NCBI GenBank assembly: GCA_034780895.1
Contig: JAUZTB010000001.1
Coordinates: 98,962,559 to 99,026,558, forward strand
Reading direction: 5' to 3'
DNA: 64,000 bases
Origin: Rhynchobatus australiae
Lineage: Eukaryota
Each line of letters starts with the position of its first letter. Positions within the stretch are counted from its first letter, which is position 1. Below are positions 1-64,000 of this stretch, one piece after another. The position numbers and the translations under genes were made by a program. The notes beneath the pieces were generated by a model. That model made no database searches. It was not told the DNA's origin and saw only the letters and a program-made list of their open reading frames with translations.

Positions 1-150
1 GGCCCCCGCAATTTCCACTCTCACCTCCCTCAGGAGCCTGGGGTATATTCCATCGGTCCCCAGGTTCTTATCCACCTTAATACTGTTTAGGAGACCTACC
101 ACTACCTCTTCCTTGACCTCCAAATGCCCTAACGTGTTTACGCCCTCGGT
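1..150 (-). mobile_element. CR1-type LINE ORF2 fragment
   Basis: Similar to the corresponding parts of the CR1 copies at 35160-35280 and 45535-45660 (ggcccc.gcaat...ggggtatat...atccaccttaat). Confidence 0.7.
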
Positions 151-234
151 TTCAATTTCTGCGTCCTGCATGTCCCTTTCTTGGGTAAATACTGAAGAGA
201 AATTTCAAGCATCTGTTTTTTTTTGGAGTAAAAA

Positions 235-392
235 GTGAGACACTGGAGGAGTTCAGTGGGTCAAGCAGCATCTGTGGAGGGAGGTGGATGTTGGCTGTCC
301 ATTTCCTTACACAGATGCTGCCTGACCTGCTGAGTTCCTCCAGGATCTTGTTTCTTCGCTCCAGATCCAGCATCTGCATTCCCTTGTGTCCC
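235..392. mobile_element. Short inverted-repeat Penelope-derived element (paired termini)
   Basis: ctggaggagttcagtgggtcaagcagcatctgtg followed by its inverted copy cacagatgctgcctgacctgctgagttcctccag, then the ccagcatctgca tail shared with other copies. Confidence 0.65.
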
Positions 393-984
393 CATCTGCA
401 ATGTTTTGTTGAATTGGATTGAATTTTAGACAAATGTTGACATGTACATTGTAATGAAGGAGGATTCAGTACTCAGATAGGATTGTTTATCAGAATGAAG
501 AAAATGAAAGTCTTAGTTTAAGTTAAAGGGACAATGTATTATGTTGGCTTTTGCTACAGAAGTAAGTAAACCAATAGCACTCAGTTGTATTTATGAGGAG
601 ATTTGACAGCAATTTCTAGCAACCACTCTGGTGGAAATGAGGAAGTTGTTGTCTTGCCCTGTTACACCAAAAGCTGGTTTATAAAGAATTTCATTGAGAG
701 ATCTTGCATTGACTGATATGGATCACTGTTTAGATGCTGTATTTAGTGAACCTACCAGGAAAGGTCTGGCCTTTTCAGTGTAAGTGATGGTTTACAGTGT
801 CATTGGTCTTACTGGCTACCAAACAGTCTCCTTGGTACTGAAAATTAACTGTCGCAAGTTTAAAAAGAAGTTTCATTTCTGCCTCTCATATCTTGCTGAT
901 ATGTACTGAGTATTATTTGCTTCTGTAACTAAAGAGGAAAATGCTGTCTTCGAGTGTGAATTGTCTAGATTTATTCTTAGGATG

Positions 985-1365
985 AGAGATTGTTGTATGA
1001 GGGTAGAATGAGCAAGATTGACCAACGTTTGCTGGAGTTTAGAAGAATAAGAGTGATCTCACTGGGATTTGCAAGATTCTGAGAGGTGTAGGCAGGCTGG
1101 GTGACAAGAAGCTGTTTCCTATCACTGGTAGTTGAGAACTCAGATAAAGTCTCAGGCAAAGAGGTCAGCTATTTAGGACTAAGATAAGCAGAAATTTCTT
1201 TGTGCAGAGTGTTGTGGTTGTTCAGTTTTTGGGTATAATAAAGGGTCAGTTGAACAGATATCAATGGAGGATCTGGTGATCAGGCAGAAAATTGTTCAAG
1301 GCACAGAATCAGTGGCGCTTCTGAATGAGAGATGAATGGCTCACTCCCATTTCTTGAATGTTCTT
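985..1365 (+). mobile_element. Degenerate CR1 LINE 3' portion
   Basis: ctggagtttagaagaataagagtgatctc (LEFRRxRxDL-like) and a CR1-like tail ending ...gaatggc...ttcttatg. Confidence 0.55.
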
Positions 1366-2456
1366 ATGAAGCTTGCAGCAGTACGAAGTTTGTCAGGGTG
1401 TGGTACTACAAATGAATGTTACAGATCAGTCTTGACTAATTGCTTTTTATCTAGTGAGTGATGGTGCATTGAGCAGTGTCTGGGAGTGGTGAGGCAGCTG
1501 GTAGATGTGGAATTTGAGATGTGTTCACTGACATTGAAATATTTGTTTATTTCTTCCCTTTATTTCCCCTCATCTGACAAATATTTTTCACAAGGTGCGA
1601 ACAGGAGAAACCTTAGAGATCGAATGAATAAGGTGGACGCTAAATTGTCTCACAGGTGTGGTGTGGCTTATCCTACATTTAAAACAATGCAGACTGTGTT
1701 TTCATTCTTGCACTGACTTTGTGCAGCTCAGAGGTGTTTTCATTTGGATTGATCTTCCTGAGGGAATAAAAGGTTTCACTGCCATCATCTCTAACCAAAG
1801 AACTCAAATGAGAAGTCCAGAATGAGGTCATTGTTAGTCTGTATGTTGGTTCATATTTTGATTTTTTTTTCCCCCAAAGTGATTTCCACTTGGGACAATG
1901 ACAATTCCCTTTTCAATGTACATGTGAATCTCCAAAGTATTAGGCAAAATATGATATAGTTAATTTATGATTTAAAAGTTCTAGTTTTCTTTTGTATGTT
2001 TCAACACAATTGAAAAAGTGTGTCAGGACAAGCAAAAATTGGTTCTATTTTTGACAATTTATTTTGTCCTTAAGAAAATCTCTTGAAACACAGTTGAAAT
2101 TATTTTGCTAAAAAGTGCAGATGAACAAATGATTGTAAAATTCAGGTGTCCTCAGGCAGCCCTGACTAAACAGTTTGTTGTCTGGACAATCATTTAAGCT
2201 GCCTCGAACATTTTTGAGAAGCAGCCCTGAAAGATGGAAACAATATGTTCTGAATAGGAAGGTTTTATATATGCACTGTTCTATGGCCCTGGAGACATAG
2301 TCAAACCACAAATAGATCTACTTGAAATCACTGGGCAGTTTTAAATTGATGTTGAATTATCTGTTCCACTGTAGTCATTTTAGGCTGCATGACAGGAAAA
2401 TTTTTTATAACCAAAATGTGCCATTGGTGATTTTCTGTTTTTTTTTTGTTTTGTAG

Positions 2457-2530
2457 GAAAAGGAAGCAGTGGAAGGAGTTTCAGTTGGTGCCATTCTTTC
2501 TGACTACCAGCGGGTCAGAGTAGAAAATGT
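2457..2530 (+). CDS. DPH6: DPH6 coding exon (homolog of human exon 4), EKEAVEGVSVGAILSDYQRVRVENV
   Basis: Polypyrimidine tract + ttgtag acceptor (AG 2455-2456); 74 bp; donor gtaagc at 2531. Translation carries the GAILSDYQRxRVE motif of diphthine-ammonia ligase. Phase 0 to 2. Confidence 0.96.
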
Positions 2531-3472
2531 GTAAGCACCCTGTTAAGTTGTTAAACAGTATTTGAGGGGTTGGAGTTTGGGGGGGGGGCGGCGTGGAGGG
2601 GGTTTGGAATTAGATTGAATTAATTTATCATTAGTTCACAGAAGTCTTTTTTAATTTCCTTACTTCAGCTCATCTCTTGNNNNNNNNNNNNNNNNNNNNN
2701 NNNNNNNNNNNNNNNNNNNNNNNNNNNNNNNNNNNNNNNNNNNNNNNNNNNNNNNNNNNNNNNNNNNNNNNNNNNNNNNNNNNNNNNNNNNNNNNNNNNN
2801 NNNNNNNNNNNNNNNNNNNNNNNNNNNNNNNNNNNNNNNNNNNNNNNNNNNNNNNNNNNNNNNNNNNNNNNNNNNNNNNNNNNNNNNNNNNNNNNNNNNN
2901 NNNNNNNNNNNNNNNNNNNNNNNNNNNNNNNNNNNNNNNNNNNNNNNNNNNNNNNNNNNNNNNNNNNNNNNNNNNNNNNNNNNNNNNNNNNNNNNNNNNN
3001 NNNNNNNNNNNNNNNNNNNNNNNNNNNNNNNNNNNNNNNNNNNNNNNNNNNNNNNNNNNNNNNNNNNNNNNNNNNNNNNNNNNNNNNNNNNNNNNNNNNN
3101 NNNNNNNNNNNNNNNNNNNNNNNNNNNNNNNNNNNNNNNNNNNNNNNNNNNNNNNNNNNNNNNNNNNNNNNNNNNNNNNNNNNNNNNNNNNNNNNNNNNN
3201 NNNNNNNNNNNNNNNNNNNNNNNNNNNNNNNNNNNNNNNNNNNNNNNNNNNNNNNNNNNNNNNNNNNNNNNNNNNNNNNNNNNNNNNNNNNNNNNNNNNN
3301 NNNNNNNNNNNNNNNNNNNNNNNNNNNNNNNNNNNNNNNNNNNNNNNNNNNNNNNNNNNNNNNNNNNNNNNNNNNNNNNNNNNNNNNNNNNNNNNNNNNN
3401 NNNNNNNNNNNNNNNNNNNNNNNNNNNNNNNNNNNNNNNNNNNNNNNNNNNNNNNNNNNNNNNNNNNNNNNN

Positions 3473-3995
3473 CTGGGGAGAGAATAGGTCCCGTTAAAGA
3501 TCAGCATGGCCATCTGTGTGTGGAACCAAAGGAAATGGGTGAGATTTTTGACGAATATTTCTCTTCAGTTTTTACTGTGGAAAAAATGATGGAAGCTAAG
3601 GAAATGGGGGAAATAAGTGGTGTTGTCTTGGACCACATACGAATTAGCAGGCAGGAGATATTGGAGGCCTTAAGAGTGCATTAAGATGGATAAATCCCCA
3701 GGGCCTGAAATATTGCATTCTCAGTCCTTGTGGGAAGCTAGAGAAGAAATTGTGGAGGCCCTTGCAGAGGCCACAGGTGAGGTTCCAGAGGACTGGAGAG
3801 TAGCTAATGTTTAGAAAGGGTAGCAAACACAAGCCAGGAAGCTGCAGGCCAGTGAGTCTGGCATTGGTGGTGGGTAAATTGCTGGAGGGGATTCTAAGGG
3901 ACAGAATCTGCCAGCATTTGGAGAAACAGGGTCTGATTCGGGACCATCAGCATGGCTTTGTGCATGGGAAATCATGTCTGACAAAGCTCTTGGAG
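3473..3995 (+). mobile_element. CR1 LINE ORF2 fragment (pre-RT/RT), frameshifted
   Basis: Translations GEIFDEYFSSVFT, DKSPGP and RPVSL...GKLLEGILRDRI...QHGFVHGKSCLT. Confidence 0.9.
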
Positions 3996-3996
3996 T

Positions 3997-4468
3997 AACA
4001 AGCAATGTGCAGAAGGAACTCAGTGGGTCACGCAGCATCTGTGGGAGGAAGGAAATTGTTGACATTTTGGGTCGAAACTCTGCATCAGGACTGAGAGTGG
4101 AGAGGCAAGAGGGACAGCATAGAGAGGAGAAGAGGAGTAGCAAGAAAGGATTCTGAGGCGATTGGTGGGCAGAGGAGGGATGTAGGATGGGAGGCAGGTA
4201 GTGCCAGGTAGGGGAGGAGAGCGGGGGTGGAGTTGGAAGACTGTGGTGGGAGAATGACCGATGGAGGTAGACAGAAAGAGGGAGGAAAAAGAAAAAAAAA
4301 CAGGTGGAGCAAGGTGGGGGGAGGGGGAGCGTGAAGATGGGAGACAGCTGCTGGAGGGAGATAAGCAGGATCACAAAGCACTACCAGAGCTGGATTTGGA
4401 TAAGTAAAGGAGGTGAGATTGGGAACCATTAGGGGAGAGGTGAATGACAGTTGGAACCAGATTGGGGG
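3997..4468 (-). mobile_element. Penelope-like element terminus plus purine-rich internal part, inserted into CR1
   Basis: ggaactcagtgggtcacgcagcatctgtgggagg...gggtcgaaactctgcatcaggact terminus begins exactly where the CR1 reading frame breaks. Confidence 0.6.
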
Positions 4469-5081
4469 NNNNNNNNNNNNNNNNNNNNNNNNNNNNNNNN
4501 NNNNNNNNNNNNNNNNNNNNNNNNNNNNNNNNNNNNNNNNNNNNNNNNNNNNNNNNNNNNNNNNNNNNNNNNNNNNNNNNNNNNNNNNNNNNNNNNNNNN
4601 NNNNNNNNNNNNNNNNNNNNNNNNNNNNNNNNNNNNNNNNNNNNNNNNNNNNNNNNNNNNNNNNNNNNNNNNNNNNNNNNNNNNNNNNNNNNNNNNNNNN
4701 NNNNNNNNNNNNNNNNNNNNNNNNNNNNNNNNNNNNNNNNNNNNNNNNNNNNNNNNNNNNNNNNNNNNNNNNNNNNNNNNNNNNNNNNNNNNNNNNNNNN
4801 NNNNNNNNNNNNNNNNNNNNNNNNNNNNNNNNNNNNNNNNNNNNNNNNNNNNNNNNNNNNNNNNNNNNNNNNNNNNNNNNNNNNNNNNNNNNNNNNNNNN
4901 NNNNNNNNNNNNNNNNNNNNNNNNNNNNNNNNNNNNNNNNNNNNNNNNNNNNNNNNNNNNNNNNNNNNNNNNNNNNNNNNNNNNNNNNNNNNNNNNNNNN
5001 NNNNNNNNNNNNNNNNNNNNNNNNNNNNNNNNNNNNNNNNNNNNNNNNNNNNNNNNNNNNNNNNNNNNNNNNNNNNNNNNN

Positions 5082-5216
5082 TTAAAAGCCATCTAGATAA
5101 ATACATGGATAGGAGAGGTTTAGAGTGCTATGGGCCAAACGCGGGCCTAGCTTGCTGGGTAACACAGTCGGCCTGGAGGAACTGGGCCGAAGGACTTATT
5201 TCCATGCTATATGATT
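5082..5216 (+). mobile_element. CR1 LINE 3' end
   Basis: KSHLDKYMDRRGLE C-terminus followed by the gggccgaagg...atgattcta tail. Confidence 0.8.
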
Positions 5217-8031
5217 CTAAGTTTGGATAAGTTTGTTTGCAACTTCTCTCATTTTGATGAAGCTGTCCATTGTTCATTGGAGAGTTTGACAGTCTTACAA
5301 AATATGTGAAACAAGACACTGTTTCCTCCAAATCATCCTTCAGCCATTCTTGATTCCATTTCAAAGCAGTCCTGGTAAGGTCTGTCTTCTGGTACAGTGT
5401 GCAAAAGAACACAACATTATGAACCGGTTGTCAGATTGCCTGCCCTCAACATCCACCTTTTCATGACCCATTCAGGGCTCCAAGCAATCACTCACACATA
5501 ACATCACTTTTTTTTCATTCTGCTTTTCAGTTTTAGCAAAAAAATCAGTTTCTTTCTCTATGAAGTGTTTGTAACTAAGCACATTCATGTACATATCACA
5601 TTGTCAGTACGTAGACTTGTGCATGGACAGGTTTACAGACCCCTGCACTTTTCAGCAATCATTATAGAAAAGAAAGTTTCACCATACATGACTGATATGA
5701 ACAAGAAAAGTCTGATTCCTTTTCTACTCTCTGGCCTTTGATTATATGCAATTTTGCATTTAAATTTATAAGACTGAATTGAGAAACTGTGATATGACCC
5801 ATGAAAACTTCTTGCACTATATTCTTATTATAAAATGACTTTGTTATCATAATCTCTTCCGACTCACTTACTATATATCTTTCGGCATTTTATTGTTAGT
5901 TGAGCTTCTCATGCCTACAAATACTTTCCACTTGAGACTACCAATGTTAGCATCTTATTCCACTACTTTACAGTATTCAATGTATTTTGTTTTCTAAGTC
6001 ACATAAGATAAAGGAGCAAGAGAACAACATCAAGCCCGAAAGCCTGCTGGGCACTCATATTCATGGATGATGTTTCTGTACATACCCACTCCCCTCTATT
6101 TTCTTGGATTTAAAAATCACTGTTCTTGAATCAGCATTCACTTATCTGCAGAGTAGAAAATTGATTGACAATTCTTGTGAGTGAAAAAATTCCTCCACAT
6201 TTCATTCCTGCATGACTGTCTGGTTCTGGATTCAAGGCCCAGAGGAAACAGCCTCTCAACGTATACATTGTTAGTTCCTCTTAGAACCTTGTGTTTCATT
6301 GAGGTAACTTCTCATTCTTCCAGTGAGTTTAACACCACGTTAACTGGCAGTACCCTGTTCTTGTTCTTTTTTATGCTTTGAAAGTGTCCTTGTGATGCTC
6401 CAGCATAGAATCCAGGAAATCTGCTCACCTGCATATTGAAATGTGACCTTCTTGTTGGTTGTTGAGTGAGTGGTCTGGATTGCACTGGTGGCTCACTGGT
6501 GATTCTGTAGAGAAATATTGGTTGGCCGCCAGAGTCAAGTCAGTGAATTTCCACAGCTGTGCACTGTCACGTACAACTCGAAATGCTCTGGATGTCCTGA
6601 CTCCTTCCCCCCCCACCACAACCTTGGGCTTAACAGTGGCTCTGAAGCAACTCCTCATCATCTTGACTGAGGGGCTAGATTCACTTCGTATCTGAACCCA
6701 CAGCTTTATGCCAGCTATAACTGGTGTACATGCATTGACCCTTGCAGCTGGGGTACAAGGGTAGCTGACCTCCATTAAAAACCTAAGTGGTTCATTTTTT
6801 CTCATTTATTTAAATTAATATCAGTGTTTTAATTGAGTTAACTGTTTTAAAATATTTTTTTAATTTCTTTTAACAATTTAAATGTATTTAAACTGTTTCC
6901 GTCCAGTCAGGCCTCCAGGCAGCACAACCCATTCCAACGCTCAGTCTTCAGCACCTGACGCCCACAGACCTCCCCATCTCATTGGATATCCATAGNNNNN
7001 NNNNNNNNNNNNNNNNNNNNNNNNNNNNNNNNNNNNNNNNNNNNNNGAGGCCTACAACTGCAATAAGTGAATGTGACCATGGTCTTCCCGGGGTGGGGGG
7101 AGTGGGGGGGATCGTGGGGCGTGTCCAGGTCGACTTTGATCTTGTCCATTATTCACTGGTACAAATTCGACAGCATGGCTGACACATTTTTCAACACTTA
7201 CTCACCTCATGTGATACGTCAGTTGTTTGAGGATTACAGTTGTTGCTGCCTGGCTTGCTGAGTTCCTCCAGCTTTTTGTATGTTGCACTGTTTCATGATT
7301 GGCTGTAAGATTTTCACTTTGACTTGAAATAATTTCAAGCCTGTATATTCTAGTCATTTCTTTAAACACTTGGAGAAGGTTTGGGTCATGTACCACTTTG
7401 GCCTACTCTGCTATTCATTAAGATCACAACTGATCTGACTTTGGCATCAACTCTACTTTGCTACCTGATCCCCCTTACCATTGATTCCCCCATAATTCAT
7501 CTCAGCTTTAAATATATTTAATGACTAAACACCCCCTCTTGTTCTCCAGAATACCAGAGAGTATGGGTGCATTCTTATCTCATCAGGAATTCAATCTCAT
7601 GATCCTTTATGCACTACNNNNNNNNNNNNNNNNNNNNNNNNNNNNNNNNNNNNNNNNNNNNNNNNNNNNNNNNNNNNNNNNNNNNNNNNNNNNNNNNNNN
7701 NNNNNNNNNNNNNNNNNNNNNNNNNNNNNNNNNNNNNNNNNNNNNNNNNNNNNNNNNNNNNNNNNNNNNNNNNNNNNNNNNNNNNNNNNNNNNNNNNNNN
7801 NNNNNNNNNNNNNNNNNNNNNNNNNNNNNNNNNNNNNNNNNNNNNNNNNNNNNNNNNNNNNNNNNNNNNNNNNNNNNNNNNNNNNNNNNNNNNNNNNNNN
7901 NNNNNNNNNNNNNNNNNNNNNNNNNNNNNNNNNNNNNNNNNNNNNNNNNNNNNNNNNNNNNNNNNNNNNNNNNNNNNNNNNNNNNNNNNNNNNNNNNNNN
8001 NNNNNNNNNNNNNNNNNNNNNNNNNNNNNNN

Positions 8032-8180
8032 TGGAGGAACTCAGCAGGTCAGGCGGCATCTACGGAGAGAAATAAACAGTTGATGTTTCGGGTCAAGACC
8101 CTTCATCAGGACCAAATTCCTCCAGCACTTTTTGGGTGTGTTGCTCCAGTTTCCAGCATCTGCAGAATCTCTTGTGTCAC
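8032..8180 (-). mobile_element. Penelope-derived short element with hammerhead-like core
   Basis: Same terminus family as 235-392 and 35423-35657. Confidence 0.7.
8077..8113 (-). ncRNA. Minimal type I hammerhead ribozyme-like motif
   Basis: Minus strand reads GGUC-CUGAUGA-A-GGGU(CUUG)ACCC-GAAA-CAUC-AACUG. Both catalytic boxes and stem II are intact; stems I and III are weak. Confidence 0.55.
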
Positions 8181-8926
8181 TGTCTTTCTTTGGTCCAAGT
8201 AGCTCATTGAAAACATAACTTTTCTGTTCAATGAAAGGAGCTAAATGTATCATCTACACTGCTGGTAGAATTAGAATGGTGAACCACACAATAATTAAAT
8301 AAAAGTTACCTTTTACTCCAAGCATGTTGATGCAGTGATGAGATCATAAGATGCACAATGTTAATGCTTTTGTAAGTTTTGCAATTTAAGTCAATTATGG
8401 GGTGAGGAAGGAAGCAGCATGAATCATAATTAATTTGCTTTAATGGAGGGCTGCCACCCCCATCATTCCATATTTCATGACTTGAAATACTGACAGTGTA
8501 ACTGCTTCTAGTTAGTTCTTTTTTGTTGTCACTGTAACTAACTCTAGGAGTTGGGTTCAGAGACAGCCAGACTGACTTTCATCCAGTTTTTCTCTTGCTA
8601 TATATAAACAGTGTACCTTGTGCTAAATAATGAGAGGAAGCCAGTCTTTAAACATTCTGTGGCGATATGGTTTATTTGTATTGCACAGTATTCTCAAATG
8701 GAAAAGATGAATACATTTTAACATTACAATGAATATAAGAGTTCATGAGTATTGGTTAAAACCAGTTTTTAATACCAGTTAGATGATTTTTGGCTTTTGT
8801 TTACTCTGCATCAATGGAGCCATTTATGAAGGTAGAAATTATCAGGGTTAAAAGATGTGCCTTTAAGTTTTATCAGTACTTTTGAAATATATCCAGTTGG
8901 AAGGCCTTTTTTTTTTACCTTCACAG

Positions 8927-9045
8927 GTGCAAGCGACTTAATCTCCAGCCTTTGGCTTACCTCTGGCGTCGAAACCAGGAAGATTTGCTGAGAGAAATGA
9001 TATTGTCTAATGTTCAAGCCATGATAATCAAAGTCGCAGCTTTTG
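8927..9045 (+). CDS. DPH6: DPH6 coding exon (human exon 5 homolog), (V)CKRLNLQPLAYLWRRNQEDLLREMILSNVQAMIIKVAAF(G)
   Basis: ttttacttcacag-type acceptor (AG 8925-8926), donor gtaggt at 9046; 119 bp; phase 2 to 1 joins the previous exon in frame; near-identical to the DPH6 LAYLW...IIKVAA segment as I recall it. Confidence 0.96.
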
Positions 9046-10465
9046 GTAGGTATCCAGACCGCATGGGAGCAGTCTATTAACACAACATAATCCCAGTCCT
9101 TTGTATAACCACAAACTGCAAATGAGCAGCTGTCAAATATCAGAGAAAAAGTTCAAATCATCAATCACTTTTTTTTTATAAAACTGTAAAGAGATCTGCC
9201 AGAGGCAAACACATTTGAGCACAAAACAATTTGGAGAGATAAGGAAAAGGCAGGATGTTGGAAAATGACTGCCAGAGGTAGGTAATTACTTTTAAATGCC
9301 TTTAATCAAACCTGTCAATATCACAAGTTATTAGACAGTTTAAGAAGTAGAAAGAGAAGAATTTTATTAGTCTGCATTCCTTTAAAAATAGTAAACAGAA
9401 AGTACCTTGAAATCGATATGTCTGCTGCACAGATTAATGAGCCTTTAAAGGAAAATATGATGTTGTATTTATTAAACCACATTTCTCTCTTTTTATGTTA
9501 GTAGTTTGTATTTATTGAGAAGACTGTCTTTTGCACATTTATCGTAAATAGCTCGTAGGCTGTTTCATTTTGTAGTTTGATATCAGTCAGTATTTTAAAA
9601 ATTTGTTTTGGGATAAAGATTGATGCTGTATATAAGGCATTGTTCACAAAACCAGTTTCTGATACAAATTATGGTGCATTCCTAATTTCCGAATTCCAAA
9701 TACTGGGTCCTTTCCCAAAATCTGTAATAAAATATTTTACTAAGCTATTGACAGACTTTATATTTGCAGTGAGGAGATTTGCATTGCATTGGGAATTGTC
9801 TGGGCCATATTCATAGTTGAATTTAATTATTCAGCACTTGCTGTTGTTTTACTGTGGTGGTATATGTGCAACTTTATGAAGATTTTATTGTCTCAATGAT
9901 GTTAGGTGCTTTGTGATATTCATCTTGAATGGTATTTGAATACATTTATTACAGGTATTTCACCCTAAACAGATAACAAGGCTGAATGATGAAATGACTG
10001 CATAAGTTAAATTAGCACTTGTTAATTTATATCATAAATTTAGTTTAGTCTATCCTTTTGAAAAGACAGTTCTACAGTTGCCCAACTGTATGCTTTGATT
10101 CTTCATATGGCTGAACTATTGTAGAAACAGGATTAAGCCATTGAGCTTCTCAACTTGTTCTGATTTAAAACTTGTCACATGTAAATGGCTTTCATGAGCT
10201 TTCATTATTTTTTTGGTTCAAGAAGTCTGCTTACCATNNNNNNNNNNNNNNNNNNNNNNNNNNNNNNNNNNNNNNNNNNNNNNNNNNNNNNNNNNNNNNN
10301 NNNNNNNNNNNNNNNNNNNNNNNNNNNNNNNNNNNNNNNNNNNNNNNNNNNNNNNNNNNNNNNNNNNNNNNNNNNNNNNNNNNNNNNNNNNNNNNNNNNN
10401 NNNNNNNNNNNNNNNNNNNNNNNNNNNNNNNNNNNNNNNNNNNNNNNNNNNNNNNNNNNNNNNNN

Positions 10466-10955
10466 AGTCCATAGTTCTCGGAAAGTGACAACAGGTATAT
10501 AGTGGTGAAGGAGGCATATGGCATGCTTGTCTTCATAGGTCAGGACATAGAATAAAAGACAGGATGTTATGTTACAGCTTTACAAGACTTGGGGTAGTGT
10601 GTGCAGATCTGGTTGCCACACTATAGGAAGGATGTGGTTCTTCTGGAGGAACTGCACAGGAGATTCATCAGAATTTGTGTGGATTGAAGACTTCAGTTAT
10701 GGGGAGAGTTTGGAAAGGTTGGGTCTGTTTTCCTCGGCAAAACCAAGTAGAGGGGTGACCTGATAGAATTATAAGAGACATAGATAGGGTGGATAGTCAG
10801 AATCTTTTTTGTATGGTAGGGATATCAAAAACAAGAGGGCATAAGTTTAAGGTAAGAGGAAGGAGTTTCAAAGGGAATTTGAGGAGAAAGTGTGTTTTTA
10901 CACAGTGTGGTTGATATCTGGACCTCTCTGCCAGAGACGGTGATGGAATCAGATA
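10466..10955 (+). mobile_element. CR1 LINE ORF2 3' fragment
   Basis: VVKEAYGMLVFIGQDIE, MLQLYKT, TRGHKFKVRG-like segments. Confidence 0.85.
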
Positions 10956-11074
10956 CCTTTTGTGTGCTGTGCAACTTTGACTCTATCATTCCACTACAGA
11001 GGTTATATATTGAATCTAAAAGTTTACAGGAATGAATAATCCAGGAGATGGTTTCACATCTCTTTTGAAATAAA

Positions 11075-11470
11075 AGCAAACTGCTGGGAACATTCAGCAG
11101 GTCAGGCTNNNNNNNNNNNNNNNNNNNNNNNNNNNNNNNNNNNNNNNNNNNNNNNNNNNNNNNNNNNNNNNNNNNNNNNNNNNNNNNNNNNNNNNNNNNN
11201 NNNNNNNNAGGCTTTGCCATTGGAAGGAGAAATAAATTTACCTTTTCAGATTGAAGACCTTTCATCAAAACTGATAAAGGGAGAAAACAAGTTAGTTCCC
11301 TCTGCCAGCCTCCCTACAATTTAAAACTACTTTATATCTCTCTTTCCCATTTTGACATGGTCTTCAACCCAAATTGTTTGTATTGTTTCTTTTTCCACAG
11401 ATGCTGCCCGAGTTGCTGAGTGTTTCCAACATTTTTTGTTTTCATTTCAAATCTGCATCTGCAGTTTTTT
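11075..11470. mobile_element. Penelope-derived inverted-repeat element (degenerate)
   Basis: Left arm gctgggaacattcagcaggtcaggc...gacctttcatca; right arm ...ccacagatgctgcccgagttgctgagtgtttccaaca. Confidence 0.55.
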
Positions 11471-13959
11471 TTTATTTTTTCAAATGAGAATGCAGGCTTG
11501 AGTCCAGAATTGGACTCCCACTTCCATGTTCACGCACATCGGAAACTGCATCACTTCATTTCAGTGACTTCCTTCCAGTTATCTGTGGGAAGAGCATTTT
11601 TATCATGCTAAAGATTACAGATTCTTTTGGGAGAAAAAAAAGTTGCAAGAAAGAAACAAACCTAGTAACAAATGATGAAACATCATTTTATCAGCCAAAT
11701 TATAAAACCTTTAATAGTTAGAATTTCTCAGTTATTTACAAATAAATATTCTCCATCCTATTTCTATATTCCTTTGTGTTGGCATCATTTGCATCATTCA
11801 CCCATCGGTGATCCAGTTGACATTATTTTCTCTAGGATCTCCTCTTTGTGTCCATCTCTATGTGAATTGATGCATCTTTACCTGGCATAATTTAAAATAC
11901 AAAATACAGAAATAAAGGTCTGACTAAAGAGAACCATGTATCTCTGTCTGAATCCTACCCACACCAATTCACTCTATTCTGCTTTCCAAAGGTTACTTCA
12001 GTCGTGAAAAGAGTCGAGTTACTAACCATTCCACAACAGAATTTCTCACATCAAGTTAGAATCATGAGGAAATAAGGTTTAAAAAAAAGATTACGGATCT
12101 GAGCTTCATATTATGTCCATAATTGAGATTCAAACAATTGCTGAGATCTCTGGCTGAGTACTTGCGTCATGCATCAATTGCTCTTTATATTACCTGAATT
12201 CATAATTGCTTTGAAACTCTCCAGATATAAAATATATCCATTACTGAAGTCCAAATTATAGTTTGCATTGTAAACTCTCTGACATGACAACATTGGCACT
12301 GAACAGTTTTTGCAGTTCATTTTAGTGCAAAATTTCATTCTGAAGTCAGTTTTTAAATCAAAAATGTTAAAATAAAGAAAGCTGGCAGAAATGACATTGG
12401 TCGTGACCTGAACCATCCCTTTACCAAGACAAACCTGTTGTCTGTGACTAGCTCATATTGTAAAATACCAGACTGAATTAGTGACAAAGACTGCTTTGTT
12501 GAATAGTCACTTTGAGCACAAATAGTTCTGGATTGTAATTAAATAGAAAATTACTACTTTTTTTTGGCTTAAGGCAAAGAGTTAGATATCTGATTTTGTT
12601 TCTCACCTGTCTGGAGTTCCAGTAATTAAGCAAAAGACAATGTGGACCATGTTCTACTACCATTACACAATGCTATAACAGGTTCAGGATATGAAGATTT
12701 TTGTTTGATCCATTGGGTTGTGGAGGAGTAGGCTATAAACCATTGGCTTAGGACACATCAATGCTGAGTTATTGTAAATATGTGTTAGATAAGAAAATGA
12801 AAATTTTGAGGGACAACTAGCTGTATGTTTTTACTAGTTCAAATGTTAGTGGATGAATGCACAGAACTTGAGAATGATATTTCAATGATTGCTCTGGTGA
12901 ATCATCACCAAACCATCTGTGAGCTAGAGTTCTTTAAGTCAGGGCTCTGTGTCAAGGGCTTAAGTTAAGGAATACTCAGGCTGAACGTCAACTGAGTCCC
13001 TGGCCGTTGGTCAGTTGAAAATTGCATCCTCATACTCATTTAAAAGAATTATAATACTTCAAAACTGAACCCATCATGTCAACTGCTGTTTGGATTAGAA
13101 CTGCTATATTTGTCATGACCTCTTAATCTGAGTGGATGCAGCAGTGGGTGCTAGGTGCACATTGCAGGTGGGCACCAATGAATATGTTTTGTTCCTTGAC
13201 CATTAACCAGCCCCTTGCCAGAAATTTTAACTGCTCATATTTAGGACTTGTGCCTTGAGTCAGAAGTGAGGTAGGGTGGTGGGGGTGGGTGGGAGACGAT
13301 GACGGTAAGTAAGAAGAATGAGGCTGAGGATAGTGTCAGTGGTGCATTGAGATAAGTGAGGGAGTGATGGAAATCAAGGTCAATTTTGTACTCTCAGTGA
13401 ATCTTGGAAATTTAAAGCCAAGGCCTGGAATCATTGAGTGTCTGGAGTGGTACCGCAGGAAGGAGCAGTGCGAGACGATGCATTGGAGCACTATGGATGG
13501 TTAAAGGTAAGGGGCTTAACTAACAGGGGTTACAGTATAGCATAACATCGGAAGGATCAAGTTTTTCCAGGGTTGCCCTCCAATGATCACTCCCGGAATA
13601 CACATTGATCTGGAAATGATTATTATCACGTTACACCCAAGAAAATAATTTCATATCACTGAAACATATAGCATTATGTGATCAAATTTATAGGCAATTG
13701 TTTCATCATTTACCCTTAGTTCAGGATTTTATTTGATGCCAAGAAAGAAATACTGATTTAGTGTAAATTACACTGCTTTCAGTCTGTTTGGAAATGAGTT
13801 AAATTATTCACCCTTTATATCTTTGGCACTTGTGGAAGTAATTTCCCAGCCCCTTTCTACAAGTGTGAATAAAATAGACTGAACAACTGTGACTTGAGGC
13901 TTAATGGCCCTTTTGTTTTCAGGCATATTATTTACTCTTGAGCCTTTTCATGGAATATC

Positions 13960-14545
13960 TCCTTATCAGGCTGATCTTGGGGATCAAGAAGGACCTGTTT
14001 CCGCTCTGGCTGATGAGGTCAATGCAGGAACTGCAGACTTGTCCATAGCTCAGGAAGGTGATAGCTGATAAAGGTGGGTGGATGATAGTTTGTGAGGTGG
14101 TGCTCTCCTTCTGCAACTCACATGGGGCTTCTGTATGCTCCCGATGCATGGCCTTGAGGTTCCCAATATTATCCTGATTACTCCTTTATTTTGAGTGATT
14201 GTGGACCAGAGATTCCCCAGTGGAAATGTTGCACTTCTTCAGGTAGACTTTGAGCACATCCTTCGATCTTTTCCTCTATTCACTTGGTAATTTCTTCCCA
14301 TAGCAGAGCTTGGAATAGATTATCCATCTCAGGAATCTGGTATAGGGCATGTAAATGACGTAGCCTGTCCAATATAGATGGCTGAGTGTGACTGGGGTTT
14401 CAATACTGGGGATGTTGGCCTTGGAAAGGAGTGTGACATTGATTTGTTTATCCTTCCAGTGAAGTTGGAGGATATTGTGAAGACGGGGATTGTGATATTT
14501 TTCCACTACCTCAAGTCATTTGCTGTAGGTAATCCATGTGTTAGA
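13960..14545 (-). mobile_element. RTE-clade LINE 3' fragment
   Basis: ORF 14276-14506 (LHNILQLHWKDKQINVTLLSKANIPSIE...LYWTGYVIYMPYTRF) resembles the RTE/BovB C-terminal ILxIxWxDxxTNxxVL...LRWAGHVxRM region. Confidence 0.8.
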
Positions 14546-17404
14546 AACATGGTTTATATTACAAATATGCATTTGTAATAATTTGCTTAGAGCTGCTGAA
14601 ATAATGGTTAAGAATTTGTATTTCAGACTAACATCTCGCATGCTGTATCCACAGTTACATAATTGAGCAAAGTGCAAAATTTAGAGAGTCCAGTGACAAA
14701 TGCAGTGGTAATTTTGTTACAATTCATTTGATTTTCTTTAACGCAGGAGCAAAAAATACTGACTTGCAGAGCTGAAGTGATGATTTTAAAAATGTACTGA
14801 AGTAGGGCTGTGTCTTTGGTGGACAAATCTGGCAAGAAGTCCATTTCTAAAAAGGTCTTTTGCAATCATTGTGATGTTAAACGTTGGCAGCTATACATTT
14901 CACTCAGGAAACTAGAAATATTCGACCTTGAACTGGTTCCACGATATTTGAATGATGGCAGCCTTTAAGCAGAGGAGAGCACCAAAAGATGGTCTTTCAG
15001 AAGTATCCCTCTTGTAATCTCCATTGAAGCTAATAAAATTAAATTGAAATCGTGCTATAGGTGTTATCTAAATTGGATGCACTGTTGAGGAAGAGCGAAT
15101 AGTCTTGCTGCACATGAACTGAATAACTATCCTTGAGATTTCTCTAATTTGCCAAATAAGCAGGCTGTTCTACTCATCTGTTTTTTTTATCTTTATCTGA
15201 ATACCCAGAAATTGAATTGAAGCAAAATAAAGGTCATTGTTTTCCAACTGGCTGAGATGCAGTTACCATTTTGTCATTCTGGAAAGCAAGTGTTCTAGGA
15301 ATGGTCCTAACAATTCAATCAGCCGTCAATTTGCATTACATCTTTAATAAGCACTGGATATTTTTATTCAATATGTGTACTCGCCTTTTGCTGGCAGCTC
15401 TGTGGAGATGTACCAGGAAGTTCTCCTCCAGGTCAACTTGTTTCTGACATTTGTGCCTGTAAATCTGACTCCCCACTTCGCCACTAGGCTCACCACTGAG
15501 CTGAGAGGTAGATGTGCGATTGCCCGGTGTTTGCAGCACAATCCCATTCATTTGAATGCAGTTGCCAACCTTGATTGAAAAGGGTGAATGCAGATAAGTG
15601 GTCTGAGACTTTTTAAAATTTTATCTTTATGTTTATAGTTAATGTAATGAATTTCCAGATCTGTAAATGACATAAGTAGGTTTATTTTTTGTCAATTATT
15701 TTAATCTATTTTAACATTGTTTCAGTGTCTCTTTATTAGGAACATTTAGAAACAGTTCAAAGGCCATGAAGGAGGGAGAGGGCCTTGGGATCTAGTGCCT
15801 CTGGCTTAGCTGCTACTGACAGCTTGCCCTACCTGAGAGGATGGCCGTATCATCCTGACCTCCAGTCTGATTGCCCTGCGAGGCCTCAAAAAGTGCAGAT
15901 ACAGTGTATGAACACAGGCGGTGGACTGGATCGAGCATGATTGAGCTCATTATTTTTGCAAATAGCAACTTCATTCATTATTAGATGCTATTCTTTTGTG
16001 GTAACAGACCAGTGTGCTTCTCAGGTGGTCTCTACCCAGTTCATTCCAGTTTAATTTGTTTTAACTTGTCCTGTCTGTGCAGGTTTCGCTGGCTTTCTTT
16101 CATCATTCATCTATCCATCTCATTCTGTCCCCCTCTCCTGTTTCTCCCTCTATCTCCACAGAAGGAACGGGAAAAGAAAAGCAAAGTTCAAGCTGAGATG
16201 CAAAGACATTTGGGGAGAAACGAAATAAAAAGTTATTGATTATTGAGAACTTTTACCCAAAATTTGCCATGATCTTAGTATTAGGAATGACATTGTAGCT
16301 TTAAAGGGCCGAATGGCCTACTTCTGTTTCTATTTCTCTGTTTCTATGACAAAAGAATAATGGATCTCACAAATTAATAAGCATGTTTCTTTTTATTTTT
16401 CTCATTTTGCTGTTTTCTTTCCTTCATTAAATCGCTCATCATCTCTCATTGATCAGTCATTTGCAAATCTAGTAAAGAGAACCATTACTTACATCAAACA
16501 CATTTTAATGAATAGTATGGCAACTTTTCAGATTATATTTCGGAATGCTGCCATCCTTTTTGATCCTCTCTTATTTAAAACCAAAGATCATGGAATACTT
16601 AAATATCAAGCTTACACTTAATTGAACAAAATATAAAAAAGCTAATTGAAATGCTGAAATATTAGAATACTTCACAATTTTCTTTCATAAATTAATTTTG
16701 ATTTACAATAGATTCTGTCTAAGAAAGCAGATTTTAAAGTCACTGATAAATGTTAAGAATAGGATAGATGTTAATGTCAAGGTCAGTCATTTAATTATCA
16801 TAGTAGAGTTCTTTAATTAATTTTAATTGCTTAATTTTACTATATTTAGTGATGTCGACGTCCAGTTCCAAAACTCCAATTATATTGACTATGATTTTGC
16901 ATATCATTACGCAAACATTTCAAGGTTGGCAGCTACTCATAAATTACTTCTGCTTGACAGGAAGTGGGGTTTTGGGAGGACAGTTGGGGGGTGGGGGGGT
17001 GGCCATCTACTGGANNNNNNNNNNNNNNNNNNNNNNNNNNNNNNNNNNNNNNNNNNNNNNNNNNNNNNNNNNNNNNNNNNNNNNNNNNNNNNNNNNNNNN
17101 NNNNNNNNNNNNNNGGGCGGACAGTTGGGGGGTGGGGGAGGAAGATTAAATTAATGTAATAATATCTCTTTCCCACATATGTTTCCCTGATATTTAATTT
17201 TTCACAGGCAAGGTTAATTGTGGAGGCACTAAATAACAATTGAATGAAGAAAGCTTAAGCCCCTTTGGCTCACCCCCCCCCCCCCCAACCCCCCATGGAT
17301 GATTTTCTTCAATTGTCTCAAGAAATAACTTCCTTAAACAATTTGCATTGATATTGGGCAGAGCGTTGGCAGGTAGAATTGAAGTTCAAGTTAATATTTA
17401 TTGT

Positions 17405-18510
17405 CATGGGCAGACATAACTAAGGGTATAAATCCTGACAACTGCAATGTGACCCATTTTGGGAAGTCAAATAGAGGTCAGACGGGAACAATAAATGATA
17501 CGGCGCTAAAGAATGTTGACGGACAAAAGGATGTTGGGGTTCAAGTCCACATTTCCCTGAAAGTTGCAACACCGGTAGATAAGCTTGTGAAGAAGGCATT
17601 TGTCATGCTTGCCTTCATAGGCTGGAGCATAGAATATGATAGTTGGGACATTACATTGCACTTTACGAAGCACTGGTTAGACAACACTTGTGTGCAGTTC
17701 TAGTTGCCAGACTANNNNNNNNNNNNNNNNNNNNNNNNNNNNNNNNNNNNNNNNNNNNNNNNNNNNNNNNNNNNNNNNNNNNNNNNNNNNNNNNNNNNNN
17801 NNNNNNNNNNNNNNNNNNNNNNNNNNNNNNNNNNNNNNNNNNNNNNNNNNNNNNNNNNNNNNNNNNNNNNNNNNNNNNNNNNNNNNNNNNNNNNNNNNNN
17901 NNNNNNNNNNNNNNNNNNNNNNNNNNNNNNNNNNNNNNNNNNNNNNNNNNNNNNNNNNNNNNNNNNNNNNNNNNNNNNNNNNNNNNNNNNNNNNNNNNNN
18001 NNNNNNNNNNNNNNNNNNNNNNNNNNNNNNNNNNNNNNNNNNNNNNNNNNNNNNNNNNNNNNNNNNNNNNNNNNNNNNNNNNNNNNNNNNNNNNNNNNNN
18101 NNNNNNNNNNNNNNNNNNNNNNNNNNNNNNNNNNNNNNNNNNNNNNNNNNNNNNNNNNNNNNNNNNNNNNNNNNNNNNNNNNNNNNNNNNNNNNNNNNNN
18201 NNNNNNNNNNNNNNNNNNNNNNNNNNNNNNNNNNNNNNNNNNNNNNNNNNNNNNNNNNNNNNNNNNNNNNNNNNNNNNNNNNNNNNNNNNNNNNNNNNNN
18301 NNNNNGTTTTCAAGGGGATTTGAGGGGCAAGTTTTTTTTTACACAAAGAATGGTTGCTATCTGGAACTTGTTGCCAGAGGCACTTTAATAGGCAAGGCAT
18401 TGAAGAATATGGACCTAATGCAGGGAAATGGGATTAGTGTAAATGAGCAAAGAGGTTGCCATGGACATGGTGAGTTGAAAGGCCCGTTTCTACGTTGTTC
18501 AACTCTATGA
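17405..18510 (+). mobile_element. CR1 LINE ORF2 3' part and tail (middle in N gap)
   Basis: CNVTHFGKSN...DVGVQVHISLKVA...VKKAF..LAFI before the gap; FQGDLRGKFFFTQR.V..WNLLP after it. Confidence 0.85.
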
Positions 18511-19129
18511 TAGCATTGAATCTGTATACAGCATTGGCTATCAGAAAATCTGTAGGATTAGATTGTGTAGTATTTTCTTTATACCATAATGGAAATATGG
18601 ATGTTATAGCTGTTGGAGCAGATCCAAAGGTATTTGCAATATGCATGAGCATTGCAGGTGATTGTTTATTGATAAAATATATTTTTAAAATTGTTGATTG
18701 AATGCACCCGGATAATTTTCTTTTCCTCTCCATTTGAGGACGACATCTAGTGATATACAGTAAATCAATCCAAGGTTTGCCATACCTTTGCAACTGAATG
18801 CAAGATCTATATGGGAATGACAAGGAATTAACCAATTCATATTGTGTGCATGTTTGCCTCTATATTCCATGTGCAGTAGATGTGAGCACTGGCTCATTAT
18901 GACATATCAGCTAAAGTCACAATTTTTAATGGGCTACAGAGTGTGATTCTTAGGATCCTCACACCATGTTCCCACCACCTGCCCGGCTATTTGTTCCTTT
19001 GATTCACAGTTTCACTCACAATATTCATTATGGATATTAATACTCAAATTTTTGGCTGTTTTCCAGGCTTACACATTGCCCTGTCTCTGATCTTTCTTTC
19101 ATACTTGATACTTTCTTTCATACTTTAAT

Positions 19130-20165
19130 CATAAAGCACGGAAAACAGGCCCTTCAACCCCACTGGTCCACGCTAACCAAGATGCCCATTCATGCTAGTA
19201 CCATTTGCCAGTGTTTAGCCCATAACCTTATAAAATATTCATATCCATGTACCTGTCCAACTGTCTTATTAAAGTTGTTATTGTACCTGCCTCAACCACT
19301 TCCTCCAGCAGCTCACTCCACATAAGTACCACCCTTTGTGTTAAAAAAAATTGTCCCCCAAGTTCCTATTAAGTCTTTCCCCTCTCACCTTAAACCTATG
19401 CCCTCTAGTTCTTAATTCCCTAACCCTGGGAAAAAGATGGAGTGCATTCACCCTAGCTATGCCCCTCTTGATTTCGTACACCTCTCTAAGATCACCTCTC
19501 AGTTTCCTGTGCTCCAAGGAATAAAGTCCTAGCCTGTTCAACTGTTCCCTGTAACTCAGTCCCTCAAGTTTTGGCAACATCTTTGTAAATCTTTGCTGCA
19601 CGCTTTCCAGTTTAATAACATTTTTCCTATACAGGGTGACCAAAACTGAATACAGTATTCCAAGTGTGGCCTCATCAGCGTTTTGTACAACTGCACCATG
19701 ACATCCCATCTTTTATACACAAGGCCCTGACTGACAAAGGCCAGCGTGCCAAAAGCTGCCTTCACCACCCTGTCTACCTGTGAGTACACTTTCAGTGAAC
19801 CATGTGCTTGAACACCAAGGTTCCTTTGTTCTACAATATTCCCCAGAGCCCTGCCATTCACTGTGAAAACCCTACCTTGATTTGACTTGCCAAAATGCAA
19901 CACATCACATTTATCTGAATTAAACTCCATTTGCCATTCCTTGGCCCACTTACTCAGCTGATCAAGATCCCCTTGTAATTTTTTGATGACCACCTTCACT
20001 GCCCACGATCCCACCTATTTTAGTGTCATATGCAAACTTACTAACCATGCTCTGTACATTCTTATCCAAATCATTGATAAAATTGACAAACAACAATGGG
20101 CCCAGCACCAACCCCTGAGGCACACCACTAGTCACGGGCCTCTAGTCTGAGAAACAGCCTTCCAC
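19130..20165 (-). mobile_element. 5'-truncated CR1 LINE (RT C-terminal half + 3' UTR)
   Basis: ORFs 19556-20014 (LQGDLDQL..WA..WQMEFN..KC...YKTLMRPHLEYCIQFWSP) and 19341-19709 (LESVQQRFTKM...LRGDL.EVY...TRGHRFKV). Confidence 0.93.
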
Positions 20166-21429
20166 TTCTCTAGCATATTCATTTGAAGGTTCCTCCACAT
20201 TTAGGGCAAGACACATCTGAAAAATAACCTGGATCAGGCTTCAAACAGTCTCAATTAAATGCAACAGTCAACTTCTTGATATCTGCATATCCTGCACATG
20301 CAGTCATGTAAGCAGCCTTAAAGCGATAAAGATCGTGTTTAAACTGGCTATATTTTGCTATACAAGAAACACTGAATTCGGATCTACTGTAATGGATTTT
20401 GTGACACTTTTGACGTGTAAAATTTTATGCTATCTGTGTTGGAGTTGTACATTTTAACCTGCAGTGTAAGCATTAGTTTCTCTGACAGAACAATTAAACG
20501 TACTCAGCAGAGCCTGTGATGTTTGAGTCCAACTGCCTTCAACCTTCTTAAGGTTAACTTCTATAAACAAAGCACTTTCTGCACCTGACNNNNNNNNNNN
20601 NNNNNNNNNNNNNNNNNNNNNNNNNNNNNNNNNNNNNNNNNNNNNNNNNNNNNNNNNNNNNNNNNNNNNNNNNNNNNNNNNNNNNNNNNCTGCACCTGAC
20701 ACGTTAACATTCATTAGTAGTCCCATCACAATTAAAATACTTTAATTTCAGTCCTGTTTTTTAAATGTATGTTTCCATATCTTGTTCAATGGAAATAATG
20801 CATAGAACATACATCTGTATCTTAGGTATTTCAAGCATTCATTATCAGCACCCTCAATTATTGTATTAATAATGTCACAAACTGCATTCTAGCAGAGAAA
20901 AAATAGAATATTTATTGCTATTGTATGTTTAAAGTATCCATTGTGAAGATGAAATTAAATTTTCAAATTTTATGAAGACCAAGTTGGCATAATATAATTT
21001 TCTGTACGGCATAGGCGAAATTCTTGCCAAACTAGTGGAGTGAAATCAGCACTTCTTTGGTGACTGTTAGACGATGAGTTCCCTATTGTGACTAAGTTCC
21101 TAATCAATGTTGGTTGTAAAATTCAGCTCCCAGTAGACATGGTTATGACATGTAATCTTGACATCTGCTGGTTTACAACAGCATTTTTCATAAAAAGGAA
21201 TCTTAAAAAGATGCATGTCATACCTGAGTGACCTTGCCTTTATATTTCCTTACTTCTCCTCAAGTAAACTGCACAGGAAAAGTGCTGATCCTAATGTAGA
21301 CTTGATATAATCATATATTTGTTGCATGATCTATCTGAAAAGATTCTGAAGTCACTAATGAGATTTCAGCAGTTTGCTTATTGCCACTAGCGAATAAGTT
21401 GTAAAGTGACATACCGTAGATAATTGGAA

Positions 21430-21890
21430 TAAAAACAAAATGCTAGAAACACTCAACAGGTTAGGCAGCATCTGCAGAAGGAGAAACAGAATTAACATTC
21501 CAAGTCAGAGACCCTTCATCACAACTGGGATAGGAAGGCATAAAAGGTAATTTTAAGTTTTAGAACAGGTGATGGGAAGAATGGATAGGNNNNNNNNNNN
21601 NNNNNNNNNNNNNNNNNNNNNNNNNNNNNNNNNNNNNNNNNNNNNNNNNNNNNNNNNNNNNNNNNNNNNNNNNNNNNNNNNNNNNNNNNCAAAGGTTGAG
21701 ACCAAGTCAAAAGGATTCGTGGAGGCATCAAAAGATTGTTATGCATTACTAACAGCAAGGATGCAGGGGCATAACCAGTAGGGCACATTGTACTAATGGA
21801 AAGAGAAAAACTTAGCCAATATTACAGATGAGAATTTCCACCAATTCCTGTGTTTATTTCAGATTAGCAATATCTGCAGATTTATTGATA
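21430..21890. mobile_element. Penelope-derived element (degenerate termini)
   Basis: aaatgctagaaacactcaacaggttaggcagcatctgc...gagacccttcatcac at left; an inverted remnant near 21830-21885. Confidence 0.5.
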
Positions 21891-23239
21891 CTCATTTAGA
21901 TAATTGGGAGATAAGCAATATATATTCCATGCCTTCCATGTTGTATTGCTAAGAAGGTGATGGTAGGGTTAGATAATAGGCAGTGATTTAAGTGCCAATG
22001 CCATTTTCCACCATGCAAGGTTCTTTCCTTCCCTGCGTGTTCCTTCGCTTGACAGCTGCCAATGTACTTGTTTGATGTTTCATAACCAATTTTCTCCCTC
22101 CTTCACCTACAGGCACAGTTTGTTCCTGGGTTGCAATTCCACAGATCTTCAGATCATCCAGCTTCCTAATACCTTACCCGAGGGGACATTCTTGATACTT
22201 AGAGAGATAGGAGGTAGATAAATTGTGAACTAATCTTCAGGTTTTTGACAGTTGGACTTTAGGTGTATTTCTAGTTCATTTCTATCCTAAGTTGGCGTTT
22301 TAAAGTTAATTTCATTACGAGGATGATTTCTTTTAAATACCCTTCCACTGTGCATTATTACATTATAGTGATGCCTATATGTGTAATGTTGAAACAGTAT
22401 TATTGTGCATTATGGGAGGCAGCATCCTGTTGATCTGAAACGTGGACAGTGAGCAGGGAATAATCAATGGGGGAACAAATTTGATTCCTGTGGCAAGAAC
22501 CAACAAGACTCAGGAATTTGCAACCCTGTAAAGTTGATTTATTTAGATAGAGTAGCTTTCTTTGTTGTTCTCTGTGTTGCAAAAGGGACAATGAACTGAA
22601 ACGTTCACTGAGAGCTGCTTCCTGTTAATTTTACCTTTTAATATATAGTTAACAATTGGCATTATGTCACCAGAATACTGTCCTGTCCACCTTAGAAAAT
22701 AGCACATAAAACATTGTATGGCTAGAATATTTGCAGAAAAGTTAAAATACTAATCATAGGTGCTGCGGTTTCTAATCATAGGATAAATTAGTGAGCCTGT
22801 CCTTACATGCCAGCTACAAATGTATACTTTGCCCCAGAAGCTACTGGATAATGACCAACAATGAGAAGCCTGACTTCTTACTCATACTCTTTAGCCTAGA
22901 GCACTGAGGAAACCTGCAATGCACTAATTGCTGCTCTTGTTCAACTTTTGTAGCTGAACACAGAGAGTGAATTGAGCCAGTGAGTACCTTTTTTATATAT
23001 ATAAAGCTAAGCTAGATGGAGCTTGATGCCTTTTACAGACCAGAGCATTAAGGAAATAGGTCTTTTCTATTCATGGTGGTGACAGGTTGGACTTTGTTCT
23101 TTTCAGAGTTAATTTCTGGATTTCTCAACAGAAAAATGATTTAAGTGCCAGAAGGTACAGTGTTTTTTTTCCTTAAGTTGCTTAAAATGCATCTTCAAGT
23201 CTTGTGTCGTAATCTACCTCAAAGCTTAGCTGAGAGTTG

Positions 23240-23870
23240 ATCATCATCTTGTTAAGGCAGACCCTTGCGTTCACCCTGATTTTGTGGTTCTGTGGAGGGT
23301 GATGAGGCCATTGTGGGAATTGCAGACTCTTTCACAGATGGGCCTGGTGGTGGCAGATGGTGGGAAGGGAGTGAGAAATTTGCAAGGTGGTCTTCTCCAT
23401 CCACACCTTATGCAGAGTCTTTCTGCACTTACAGCAGATACCCTTGGGGTTCTCAATACCACCCCAAATGTTGCTCCTCCATTTTGAGCAGTCACAGGCC
23501 TGCGATTCACATGAGCCAGTGAGAAACTTGCGTTTCTTCAAGGAGCCACTGAGCACATCCTTGAATCTTTTCCTGTCTTTGCCTGGCTATCTCTTCCCAT
23601 GACAGAGCTTGGAGTGGAGTGTCTTTTTGGGAGTCTCCTGTCAGGACACATGAACAACTCAGTCTGCACAGTGTGTAGTTGGGATCTTGATACCAGGGAT
23701 GTTGCCCGAGGAGAGGGCAGTGAAGTTGGTTCACCTACCTTTGCAGTGAATTTGGAGAATTTTTCAGAGACAGCATTGGTGATATTTTTTCAATGCCTAG
23801 AGATGCCTGTTATAGGTTGTTCAGGTCTCAAGAATATAGGAGGTAGGGATCACTGCTACCGGTAGACTAG
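23240..23870 (-). mobile_element. RTE-clade LINE 3' fragment
   Basis: Parallels 13960-14545 (gagcacatccttgaatcttttcc...cagagcttgga...gaattttggag...). Confidence 0.7.
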
Positions 23871-25499
23871 GCTTGATCAAAAAAAAAACTTGTTCCCCAG
23901 TTGATTAAAAGTTCTGCTAACGCATTAAAAGAGGTGCATTTCTTCATCCATGTCTGCCTTTGCTGAGAGGTGGCTCCAGAGGTATGAATCACTTGGCTGG
24001 GGAATCCAGTGAGACGTGGGGCTTGAAATGTTTCAGCTGTGAGACAAATTGCCAACAATTTGAGCTGATGATTGCACAAATTTGAGAGTTCTTTGGGAAG
24101 GCAATGAGATCTATTGCTTGCTAGAGAACCAAAATTGGCAGAGAACAGAATCAGTTACCTCCCCTAAATTTTAATACATTATGTATGAAGAATTATATCA
24201 CTTGCTCATAAATGTAATAGCCACAGTTCCTTTATAAGAAATTAAAGAAAACTGCTATTCTATATATACACTTCAAAGTAAATTATATTCTTCTAAATAT
24301 GGGAAATTTCTTACAATTATTGTGAATCATGAAAATAGTAGCAAAATTGACTAATTAAACAATGTTGGTGAGAGTACACGTTAATGCACTTTCTTTGTAG
24401 GGGTGCCCTTGAAAAATTGAGATTTCCCAGAAGTCCACCAAAAATACTGCAACAATCCTGAGAATCCTATCAAAATTGATGGTGCTCTCAGTCCAAAATT
24501 TTGACAATTTTTATGGATTTCTTGCCATCCCCCCNNNNNNNCCGTTCAGTCCCAAAGAACCAGCATCCCAGAATTAAAACTAACAGTACAATGTCTGTGA
24601 GGCTTTGCTCCTCACAGTTTCTAAGGATGGCAGCTCACTGACAGGAGATCAGTGCTGTGTTTAGACTAGAGTAGTAACAATGAAATTTTCATGCTTTGGA
24701 GACTGGAACTATGGGCAAAATACCCGGTTTTACAGTGAGTTTGAATTGGTGAATTTATGGTTGTCGCAGAAGAAGCATGTTGCACAGCCGTGAAATATTT
24801 TTATTTAAATGTGATGTTTCTTTTGAATATTTATAATAATATGCAAAATTGTCTGTTGAGAAAAGTGTATTGAAGAGAAGAATGAAAAGAAAGCCTGATT
24901 CATGATCCATTCTTTGGAATTGTTCACCCCGGAGAGCTGTAGAGTCATTATATCCACTCAAGGCTGAGATTGTCTGATATTTGGTCTATAGGGGAGGTGG
25001 GGATTATGGGGAACAGGTAGGAAAATGCATTTCAGTCCCATTTAAATGATCAGCTGTGACCTTATTGAATGGCAGAGCTGGCTTAGATAGCCGTTTTTTC
25101 TACTTCTGCTCCTATTTCATTTGTTCTTATGCTGTCTTTTTCTTTAAAATTTGGCAGTGCTTTTCATCACTTGTTAATAAGTGCTTTTTTGTTAACTCTT
25201 GTCAGATGATATCCTAAATTCACCTTGTACTTTTACCATTAACAAAATCTGTTTTATTGCTTGTTTTAGCATTGTTTATGTGAATTAGAGTTATTTGCCT
25301 GTTGATGCTGGTGGTGATTGTTGGTGATCAAGGCTGTGACATTTTGTTTCACTGTATTAATTCTTAATTTCCTCTTGCTGTTGTCTTTCATTAATAGTTG
25401 ATTTTGCTTTACAGGGGTGGGGGGGGGTTGGATATTTTGAAACACATTTAAAAATGGCTTTCAAAAAACATCCCATTAAAGCATGCTTTTAATTGGCAG

Positions 25500-25561
25500 G
25501 TCTTGATCCAGAGAAGCATCTTGGGAAAACCTTGGATCAGATAGAACCACATCTCAATCAG
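25500..25561 (+). CDS. DPH6: DPH6 coding exon (human exon 6 homolog), (G)LDPEKHLGKTLDQIEPHLNQ
   Basis: ttggcag acceptor, donor gtaaat at 25562; 62 bp; phase 1 to 0; GLDPxKHLGKTL motif. Confidence 0.95.
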
Positions 25562-26844
25562 GTAAATTGACTTCCAAACATTGGGAGAAAAGGGAGATGA
25601 TAAATAGTTCTCCAGTTCATGCAGCCAAACTGCTTCCAACTGTGAAAACTTGCCTTTGTAAATGGTTTGAATGAAATAAAAATTCTATATGAATCTCTTG
25701 CAGTCAAGTCAACTCGCCTGAGTTCATCTGAAAGTATGTCTCTGTCTGCAGAACATACAAGTGACAGCTAACCACCATGAATTACAATCTCAAGGCAGCC
25801 TGCCAAATGCTGACTTTTTGTCTTAAATGTTCCTCCTTATTCAAGGCATTGGAAAGCTGGAATAAAAGCCGATGTCTTAGAAATGTTTTAAACTAAAATC
25901 TGACTTCTTAAATGAATCTCGGATGGGATTTCACTTTGGCTTCCAAAGAATATTTGCTTTTTATTGAGTCTTAATATCAAATCGTTAAAACCCCTTTTTT
26001 GACATTTTGAAATAAGTGGCTGTGAATTAAGAAGTCTGATGACCTACCTTTGGTACAGTGTCCTCAATCCTTGAAAGTCTTAATGCATTAATCTATAATT
26101 TACTTCATTCACTCCCTGTTGTGGACTGATGGAGATTATCAAGTTTTGGGAGAAGGATTTTCTAGTTTTTTTGTGTGTCATAAAAGCCTACATGGCAGTC
26201 TGTCTCTGTCATAAAGAACTGGAGGTCTGGCATAGAGCCATAGCTCTTGAATTACATGGAATCAAGTGGTTTATAGCAGATTACAGGAACAAAGTCTCTG
26301 AAAGTGTTTTCTCCCTCTGTTTCCCCTGCATTATTCATTGACTCGACTCAGGTGTATTTATGAATTTACAATCAAGGAGTAAGAGAATGTGACCTGTGAA
26401 GTTAGGAACTTAACTTTCCCTGGCCATGGAAGATCTAAATTTTCTGTGACTGTTAGTAAAGTTAAATCATCCAGTCGTAGTTGTTCAGTAACCCCTGTAT
26501 CTTAACCCATGGCAGGGAGCTTTGGGGTTATTATTTTAAGTATCAGAACTGAAAAACAAAGCACACGGCATTTCAAAAAAATTATCATGTCTGCAGAGAT
26601 TACTGGTCTGCTGGATGACGTGGAGCTGCCAGATTCCCTGTAGGAATATGAATCTGGGTTACGTACCATGGTTTAGTGACGCCACCATCTTTTTAATAAG
26701 GAAAATGTATATTACTACAAAAAGTCTTTGTGTCACACTTTAAACTTGTGCGGAGGAAGAGAATGAGTTGATCCAAAAGGTTTCATTCTTAGATCTGCTG
26801 CCCCTTAGTGATATTTTCTGTAAAGAGGCAATCCACTGCCATTT

Positions 26845-27085
26845 CCAATGTCCCAGCACAGCTTTCTTCCACTTTGGAGAATAGTGTTTAAAGACCAAGA
26901 TCTCAAATCCAGCACCAAGCACATGGACTATCAGGCACATGGACTATCAGGCACTGGCCCTCATTGCATTAAGGACATGGATAACTTGCAGCAGCATTTC
27001 AAGGCATTGGATACCACAGCACTTCAGAAAATCTTCCAAATCATTGGAAGGATAGATGGACTATTCCCAATATCCCCAGCAGCAA
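26845..27085 (+). mobile_element. RTE-like LINE fragment with internal 16-bp tandem duplication
   Basis: RIVFKDQDLKSSTK...LQKIFQI resembles the RTE VFxDxDLxxxTK...LRKILxI region; gcacatggactatcag occurs twice (26919-26950). Confidence 0.55.
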
Positions 27086-28414
27086 GGCTCTGAACACATC
27101 AAAGTCCTCATCCTTTTCTATAATTCTTTCTGACCTCTCTCTTCCTTAATTCATAATTTCCTCGAGTCATTTTAGCCTTTTCTGTACCCTCTGTTCATAT
27201 AAGTTTGTGTTTACTGCTCCCTCTCCCCTCATATCATTGACAGTATTCCCACTCTAATGCTATTTTCCAGGAATAGTTCTAAAATTTGACCTTTTTAAGC
27301 ACTAAAGGCAAACAATGGAAGCCTGAACTGGAAATGGTGTTGAAAATGAAGTTTTAGCATTGGGTAAGAGAGAAGTACAGATAGAATGGGAACAAAAAGC
27401 ATTCAAACTCTTATTGGAATTTCAAGTGAATGATGGGAAAATGTAAGATTTACAAAGAAAGGGAACCAGTAATCTTCACCTTTTACACACAGCTTCCTAA
27501 CTTGCCAAAGTAAAAGATACTTAATTCCATTTGTGCAAACAATAGTGATTGTTCCAAGGAAATTTCAAAACTTTGTTTTTGGTTTCCGGAGGACTAGTTT
27601 CCATGGAAGTCAGTTATATATTTGGTACACCTTCAGTTAATTACTCTTTTTAAATAACATAAATTGTCTTCCAAAGGAAAAAGCATTATCTTTCCAAAAT
27701 GCAACAAGGGAGCTTGCAACTAATCCTTCCTACTTCAAGTTGATAGCTTGCTGCTGAATCAAAAAGCTTGGGATTGATGGAAGATGTGTCTTCAAAGCCA
27801 CCTTCCATATGGCTTGTTTATAACAATAANNNNNNNNNNNNNNNNNNNNNNNNNNNNNNNNNTGCTGTTTGTGGTTTTCCTGTGATTTTTTTTTACTATT
27901 TTAGTAGTCTGATTGATTTTGGGTTTAAACCCTGCTCAGTTAGAGTACATGCTGAAGCCATCTCATCTTTGCAGGCTTCTGTTCAAGATAACCCAGTGGC
28001 TGTACATTCTATGCTGTCATATTTTATGAGGGGAATCTAGAAGATTAGACCAGATGATAGAGAATTTTGATAACAAAGACATGTTTAATGTTGAAGTCGT
28101 ATTCTTTAAAATATTCACAATTAATAGCATTTTTGAAGACTGCATGTGGTGAAAAGTGTTTTATTATGCTGTGATGCCATTGATGTGCGTTGCTTCTTGC
28201 ATTAAAAAAAATCTTTGTGCTGTATATAAAAAAAAAGTAAAGGAAAAACATGCTGATCATCAAAATTAACGTAGTACCAGTTTTAAATGTGTATTTTGAA
28301 GGGGAGTAGAAATGAAAGTCCCATCAAGGCAGAACAAAGCACAAGTGATATCATTGCACTGTTTTCCTGTAGTGTGAAGCTTTAACTCACAAATAAATGT
28401 GTCTGTTACTGCAG

Positions 28415-28509
28415 ATTTCTCAGAAGTACGGGGTGCATGTGTGTGGAGAAGGTTGAGAGTATGAAACCTTTACTTTGGATTGTCCTTTATTCAGGAAGCG
28501 AATTGTTGT
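28415..28509 (+). CDS. DPH6: DPH6 coding exon (human exon 7 homolog), ISQKYGVHVCGEG*EYETFTLDCPLFRKRIV(V), with an in-frame TGA at 28454-28456
   Basis: ctgcag acceptor (AG 28413-28414), donor gtgagt at 28510; 95 bp; phase 0 to 2. Codons read GGA GAA GGT TGA GAG TAT GAA ACC where the family motif is GEGGEYET. Confidence 0.95.
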
Positions 28510-30499
28510 GTGAGTTATTGTTTCCTCAATTAAAAATCCATCTGAATATATCTGTGCATTTTTAAATACTGGCAAAGTGCTGCTTGGAACAGCTATACTC
28601 ATTGACTGATTTGTGTCTGTTTTGAGAGCTGTTTTGTCAGGAATTTATACTTCATGATAATGGAAGATGGCAATGACACAAAAATTAAAATCTATTTTTA
28701 TTTTTGCTATGTTTGCAAATGAACTTGTAGAATTTTTATCCATAACTGTGCAGTAACGATATATCACTGGGATTTTAATTTTGTAATTTTAACAGAAAAT
28801 GTACATTTATTAAATTCTTTTTTGTGCAACATCTTAAAATGCATTCATTTTATTCTATCTTGAAATAATCACGCTTTTGGCAGAGCATTATTTTGCTGTC
28901 CTAGCATATATATTCACTGTCAATAAAAGCCATTTTGATTGGTGGTGTTATTAGTAATTGTGAAGATGCATATTAAGTCAATTTTGACAATTCCTAGAAG
29001 CACACTACCTGATGAACAGGGAAACGAAAGCACAACCTCATACCAGCAGATTGCCAAAGACCCCAGTGGCCTATAAAAGAGACAAATTCATTTCTTAAAA
29101 AATATAAAAGTTGTAGAACTAAGGAAGCAATTTTGAATACAAAAGAACATCAGAGAGGATCTTAATGAAAATGTCCTGTCTGAACTAGTGTTAAATAAAA
29201 AAAGACTATTCATTGATGGAGTCTAGCCCTGCTAATTGGTTTTTGTTCAAAATCATAATGATTTTCAAGGTTAAACTATTAATAGAAATGAATGCTTGCA
29301 TGACTGTAACTATCTTGCACTGGCTTGTGCATTGTCTTCAAAAACTCAAGTTACAAGCTCATTAAACTTCGTATCACATTCTGATGGCCATTGGATAATG
29401 GGATGATTAGCCACAGGGAATGATTAGGACAGTTGTCATTGCTCCATTAAGGAAAATTAGATAAATGTTGAAAGGAGAGAAATAAATGAGACAACTGAGA
29501 GAGAGAAAAAAAAACACCATTAAAGTTAGTTTTGGATTGGATTAACAAAGTTTTGGCATTGACATTATGAATGATCTCCTCTACACAAAAACTGCTTTGG
29601 TTCTAAATCCAAATGCCAACTCTGAGGTTTTTGCACAATTCCTTCATCATATTTAAAATTGCAATGGCCTGTTGAAATTTGGCACAGTTTACTTGTACAA
29701 TTTAACTTTAATCCAGAAAGCATCCTTTTTGAACATTCTGAGAGAAAGTATGCCTCCATTTAATATTCTGTTCACAATGGCTTTACTTTTCAGGCAAAAC
29801 TTTTTATATGTTCTTTTGCTCATTTGTTTTTTTATAAGTTTCTGATACCACTTAGCCTCTTGTAGAAATGTGAATTAAATCTGATTCCCACCCACTGTTG
29901 TGGAGCTACTCCTTCCTTTCCCTGTTCATTGCTTCCTCCAATAGTCATTGTCTATCCTAGTCAGTGGTCAAAACATTTCTTTTAGCAGGTCTCCCTGTTC
30001 TGTTTGTGACCATAGCCTGTCTCATCTTCCTTCTGCTTAAAGATAAAGCTCCTGACTCTTTTCAATCTTGGCCGGTTGCCAGCACACCATCAGTTGGTTT
30101 GGCAACCTTGAGCTCTTTGTGGCTGTGGTTCTTGGTTGTTCCTCCACTGTTTCTCTTCTGTTTTTGTTTGTAAGAATTTTTTTCTGCAAAATACTTTGCA
30201 ACCATTCCAACAACTTGTATCTCCCCATAACTCTATTGGCCAGAGGTGCAATAAGGCAAACTCAATACAAAGCCAAGTAACATCAGTGTCCAAAAGTTTA
30301 ATCAAGATTGCAAGTTTTAAGGAGGGCTTTAGAGAAGGGTTAAAGAGATTAAGGCTAAGGCAGCTGAAGGCACTACTGACAACAGCAAGGAAAAGCAATG
30401 GTGGCAAACCTCATCAATGACCCTCCCTTCATTCATATGGCCATAAGTAGGGGTTTATTGAAAGCAGTGTTCAGCTCCAAGTATAAATCTTTATCTAAA

Positions 30500-30848
30500 G
30501 AAGGTAAGGTAAGGTTTCTTTATTAGTCACATGTACATCAAAACACACAGTGAAATGCATCTTTTGTGTCGAGTGTTCTGCAGGCAGCCTGCAAGTGTCG
30601 CCACACTCCCGGCGCCAACATAGTATGCCCACAACTTCCTAACCTGTACGTCTTTGGAATATGGGAGGANNNNNNNNNNNNNNNNNNNNNNNNNNNNNNN
30701 NNNNNNNNNNNNNNNNNNNNNNNNNNNNNNNNNNNNNNNNNNNNNNNNNNNNNNNNNNNNNNNNNNNNNCCTTACAGACAGCAGTTGGAATTGAACCGGG
30801 GTCACTCGCATTGTAATAGCGTTACACAAACCACTACACTGCCGTGCC
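30500..30848 (-). mobile_element. tRNA-derived V-SINE (elasmobranch type)
   Basis: gtctttggaatatgggagga...cttacagacagc...ggaattgaaccggggtc (B-box on minus strand); short tandem aaggt tail. Confidence 0.75.
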
Positions 30849-32255
30849 TGCAGAATCCAATGCAGGATTGGTGTCTCAATCAGAAGCAGTGTTGCCCAGG
30901 CACTTGCTCCCAGGCTTTGCTAATGAGTGGCAAATCATGGAACCACCTCTACAATTATACAGGAACATCAGGATTCTAATCGACTTCCCAAATGTTTATT
31001 GTAGTTTTTATTTTGATATAAAATTAGACACCCTGGATTCCATTTCATCCTCTTCTTCTCAAATAGCATGTTGTATTCCTTCTGGTAAATTCTAATCTGT
31101 ATTGCAGATGTGAAATAAAATCAGAAAATGCTGAAGTTATTTATTTGGTCAAGGAGACACAACTTAACATTTCACAGTGCTGACCATTCATCAGAAATCC
31201 TCATCATTACATTATGTAATTATTCTACACTAAATGTATGCTAAGAACATTAAAGGAATTAAAAAAAAATCACTGTTTTAAGTGCAAGTAATTATCTCAT
31301 AACAACAAAAGAGGTGGCTACTCATCCTATCGTGTCAATGCCAGCTCCCCACAGAGCAATCCCATCCATCCCATTAACCCCTCCTTATTTCCCTGTAGCC
31401 CTGCAACTTATTCACGCACATAGGAATGTAGGTGGCTGTATGGAGGCCACCAGTTCGTCTGTTTGTTTGCATGATCTCTGCGGGCATTATGTCTGATAAA
31501 CTGAGGCCAGAGTTTCTAAGCCAGAGGAGGTGGCATTCCAACAGAAATCCTATCTTTTCAAACCTATAACAAGAATGAAAAGGAAAACTAGAAGCAATAA
31601 ATATGCATAACATGGAGAAATTACAGAATGGTGAGGGAAAAGCCAACTTAAAAGCAACCAGATAGAAAATGGGGCTAGTAGCTGTTTATAATGGGAGTTC
31701 TTTGATGTAGCTCATATTGATTGTAATGAAAGGCAAGTCATAAGGGCTAAAGAATGTGGAATCTGGAATGGGACAGAAAGCAGAGGCAAATGAATAAAAT
31801 GTTGAAATCATTTTTAAAAAGGCAGTAAATTGCACCTTTTTCCCATTACTGTCAGACTTAATTGTGTCTTTCACTAAATGGACAGCTTAATTGGAGTGAT
31901 AGAAAATCTTGATGCAAACAGTGCCTCTTGCCTTTGTTCAGATGGAGATGTGCTTTATAAAAGAAGAGAAAATGAACCGGTGTTACTTAGACTGAATGCA
32001 TTCTGAACTATTTTACAAAATGTGGTATTTACGAAAAACTCTGCAAGATTTTTGTAATTCATGTAACCAAAGACAGAACTTAGTGGATTCAGAATGTTTG
32101 GAACATTTGCACAACAGTTTGCTTAACGGGCAATGCATTTGATCAATAATCACCATAAAGTATTAGTTTGACATGATACACAGCTTGTGTTGTCAATGTA
32201 ATGTTTTCTGGTGATTCTGTTGGCATGCTTACAATTATGTTCTTATTTTAAACAG

Positions 32256-32349
32256 TGATTCTTCAGATGTTGTTATTCATTCTGCTGATGCGTTTGCACC
32301 TGTGGGCTACCTTCGTTTATTGAACTTGCATCTGGAGGATAAACCCCTT
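32256..32349 (+). CDS. DPH6: DPH6 coding exon (human exon 8 homolog), (V)DSSDVVIHSADAFAPVGYLRLLNLHLEDKPL
   Basis: ttttaaacag acceptor, donor gtaagt at 32350; 94 bp; phase 2 to 0; VIHSADAFAPV.YL motif. Confidence 0.95.
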
Positions 32350-35300
32350 GTAAGTATCAGGATGTTACTTTCATGAAGTAGAATTCATGTACCTATGCCA
32401 AAATGTGACATACTTAATGCAAAGGTGACTGGTATATTTGGATTGAAAATATTTCTAAATATAAGCTGAGTTTGGATTGGTAAAGCCGCAATTACTTTTG
32501 ATATATTGCAGAAACTCTGCACTAGTGTATAGAACTAACTTGGCAGAATGTGGGATCATTTGTTTCATAAATTAATTGAGTGAATACAGTGTAGTACAGA
32601 GTTATAATTCTTAAGTAATGCACAGATGCTGAAATTTGAATTAGGATAAATTAACCTTTTTGCTTTGTGTTGTAGAAGAATGCCATATTTCAATTGACCA
32701 AGCTAGATGTGCAAGATCACAGTTCTGTTCTGTCACTTTGTGAAATGTATGGCACAGCAGTAACCTCTCAATTTAGAGACCAAGTCCAGAGTAATTATCT
32801 TACTTGTTGTCAGAATCTTTCATTTGGTTGGAGCTCTGTATACTTACAAAGATCCTTTATATGTCCATTAAACAATGCTTGTTCCACCAGTTTTCAAACC
32901 TTAAAGCAGTTTCATCGATACACTGTAACACCATGTTAGAAAAAAATTCTTGATATAGTTGTGCACCAACCACAGTTGCTTATGTGGTGGATGGTTCAAC
33001 TCCCATTGAAGAAACTTGAGCATGAAATCTAGGCTGACATTCCTGTGTAGTACTTGAGAAGACCTATACCATTTCAGCTCACTTCGAATTTTGCCAGATA
33101 GTCTCATAGGAAATTAAGTTAAGGCAAAGGGTTAATGACAAAAGGAGCAATTTATAGCAGCGACAACATGATTCTGAAAGTTTGTCCAAATATCAACTTT
33201 ATATACCATATTCACTTTAAATAATTTTTTCATCCCTGGGATTTTGGATCTTAACTTATCAAATATTCCAGAATGTTATATTGGAAACAAAAATTAATGA
33301 TTGTAGAAGTTTACTATTTTAATGAAGGTTTCAAAGCTTGATCAGATGAATCATCATGGGNNNNNNNNNNNNNNNNNNNNNNNNNNNNNNNNNNNNNNNN
33401 NNNNNNNNNNNNNNNNNNNNNNNNNNNNNNNNNNNNNNNNNNNNNNNNNNNNNNNNNNNNNNNNNNNNNNNNNNNNNNNNNNNNNNNNNNNNGTAACCAG
33501 TGAATTGTTCTATATGGATTTTTTTAGTCATGTTAAAGTTGCCTTATGTTATAATCTTTACACTTTTGAAAACTTTAGCTGCTGCTATTAATTAATTGTG
33601 TATGAGAGCAGAGGCTATTGATTCCACTCACCTGCATGTTGGATTCCACTGAGGTCATTTAAACTGAATCTTTGAGTTTTGTCAAGTACACGTTAAGCAC
33701 AAGCAATCAAAGACAAATTTCCTGCTTTCTTTGTAACAGCCTTGTTTTTCAGTAGAGTCAAAGTTACCACTCTTGGCTATATCAAAGTATGTTTAATGCA
33801 AATTTTTAAGTAAGTATGCCCTATACTATACAGAGCTACACAAGTTCATTGAATATCTGGTCATATGCAAATAAATTTGATCAGAAATGAGCAAATGAAA
33901 CGCTTCTTAAAACTAGCTCAAGTTTGAATGTGGTTTGTACCCAGATCAGTGCTGGTGTTCAAAGCAGAAACTCTTGAACTAATAATGTACTGTGAGTAGT
34001 CCAATTGTTTACAGGGATGTGGTCCAGCAATTGAATTTGAAAAGATTTTGTTGAAGTATAGTGAACATACAACTTGAAGTCCTGGGAGATTCAGAACTGA
34101 ATGTTGAAAATTGTGAATCACAAAAGCAGCTGTGATTGTAGATAGTACTTATGAATACTGTTCCAATGTAATGGAATTTCCACTCTCCTTGTTTTGGACT
34201 TTATTACATATTGTATCACATTTATACATTTGTAGCATTCTTTGCCAGACCATAAGTTAGCCAGTTTTATTTTGATGTAAGTTAAGATGGGGCTGAGTCT
34301 GCAGTTGGCAGCCAGCATTTCATGGATAGATTGAGGATTTGATTTTTTTTTGTAAGGAGATGCTCTATTTTCATATTTTTTATGCTAACTAAACTGGAAC
34401 TTGATCAAAAAACATTTTCCATTATTGGGGCAAAGATGATTGAGGGNNNNNNNNNNNNNNNNNNNNNNNNNNNNNNNNNNNNNNNNNNNNNNNNNNNNNN
34501 NNNNNNNNNNNNNNNNNNNNNNNNNNNNNNNNNNNNNNNNNNNNNNGCCACCAATCTTTGTGTCATCTGCTAATACTAACCCACCAATCCACATTTTCAT
34601 CCAAGTCATTTCTATATATCACAAACAGCAGACGTCCCAGTATGGATCCCTGCAAAACACCACTAGTCAGGGATCTCCAGCCAGAATAAGACCCATTGAC
34701 CACTACCCTCTGTCTTCTATGGGCAAGCCAATTCTGAATCGAAACAGCCAAGTCACCGTGGATCCCATGCATCTTAATCTTCCGGATGAGACCCCATCAG
34801 GGACCTTGTCAAATGCCTTAATAAAATCCATGTAAATAACATCTACTGCTCCACCCTCATCTATCACCTTCGTCACCTCCTCAAAAAATTCAATCAAGTT
34901 AGCAAGACATGACCTGCCCCACACAAAGCCATGCTGACTGTCCCTAATTAGGCCATGCTTTTCCAAACACTCATAAATCCTATCCCTGAGATTCCTCTCC
35001 AGTAACTTCCACTGACATGAGACTCACTGACATGAGACTCACTAGTCTGTAATTCCCAGGATTATCCCTATTTCCCTTATTGAACAATGGAATAACATCA
35101 GCTACTTGTTAATCCTCCAGGACCTCGCCTGAGGCTAGAGAGGACACAGAGATCTTGGTCAAGGCCCCAGCAATCTCAGCTCTTGCCTCTCTCATTAACT
35201 AGGGGTATATCCCATCAGTCCCTGGGGACTTATACACCTTAACATTCTTCAGGAGACCCAACACCACCTTTCTTTATCTCAAAATGCCCTAGCATATTAA

Positions 35301-35422
35301 CATGCTTCACACTGATCTCGCTATCCTCCATGTCATTCTCCTTTGGTGAATACTGATGCAGAGTACTTATTTTGGACCTCGCCCACACCCTCTGTCTCCA
35401 AGCACATGTTTCCTCCTTTATC

Positions 35423-35657
35423 AACAAACAAACTGCTGGAGGAACTCAGCAGATCGAGCAGCATCTATGGGAGGAAAGGAACCGTCAGTGTTTTAGGTTG
35501 AAACCCTGCATCAGGAACTGATCATGGGCCCTGATGCAGGGTTTTGACCCGAAATATCGACAATTCCTTTCCTTCCACAGATGCTGCGCGACTTGCTAAG
35601 TTCCTCCAGCAGATTGTTTGTTGCTCCTTATTCCAGCATCTGCAGTCTCTTGTGTAC
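35423..35657. mobile_element. Inverted-repeat Penelope-derived element with 11-bp target-site duplication
   Basis: Inverted arms of about 90 bp (35423-35514 / 35530-35623); direct repeat cctcctttatc at 35412-35422 and 35658-35668. Confidence 0.8.
35527..35562 (+). ncRNA. Variant minimal hammerhead-like motif
   Basis: CUGAUGC-A-GGGU(UUUG)ACCC-GAAA-UAUC-GAC; first box deviates from CUGAUGA. Confidence 0.4.
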
Positions 35658-37231
35658 CCTCCTTTATCCTTGAGTGGTCCTACCCTACCCCAAGTTATCC
35701 TCTTGCTCTTGATGCATGTATACAATATCCTGGGGTCACATAAATCACATTGTTTGCTGGAATTTGCTGGACTCCAGCATAATGGATTATTAACTCCAAA
35801 TGCATGAAACTTCCCAGGGAAAGATAACCAAAGCATTCATGTCTGGGAGCAACACTCTTTGGCCGAAGTGGCAATACACAATCCATCTTTTTGCTTCTGT
35901 GAACTTCACCAGTTGTAATGAGGTCCAGTTACACTAAACAGTGACTAATTCCAATCAAGGCTTTGTAAGTCAATCAGTTAGAAGCCTGGTTGTAATTGGT
36001 GACACCCTTAAGTTGATGTCATTCCTGCTGCGACACACTGGTCATGCAGTGTGAGTTGAACACATGGTGTTATCTCCATCATCAAGGTACCAAGGTTTAA
36101 TCCCAAATTATTAACCTCAACTACTGTGGCAGCAAAAACCTGCATGGCATCACTGGTCTTGGAGGAGTTCCTGCTTCTGATTGCTATCTGGTGACACCAT
36201 TAGAAAAGTCCATATGTGAGAAACCAATGTGTGAATATGATTGATTTTAGTGGTCTTACTCCCACAGTAAAGTAGCATTCTTACCTTTATATTATAGTTT
36301 ACACAGGAAGATTCACTAAAAACAGGAGAAGAAACACTGGGTGGGAGTGGGAGGGTAAAAGAATTAGAATCTGGATAAAAAGTTCAGACCAGTCCATTTG
36401 ATATATTATGGCAAATCCTGTTTTGGGATACAACTTGATTATTTAAAAAAGTCCTTTTCCCTCCTCACTCTCTCATCTCACACCCAGCTAAACCAGAAAC
36501 TAAAATTAGACCTTCCAATTCACTTGTGAGTGGCTTGGCTTCATCAGTATTTTCTGTATTCAGCATCAGTAATACAAATGGTATTTTACATAAATAGTAA
36601 AACAGCATCTTGATATATTACACATATGTCACAACACATTTAGCTAACTAAGGATTTCCTTATCATTGTGCAAAAGTTAAAAATTTATGAAGAAGCATGA
36701 TATTGTGGTATTTATGGTAGGTAACAATTATAGCTAATGCATCTATTTCAAAATGTTTGGGGCACAATATATTGAGTCAAAATGGCTGCAAATTCCAGAT
36801 TTGATACCAGATTTAAAACCATAAGTTCAATTTGGAACCCCNNNNNNNNNNACCCCCCTACCAGGCAGAATCCAAGTAGGAGGGCAGTCTTTCTTCTAGT
36901 TTCATGTAGAATGAGTGCCCCACAAGAAAACATTGGGCCTCCTTCACGCTCCCCTGGTGGGTTTCTCCTCCGAACATTTAATTGGGTGATTGATGTGCAT
37001 CCCCAGTGGTGACCTCCTGCTGCTTAGTTTTAACATTGCAGCAACCATTTCCTGCAGATTTCTGAAGACTGTAAGTGGCCTGTTAGTCTTGCCCTGCCAT
37101 TCCCATCAGCCATGTCCACTTGCTGCCACTTTGGGAAGGCCACAGAAGTGGCTATGCTGTAATAGAGCCAAGTGCAGTTACATATTTTACATGAAGAGGA
37201 AATTAATTTTTAACTGACTTTTTTTTTAAAG

Positions 37232-37379
37232 CATATACCTTCTAGCATAGCACTTGGTGCTCAGCAGCCTTGTTCATCCTGCTTCAATCAGGAGACTAGC
37301 ACAAAAAATGATGATTACAGAGAGCTATCAAAACCACAGGTCACCTGGGATCTCACCTCAAGTAATCCTTCTGACTCTG
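37232..37379 (+). CDS. DPH6: Probable DPH6 linker exon (long isoform), HIPSSIALGAQQPCSSCFNQETSTKNDDYRELSKPQVTWDLTSSNPSDS
   Basis: Branch-like ctgac, T-tract and aag acceptor (AG 37230-37231); donor G|gtaagt. 148 bp open in phase 0 and ending in phase 1, exactly bridging the flanking exons. Low sequence conservation, so the call rests on splice signals and phase. Confidence 0.75.
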
Positions 37380-37509
37380 GTAAGTTCATGACCGAAAAGT
37401 AGTCATGTACCTTAACTAATAATGGACAATCAATGAAAAATGCGCTTAAATGACAACTTACTGTATTTATAAAAATAGCTTTGATTCACTGAAGATTCTA
37501 GAAGCTTAC

Positions 37510-38760
37510 TGCTGTGAAGGAGCCTGTGCTGCCTCTTTGATAGAACTGTCTAAATCTATTTTATATACCAACTTTTCCTTCATAACTCTGCGAACTAATT
37601 CTCTTCAAATATGTCCATTTGCTGTCAGCAAGTTCCTAGAGAATTATAAGTAATGTATTCCTGGCTTTAACATCTCACTAATATCCTAATTTCCTGTCTA
37701 GTTCTTTGGCCAATTGTATTAGATTTGTGACTTTGGGTTGCCAATTCACTTGCCAGAGAAAATGGTTTCTCATATGTATTAGAAAGAAACTTTTGCAAGT
37801 TTAAGGTTCTCAATTAGGTCTCTTCTAAACTCTGTCTACTCAGAGGTGATCAATTGCAGTTTGTCCAATACATCCTCATAACTGAAGAACATTATTAGTG
37901 TTGCAGCACAGGAAGAGGCCTTTTGATCCATTGTACATTTGCTGGTTCTTCGAAAAATCTATGCATTTACCTCCTCCCCTGTTCTTATCCCAGTAATAAT
38001 TTTCTTCTTAAATGCTTATCCTTTTAGAAAATTGCCATTGAATTTCCTTCCAGTTCCCTTTCAGGTTGTGCTTCAGATCACAATGACCCACTGATAAAAA
38101 GGAAGCTTCCTATGTCACCTTTGGTTCCTTCAGCAGTCATTTTAAATCTGTGTCATTTAGTTCTGAACCTTCTGTCACTGCAATCAATTTCTCCTTATTT
38201 ATCCTGTCAAGGTATTTTATAATGATTCAACATAAATCTCTTCCTGTTGTCCTCCGTGCCTCTGTTTTAAAAAAGGCAAGCCTCTGTTTATAATGCCTTT
38301 ATAACAGCCTTCTCAAGTTGTTTTGCAGCTTTCAGAGTTAGGTACCCTCAGCCCCCAGGTTTGTTCCTGCACTCTCTTTAAAATTCTAGCATATACTTAA
38401 TATTGCCTCTCATTTGTCCTGCAAACTGTATCCCTGGTGTCATCCTTGAAAACCTCATCTGTAACTCTCTAGGGGGTTTCTCCAACCAGCCTAAAGTGCA
38501 GGATCTCAAAATTTTACATGATACTACAGCTGATGTATAACCAGCCCCTTGCAGCATGTTAACATTACATGCTTGGTTTTGTGTTCATTGCTTTGATTTA
38601 CAAAGCCAGGTGCCTTATGCATTTTTTAACTGTCGTCTCAACTTGCCATACCATCTTCAAAGATCTGTGAATACGCATCACTGGGTCCCTGTGCTCTTGT
38701 AGCCCCTTCAAAATAATACTGTTTAGATTCTCCTGTATCTCTGTAAAAATTCTTCCCAAA
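37510..38760 (-). mobile_element. Old, highly decayed CR1-like LINE fragments
   Basis: Repeated remnants such as tttaaatctgtg...ttag and caacttgcc..accatcttcaaagatctgtg that parallel minus-strand CR1 copies. Confidence 0.45.
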
Positions 38761-38847
38761 GCAAATTACTTATTAAAAGAAAGTATGGCAGTAAAGACGT
38801 CTTGCTGAGATTGTGCAGGGCTTTGGAGACAGCTTTTTAAGCAGTAA

Positions 38848-39170
38848 TGAGTGCATTGGTGGTACAGCAATTCCATTGCCAGACTATTGAACCAGAGGTA
38901 ACAATACAGAAACCAGAATTCAAAATTTCACCATGGCATTTGTGGAATTTAAATTTTCATTTTGGGATACAAAAATACTTGTGCTTAGCAATGGTGACCA
39001 AGCACTACCAGATTGTCATAAAAACCCATCAGGAGATGGAAATTGCCATCCTTACTTGGTCTTGCCTTTATGTGACTTCAGACCAAGCAGTGTGGTTGAC
39101 TTTTCAGTACCCTCTGAAATAGCTTAGCAAACCATTCTAATGCCAAGGGCAGTTAGTGATGGCCAATAAT
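38848..39170 (+). mobile_element. Elasmobranch tRNA-derived SINE nested in a decayed CR1 (about 38780-39600)
   Basis: caccatggca..tgtggaatttaaatt, aatggtgacca, aaaaacccatc, gccatccttac.tggtc, tgtggttgact, aagggcagttag resemble a common shark SINE as I recall it; CR1 coding remnants flank both sides. Confidence 0.6.
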
Positions 39171-39694
39171 ATTTTTTTAAAAATCTATCTCTCCATCTAA
39201 AGAAGGATAAGCTTATCTTGGATCTGGTACAGAAATGCTAAGTTGATTCCAGGGATGCTGAGAGAAATTGAATAATACTAGCCGCTATTGACTGAACTTT
39301 AAAAGAACAAGAGAGGTATCGTTGGAGTGAATGAAATTTGAAATGGATTGACAAGGGAGGTACTGGGACTATTTCCTCTGCTTGTGAAATGTAGAACTTT
39401 TGTCTCAGGATAAATTGGCCTTTAGGACTGAGATGTGGCAAATCTTATCTACTCGGACAGCTAGAAATCTTTGAAATTCTCGGTCCTAAACTCAGTAGAT
39501 TCAAGACTGATTCGACAGCTTTTTTGGGCACTAAAGGAATTGAGGTATATGGAAATTGAAAAGAGAGGATTACCTTCTCCTGCTATTTTTTTAATATTAA
39601 GTTTTCAAGATTTTGAAGGAAATAAGTAGAATGGATCAAGAGAAACCACTTGCACTAGTTGGAGAATCTAGCACTAGGAATATAGCCTAAAAAT

Positions 39695-40225
39695 TAGAGT
39701 TAAAAACAGAAAAGGCTAGAAGCGCTCTGCAGGTTAGGCAGCAGCTGTGGAAAGAGAAGCAGTTTACATTTCCAGTCAAAGACCTTTCAGAACTGAGAAA
39801 CTGAGAAGACAAGTTAGTTTTAGCTTGCAGGACATGTGCAAGGTAGATTGGATGAGGGGAATACCTCTGAACCGGTGAGGTGGGTTTGACTGATGATACC
39901 AATGTTTGATTTATATGGTTAATAGATTAAACAAACAAATGGGCATGTTCAAGTTGTGAAATGCAGATCAAAGCAGTTGGTGAGAACTGAAATCAAAAGG
40001 AGAAGGCTGGAACTGCCCAGCAGATTAGACTTTCAGTGGGGAGAGCAAAACTAAATTAACATTCCAAATGGATAACCATGCAACAGAACTGTCCAGTTCT
40101 AACACAAACAGGAAAAATGAGTTACCTGAAGTTGTTGAATTTGATATGTGTCATAAGTGCTGTACTGTGCCTTGGTGGTAAGTGAGGTACTGTTCCTCAA
40201 GCTTATGTTAGCCTTTGTTGGACTT
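39695..40225 (-). mobile_element. Penelope-like element 3' region with GIY-YIG C-terminal remnant
   Basis: Two terminus copies (about 39700 and 39990). Minus strand 40160-40204 translates KLEEQYLTYHQGTVQ, similar to the Penelope endonuclease end KLEEQHLIFRLGTLQP. Confidence 0.6.
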
Positions 40226-41712
40226 TCAAATACTGTCTAAAGATTGGAGCTACTTTGCTCAGGAGAGAAGTTATGAAATATTTTTACATGCTCTATGTGG
40301 TAAAATTTTTTATCCTTGTTCAAGAATCAGCAGTTTTTATGGCATCATTTGTTAATTTTAGATCTGAGATTGATAAATGTTTCATATTTAAATGTGTAAA
40401 GGAATATGGGGTAAAGGTGAAATATGAAAGACCACAGATCAACTATAATGTCATTGAATAGGGAAGCAGGTTTTAGGGGCTAAATAATTAAATAATCTAT
40501 TCCTGTGACCTTGTATGGGAGTCAGACATTGCAGGTGAAGATTTTTGCAACTGCAGCCATTAAAGGAGCAACACGGTTTTGTTAGGATGGGGCTGGGAAA
40601 ATTAGTTGACCATATGCCTGTTGAGTAAAAGTGGAAGCTATCAAACATCTTTTCAAAATAACTACAGTACTGTTGTCGGCAGAAATTGGTGACTGGCTTT
40701 GTCCCAGTTAAATTTCAAACTCAGAATTTAGACTTTTAACTTGGAAGAATATCCCAGTGATAGGGAAAGCATTAATTGTCAAAATTATATATACACTCTT
40801 CCTTTGACGTTCTCTTCCGAATTACAGTGGTTTATATTTGAGGTCTGACAGATAATTAGGAATGCATTCATAACAAAGACATATATCAAGGCTTTTAAAC
40901 ATGCAAAGTTCTTAAACCATTGAGGAATAAATTGTATAAATAGGAATAAGTAACAGTGCAATTAGAGATTTGAAGCTGTCATTGTGTTANNNNNNNNNNN
41001 NNNNNNNNNNNNNNNNNNNNNNNNNNNNNGTGGGTGTCACTGGTGATGTGGTTCTAGGAAGACCTACATTTGGTTCCTGGTAGATGTCAAGTTATTTGAT
41101 CTCAGAGCGATAACAGTGGGTGTCCAATTATTCAAGTCAGTTTGCAAAACAGGGAAAACAGCAGTCAGAATTCCTGGCAATTGCTTGCTGCAAAGTGAGT
41201 AAACACAGACATTGGACTAGTGCAGGATGAAACTCAGCTGTTAACCTTTACGCTTGTAAAGATAGTTCCTTTATGATTTTATATTTTAACTGAAAAGTTA
41301 CAATCATCTGTTTTTATTACAATACAAATGTTCAAAAATTATTAGAATAATGCATTGCAACCAACAGGATTATAGACATCAATTTGGAAAATGCCACTGC
41401 CCTCAATATCAGAACAACAATATTGTGCTAAGATCAAAAGTACCATTATCTGCAAAACAAAACTTATAGCCAATTTTCCCCAAAGTAATGTTGTCCATGA
41501 GATAGTATATTGTACACAAGTAAAATCACATTTCCGTTTGTGCTGAAATGGTACAACCCAAAATGTCAGATAAGGGGATATTTTCTGATGAGCTATCTTA
41601 GTGCAAGTACATCTTTGCAACAAAATAAAAATCAACTAACAGTAAAACCAGCAAATCCCCCTTCAGTAACCTCATTGCACGTCTCCAATTAATTTTGCAG
41701 AATGGTCAGATT

Positions 41713-41735
41713 TGTGTGTGTGTGTGTGTGTGTGT
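41713..41735. repeat. (TG)11 microsatellite
   Basis: Direct reading. Confidence 0.95.
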
Positions 41736-41858
41736 AAGCTGTTGGAGGTTGTTCAACTGCGAGATGAGGTCTTGTGACATCCAAGATAATTTTCAATGAA
41801 ATCACTGTCCTCCCTGCATTCATTCTCTGGAATGAATTTATGATTTATTTTCTTTCAG

Positions 41859-41981
41859 TAAAGTTAAATCATTGGTCTGCGAAAACAAAAAAAGGCTACC
41901 AGTGGATTAGTGGGCCACTCTTTCCCATGGAAGGGAAAAGCATTAATGATGCATCAAGGCAGATATTTTCATTGTTACAAG
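41859..41981 (+). CDS. DPH6: DPH6 long-isoform exon, (V)KLNHWSAKTKKGYQWISGPLFPMEGKSINDASRQIFSLLQ, start of the first RidA-like domain
   Basis: ttttctttcag acceptor, donor G|gtagtt; 123 bp, phase 1 to 1; the GYQWIxG...EGKS...A...FSxLQ pattern resembles long vertebrate DPH6 isoforms. Confidence 0.85.
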
Positions 41982-42590
41982 GTAGTTCCTTTATGATTTT
42001 ATATTTTAACTTTGAAAAGTTATAATAATCTGTTTTTATTGCAAATGTTCAAAAATTATTAGAATAATGCATTGCAACTAACAGGATTATGGGCTTAGAT
42101 TTGGAAAATGCCACTGCCGTCAACACCAGAGCAACAATNNNNNNNNNNNNNNNNNNNNNNNNNNNNNNNNNNNNNNNNNNNNNNNNNNNNNNNNNNNNNN
42201 NNNNNNNNNNNNNNNNNNNNNNNNNNNNNNNNNNNNNNNNNNNNNNNNNNNNNNNNNNNNNNNNNNNNNNNNNNNNNNNNNNNNNNNNNNNNNNNNNNNN
42301 NNNNNNNNNNNNNNNNNNNNNNNNNNNNNNNNNNNNNNNNNNNNNNNNNNNNNNNNNNNNNNNNNNNNNNNNNNNNNNNNNNNNNNNNNNNNNNNNNNNN
42401 NNNNNNNNNNNNNNNNNNNNNNNNNNNNNNNNNNNNNNNNNNNNNNNNNNNNNNNNNNNNNNNNNNNNNNNNNNNNNNNNNNNNNNNNNNNNNNNNNNNN
42501 NNNNNNNNNNNNNNNNNNNNNNNNNNNNNNNNNNNNNNNNNNNNNNNNNNNNNNNNNNNNNNNNNNNNNNNNNNNNNNNNNNNNNNNNNN

Positions 42591-42719
42591 GGAATTGGAA
42601 ATGAAAGATTACACGCTATCAGATATTATTCTGCTTCATCTGTACATAAAGGACATAAGGGACTTTGGCACCATAAACTCAGTGTATCAATCCTACTTCA
42701 ACCTCAACCCACCTGCAAG
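42591..42719 (+). CDS. DPH6: DPH6 long-isoform exon (5' edge hidden in N gap), ELEMKDYTLSDIILLHLYIKDIRDFGTINSVYQSYFNLNPPA(R), RidA/YjgF core
   Basis: Open frame from the gap edge (GAA at 42592); RidA-like motif LxDxxxxxLYxxDxxDFxxINxVYxxxFxxxPPAR; donor AG|gtaatg; phase 2 matches the next exon. Confidence 0.9.
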
Positions 42720-43798
42720 GTAATGGAAATGCTGTATAAGACCATTTTGACTGATGAATTTTACTATTTCATGAACGTGAATACTCTTAGATTGCAAAAT
42801 ATTAAGTAAGTTGAGAGGGACCATAACAACAATACATCTTTCTAAATCACCCTTAAATCTGACAATCACACATTCATGTATACAATTACTGGGTTACTCC
42901 CTATAAAATAGGTAATAAATTAATTTACTCTGACTTTTAACAATGCACAATAGTTTTTTTTTCAGGATATCAAAAAACTGGTTCAATGCAACTGAACCTT
43001 TTATGATCAAAAGAGGAAAAAAACAGAATTATGATGCAGAATGTAATTCGTGTTCCTGTTTTAAATACGAGCATAGTATTTCAATAAACAATACTTATTT
43101 AATCTGATACAAGAGGAGGCCATTCAGCCCAACAGTGCCATAACAATCCCATCTGTTTCAATCCCCTTATTTTCCTGTAATTCTGCAGCTTATTCTTTAT
43201 CATGCTCATGTTCATCCACTCCCCTTTTTAAATTATTGAACAGATTTTATTATATGTTGTCTTTACTGCTTTCAAAAGCATGAGCAGCAGAAATCTGGCC
43301 TTAACCCCTAGCTTGAGTTTCCAAATTTCTAATGTATGTTAGTTGCCAGTTCAGACTTCCAGACATAGTCTGTGTAAAAGCTTGCTGTCAAAGGAACAGT
43401 AACAACAGATGTCTTGCTTATTATAGCTTTTGAAAAATATATGTTCAGTTGACATTTCTGTCTTGATATCTACCCAAAACACTGAAATTCTTCCTTCAAT
43501 GAAAAAGTTTATAATCCTCTCACTCCCGACATATTCCCAGCCCTTCAGAAGATATAATCAGTATTATGGCACTCTTGCTGTACAATATGCTCAGGGTTAG
43601 CATCAAATCAGTGTGCCTCAGTACAAGCTCGACTCACTCCCACTGGAAACAGGGAAAGCAGGTCGCGTATCGGAGGATGAAACTGTTTTTCAGTTCTAAT
43701 CCTTACTATCTCAAAAGAACATCCAAAGCAAGAGTACAACATTCCAAAATTACCTATAAGACTTAAACTTTGAAATATAATAATATCTCTTTTTTTTA

Positions 43799-46040
43799 CA
43801 TAGAACATAGAACAGTACAGCACAGGAACAGGCCCCTCAGCCCAGGATCTTGTGCCAAACTAGTTTTACTTGTGCCAAACCTGATTACTTGATTAATAAT
43901 CAAGTGCCCAACTAAACTAATCCCTTCTGCCTACACAATATCCTTATCCCTCCATTTCCTGCACATTCATGTGCCTAAGACCCTCTTGAACACTTCTATT
44001 GTTTTTGCCTCCACCACCACATCTGGCAGTGCATTCCAGGCACCCACTACTCTCTGTGTAAAAAAAACTTACGCACATCTCCTTTGAACTTACNNNNNNN
44101 NNNNNNNNNNNNNNNNNNNNNNNNNNNNNNNNNNNNNNNNNNNNNNNNNNNNNNNNNNNNNNNNNNNNNNNNNNNNNNNNNNNNNNNNNNNNNCTGTGTA
44201 AAAAAAACTTACGCACATCTCCTTTGAACTTACACCCCCTCTCACCTTGAATGCATGCCCTCTGGTATCAGACATTTCAACCCTGGGAAAAAGATACCAG
44301 CAGTCTACTCTATTTATACCTCTGCTAATCTTATAAACCTCTATCAGATCTCCCCTCAGCCTCTGCCTCTCCATTGAAAACAACCCACGTTTGTCCAACC
44401 TCTCCTTATTAGCACATGCTGTCTAATCTAGGCAACATCTTGGTAAACCTCTTCTGCGCTCTATCCAAAGCCTCCACATCCTTCCCATAATGAGGCGACC
44501 AGAATTGAATGCAATATTCCAGATACAGCCCAACTAGAGTTTTATAAAGCTGCAACATAACTTCTCGACTCTTGAAGTCAGTGCCTCGTGTAATAAAGTC
44601 AAGCATGCCATACATCTTCTTTACCACCCTACCAATCTGTGTAGCTACTTTCAGCGAGCTGTGGACTTGGACCCCAGCATCCCTCTGCACATCAACATTG
44701 TTAAGGGTCTTGCCATTAACAGTATACTGTCCCTTTACTTTTGATCTCCCAAGGTGCAACACTTCACATTTGGCTGGGTTAAACTCCATCTGCCATTTCT
44801 CCACCCATATCTGCAACTGATCTATATCCTGCTGTATCCTTTGGCAGTCTTCATCCAGGTCATTTATATATACCACAAACAGCAGAGGTCCCAGTATGGA
44901 TCCTTGCAGAACACCACGAGTCACAGACCTCCAGCCATCGACCACCACCCTCTGTTTTCTATGGGCAAGCCGATTCTGAATCCAAACGGCCAATTCACCG
45001 TGGATCCCTTGTATCTTAATCTTCTGGATGAGCCTCCCCTGAGGGACTTTGTCAGGTGCCTTACTAAAATTCATGTAGACAACATCTACAGCTCTACCTT
45101 CATCAATCACCTTTGTCACCTCCTCAAAAAACTCAGTCAAGTTAGTAAGACACAACTTGCCCTGCACAGAGCCATGCTGACTGTCCCTAGTTAGGCCACG
45201 GTTTTCCANNNNNNNNNNNNNNNNNNNNNNNNNNNNNNNNNNNNNNNNNNNNNNNNNNNNNNNNNNNNNNNNNNNNNNNNNNNNNNNNNNNNNNNNNNNN
45301 NNNNNNNNGCCATGCTGACTGTCCCTAGTTAGGCCACGGTTTTCCAAATGCTCATAAATCCTATCCCAAAGAATCCTCTCCAGTAACCTCCTTGTTACTG
45401 ACATGAGACTCACCCGTCTATAGTTTCCAGGGTTATCCCTATTTTCCCTTTTTGAATAATGGAATAATATTAGCTACTCGCCATTCCTCCAGGACCTTGC
45501 CTATGGCTAGAGAGGACATGAAGATAGTGGTCAAGGCCCCAGCAATCTCATCTCATGCCTCACTCAATAACCTGGGGTATATCCTATCAGGCCCCTGGGA
45601 ACTAATCCACCTTAATGTTCTTTAAGAGACCCAACACTACCTCCTCCTTTATGTCAAAATGTCCTGGCATATTAGCACACTGTACACTAAGCTCCCTATC
45701 CTCCACGTCATTCTCCTTGGTAAATACTGATGCAAACTACTCATTTAGGACCTCTCCCACATCTTCCACCTCCAAGCACACATTCCCTTCTTTATCCTGA
45801 ACTGGTCCTACCTGCTCCCTAGTTATCCTCTTGCTCTTGATGTATGAATAGAATGCCTTGGGATTCCCTTTAATCCTACTTGCCAAGGACTTTTCATGGC
45901 CCTTCCTGGCTCTCCTAATTCTTTTCTTGAGTTCTTTTCTGGCTTCTTTCTCTTAGAGGGTCAGTTTGATTTTAGTTTCCTAAAATTTATATATGCTTCC
46001 TTTTACTTCTTGACTAAATTCACCACCTCTGTCGTCATCC
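43799..46040 (-). mobile_element. CR1 LINE, about 2.2 kb, 5'-truncated with internal deletion; longest copy in the window
   Basis: ORF 44409-45413 with RT motifs (VDVVYMNFSKA.DKVP, GVLQGSILGPLLFVVYINDLD, WQMEFNPAKC, LEYCIQFWSP); (catagaa)n 3' tail at 43799-43813; the ADD catalytic motif is deleted. Confidence 0.95.
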
Positions 46041-48129
46041 ATTTGAAACCTAGTAAAATATTTTCAGTACAAGCCGAAACACACAAGCTTTTGAAAGTGA
46101 GCTTCGGTACAATGGAATTTTCTTATGACTCAGAATGGGAATAATTCCAAGTTATTTAAGACTTCAGGGCTCTCTGAAGCAAGGAAGAAATGTTCAACCA
46201 AGGCACAAATAACAATGGCTTTGCTCATCTATAATTAATTTTTTTCCATTTATTTAGCTTTGTTTATGTCTTTATAGTTGAATGAAAAAGGAGTCTTAGA
46301 TCTAGAAAGTAAGCACAATCAGAATTGAAAGGGTAAAATAAAGACATTAGATAGCAAGTATGATTAGAGCTTAATGAATTTTGGGGTTTAAGTAGTTGGA
46401 GGAAAGAAAGACTGAGCAATTTTGAATCAGAGGGAAAAAACTAGTTAAATTTTAACATCACAGTGAATCTTCCTTTGAATGCTTTGAAGACATAAGGAAA
46501 AGAAAGAATGAGGTTGAAATATTCAGGGTATGAGGGAAGGATAGAAAATTAAGCACAGATTACGCTGGAACCAATACAATTTAGCAGTCAAGGGTTGAAA
46601 CTACCCATTCTACCAGAATCAGTATTCTGAAGAGCTTGGAATATGTAGGGAGTGAGAGAGTATAAACTTCTGTCATTAAAGGAAGACTTTCAAAACATTT
46701 ATTTCTTATACAAAGGAACTAAAAATGGCTAAAGGGCTTTTGTTACCTTGAACTTTCCAATTAAAATGCCTCAACTTTAAATGTTGCGTCTGCTCTTGTC
46801 CAAACAGACTGTGGACATTTGCACACAAGCACGCTTAGCGGAGCGCAGGGTTTACCTGGTTGGAATAAACCAGAAGTGCCTGTGATGGGTCCATAAATGA
46901 TAGTAGGACAGATGTCTAACTGCGCTCCTCAATACCCTCTTGTGGTCTAGATGAGGAGGATGTTTTTTGTTTGCTAAGATATCCTGAACTCCAGTAGTGT
47001 GGTCTGAACAATGGCATTTCCTCCAGTGGCACAACTGAAAAAGGCTAGCCCTAAACTACCCTGAAAACTTTGGCAGCCAGTGAAATCCACTAGCTTTAAT
47101 TTTTTTTTGAAAAGTTAAGTTACCTTCCCCTGTGTCTCCTCACACACAATAGAATTTTGGACCCTGTTCTAGGTCTAACCATTCGCAATGGCCTGCATTA
47201 GATAATGATAATCAGCACCACATCTTTCAGAAAGAATGAACCTTTTTGCTTGGATATTTCCCAGAGGAGCTGTTGGGTGTGTAGCCTCTAGTTTTATCTA
47301 GGACTATAATCTCACCAAGCTAACTGAACAGAGCCTTAATTCTATAGTTCTTCCAGAGTGCAATAAGAGATGAGTGATGTTAAGTCTCCCCTTGTATCTC
47401 TAAAACACCTTCTATTGCTGAATTGCTTTTTACTCCTTTGCTATGAATCTTAACTTAGGTAAAGAATGATGTTGAGGACAATATTGTATGAATCCACAGC
47501 AAATGAAACTATATTAATCCTAGTACAGATAGCTACTTCCCCTCAGGCACTTTACTGTGTTTAAATTCATGCTATTGAAATGGTGCACAGAGTTATACCA
47601 AGTACCTTCAGATAATAAGACTCTTTCACTTTCTGATAACTTCAATTTCTTCTATCTGAAGTCTCCTTCGCTTTCATAAACTTGTTCATTTTTAGCTTTA
47701 CAGCTTTGGATAATTTAGCTTGATGAAGAGTTTTGGGCAGTACATTTTGGAAGTGTTTCACTGTTAGCTGCTATGACAAAAGTATTTACTTCATTGTCTG
47801 GAAAGTTTCCATTGCCATCTTGTGCTGCCTTGTTTCCTATTGACGATGAGGTGATAAGATCTTTATTTAGGCATCACGGATTTTCTTTTTTCACTAGGTA
47901 TTTCTCATACATGAGTGATTAAAGTTTTATATAATGAGAGTAATTGATCATTTCAACAATTAAGATGCAGGTCTCTGAAAGTATATACCCTATGCAGAAA
48001 AACATTATGAACCATTGTTTTGATGAATATGAATATATTAGTTTGTGGTCAATTCTTCAAACAGTACAACCACATAACATTAGATAGCCTGATGGGCAAA
48101 ATACCTAACACAAGCAAAAGGACAAAACA

Positions 48130-48985
48130 AAACTTTTTGTTTAAAGCGTGTGTATTTATGCGGTAGATGGTGATGTTCTCCCAGGGGTCAATGCTAGGGC
48201 AGTTAAATTTTTAGTATATATATGGGCCTGCAGGATAACATTTCCAAATTCATAGATAGCACAACACGATAAACAATGCTGGGGATTGTAATGGACTGTA
48301 AAACTGTAAAAGAGTATGGAGAGGCCAGCAGAATGGCAGAGGCATGCCAGATTAAATTTAATACAGAGAGGATTAAAGTGATGCACTTTTTCAGAAGGTT
48401 TAAGGAGACACCATATAGATTAAATGGCACAGTTATAAAAGGGTAGAAGGACACATGCTTTGGAAGTAAATGTGCAAAAATGTTTGTAAAAGGCATAGCA
48501 TGTTGAGGGAGTGATTAGTAAACATATGAAATGCTGGAATTCATAAACAGAGGCCCAGAGTACAAAAGCAGAGAAGCTATATTGAACCAGTAGGAACCAC
48601 TGGTTAGGCCATAATTGAAGAATTGAACCCAGACCTTTGGAAAGGATGAGAAAGTCAGAGAGAAGATGCAGAAAAAAATAATGACAGATTCAGGAATCAA
48701 GGATTTCAGCTGTTAACGGTTCAACTGGAGAAGGTGGAATTTACCTTGGATCAACAAAGAAGTGAAAAGAGGTTTGATAGGGGTATAAATTCATGGCTGG
48801 GTTAGATAGAGGGAAGCTCTTCCCATTTGTGATAGCTCAAGTTCCCTGAGGTCCAATTTGAAGGTTTTGGCCAAAAGGAGCAAGGGGGATGTGAAAAAAA
48901 ATGTTCTTGTGCAGCAAGTAATGATGATCTGGTACTCACAGCCGTACAAGTGGTGGAAACAGAAGTCAGATAGGGTTTTCATTAG
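48130..48985 (+). mobile_element. Old CR1-like LINE RT/3' fragment
   Basis: Remnants ccaggggtcaatgctagg (QGSMLG), tccaaattcatagatagcac, gaatggcaga...aaattta, ctggttaggccataattga. Confidence 0.6.
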
Positions 48986-49234
48986 GAAATTGGATCAACA
49001 CAAGGGAAATGTATTCACAGATGAAATTAAACAGTGCATGTTTTGCAGTACCATACATTAATTCCTGATGCATTGTTGAGTCAACTCTTAACAAGGAAAC
49101 AAAGATGGAAAAAGAAAGTGCATCTTCCTGGGAAAATGTCTATGATAGCAGCACGTGCAATATGTTGGAAATATTAAAGGTTTAAACTGTCCACAAAGTA
49201 CACTAAGCGTTAAATCTCCCCTGTGTTTTTCTAG

Positions 49235-49409
49235 GGTTTGTGTGGAAGTCCCATTACCTGATGGAGTATTGCTTCAAGTTGATTGCCTTGTTCACAAAAA
49301 TGAGTCACTTTGCCAGGATACAACGAAACAGCAAAAGGAGGTTATGCATGTTCAGAGTATTTCACATTGGGCACCTGCTAACATAGGACCTTACAGTCAA
49401 TCAGTCAAG
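49235..49409 (+). CDS. DPH6: DPH6 long-isoform exon, (R)VCVEVPLPDGVLLQVDCLVHKNESLCQDTTKQQKEVMHVQSISHWAPANIGPYSQSVK
   Basis: tgtttttctag acceptor, donor gtaagc at 49410; 175 bp; phase 2 to 0. MHVQSISHWAPANIGPYSQ is the Dph6 hallmark start of the second RidA-like domain. Confidence 0.95.
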
Positions 49410-51649
49410 GTAAGCAATGATGGNNNNNNNNNNNNNNNNNNNNNNNNNNNNNNNNNNNNNNNNNNNNNNNNNNNNNNNNNNNNNNNNNNNNNNNNNNNNN
49501 NNNNNNNNNNNNNNNNNNNNNNNAGTTTGTATGCTGAACAATATATATGTTCTTTAAAACAAGTAATAATGTGGAGGCTGAAGGAGAAAGTGATAATTTG
49601 TGAGCCCAAAAAGGTGTAATAAATGATTGTAAAATGGCAATATTGCTAAAGTAGTTCTGTTCAGAAGCATGTGACATGCTGACAATTTTTTTTCATGCTG
49701 TAGGAAGTGAAAGATGTAGCACAGAGAGAGGAATATAACTTTGATCCATAGCTGTTAGAAATAACTAATAGCTTTGAGTTTGTGACAAGAGAACCAGAGG
49801 CAATGTGAGTCATTTAGAGAGTATATTATTTCTTCAAAGACCTTATCTTGGCATTGCAATTATGATACCTTCTTAGATTGTGCTTTACACAGTTGGGAAC
49901 TGGGAATGCACTGTACTTAAACCACAAGCATAATGATAGCAAACAGATAGAGGTTCGAGTAAAGGTGTTGATTAAAAAAAATTCTTCAACATGAAAATTG
50001 ATATTGCTACATACTGTTTGGTAATGAGTCACAGAATTTACTCCAGAAAGTCCGTTCACATTGTTACTCTGAAAGCATACCTGGTAAGGTTCTTCAGACA
50101 TCTTGCTGAAGTGTGGAACAATTCCACACATTTCACAGGAAAATCATATAGAGAGCTCTTGTTGAAGAGAAGGTTGTAAAAACACTCAATGCTTATTCAA
50201 TCAAATTTGGTTTCTAAAACAGAAGGAGTTGAGTTAAAAAGGCTGCTGTGACACCAATGACAAAATACATGGTTGAGTTCTTATCTGACCCAGAAAGTTG
50301 AATTCACATTTAGGAGGTAAGAACCATAGTAGTTTGTGGAACGAAGAGTAATTTGGTTGAAATTGCTGACAGAATCCAAAGTGTTCATGTAGACCAAGTA
50401 ATCGCTGTTCAAAATGGACCAAATCTAAATGTAATGAATTTGGGTTTGAGTTAAATCCAGTGTATATTTCAGGAATTGAAATCAAGCAAGCCGGATAAAG
50501 AAACAGAACCTGCTTTGAAGTCAAATGCAGAACCAAACAGTCCAAATGTTGGTTCAGCATCAAAACCTGGAAGGAGATAAGGAGGATTCCAAAAAGAACA
50601 GTTCCTGAACCAGGTTTATATTTGTTATTCTTTAAATGTGTATATGGATAAATTACTTGTTGGATTAACTTATTATTATTATCAATAAATTGTGCTATGG
50701 ATAAATGAGTCTCACTGTTGACAGTATAAAAGAGCTTTAGAGAGAAAAAAATCTTTTTATAAAAGCAAGGAGAGATGTGTAGTGCACCTTTAGTGTGTGT
50801 GTGTGAGTGTTTTGCCTTGCTAACAACCCATTACCTCATGGGACATATATTGTCTGTGCCTCATGCACTTTTCAAGACATTACATTTCCAAACCCCCATG
50901 TGATTGAATGAAGTGTAAAATCAATGACTACTATTATGTGTGATATGCCAACACAGGAAGCAACAGTGACATCAATCAGGATGCAACATATGTTTACTAT
51001 TGCAGCTGCAACTTTGAATCATACATAGGTGACTGAGAACAGCATGGGCTTCAACCAGGAAAGCAGATCTTAATGCCAGTAGAAGACTAGCTTGAGCATT
51101 ACTTAAAGGCATAGTCCCTACCTGATCCAAGGTGAGAGAACCCGCCACCAGCTGCAATGCAGAATCCTTCTCAAATGTAGCAATAGAGGTGTTCACATAT
51201 TGCAGGGAAAGACTTTTACTTTCTTTGTGGAGTGTTAAGGAAAAGGGGAGCTGGACTGTTTGTTTCAGGTGTCACTCTGCCACCAGAGAAACACCCTGGT
51301 GGATTCCATGCTGGAAAAGTGGGTTACTGTCCCATGGCCATACCACCATTCCTAATGTAATATCAGCAAAATCAGCCCATTCACTTGCAGCTGCAGTCCC
51401 CATTTAGAAATGCTGCTTTTGAAGTTTTCCTCATAGTCTTCTTGCATTGGTGCAGCTGTGTTTTTTGTGTTACTCTTAAAATTGCGTGGCTCTACTATGT
51501 ATACTTACATTAAAGACAGGGCTATGGTGCTGATTATAATCTTAAAAGTTTGCTCCATATCACTTTGGAGCATGTTTCTTTGTGCAAAAGGATTTCTTGT
51601 CTTGAGCCCTTGCCAGAAACATTATTTCATAGCTACTGATTTAATTTCT

Positions 51650-52300
51650 CTGTTTATCAACTGACTGAGACTGACCCTGTCAAATCACAGTTTTGATAAA
51701 CTTCCAACCACATATTTGTGCCATCACTAATATTACCCCTTTCCATCAAAGTACCATTGCCTACCAACCCAGCTGATTCTGCTGCTCATCCATATCTTCA
51801 AAAGTTTAGATTTATTATTCCACCAACCACCACGTTATACTATCTGTAAACATGAGGCCCCTAAACTCCACAGTACTTTCTTTATCCTGAAATTGCAGAA
51901 GGTCTTATTCACCAGTTACCCTTGTATTTGCTGACTCACACTGGCCCTCAGTTAAGGAACAGCTTGATTTTAAAATTCATGTCACTTTCCTGTAATCTGT
52001 AAATCATCTGCATTTTGACATATTGAGCACCCACTATTTTTAATGGCACCACACTTAATGACTGTATCTTCAGCTACATAAACTGAAAGCTCTGGAATTT
52101 CCTCAGGAAATCTCTTCACCCAGTGATCTCCCTCCCCTTATTTATATACATTTTATAACCTACCTCTTAGGACAATCTTTTGGTTATCAGCGTCAGTATT
52201 TTCTTCTTGACTTGTTGTCCATTTTCTTTAACAATGTTCTGTTAAGTCACTGTGGGACATTTTGCTCTGTTGAAGGTGTCTTATAACATAGCTGTTGCTG
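51650..52300 (+). mobile_element. L2-clade LINE 3' end
   Basis: About 51912-51978 translates PVTLVFADSHWPSVKEQLDFKI (L2 motif PITPVLxxLHWLPVxxRxxFKI); L2-like tail tgtgggacattt...ttataa...gttgctg. Confidence 0.65.
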
Positions 52301-55300
52301 CTCCAAGCAGAATGCTTCTGTTATTTGATGATGCAAACTCAAAGCACCAAGAGCCACAGTATTTTAGAAACAGAATGTCTCAACTCCAATGGCTAATTAC
52401 CTTAGTAGCCTGCAGCTAATGATGGTCCTATAGGGAGGTAGGAACTGCTGCTAAATGTATTAGAAACCACGAGAGAAAATCATACCTTTATAAATGTGTG
52501 CATTGTGCTGGAAACAAGACTGATGGCAGGGATGCAAAATAACCATTTAGTTGTAATAACGTTTAAGTAATTTGAGTCATTAAAACTAGCTCATGTTTCT
52601 AATATGTAATATTATACACTGCAGTGACAATGGAAACATTTATTGACAGAGCTCTTCGCAGCTGTCACTTCTGTTTGGTTCTTGGTACCTGGAGGCAGGA
52701 ACATTTTAGTTTCTGTTAATAAAGCCCATTTAGGTGACAGAATCACCAGTGGGCTGATTTTTCAAGGAGTGTTGCCATTTTTTTTTCCTTTTTCTTCTAC
52801 CATGTCGTTGTGTCTTGAGTCATAGTAGGGCATCAACTACAAAGCTTTTTTGAAATAGAAAAAGGGACACAGAGTTCTAGATTCTTATTTTAGTTTTAGT
52901 TTTTCCTAAATTGTAAGAAGTTCTGTATCATGGAATCATTTCCATTATAAACCGGACTGAGAATATGAAAAACCCAATTTTTAACAAAAATACTTCTCGG
53001 AAGGACATAATTGACTTTGAGTGGGCTCAGATTCATCCAAGAAGATTAGAGGTGAAAGAATTTCAGCTGTACATTACACAGTCTTAGAGTTGTGAAACAA
53101 TCTGTTTTATAATGAAAATGATAGAATAATGATTTTTGTATTTTAGTAATCTCAGGAGAATATTTTGCCTGAAGCCTCAGTTGTAATTATTGTAGGGGAT
53201 TATAATTTATAGCTCATTAATTTTTGTGTTAAATATTTTAGTCTAATTGTTTTTTTTCCATGTTTGTTCCCCTTTGATGGTCAATAAAATTGACAAGATA
53301 AATTAGCAGCTCTCATTGACACTAAAGCTGATTCTTGACAGGTTCCATCAAGAATTGTGCTATCCAGAATAAAACTCTGTGTCAGAACTATCAGTTTAAT
53401 TTGCCAGTAGAAATGTCTTTCTCAGTTATCAGTAGAAGATAATTAGCTGAGGATCAGCAGAGCAGAGTATAAGGAGGGTTATAAGGTTTTGTGCTGAAAT
53501 ACTGTACTCTGTGTACAGATCAATTAGGACGCTTAACTTCATTTATAGTACGACAAAATTAATCCCATAAAAATGAGTGATCTCAGAGGAGTCAGTTGTC
53601 AGCTTCTGGCAGGATCACTTTGCCATAATCTATTAAAAAGCAGCTTTTATCAAGGCTTGCCTTTGTCATATTTTATGGATTTTTTCCATAAACACTGCCT
53701 ATACTTCATAAATGTCTCAATTTTCTAGTCTATTAACATGACTTCAAAAGCAATTGATAAAAGGACAGTGCATGCATGAAATAATACACCAATAATTTGA
53801 GGTGCTAAAGGCACTAACAGTGGTTAAACATCTTCACATGGCTTGTGAAGTAAAACAGCTCTAGAATATAACTCATTGCCTGTTGACCAAAAGGGATTAA
53901 TCAAATTAATTGGGAATTGTAAGGAGATCTATTCCTGTAGACTCTAAAATATTTTGTTTGGCATCACTAAATTTTGTTTTAAAAGCAACAGCAGAAAGAA
54001 AATCTGCAATCCATTTGCCTCTCTTCAAATCTCTCTCTCTCAGAAAATGGTTCTTGAAGTCAGTATTTTGCAATATTTTAATGTGAGCAAGAGAATGCAA
54101 ACACTGGATGTTTTGCAGCAGTTAAAAGTAAAGACAAACAAACCTGTAACTATTTAATTTGTAAAAATTGAGTCAGCTATGTTATTCTATTTTTAAATGT
54201 TAGATTGCCTGCTTACAATAGAAATCTAAATAAAATCCTAATAAAAAAACAAAATTGTATGAAATTATGCAAGGTGGTTGCAAACCTTATCAATATCTCA
54301 TGGTCCTATGGCTTTTTAGATTTTCTGATCAGCTTACTGAATTTTGCTACATTGTAGTAGGAAGGATGCCAAATTGATATCCAACTAATATCCAGATGAA
54401 GTGATTTTGACATGTCCAGGGCATCTGAAGGAATAGGTGTGTGACAGATGGATACACCGTTTTCAAAAAAAGTACATTATTTTATGGCTGATACTGATAT
54501 AAAATGTATGTAGGTAACCCACAAATTAAAGAGTAGTAGGTATATGTTGTGCCAAAGAGTTGTAAGATTTATTTTTCAAAAACTTGAAGTATTTTGAGTT
54601 TAATTGGAGCAACCTAAGTAAGGAACTACCTAGGCCTTCTCCCATTTCCCTCAGTTTTTTCAGATGAGGAACTGAAACAGATGAACAATAAGACATCAGA
54701 AACAATGCTAATCTTTAAGATTGATAAAGTGCAGTCATGTTTCAAAATACAGAAAAGTTATAACACAAGAACGCCCATTTGGTTTTGGCAGCACTGACGC
54801 TCCATGCAGATAAACTAATTGCACTTATCTGCTCTGTTCTTTTATTCCTTCACCATCTGTTTTTATTCAATCACCTATGTGGTCTAATTTTGAAAATTGG
54901 CACAGGTTTTCACTCAGCCAGCAAGAATAGCACCAAGGATCACAGCCACATAACTATGCAAAGATTTTTCTTCAGCTCCATGTTCTAAATCTCTTGCATT
55001 TCATTTCATATGTTTTGCCCTTTCAACTATTGGAAGCAGGGTTGCCTCATATGAAAATCCTTGTTTCTGAGAAGGCAGTGGTTAAGTGGCTCAAATTATA
55101 CTAGTCTAGAAATTTGGATAGACATGTTCCATACAAATTGTGCTTGTATGGAGAATCCATTTTTGGAATCAGACACCATATAATGATGTATTTCATTTAC
55201 AGCGTCCATAGGAAATTATCAGCTACACTTGTCAATGCTCTTCAGGGTTTTCATAGTACTCACCATATGTGCAGTTTAAAAAGAGCTTCCGGCCAAACTC

Positions 55301-58300
55301 TTAACACAATACGATACAAGCCCTCACATTGAATTTGCCTCCCTCAGCGCTAATTTCAGCCTTCATCTGAATGAGTTAAGGCAAACTGCTGACCAACCAT
55401 CCCACCATTGCCAACCATTCTAGCCCAACCACCCCCACCCTCAACACACAATGCTGGGTCTGATGTCCTTTGTGCTCTCTGTACTGATGCAACATGCAAG
55501 GAAAAAGCCATTCAATTTGGGAGATTCTGAGGTCTTGGGCATTATTGAATTTCCAGCCAGTAACCCCATAACCAAACTGGTAGTTGGCAGCTGTGCAGTG
55601 ACTGAATCACATCCCTCTGTGGAAATACGGTTTCCATTTGCTGCGTGCCACCCTTTCATCATTATTAGCACCTCTACCATATGACCAATTGGTTGGGTTC
55701 CACTGGAAAATACCCCTGTGTGTCGTATATAGGCATTCTCCAGGTTACATAAGAATTCAGTTGCTGGGAACTATCCAGAAGCCAATTCCTCCCTAGTCAG
55801 AAGTGTCCGATTTCATGGTAGCCTGTATCGTATCAGTGTATGTACACTTGCTATAATTCTTTCATTTTATTGAATTATCACNNNNNNNNNNNNNNNNNNN
55901 NNNNNNNNNNNNNNNNNNNNNNNNNNNNNNNNNNNNNNNNNNNNNNNNNNNNNNNNNNNNNNNNNNNNNNNNNNNNNNNNNATAATTCTTTCATTTTATT
56001 GAATTATCACCCAAACACTATCCGCGATTAAACTAATGGATTAGATGCTGTATCCAGCCATTAACGAATACCCTGAAACATGTTATTATTTTTACAACCT
56101 GAAATGTCCATTAAAAATGTTTGGGAGAATTTGCATAAAGTCAGATTTCTGTAGATCAGCTAATTCCTAACCCAGGGAGACCCAGTAATTGTATATTTAA
56201 AGCAAGCCTCTTTGGAGTTGTTAATATTTCCAGACAGTTACTGGACTATCTGGAATCACTGCAACCCTTGTGGTGGTGATGCTTTGTGGAACTGCTTTTA
56301 TAATTGAATGGCTTGTTAGACTGCTTTGGACAGCATCGCTCATCAAATGCATTGTATTGGATGAGAAATACAAGTGCAGCAGTTTTGTCGTCAGATTGTC
56401 ATGGTTAAGATTATATTGAAGTGCACAGGTTAAATTGGTATTTGGGATACATATGGTCAGTTTCAGATATGCCTACATTTTCAAAGAAGTCACCTCTTCT
56501 GTTGTGCTCAGAATCTCTGGTTTTAAGGTGAAAAAATTGGAACAACTTCAGTAGTCCAAGCAGGAAATATTCTAATCTGGCTTTCTATCCATCTGCCAAA
56601 AGATTCATGATTTCATCCAGTCTGAGACCAAGCAGATCAGGTTTAATGCTGTGAAGCAATGTATTGTGTTCAGTTGGCTAAATATTCGCTTTGGGCTACA
56701 GTTAGGTTTAATAAAATTGGTGCTGTAGTATTAGCTCTAAAGCAGAAGAGTTTTAGTGAATGGAAAAGATCAAACAGTCAACAGAACAGGGTAGGCTATC
56801 TCTGTAATAAACAATACGAGAAGCCATCATCATCAGATTGCCAGAGGACTAAGAGTGAGATCAGCTACACATTGCATGGTACTCAGATTTCTTGGCCCAC
56901 CCACTATCCCTTTACTTCACAAGGAAAGTGTCATTTGATATGCGACTACAGATTCAACAGAATTCTTAAGTAAAAAGATATTAAAATCCAAGGTTGAGCC
57001 CCCAAATTTTCATTCAAAGAAAAAGCAGTGGATTTGATAGTAACTGATATCATCTGCTGAAAGCCTGGTGGGGGCAGTTAGAATGGGGTTGAGCACTTAA
57101 ACAAAAATCTTTCCAGCTTGATCAGGTCAACTACAATATAAGCAGAGATGCAAGGACACCTGCCATAAGCTGACAGGGTCCTTGAGAATCATGCAGTTTG
57201 GGCTCTGCTGTGTTGTTTTAAAGTTGAAGCAGTGGTGGAATCCCCACCAGACTTAATCTGCCAGGACAGGAACCAAGGCCGGAAGAGATGATTTGTTGTA
57301 TTTTATTTTCAGTTGTAAGAGTTCTCATCCAAACCTCTGCCCTGGGATTCACCATCTACAGCGCACATCCATGAGCTAAACATTATTTTCCTTGATCCTC
57401 GAGCCTTTTGGCGCTTTCTTTTAAGCAAGGCATCAATTCCCCTATGACTTACTGGCTATTTAGATTAGATTAGATTAGTTTATTGTCGTATACACCAGGG
57501 TGCAATGAAATTCCATGTTCGCATGCAGCTCACAGAGTAAACAGTATACACTGTAATAATAAATACAATAATAAATACAACAACAACCAGAAAACAGCAG
57601 AATGATGCAAAGATTGTAGTGCCGTCTGTCGAGCAAAATAAATGTATTCAGAATTTAAATAGTGCGTGAATGAGGTGGTCAAATCTCTGACAGGGGTAAA
57701 AGCCAAGGTGTCAGATAAAGATCAGAAAACAGATAATAAAGATTCCCTACAAAAATATACACTTCATATACAAAGAATCCTAATATTATAACTGCTGGAT
57801 TTGTTAAGGTTGATACCAATAAGCGAGCTGCCTTTGTGCAGTACCTATTTCAGTTGTACTCATCATCTCCTTGTGTCTCATCTAAATGAAAAGCATCAAA
57901 CATTTTCCTATCCAAATAAAGATTGGACGCCACTAATTACAAATCTTCGCGGTCAGTATCATTAAAGTTAATGGATATAAAAATGATGGAAAAGATCTTC
58001 ATGTGAACCTGCTGTTTTGCCACTAATTTGGTTTCAAACGAAAATGATTTTTGATCTCCCATGCCGAGGGTGCTGAAATTGAAGTGTTCTATTTATCAGC
58101 CTCTTAAAGTTTATAAAACTTAGTAATTTTGCTGCTGCTACCCATATGAGCAAGAATTGTATCATCTTAAAGGGACAGATGTTGCATAGTCAAGAGACCT
58201 CAGCAGGAATCCCTCAGGAGTGTGCATTTAGACCCAATCAGTTCTAAGTTTTATTCCAAGCTGATGAATATCATGAAAAATGTGTGCTCTCTGGCGATGT

Positions 58301-58799
58301 AACCACCCTCTCAAAAACAATTAACTTTCAATCTGAAAAGCAAGCACCTGAAGAATCAGTGAAGGCAGAATGGGGCAATAGATGTGTAAAATCTGCAGCT
58401 GTTACTAGTAGCTGACATGTATCTCCATACAGAAAGATTTATTTTATTTCTTAATGTACACACATGTACAGGTTACAAATTGGTCAGTACAAATATTCAG
58501 CATCTCAACTTAAAAATAAATTGATATCTGCAGAGGTAAAACCAATGAGATTGAATGCATGAAAATGACATAGAGAATCCTTTGAAGGCTCAGTTGTAAT
58601 ACTAGATCTAGTTGTATCTATGCAATGACAGACACTGAGAGATTAAATCATCTACACCTGTTTGGCAACCTACAACTTACAGTCTTTTGTTCCTGGACTC
58701 AATCCAGTCCAAATCTAGGAACCACATAATCTGAGGGAGAATAACCTTCACCAAGCCACACGCCACTTAATATCATATGGAAGAGAGCCATCAACATAA

Positions 58800-58985
58800 A
58801 ATAGAAATGCAGAAAACACACTTCGGGTCAAGCAGCATCTGTCGAGAGATAAAACAAGTTAACATTTCAACTTGATAACCTTTTATCAGAAAGGCCTTCA
58901 ATCTAAAATATTAACTTTATTTTTTTCCAGAATCTGCCTGATCCAATGAATGTTTTCAGTATTTNNNNNNNNNNAGCATCCATGT
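58800..58985. mobile_element. Penelope-derived inverted-repeat element (degenerate)
   Basis: gggtcaagcagcatctgtcgagag...gttaacatttc...atcagaa, then inverted aatattaac...ctgcctgatcc...ttttcagtattt. Confidence 0.55.
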
Positions 58986-59726
58986 ATTTCCCTTCCAGGA
59001 GTATAACAGACGAGTTAATAACATGAGAGTTGTGAGCTCTCTTAACAGAAGAGGCTTGCATGTTCATGTCAGTAACACAGAAGTTCACCTCTTAACAATT
59101 TGCATCATCCAAGAAGTCTGTGCATTGTGCCCAGAATATCTATTCCATTGTCTCCTGCCTGCAGCACTCACTTCACTGACATTGTGTCCTTTGTGCAAAG
59201 TTAACAATCTCTTAATGAACAGGGTTTCCAAGGAATTTATTAAGCTCTAGGAAATTTGTGACCAAGCTTTTGGTACCTCAGTAAAATCACACCAAGAATA
59301 TCGCTTCTTCCAATAAGCACTGTTAATCCTATGAGATGACTGCCTTTGGCAAAGCCATCTCTAGCTCCACTATAGTGTGTCACTGAACTTGTAATATAAA
59401 CATTTTGGATACATGCAAATGATGTACGTTAGGAAGTTCATCATGGAGTATGTCCAGTAGGCNNNNNNNNNNNNNNNNNNNNNNNNNNNNNNNNNNNNNN
59501 NNNNNNNNNNNNNNNNNNNNNNNNNNNNNNNNNNNNNNNNNNNNNNNNNNNNNNNNNNNNNNNNNNNNNNNNNNNNNNNNNNNNNNNNNNNNNNNNNNNN
59601 NNNNNNNNNNNNNNNNNNNNNNNNNNNNNNNNNNNNNNNNNNNNNNNNNNNNNNNNNNNNNNNNNNNNNNNNNNNNNNNNNNNNNNNNNNNNNNNNNNNN
59701 NNNNNNNNNNNNNNNNNNNNNNNNNA

Positions 59727-60961
59727 GACCCTGCAGCCCACTGAGTCTGCATTGGCCATTAACATTGTCCTATATTCATTCCATTTTTTATTCTCCCCAC
59801 ATTCTCACAAACTCCCCTCAGATTCTACGACTCACCTACGCATTGAGAGCAATTCACAGTGGCTAATTGACCTACCAACCTGCACAACTTTGGGATGTGG
59901 GAGCAAACTGGAGCACCTGAAGGAAACATGTGTGATCACGAGGAGAATGTGAAAACTCCACACAGACAGCACCCAAGGATATTATTGAACCTGAGTGACA
60001 GAGTCGTACAGCATGGTAGACAGGCCCTTCAGCCCAATTGGTCCATCCAATCAAGATTCGCATCTAAGCTAGTCCCATTTGCCCGCATTTGACTCATATC
60101 CCTCTAAACCTTTCATATCCATGTACCTCAGGTTCCAATTAAATCTCTCCCCTCTCACATTAAACCTATGCCCTCTAGTTCTTGATTCCCCAACCCTAGG
60201 AAAAAGACTGTGTGCATTCATCCTATCAATCTGTGCCCCTCATAATTTTATATACCTCTGTTATATACCTCACCTCTCATTCTCCTACGCTCCAATGAAA
60301 AAAGTACCAACCTGCTCAACCTCTCTCCATAATTCAGTCCCTTGAGTCCCTTTGCATTCTTTCCAGCTTATTCGCATCCTTCCGATAGCAGGGTGAATAG
60401 CACAATATTCCAAATGTGGCCTCATCAACATCTGGTACAACTGCAACATAACTTCCCAACTTCTATACTCAGTGCCCTGGCTGATGAAGGCCAGTGTGCT
60501 GAAAGCTTTCTTCACCACCCTGTCTACCTGTGACACCACTTTCAGGGAACAATGCACTTGTACTCCTAGGTCACTGTGTTGTACGTCACTCCCCAGGACC
60601 CTAGCGTTCACTGTGAAAATCCTACCTTTATTTATCTTCCTAAAATGCAACACTTTGCACTCATCCAAATTAAACTCCATTTGCCATTCCTTGACCCAGC
60701 TGATCAAGATCCCTCTGTAAATCCTGATAACCATCTTCACTGTAAATGACACAATCTATTTTAGTGTCATCTCCAAACTTAATAACCATGCCTTGTACAT
60801 TCTCATCCAAATCATTGATATAGATAACAAGTAGCAATGGGCCCAGCATCAACCACCAGGGAGCTCTACTAGTCAGAGGTCTCCAGCCTGAAAAACAACC
60901 TTCTGGAGGGTTGCTGGCACTCTGAGGCAGCAGTTCTACCAGCTGCATCACTCTGCTGTCC
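59727..60961 (-). mobile_element. V-SINE split by a CR1 insertion (SINE parts 59727-59992 and 60908-60961)
   Basis: V-domain tgggatgtgggagcaaactggagcacc...actccacacagacagcacc...ttgaacc continues as gggttgctggcactctgaggcagcagttctacc after the CR1. Confidence 0.7.
59993..60904 (-). mobile_element. 5'-truncated CR1 LINE
   Basis: LGPLLLVIYINDLD...FGDDTKI, WQMEFN..CKVLHF, MRPHLEYC; 3' UTR matches the 19130 copy. Confidence 0.92.
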
Positions 60962-63911
60962 AAAGAATATTTTTTTTTCCCATTCTTTTAGTTTATCTGG
61001 TGCAACTGGCAATTTGATTGTGCTTCTGTTCATGTGGATACTTGTCAGCAAACTTTCACTGATGGCAAGAATTTAAATAAATTAACTAGAGAGCAAATTT
61101 CATTTGTAAAAAGTATTACTTGTTTTCTATAAATCAAAATATAGGTAACAGAACCTGTATTGTTTATATTTAAAGTAGTCATCCTCCTTTAAAGTAGAAC
61201 ATGTCCTTGCATGAGAGATTTCTGCAATATAAGTAATGGTTAATCTGTTCACCAGAAGAAAATCTAGTGCGATACCTGCACTCTATTGACAATAGGGCCG
61301 AAGGCAGAAAATTTGCAAATGNNNNNNNNNNNNNNNNNNNNNNNNNNNNNNNNNNNNNNNNNNNNNNNNNNNNNNNNNNNNNNNNNNNNNNNNNNNNNNN
61401 NNNNNNNNNNNNNNNNNNNNNNNNNNNNNNNNNNNNNNNNNNNNNNNNNNNNNNNNNNNNNNNNNNNNNNNNNNNNNNNNNNNNNNNNNNNNNNNNNNNN
61501 NNNNNNNNNNNNNNNNNNNNNNNNNNNNNNNNNNNNNNNNNNNNNNNNNNNNNNNNNNNNNNNNNNNNNNNNNNNNNNNNNNNNNNNNNNNNNNNNNNNN
61601 NNNNNNNNNNNNNNNNNNNNNNNNNNNNNNNNNNNNNNNNNNNNNNNNNNNNNNNNNNNNNNNNNNNNNNNNNNNNNNNNNNNNNNNNNNNNNNNNNNNN
61701 NNNNNNNNNNNNNNNNNNNNNNNNNNNNNNNNNNNNNNNNNNNNNNNNNNNNNNNNNNNNNNNNNNNNNNNNNNNNNNNNNNNNNNNNNNNNNNNNNNNN
61801 NNNNNNNNNNNNNNNNNNNNNNNNNNNNNNNNNNNNNNNNNNNNNNNNNNNNNNNNNNNNNNNNNNNNNNNNNNNNNNNNNNNNNNNNNNNNNNNNNNNN
61901 NNNNNNNNNNNNNNNNNNNNNNNNNNNNNNNNNNNNNNNNNNNNNNNNNNNNNNNNNNNNNNNNNNNNNNNNNNNNNNNNNNNNNNNNNNNNNNNNNNNN
62001 NNNNNNNNNNNNNNNNNNNNNNNNNNNNNNNNNNNNNNNNNNNNNNNNNNNNNNNNNNNNNNNNNNNNNNNNNNNNNNNCTCAGTATGTTACCTCACATC
62101 CATTTATAGAAAAGGTATTTCAACCTACAGTTGTGAAGAATTTTGCCTGTGATTCAAAATCAACTGGAAACATAGACTGTTCAGGGAACAAAATATTGTT
62201 GAGTATATCTTTATATATTCTTGTCTCTGTGTGTGTGTGCCACCTTTAAGCAAGATAGATGAACAGGAGGACAGAGCTGGTTGGAGAACTGGCAAACTGG
62301 TAATTATTAGCTGGGTAACCTTATCTGCAGCTGAAGTGAGATGGACTAGCAGTGGCAGCAGTCATTTTGCTGAATCAAAGTCCATGTTAGTTGCATTATA
62401 TACTGCCACACTGTGTTGTTAAGACTGGTATTAGCATGTACTGCTGAGGACATTGGAAGGACTCGATCTGTCACACTAAATCGCCTTCTTGCCCTCAAAT
62501 GCTGAGGTCTGTGGCTCTGCTGACATGTTCCTTCATTAATGGTCGAGCCTTGACAACTGATCCTAATTGCCTCTGAACAGCACTTCATGTATTATTGGTT
62601 TCTGCCTGCCCTGGTTCATGTCAACAAGCCACAGCAAGTGTAGGGTGTGCCTACTGCCTTTTCCTGCAATGATACTAAAATAGTCACTTACTTCTTAAGG
62701 TGCTGAACTTGCTGGAAGCAAAGTGAGAAACCCAAGATCCCTTCATCCCAAAGCAATAAATATTGAATGTGTATCTGTATAATGTTGTAAAAATGGGCCT
62801 GCATAAAGGCTATAAAACATGAATAGAGGGAACATTATGAACAGTGTTTTAAAGTGCTTAGTTATGAATATCTTTCATGTGCTTTATTCCTTTGAGGACA
62901 GAGGTTTCCGTTACTTTCTGAGAGTTATATTTTTCATTGTTCTCTTCTAAAACGATATTCTTCTGAAACCCAGGACCTAATATTAACTTTTACAAATAAG
63001 AGCAGCAGACAACAGCCTGGACTTTGCAGTGGACAGTAAATTTACTGTCCAGTTTTATGATGCTCAGACCCATTGGGTGTACCAAAATTCTTGGTATTTT
63101 ACTGTGCATGGAGGTGGAATTTGATAATTGGGAGTGGGTGGGGAGGAGTATCTGGCTGCTGAAAATAAAATCATTTGCTGTGATGATGAAAGAAAGCAGT
63201 CATTTGAAATGATTGGTCTTTTTATCATTTTCAAAAGATTATTTCCGATGGAGTGTGGGAATGGGAGGCAAATGAAAAGGGCATCCAAAATGGAACATGA
63301 CTTCAGCTATGTATTTCCATCACAACCATTCAGGCCTTTTATTATAAAAGGGCCTATCATTATTTTGGATGTAATTTCCTTTCTTTCTTGGAAGAATACA
63401 ATAGGGGTAATGGGAAATACAATTTGAATGAACAGAATAATATAAACACTTCCCCTTAACATGAAGAATGATTCATTCAAAACCCAAATTGCTCGTGTTA
63501 TATCATGGCATGCTGCAAAACTGCAGTTGTGGCCTAAAATGATTAAATATAAGAGTTTGACCAGACCTGTAATATTGTCACCTTGCATAGATTTTATGGA
63601 ATCATTGTCTACTGGACCCAAACAAGCCACTTGCACTGCTTTTTGAGATCCTTTGGCATTTCTGTAAACTTAATATATAAGCAGATTATGGTCAAACCAA
63701 ATTATCATCTTCAAAATTATTGGATGAGGATTAGATTAAAGTGTTCTTAATTCTTCATGTTCATTATGGTTTGAGAGTGATAATGAAAAGACAGATATCA
63801 CCAATTTCAATTGGGTCGTTAATTTTCAAAAACATTTTCTCAGTTGGTAATTTAGTGATTTTATGGTGAGTCATATCTCTTTCTGAAATTAAAGTTAATT
63901 ATGAACCTAAA

Positions 63912-63985
63912 ATAGAAACAGAAAATGCTAGAAATACTCAGCAGGTCAGGTTGCATCTGTGGAGAGGAATCAAGCTAATGTTTTG
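63912..63985 (-). mobile_element. Penelope-like terminus fragment
   Basis: gaaaatgctagaaatactcagcaggtcaggttgcatctgtggagag, same family as other copies. Confidence 0.55.
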
Positions 63986-64000
63986 AGCTTAAAGACATTT

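What the first reader, a model, noticed from the sequence alone, without database searches (positions are those of the whole stretch)
28454..28456. In-frame TGA replaces a conserved glycine in the GEGGEYET motif of an otherwise intact DPH6
Seen: exon 28415-28509 reads ...GTG TGT GGA GAA GGT TGA GAG TAT GAA ACC..., one G>T change from a GGA Gly codon. The other eight exons are open with canonical splice sites and matching phases, including five downstream of the stop. The exon is 95 bp, so skipping it would frameshift. Known: GEGGE(Y/F)ET is a conserved catalytic-domain motif of Dph6, which performs the last step of diphthamide synthesis on eEF2; a stop here is upstream of many exon junctions and should trigger nonsense-mediated decay. 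Inference, in rough order of likelihood: consensus/base-call error in a gappy assembly (G>T is a common oxidative artefact), a heterozygous or recent loss-of-function allele, incipient gene loss, or UGA recoding. Recoding is least likely because the position is a Gly homolog and the 3' context (TGA GAG) is not the CUAG readthrough motif.
Basis: partly seen in the sequence, partly recalled or inferred. Interest (0 to 1): 0.8.

Follow-up and report, generated by a model that had tools for sequence, protein, structure and literature searches.

The report
DPH6 stop codon, likely assembly error
A stop codon interrupts the only DPH6 gene found in this ray's genome assembly, but public sequence data from what is likely the same species, and from a relative, read the normal glycine codon there, so the stop is likely a one-letter assembly error (or a private allele) and not new biology.

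Summary
The TGA at 28454-28456 is in the assembly. It is the only internal stop in a 15-exon, 692-codon DPH6 model, and one locus was found.

It is not a fixed trait. Of 6 public runs laid, 3 cover the site and all read G: X1 (organism A; no other difference in its 8 longest contigs, 8,122 b), X5 (a relative) and X14 (the relative's spliced transcript). All 99 of 120 listed homologues that have the motif carry Gly, as do 2 archaeal structures. No SECIS was found in 7.3 kb behind the gene; the same scan found one in 2 of 3 GPX loci. The exons behind the stop show no decay, and the DPH1/DPH2-family exons found are open.

Verdict: consensus error about 0.73, heterozygous null allele about 0.22, homozygous null or loss about 0.04, recoding about 0.01. 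Contigs drop alleles, so only raw reads can separate error from heterozygote. The scan has noted similar lone stops on other DNA, and none for this gene.

The parts
28454..28456 (+). In-frame TGA at codon 200 of the DPH6 model; the first base differs from the G read in public runs
   Evidence: G in X1, X5 and X1, X14
28415..28509 (+). DPH6 coding exon 7 (95 nt, phase 0 in), carries the EGG(D/E)xE motif
   Evidence: spliced in X14 contig
2457..2530 (+). DPH6 exon 4 (74 nt), open, AG/GT
8927..9045 (+). DPH6 exon 5 (119 nt), open, AG/GT
25500..25561 (+). DPH6 exon 6 (62 nt), open, AG/GT
32256..32349 (+). DPH6 exon 8 (94 nt), open, AG/GT; end of the synthase domain
37232..37379 (+). DPH6 exon 9 (148 nt), open, AG/GT
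41859..41981 (+). DPH6 exon 10 (123 nt), open, AG/GT
42590..42719 (+). DPH6 exon 11 (130 nt by phase); acceptor and first base read N
49235..49409 (+). DPH6 exon 12 (175 nt), open, AG/GT; RidA-like region. Exons 1-3 and 13-15 lie outside the window on G000:C1

Best explanation
The assembly carries a TGA at codon 200 of an otherwise intact DPH6 gene, and this T is likely a single-base consensus error, so the animal's real gene likely encodes Gly and a normal full-length diphthine-ammonia ligase. Shown: the stop in the assembly; G at that base in every run that covers it; an intact gene elsewhere. Inferred: how the T got in. Run X1 has a break in its contigs right beside the site (one contig ends at 28439, the next begins at 28437). 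If X1 is, or resembles, the data behind the assembly, coverage is thin there. A graph assembler would then cross the spot on a lone read carrying a miscalled or oxidatively damaged G>T, and clip the better-supported G path as a dead-end tip. This last step is untested and rests on recalled assembler behaviour.
For:: X1 (organism A, holds 0.89 of the index words) matches 28200-28800 with T>G at 28454 as its only difference; X5 (organism C) also reads G, with no other change in the exon; the 8 longest listed X1 contigs (8,122 b, summed) carry that one difference only, so other differences are below about 3.7e-4 per base. X3, another sample of organism A, shows 1 other letter in 8 listed pieces (about 2,645 b), so diversity is low and a heterozygous site is a priori rare. 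X14's 2,916-nt contig joins exons 7-8-9-10 and reads G. X1 lacks 7 of 61 index words: P(>=7) is 0.19 if the T-bearing words are absent and 2e-4 if they were present (assumes random word sampling); one internal stop in 692 codons; 0 of 48 differences from the sawfish protein P0012 in residues 201-248. The assembly is in 81,522 pieces. False premature stops are a described, if least frequent, class of assembly error (PMC9516821, passages).
Against: All runs laid are Logan contigs, which drop alleles and show presence only, so T in the raw reads is not excluded (tool text). X1's G lies 18 letters from its contig end, short of the tool's 31-letter bridging rule, in one contig of depth 6.75. X1 may be the assembly's own source, or another individual; I cannot tell. 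The assembly shows 0 other substitutions against X1 in 8.1 kb, so its error rate is low too. A contig break beside the site is also what halved allele depth at a heterozygous site would give. X1 contigs are short (mean 157 b over the whole run), so a contig end this near may be chance.
Confidence: 0.73

Rival explanations
1. The assembled animal is heterozygous for a real, rare nonsense allele, and the haploid consensus kept the T. The T transcript would be removed by nonsense-mediated decay, and the G allele would supply the enzyme.
For: Contigs collapse alleles (tool text). The assembly is otherwise free of substitutions against X1 in 8,122 b. The X1 break beside the site fits split allele depth. 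Eight exon junctions lie behind the stop, the last 1,360 nt away, so the allele would likely be a recessive null that carriers tolerate.
Against: No T-bearing contig appears in any of 6 runs laid. The index share of X1 argues against T words in its contigs. Diversity in the region is below about 3.7e-4 per base. Only 17 of 270 possible single changes in the exon's other codons give a stop, and selection thins such alleles further (inference).
Confidence: 0.22
2. The assembled animal, or its population, is homozygous for the stop: a very recent DPH6 loss, with eEF2 left at the diphthine stage.
For: The consensus has T, and no second DPH6 copy was found. A very recent loss leaves no decay signal.
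Against: G exists in organism A (X1), so the stop is not fixed in the species if A is the window's species (inferred from identity). No faster change behind the stop: window-specific versus sawfish-specific changes are 7-10 versus 6-10 after it and 1-3 versus 3-4 before it over 6 outgroups, Fisher p 0.34-1.0 on the 4 tables tested (low power). DPH1/DPH2-family exons are open: 6 matches, and the one TGA lies in an intron. Mice lacking diphthamide modification are embryonic lethal (PMC7591051, passages; the passages do not name a Dph6 knockout).
Confidence: 0.04
3. UGA is recoded (selenocysteine or readthrough) and a full-length protein is made.
For: Only that the stop is TGA and that the frame continues intact.
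Against: The stop is not conserved: G in 3 of 3 covering runs; Gly in 99 of 99 motif-bearing homologues, including 20 of 20 named cartilaginous-fish entries from 15 species, and in archaeal 3rjz and 2d13. No SECIS in 7.3 kb behind the stop codon by pattern scan (0 hits) or Rfam; the controls found 2 of 3 GPX loci by pattern and 1 of 3, weakly (E 5.6), by Rfam. The base context is TGA-GAG, not the CUAG readthrough motif (motif recalled). Recoding would insert a residue other than Gly at a position that is Gly in every homologue checked.
Confidence: 0.01

Closest known systems
Long-form vertebrate DPH6 (diphthine-ammonia ligase; Pfam PF01902 plus PF01042 RidA-like domains), e.g. sawfish P0012
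   Same: 15 exons, 692 codons; 28 differences from P0012 over 689 compared residues (7/199 before, 21/490 after the stop); domain layout from the Pfam scan of P0012.
   Different: Only the TGA at codon 200 in this assembly.
False gene losses from sequence errors in draft vertebrate assemblies, 'premature stop codon' class (Kim et al. 2022, PMC9516821; passages seen; author name recalled)
   Same: A lone in-frame stop in an intact gene, with flanks identical to better data.
   Different: Their criterion needs a read pile-up (fewer than 10 reads, or 80% of reads mismatching); I had contigs only.
Yeast Dph6 motif E215-G-G-(D/E)-X-E220 (PMC3585130 and PMC3709272, passages)
   Same: By motif alignment the stop falls on the G217 equivalent and removes the E220 equivalent; E220A and E220H inactivate the yeast enzyme. 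A product cut at residue 199 would be predicted dead.
   Different: No natural or recoded stop at this site was evident from the titles and abstract starts of two searches (DPH6 + selenocysteine, 10 listed; DPH6 + stop codon readthrough, 1 listed); I did not read those papers for this point.

Membership tests
DPH6 / diphthamide synthase (PF01902) | Homology to Diphthami_syn_2 above the curated cut-off | tested here: met
   Stop exon region scores 38.4 bits against a cut-off of 23.2; P0012, which differs from the model at 28 of 689 residues, scores 159 bits
DPH6 / diphthamide synthase (PF01902) | Intact EGG(D/E)xE catalytic motif | tested here: inconclusive
   Broken by TGA in the assembly; intact in X1, X5 and X14 contigs
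Assembly-error false stop | Data from the same species give the sense base with identical flanks | tested here: met
   X1: G, with no other difference in 601 b or in 8,122 b of listed contigs; species identity inferred from sequence identity
Assembly-error false stop | Raw reads of the assembled individual do not support the stop base | not testable with these tools
   All 17 runs listed are kept as contigs
Unitary pseudogene / gene loss | Further lesions or relaxed selection behind the stop | tested here: not met
   One internal stop, all phases matching, no rate excess; low power for a very recent loss
Unitary pseudogene / gene loss | Stop fixed in the species | tested here: not met
   G in organism A run X1
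Selenoprotein | SECIS element in the 3' UTR | tested here: not met
   0 hits in L007; controls 2 of 3 by pattern and 1 of 3 by Rfam
Selenoprotein | UGA aligned to Sec/Cys, or conserved as UGA, in relatives | tested here: not met
   Gly in 99 of 99 motif-bearing proteins; G in organism C DNA and RNA contigs
Programmed stop-codon readthrough | Conserved stop with readthrough context (UGA-CUAG, recalled) | tested here: not met
   Context TGA-GAG; stop not conserved
Programmed stop-codon readthrough | Full-length protein or ribosome footprints past the stop | not testable with these tools
   No proteomic or ribosome-profiling tool; no run on record as RNA was listed for organism A

The most novel reading that the evidence does not exclude
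The assembled ray is a living homozygote for a DPH6 null allele that segregates in a low-diversity species (X1 being another individual with G): a vertebrate viable without the last step of diphthamide synthesis.
Probability: 0.04. Interest if true: 0.6.

Novelty: not a real feature. Interest (0 to 1): 0.07.

Why it matters
Mostly as a caution: automatic annotation of this assembly would call DPH6 truncated or lost, and that call should be flagged. If the allele were real and heterozygous, it would be one recessive loss-of-function variant in a low-diversity ray, of modest interest for genetic load. Only a viable homozygote would be surprising, since diphthamide-deficient mice die as embryos (PMC7591051, passages).

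Tried and rejected
1. Second copy or retrocopy: DNA, Pfam and protein searches of G000 each found one locus (counts are lower bounds).
2. Splicing around the stop: skipping exon 7, 6+7 or 6+7+8 ends the frame early; 7+8 and 5+6+7 stay in frame but delete the motif. In-frame AG sites behind the stop (28458-59, 28497-98) would also cut away part or all of the motif. Rejected as rescue.
3. Allele state from contigs: X2, X3 and X16 do not cover 28454; such holes prove nothing. No RNA holder is listed for organism A and none is on record as RNA, which says nothing about expression. X14 and X16 are guessed to be RNA; X14's exon-to-exon joins fit a transcript.
4. X1 contig ends: I looked for a shared restriction-site pattern at 16 ends and saw none by eye.
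5. Genome-wide SECIS_1 search rang nowhere, controls included, so it is uninformative; I used three GPX loci as controls instead.
6. A protein search with the stop exon itself could not be run (31 aa, below the minimum), so homologues came from exon 5 (120 of 382 listed). Annotated protein sets are biased against stop-bearing alleles.
7. Tandem repeats near the site: none within 1.4 kb.
9. No supplements were read.

Full report
Observation. The window reads TGA at 28454-28456, in frame within a 95-nt exon at 28415-28509 that has an AG acceptor and a GT donor. The exon translates to the DPH6 stretch around GEGGEYET with the stop in place of the last Gly of GEGG. DNA, Pfam PF01902 and protein searches of the window's genome each give one locus (counts are lower bounds).

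Gene anatomy. A search with exon 5 gave 382 homologues, of which 120 were listed. The sawfish protein P0012 (692 aa) was the closest of the 12 I aligned, so the animal is likely a sawfish-like ray (inference). P0012 mapped nine exons in the window and the rest on the same scaffold over about 210 kb. The model has 15 exons, 2,079 nt and 692 codons. All phases match, and 27 of 28 internal splice sites are AG or GT; the acceptor and first base of exon 11 read N. The only internal stop is codon 200. Eight junctions lie behind it, the last 1,360 nt away, so a real allele would be expected to trigger nonsense-mediated decay (established knowledge, recalled). P0012 has a diphthamide synthase domain at 1-231 and two RidA-like stretches.

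What the stop would do. The yeast motif is E215-G-G-(D/E)-X-E220. G216N+E220A inactivates Dph6 (PMC3585130, passages), as do E220A and E220H (PMC3709272, passages). By motif alignment the stop sits on the G217 equivalent and removes the E220 equivalent, so a 199-residue product would be predicted dead. The same paper gives ENGE(F/Y)H for a divergent related group, which by my reading keeps this Gly. Of the 120 listed proteins, 99 have the motif and all 99 have Gly there; 21 lack the stretch (truncated or alternative isoforms) and were dropped from that count. All 20 named cartilaginous-fish entries, from 15 species, have it, as do the two archaeal structures aligned. Annotated sets are biased against stop-bearing alleles, so this shows constraint, not allele frequency.

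Public runs. Seventeen runs from 5 organisms and 7 studies hold part of 28200-28800; all are kept as contigs. I laid 6, and three cover the site. X1 (organism A, 0.89 of the index words) matches all 601 bases except T>G at 28454 (one contig, depth 6.75, 18 letters from its end). X5 (organism C; its two contigs fall in the 90-95% band) reads G and has no other change in the exon. X14 (organism C, guessed RNA) has a 2,916-nt contig of depth 13.3 that runs through exons 7, 8, 9 and 10 with contiguous record positions and reads G, 43 letters from the piece's end. These come from three studies. X2, X3 and X16 do not cover the base.

How close is X1? Over 24600-42100 its 8 longest listed contigs (of 55,322 records laid, mostly repeats) total 8,122 b and carry that single difference. 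X3, another sample of organism A, has 1 other letter in about 2,645 b of listed pieces at low depth. So organism A is likely the window's species, diversity is low, and G exists in it. X1 may be the assembly's own source, in which case it is not an independent individual but is the more direct evidence of error. X1 lacks 7 of 61 index words; that is expected if T-bearing words are absent (P 0.19) and unlikely if they were present (P 2e-4), assuming random sampling of words.

Error or heterozygote. Contigs drop alleles, so this is not settled. For error: low regional diversity (below about 3.7e-4 per base), the small share of changes that make stops (17 of 270 in this exon), no T contig in any run laid, and a G>T change of the kind that oxidative damage gives (recalled). 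X1's contigs break at 28437-28439 with a 3-letter overlap, and some of the missing words do not include the site, which points to thin local coverage. If the assembly was built from such data, one bridging read with a wrong base would be the only connected path, and the G path would be clipped as a tip. That is inference from recalled assembler behaviour. For heterozygote: the assembly shows no other substitution against X1, allele splitting also thins depth, and X1's contigs are short anyway (mean 157 b). I put error at 0.73 and heterozygote at 0.22; these are judgments, not computed values.

Gene loss. Residues 201-248 differ from P0012 at 0 of 48 positions. Lineage-specific changes are balanced before and after the stop over six outgroups (Fisher p 0.34-1.0 on four tables; low power). 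Six DPH1/DPH2-family matches on two other scaffolds are open, the single TGA lying just past a splice donor. Diphthamide-deficient mice are embryonic lethal (PMC7591051, passages; Dph6 itself is not named there). A homozygous null gets 0.04.

Recoding. Rfam gave no SECIS match in 7.7 kb around the last exon (6 unrelated matches, all below their gathering scores). A pattern scan gave 0 hits there and found elements in 2 of 3 GPX loci of the same genome; Rfam found 1 of 3, weakly. If X14's exons have the same lengths, its contig holds about 327 nt of 3' UTR (my arithmetic), near a poly(A)-like signal 356 nt behind the stop codon, so the scanned region likely covers the UTR. With the stop unconserved and the position Gly in every homologue checked, recoding gets 0.01. 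Two literature searches (listings only) showed no title or abstract start on DPH6 recoding.

Comparison and verdict. This is an ordinary long-form vertebrate DPH6 with one suspect base, matching the described 'premature stop codon' class of false gene losses in draft assemblies (PMC9516821, passages). Earlier scan notes describe similar lone stops in other genomes (not tested here), and none on this protein. Novelty: not a real feature, most likely. Interest 0.07.

Noticed in passing
P0071, P0072, P0074, P0078, P0083, P0110, P0111, P0115, P0116; window exons 28415-28509 and 32256-32349: Nine annotated turtle and emu DPH6 isoforms run from exon 6 straight to exon 9, an in-frame skip of about 63 residues that removes the catalytic motif but keeps the RidA-like domains. 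Two were checked by alignment. Whether they are functional or annotation noise is open.
   Followed up: partly
P0025, P0030, P0032, P0053: Marsupial DPH6 entries are long-form (about 700 aa, with PF01042), and a porpoise isoform (473 aa) aligns to sawfish residues 1-441, including RidA-like sequence. PMC3585130 (passage) calls the long form largely absent from mammals, so the shortening may be limited to placentals and incomplete there.
   Followed up: partly
window 42139-42590: An N run covers the acceptor and first base of DPH6 exon 11, so that splice site cannot be checked.
   Followed up: no
L016 (G000:C1:93265000-93273900) and L017 (G000:C107:8837000-8843100), minus strand: SECIS-like hairpins (9 of 9 helix pairs) behind two TGA-containing glutathione peroxidase genes; none was found in L015 by either method.
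   Followed up: partly
window about 30500-30670, 34570-35700 and 39200-39800: High-copy repeat fragments in DPH6 introns (summed contig depth in X1 from about 3,000 to 600,000 against 6-12 in unique bins); not classified.
   Followed up: no
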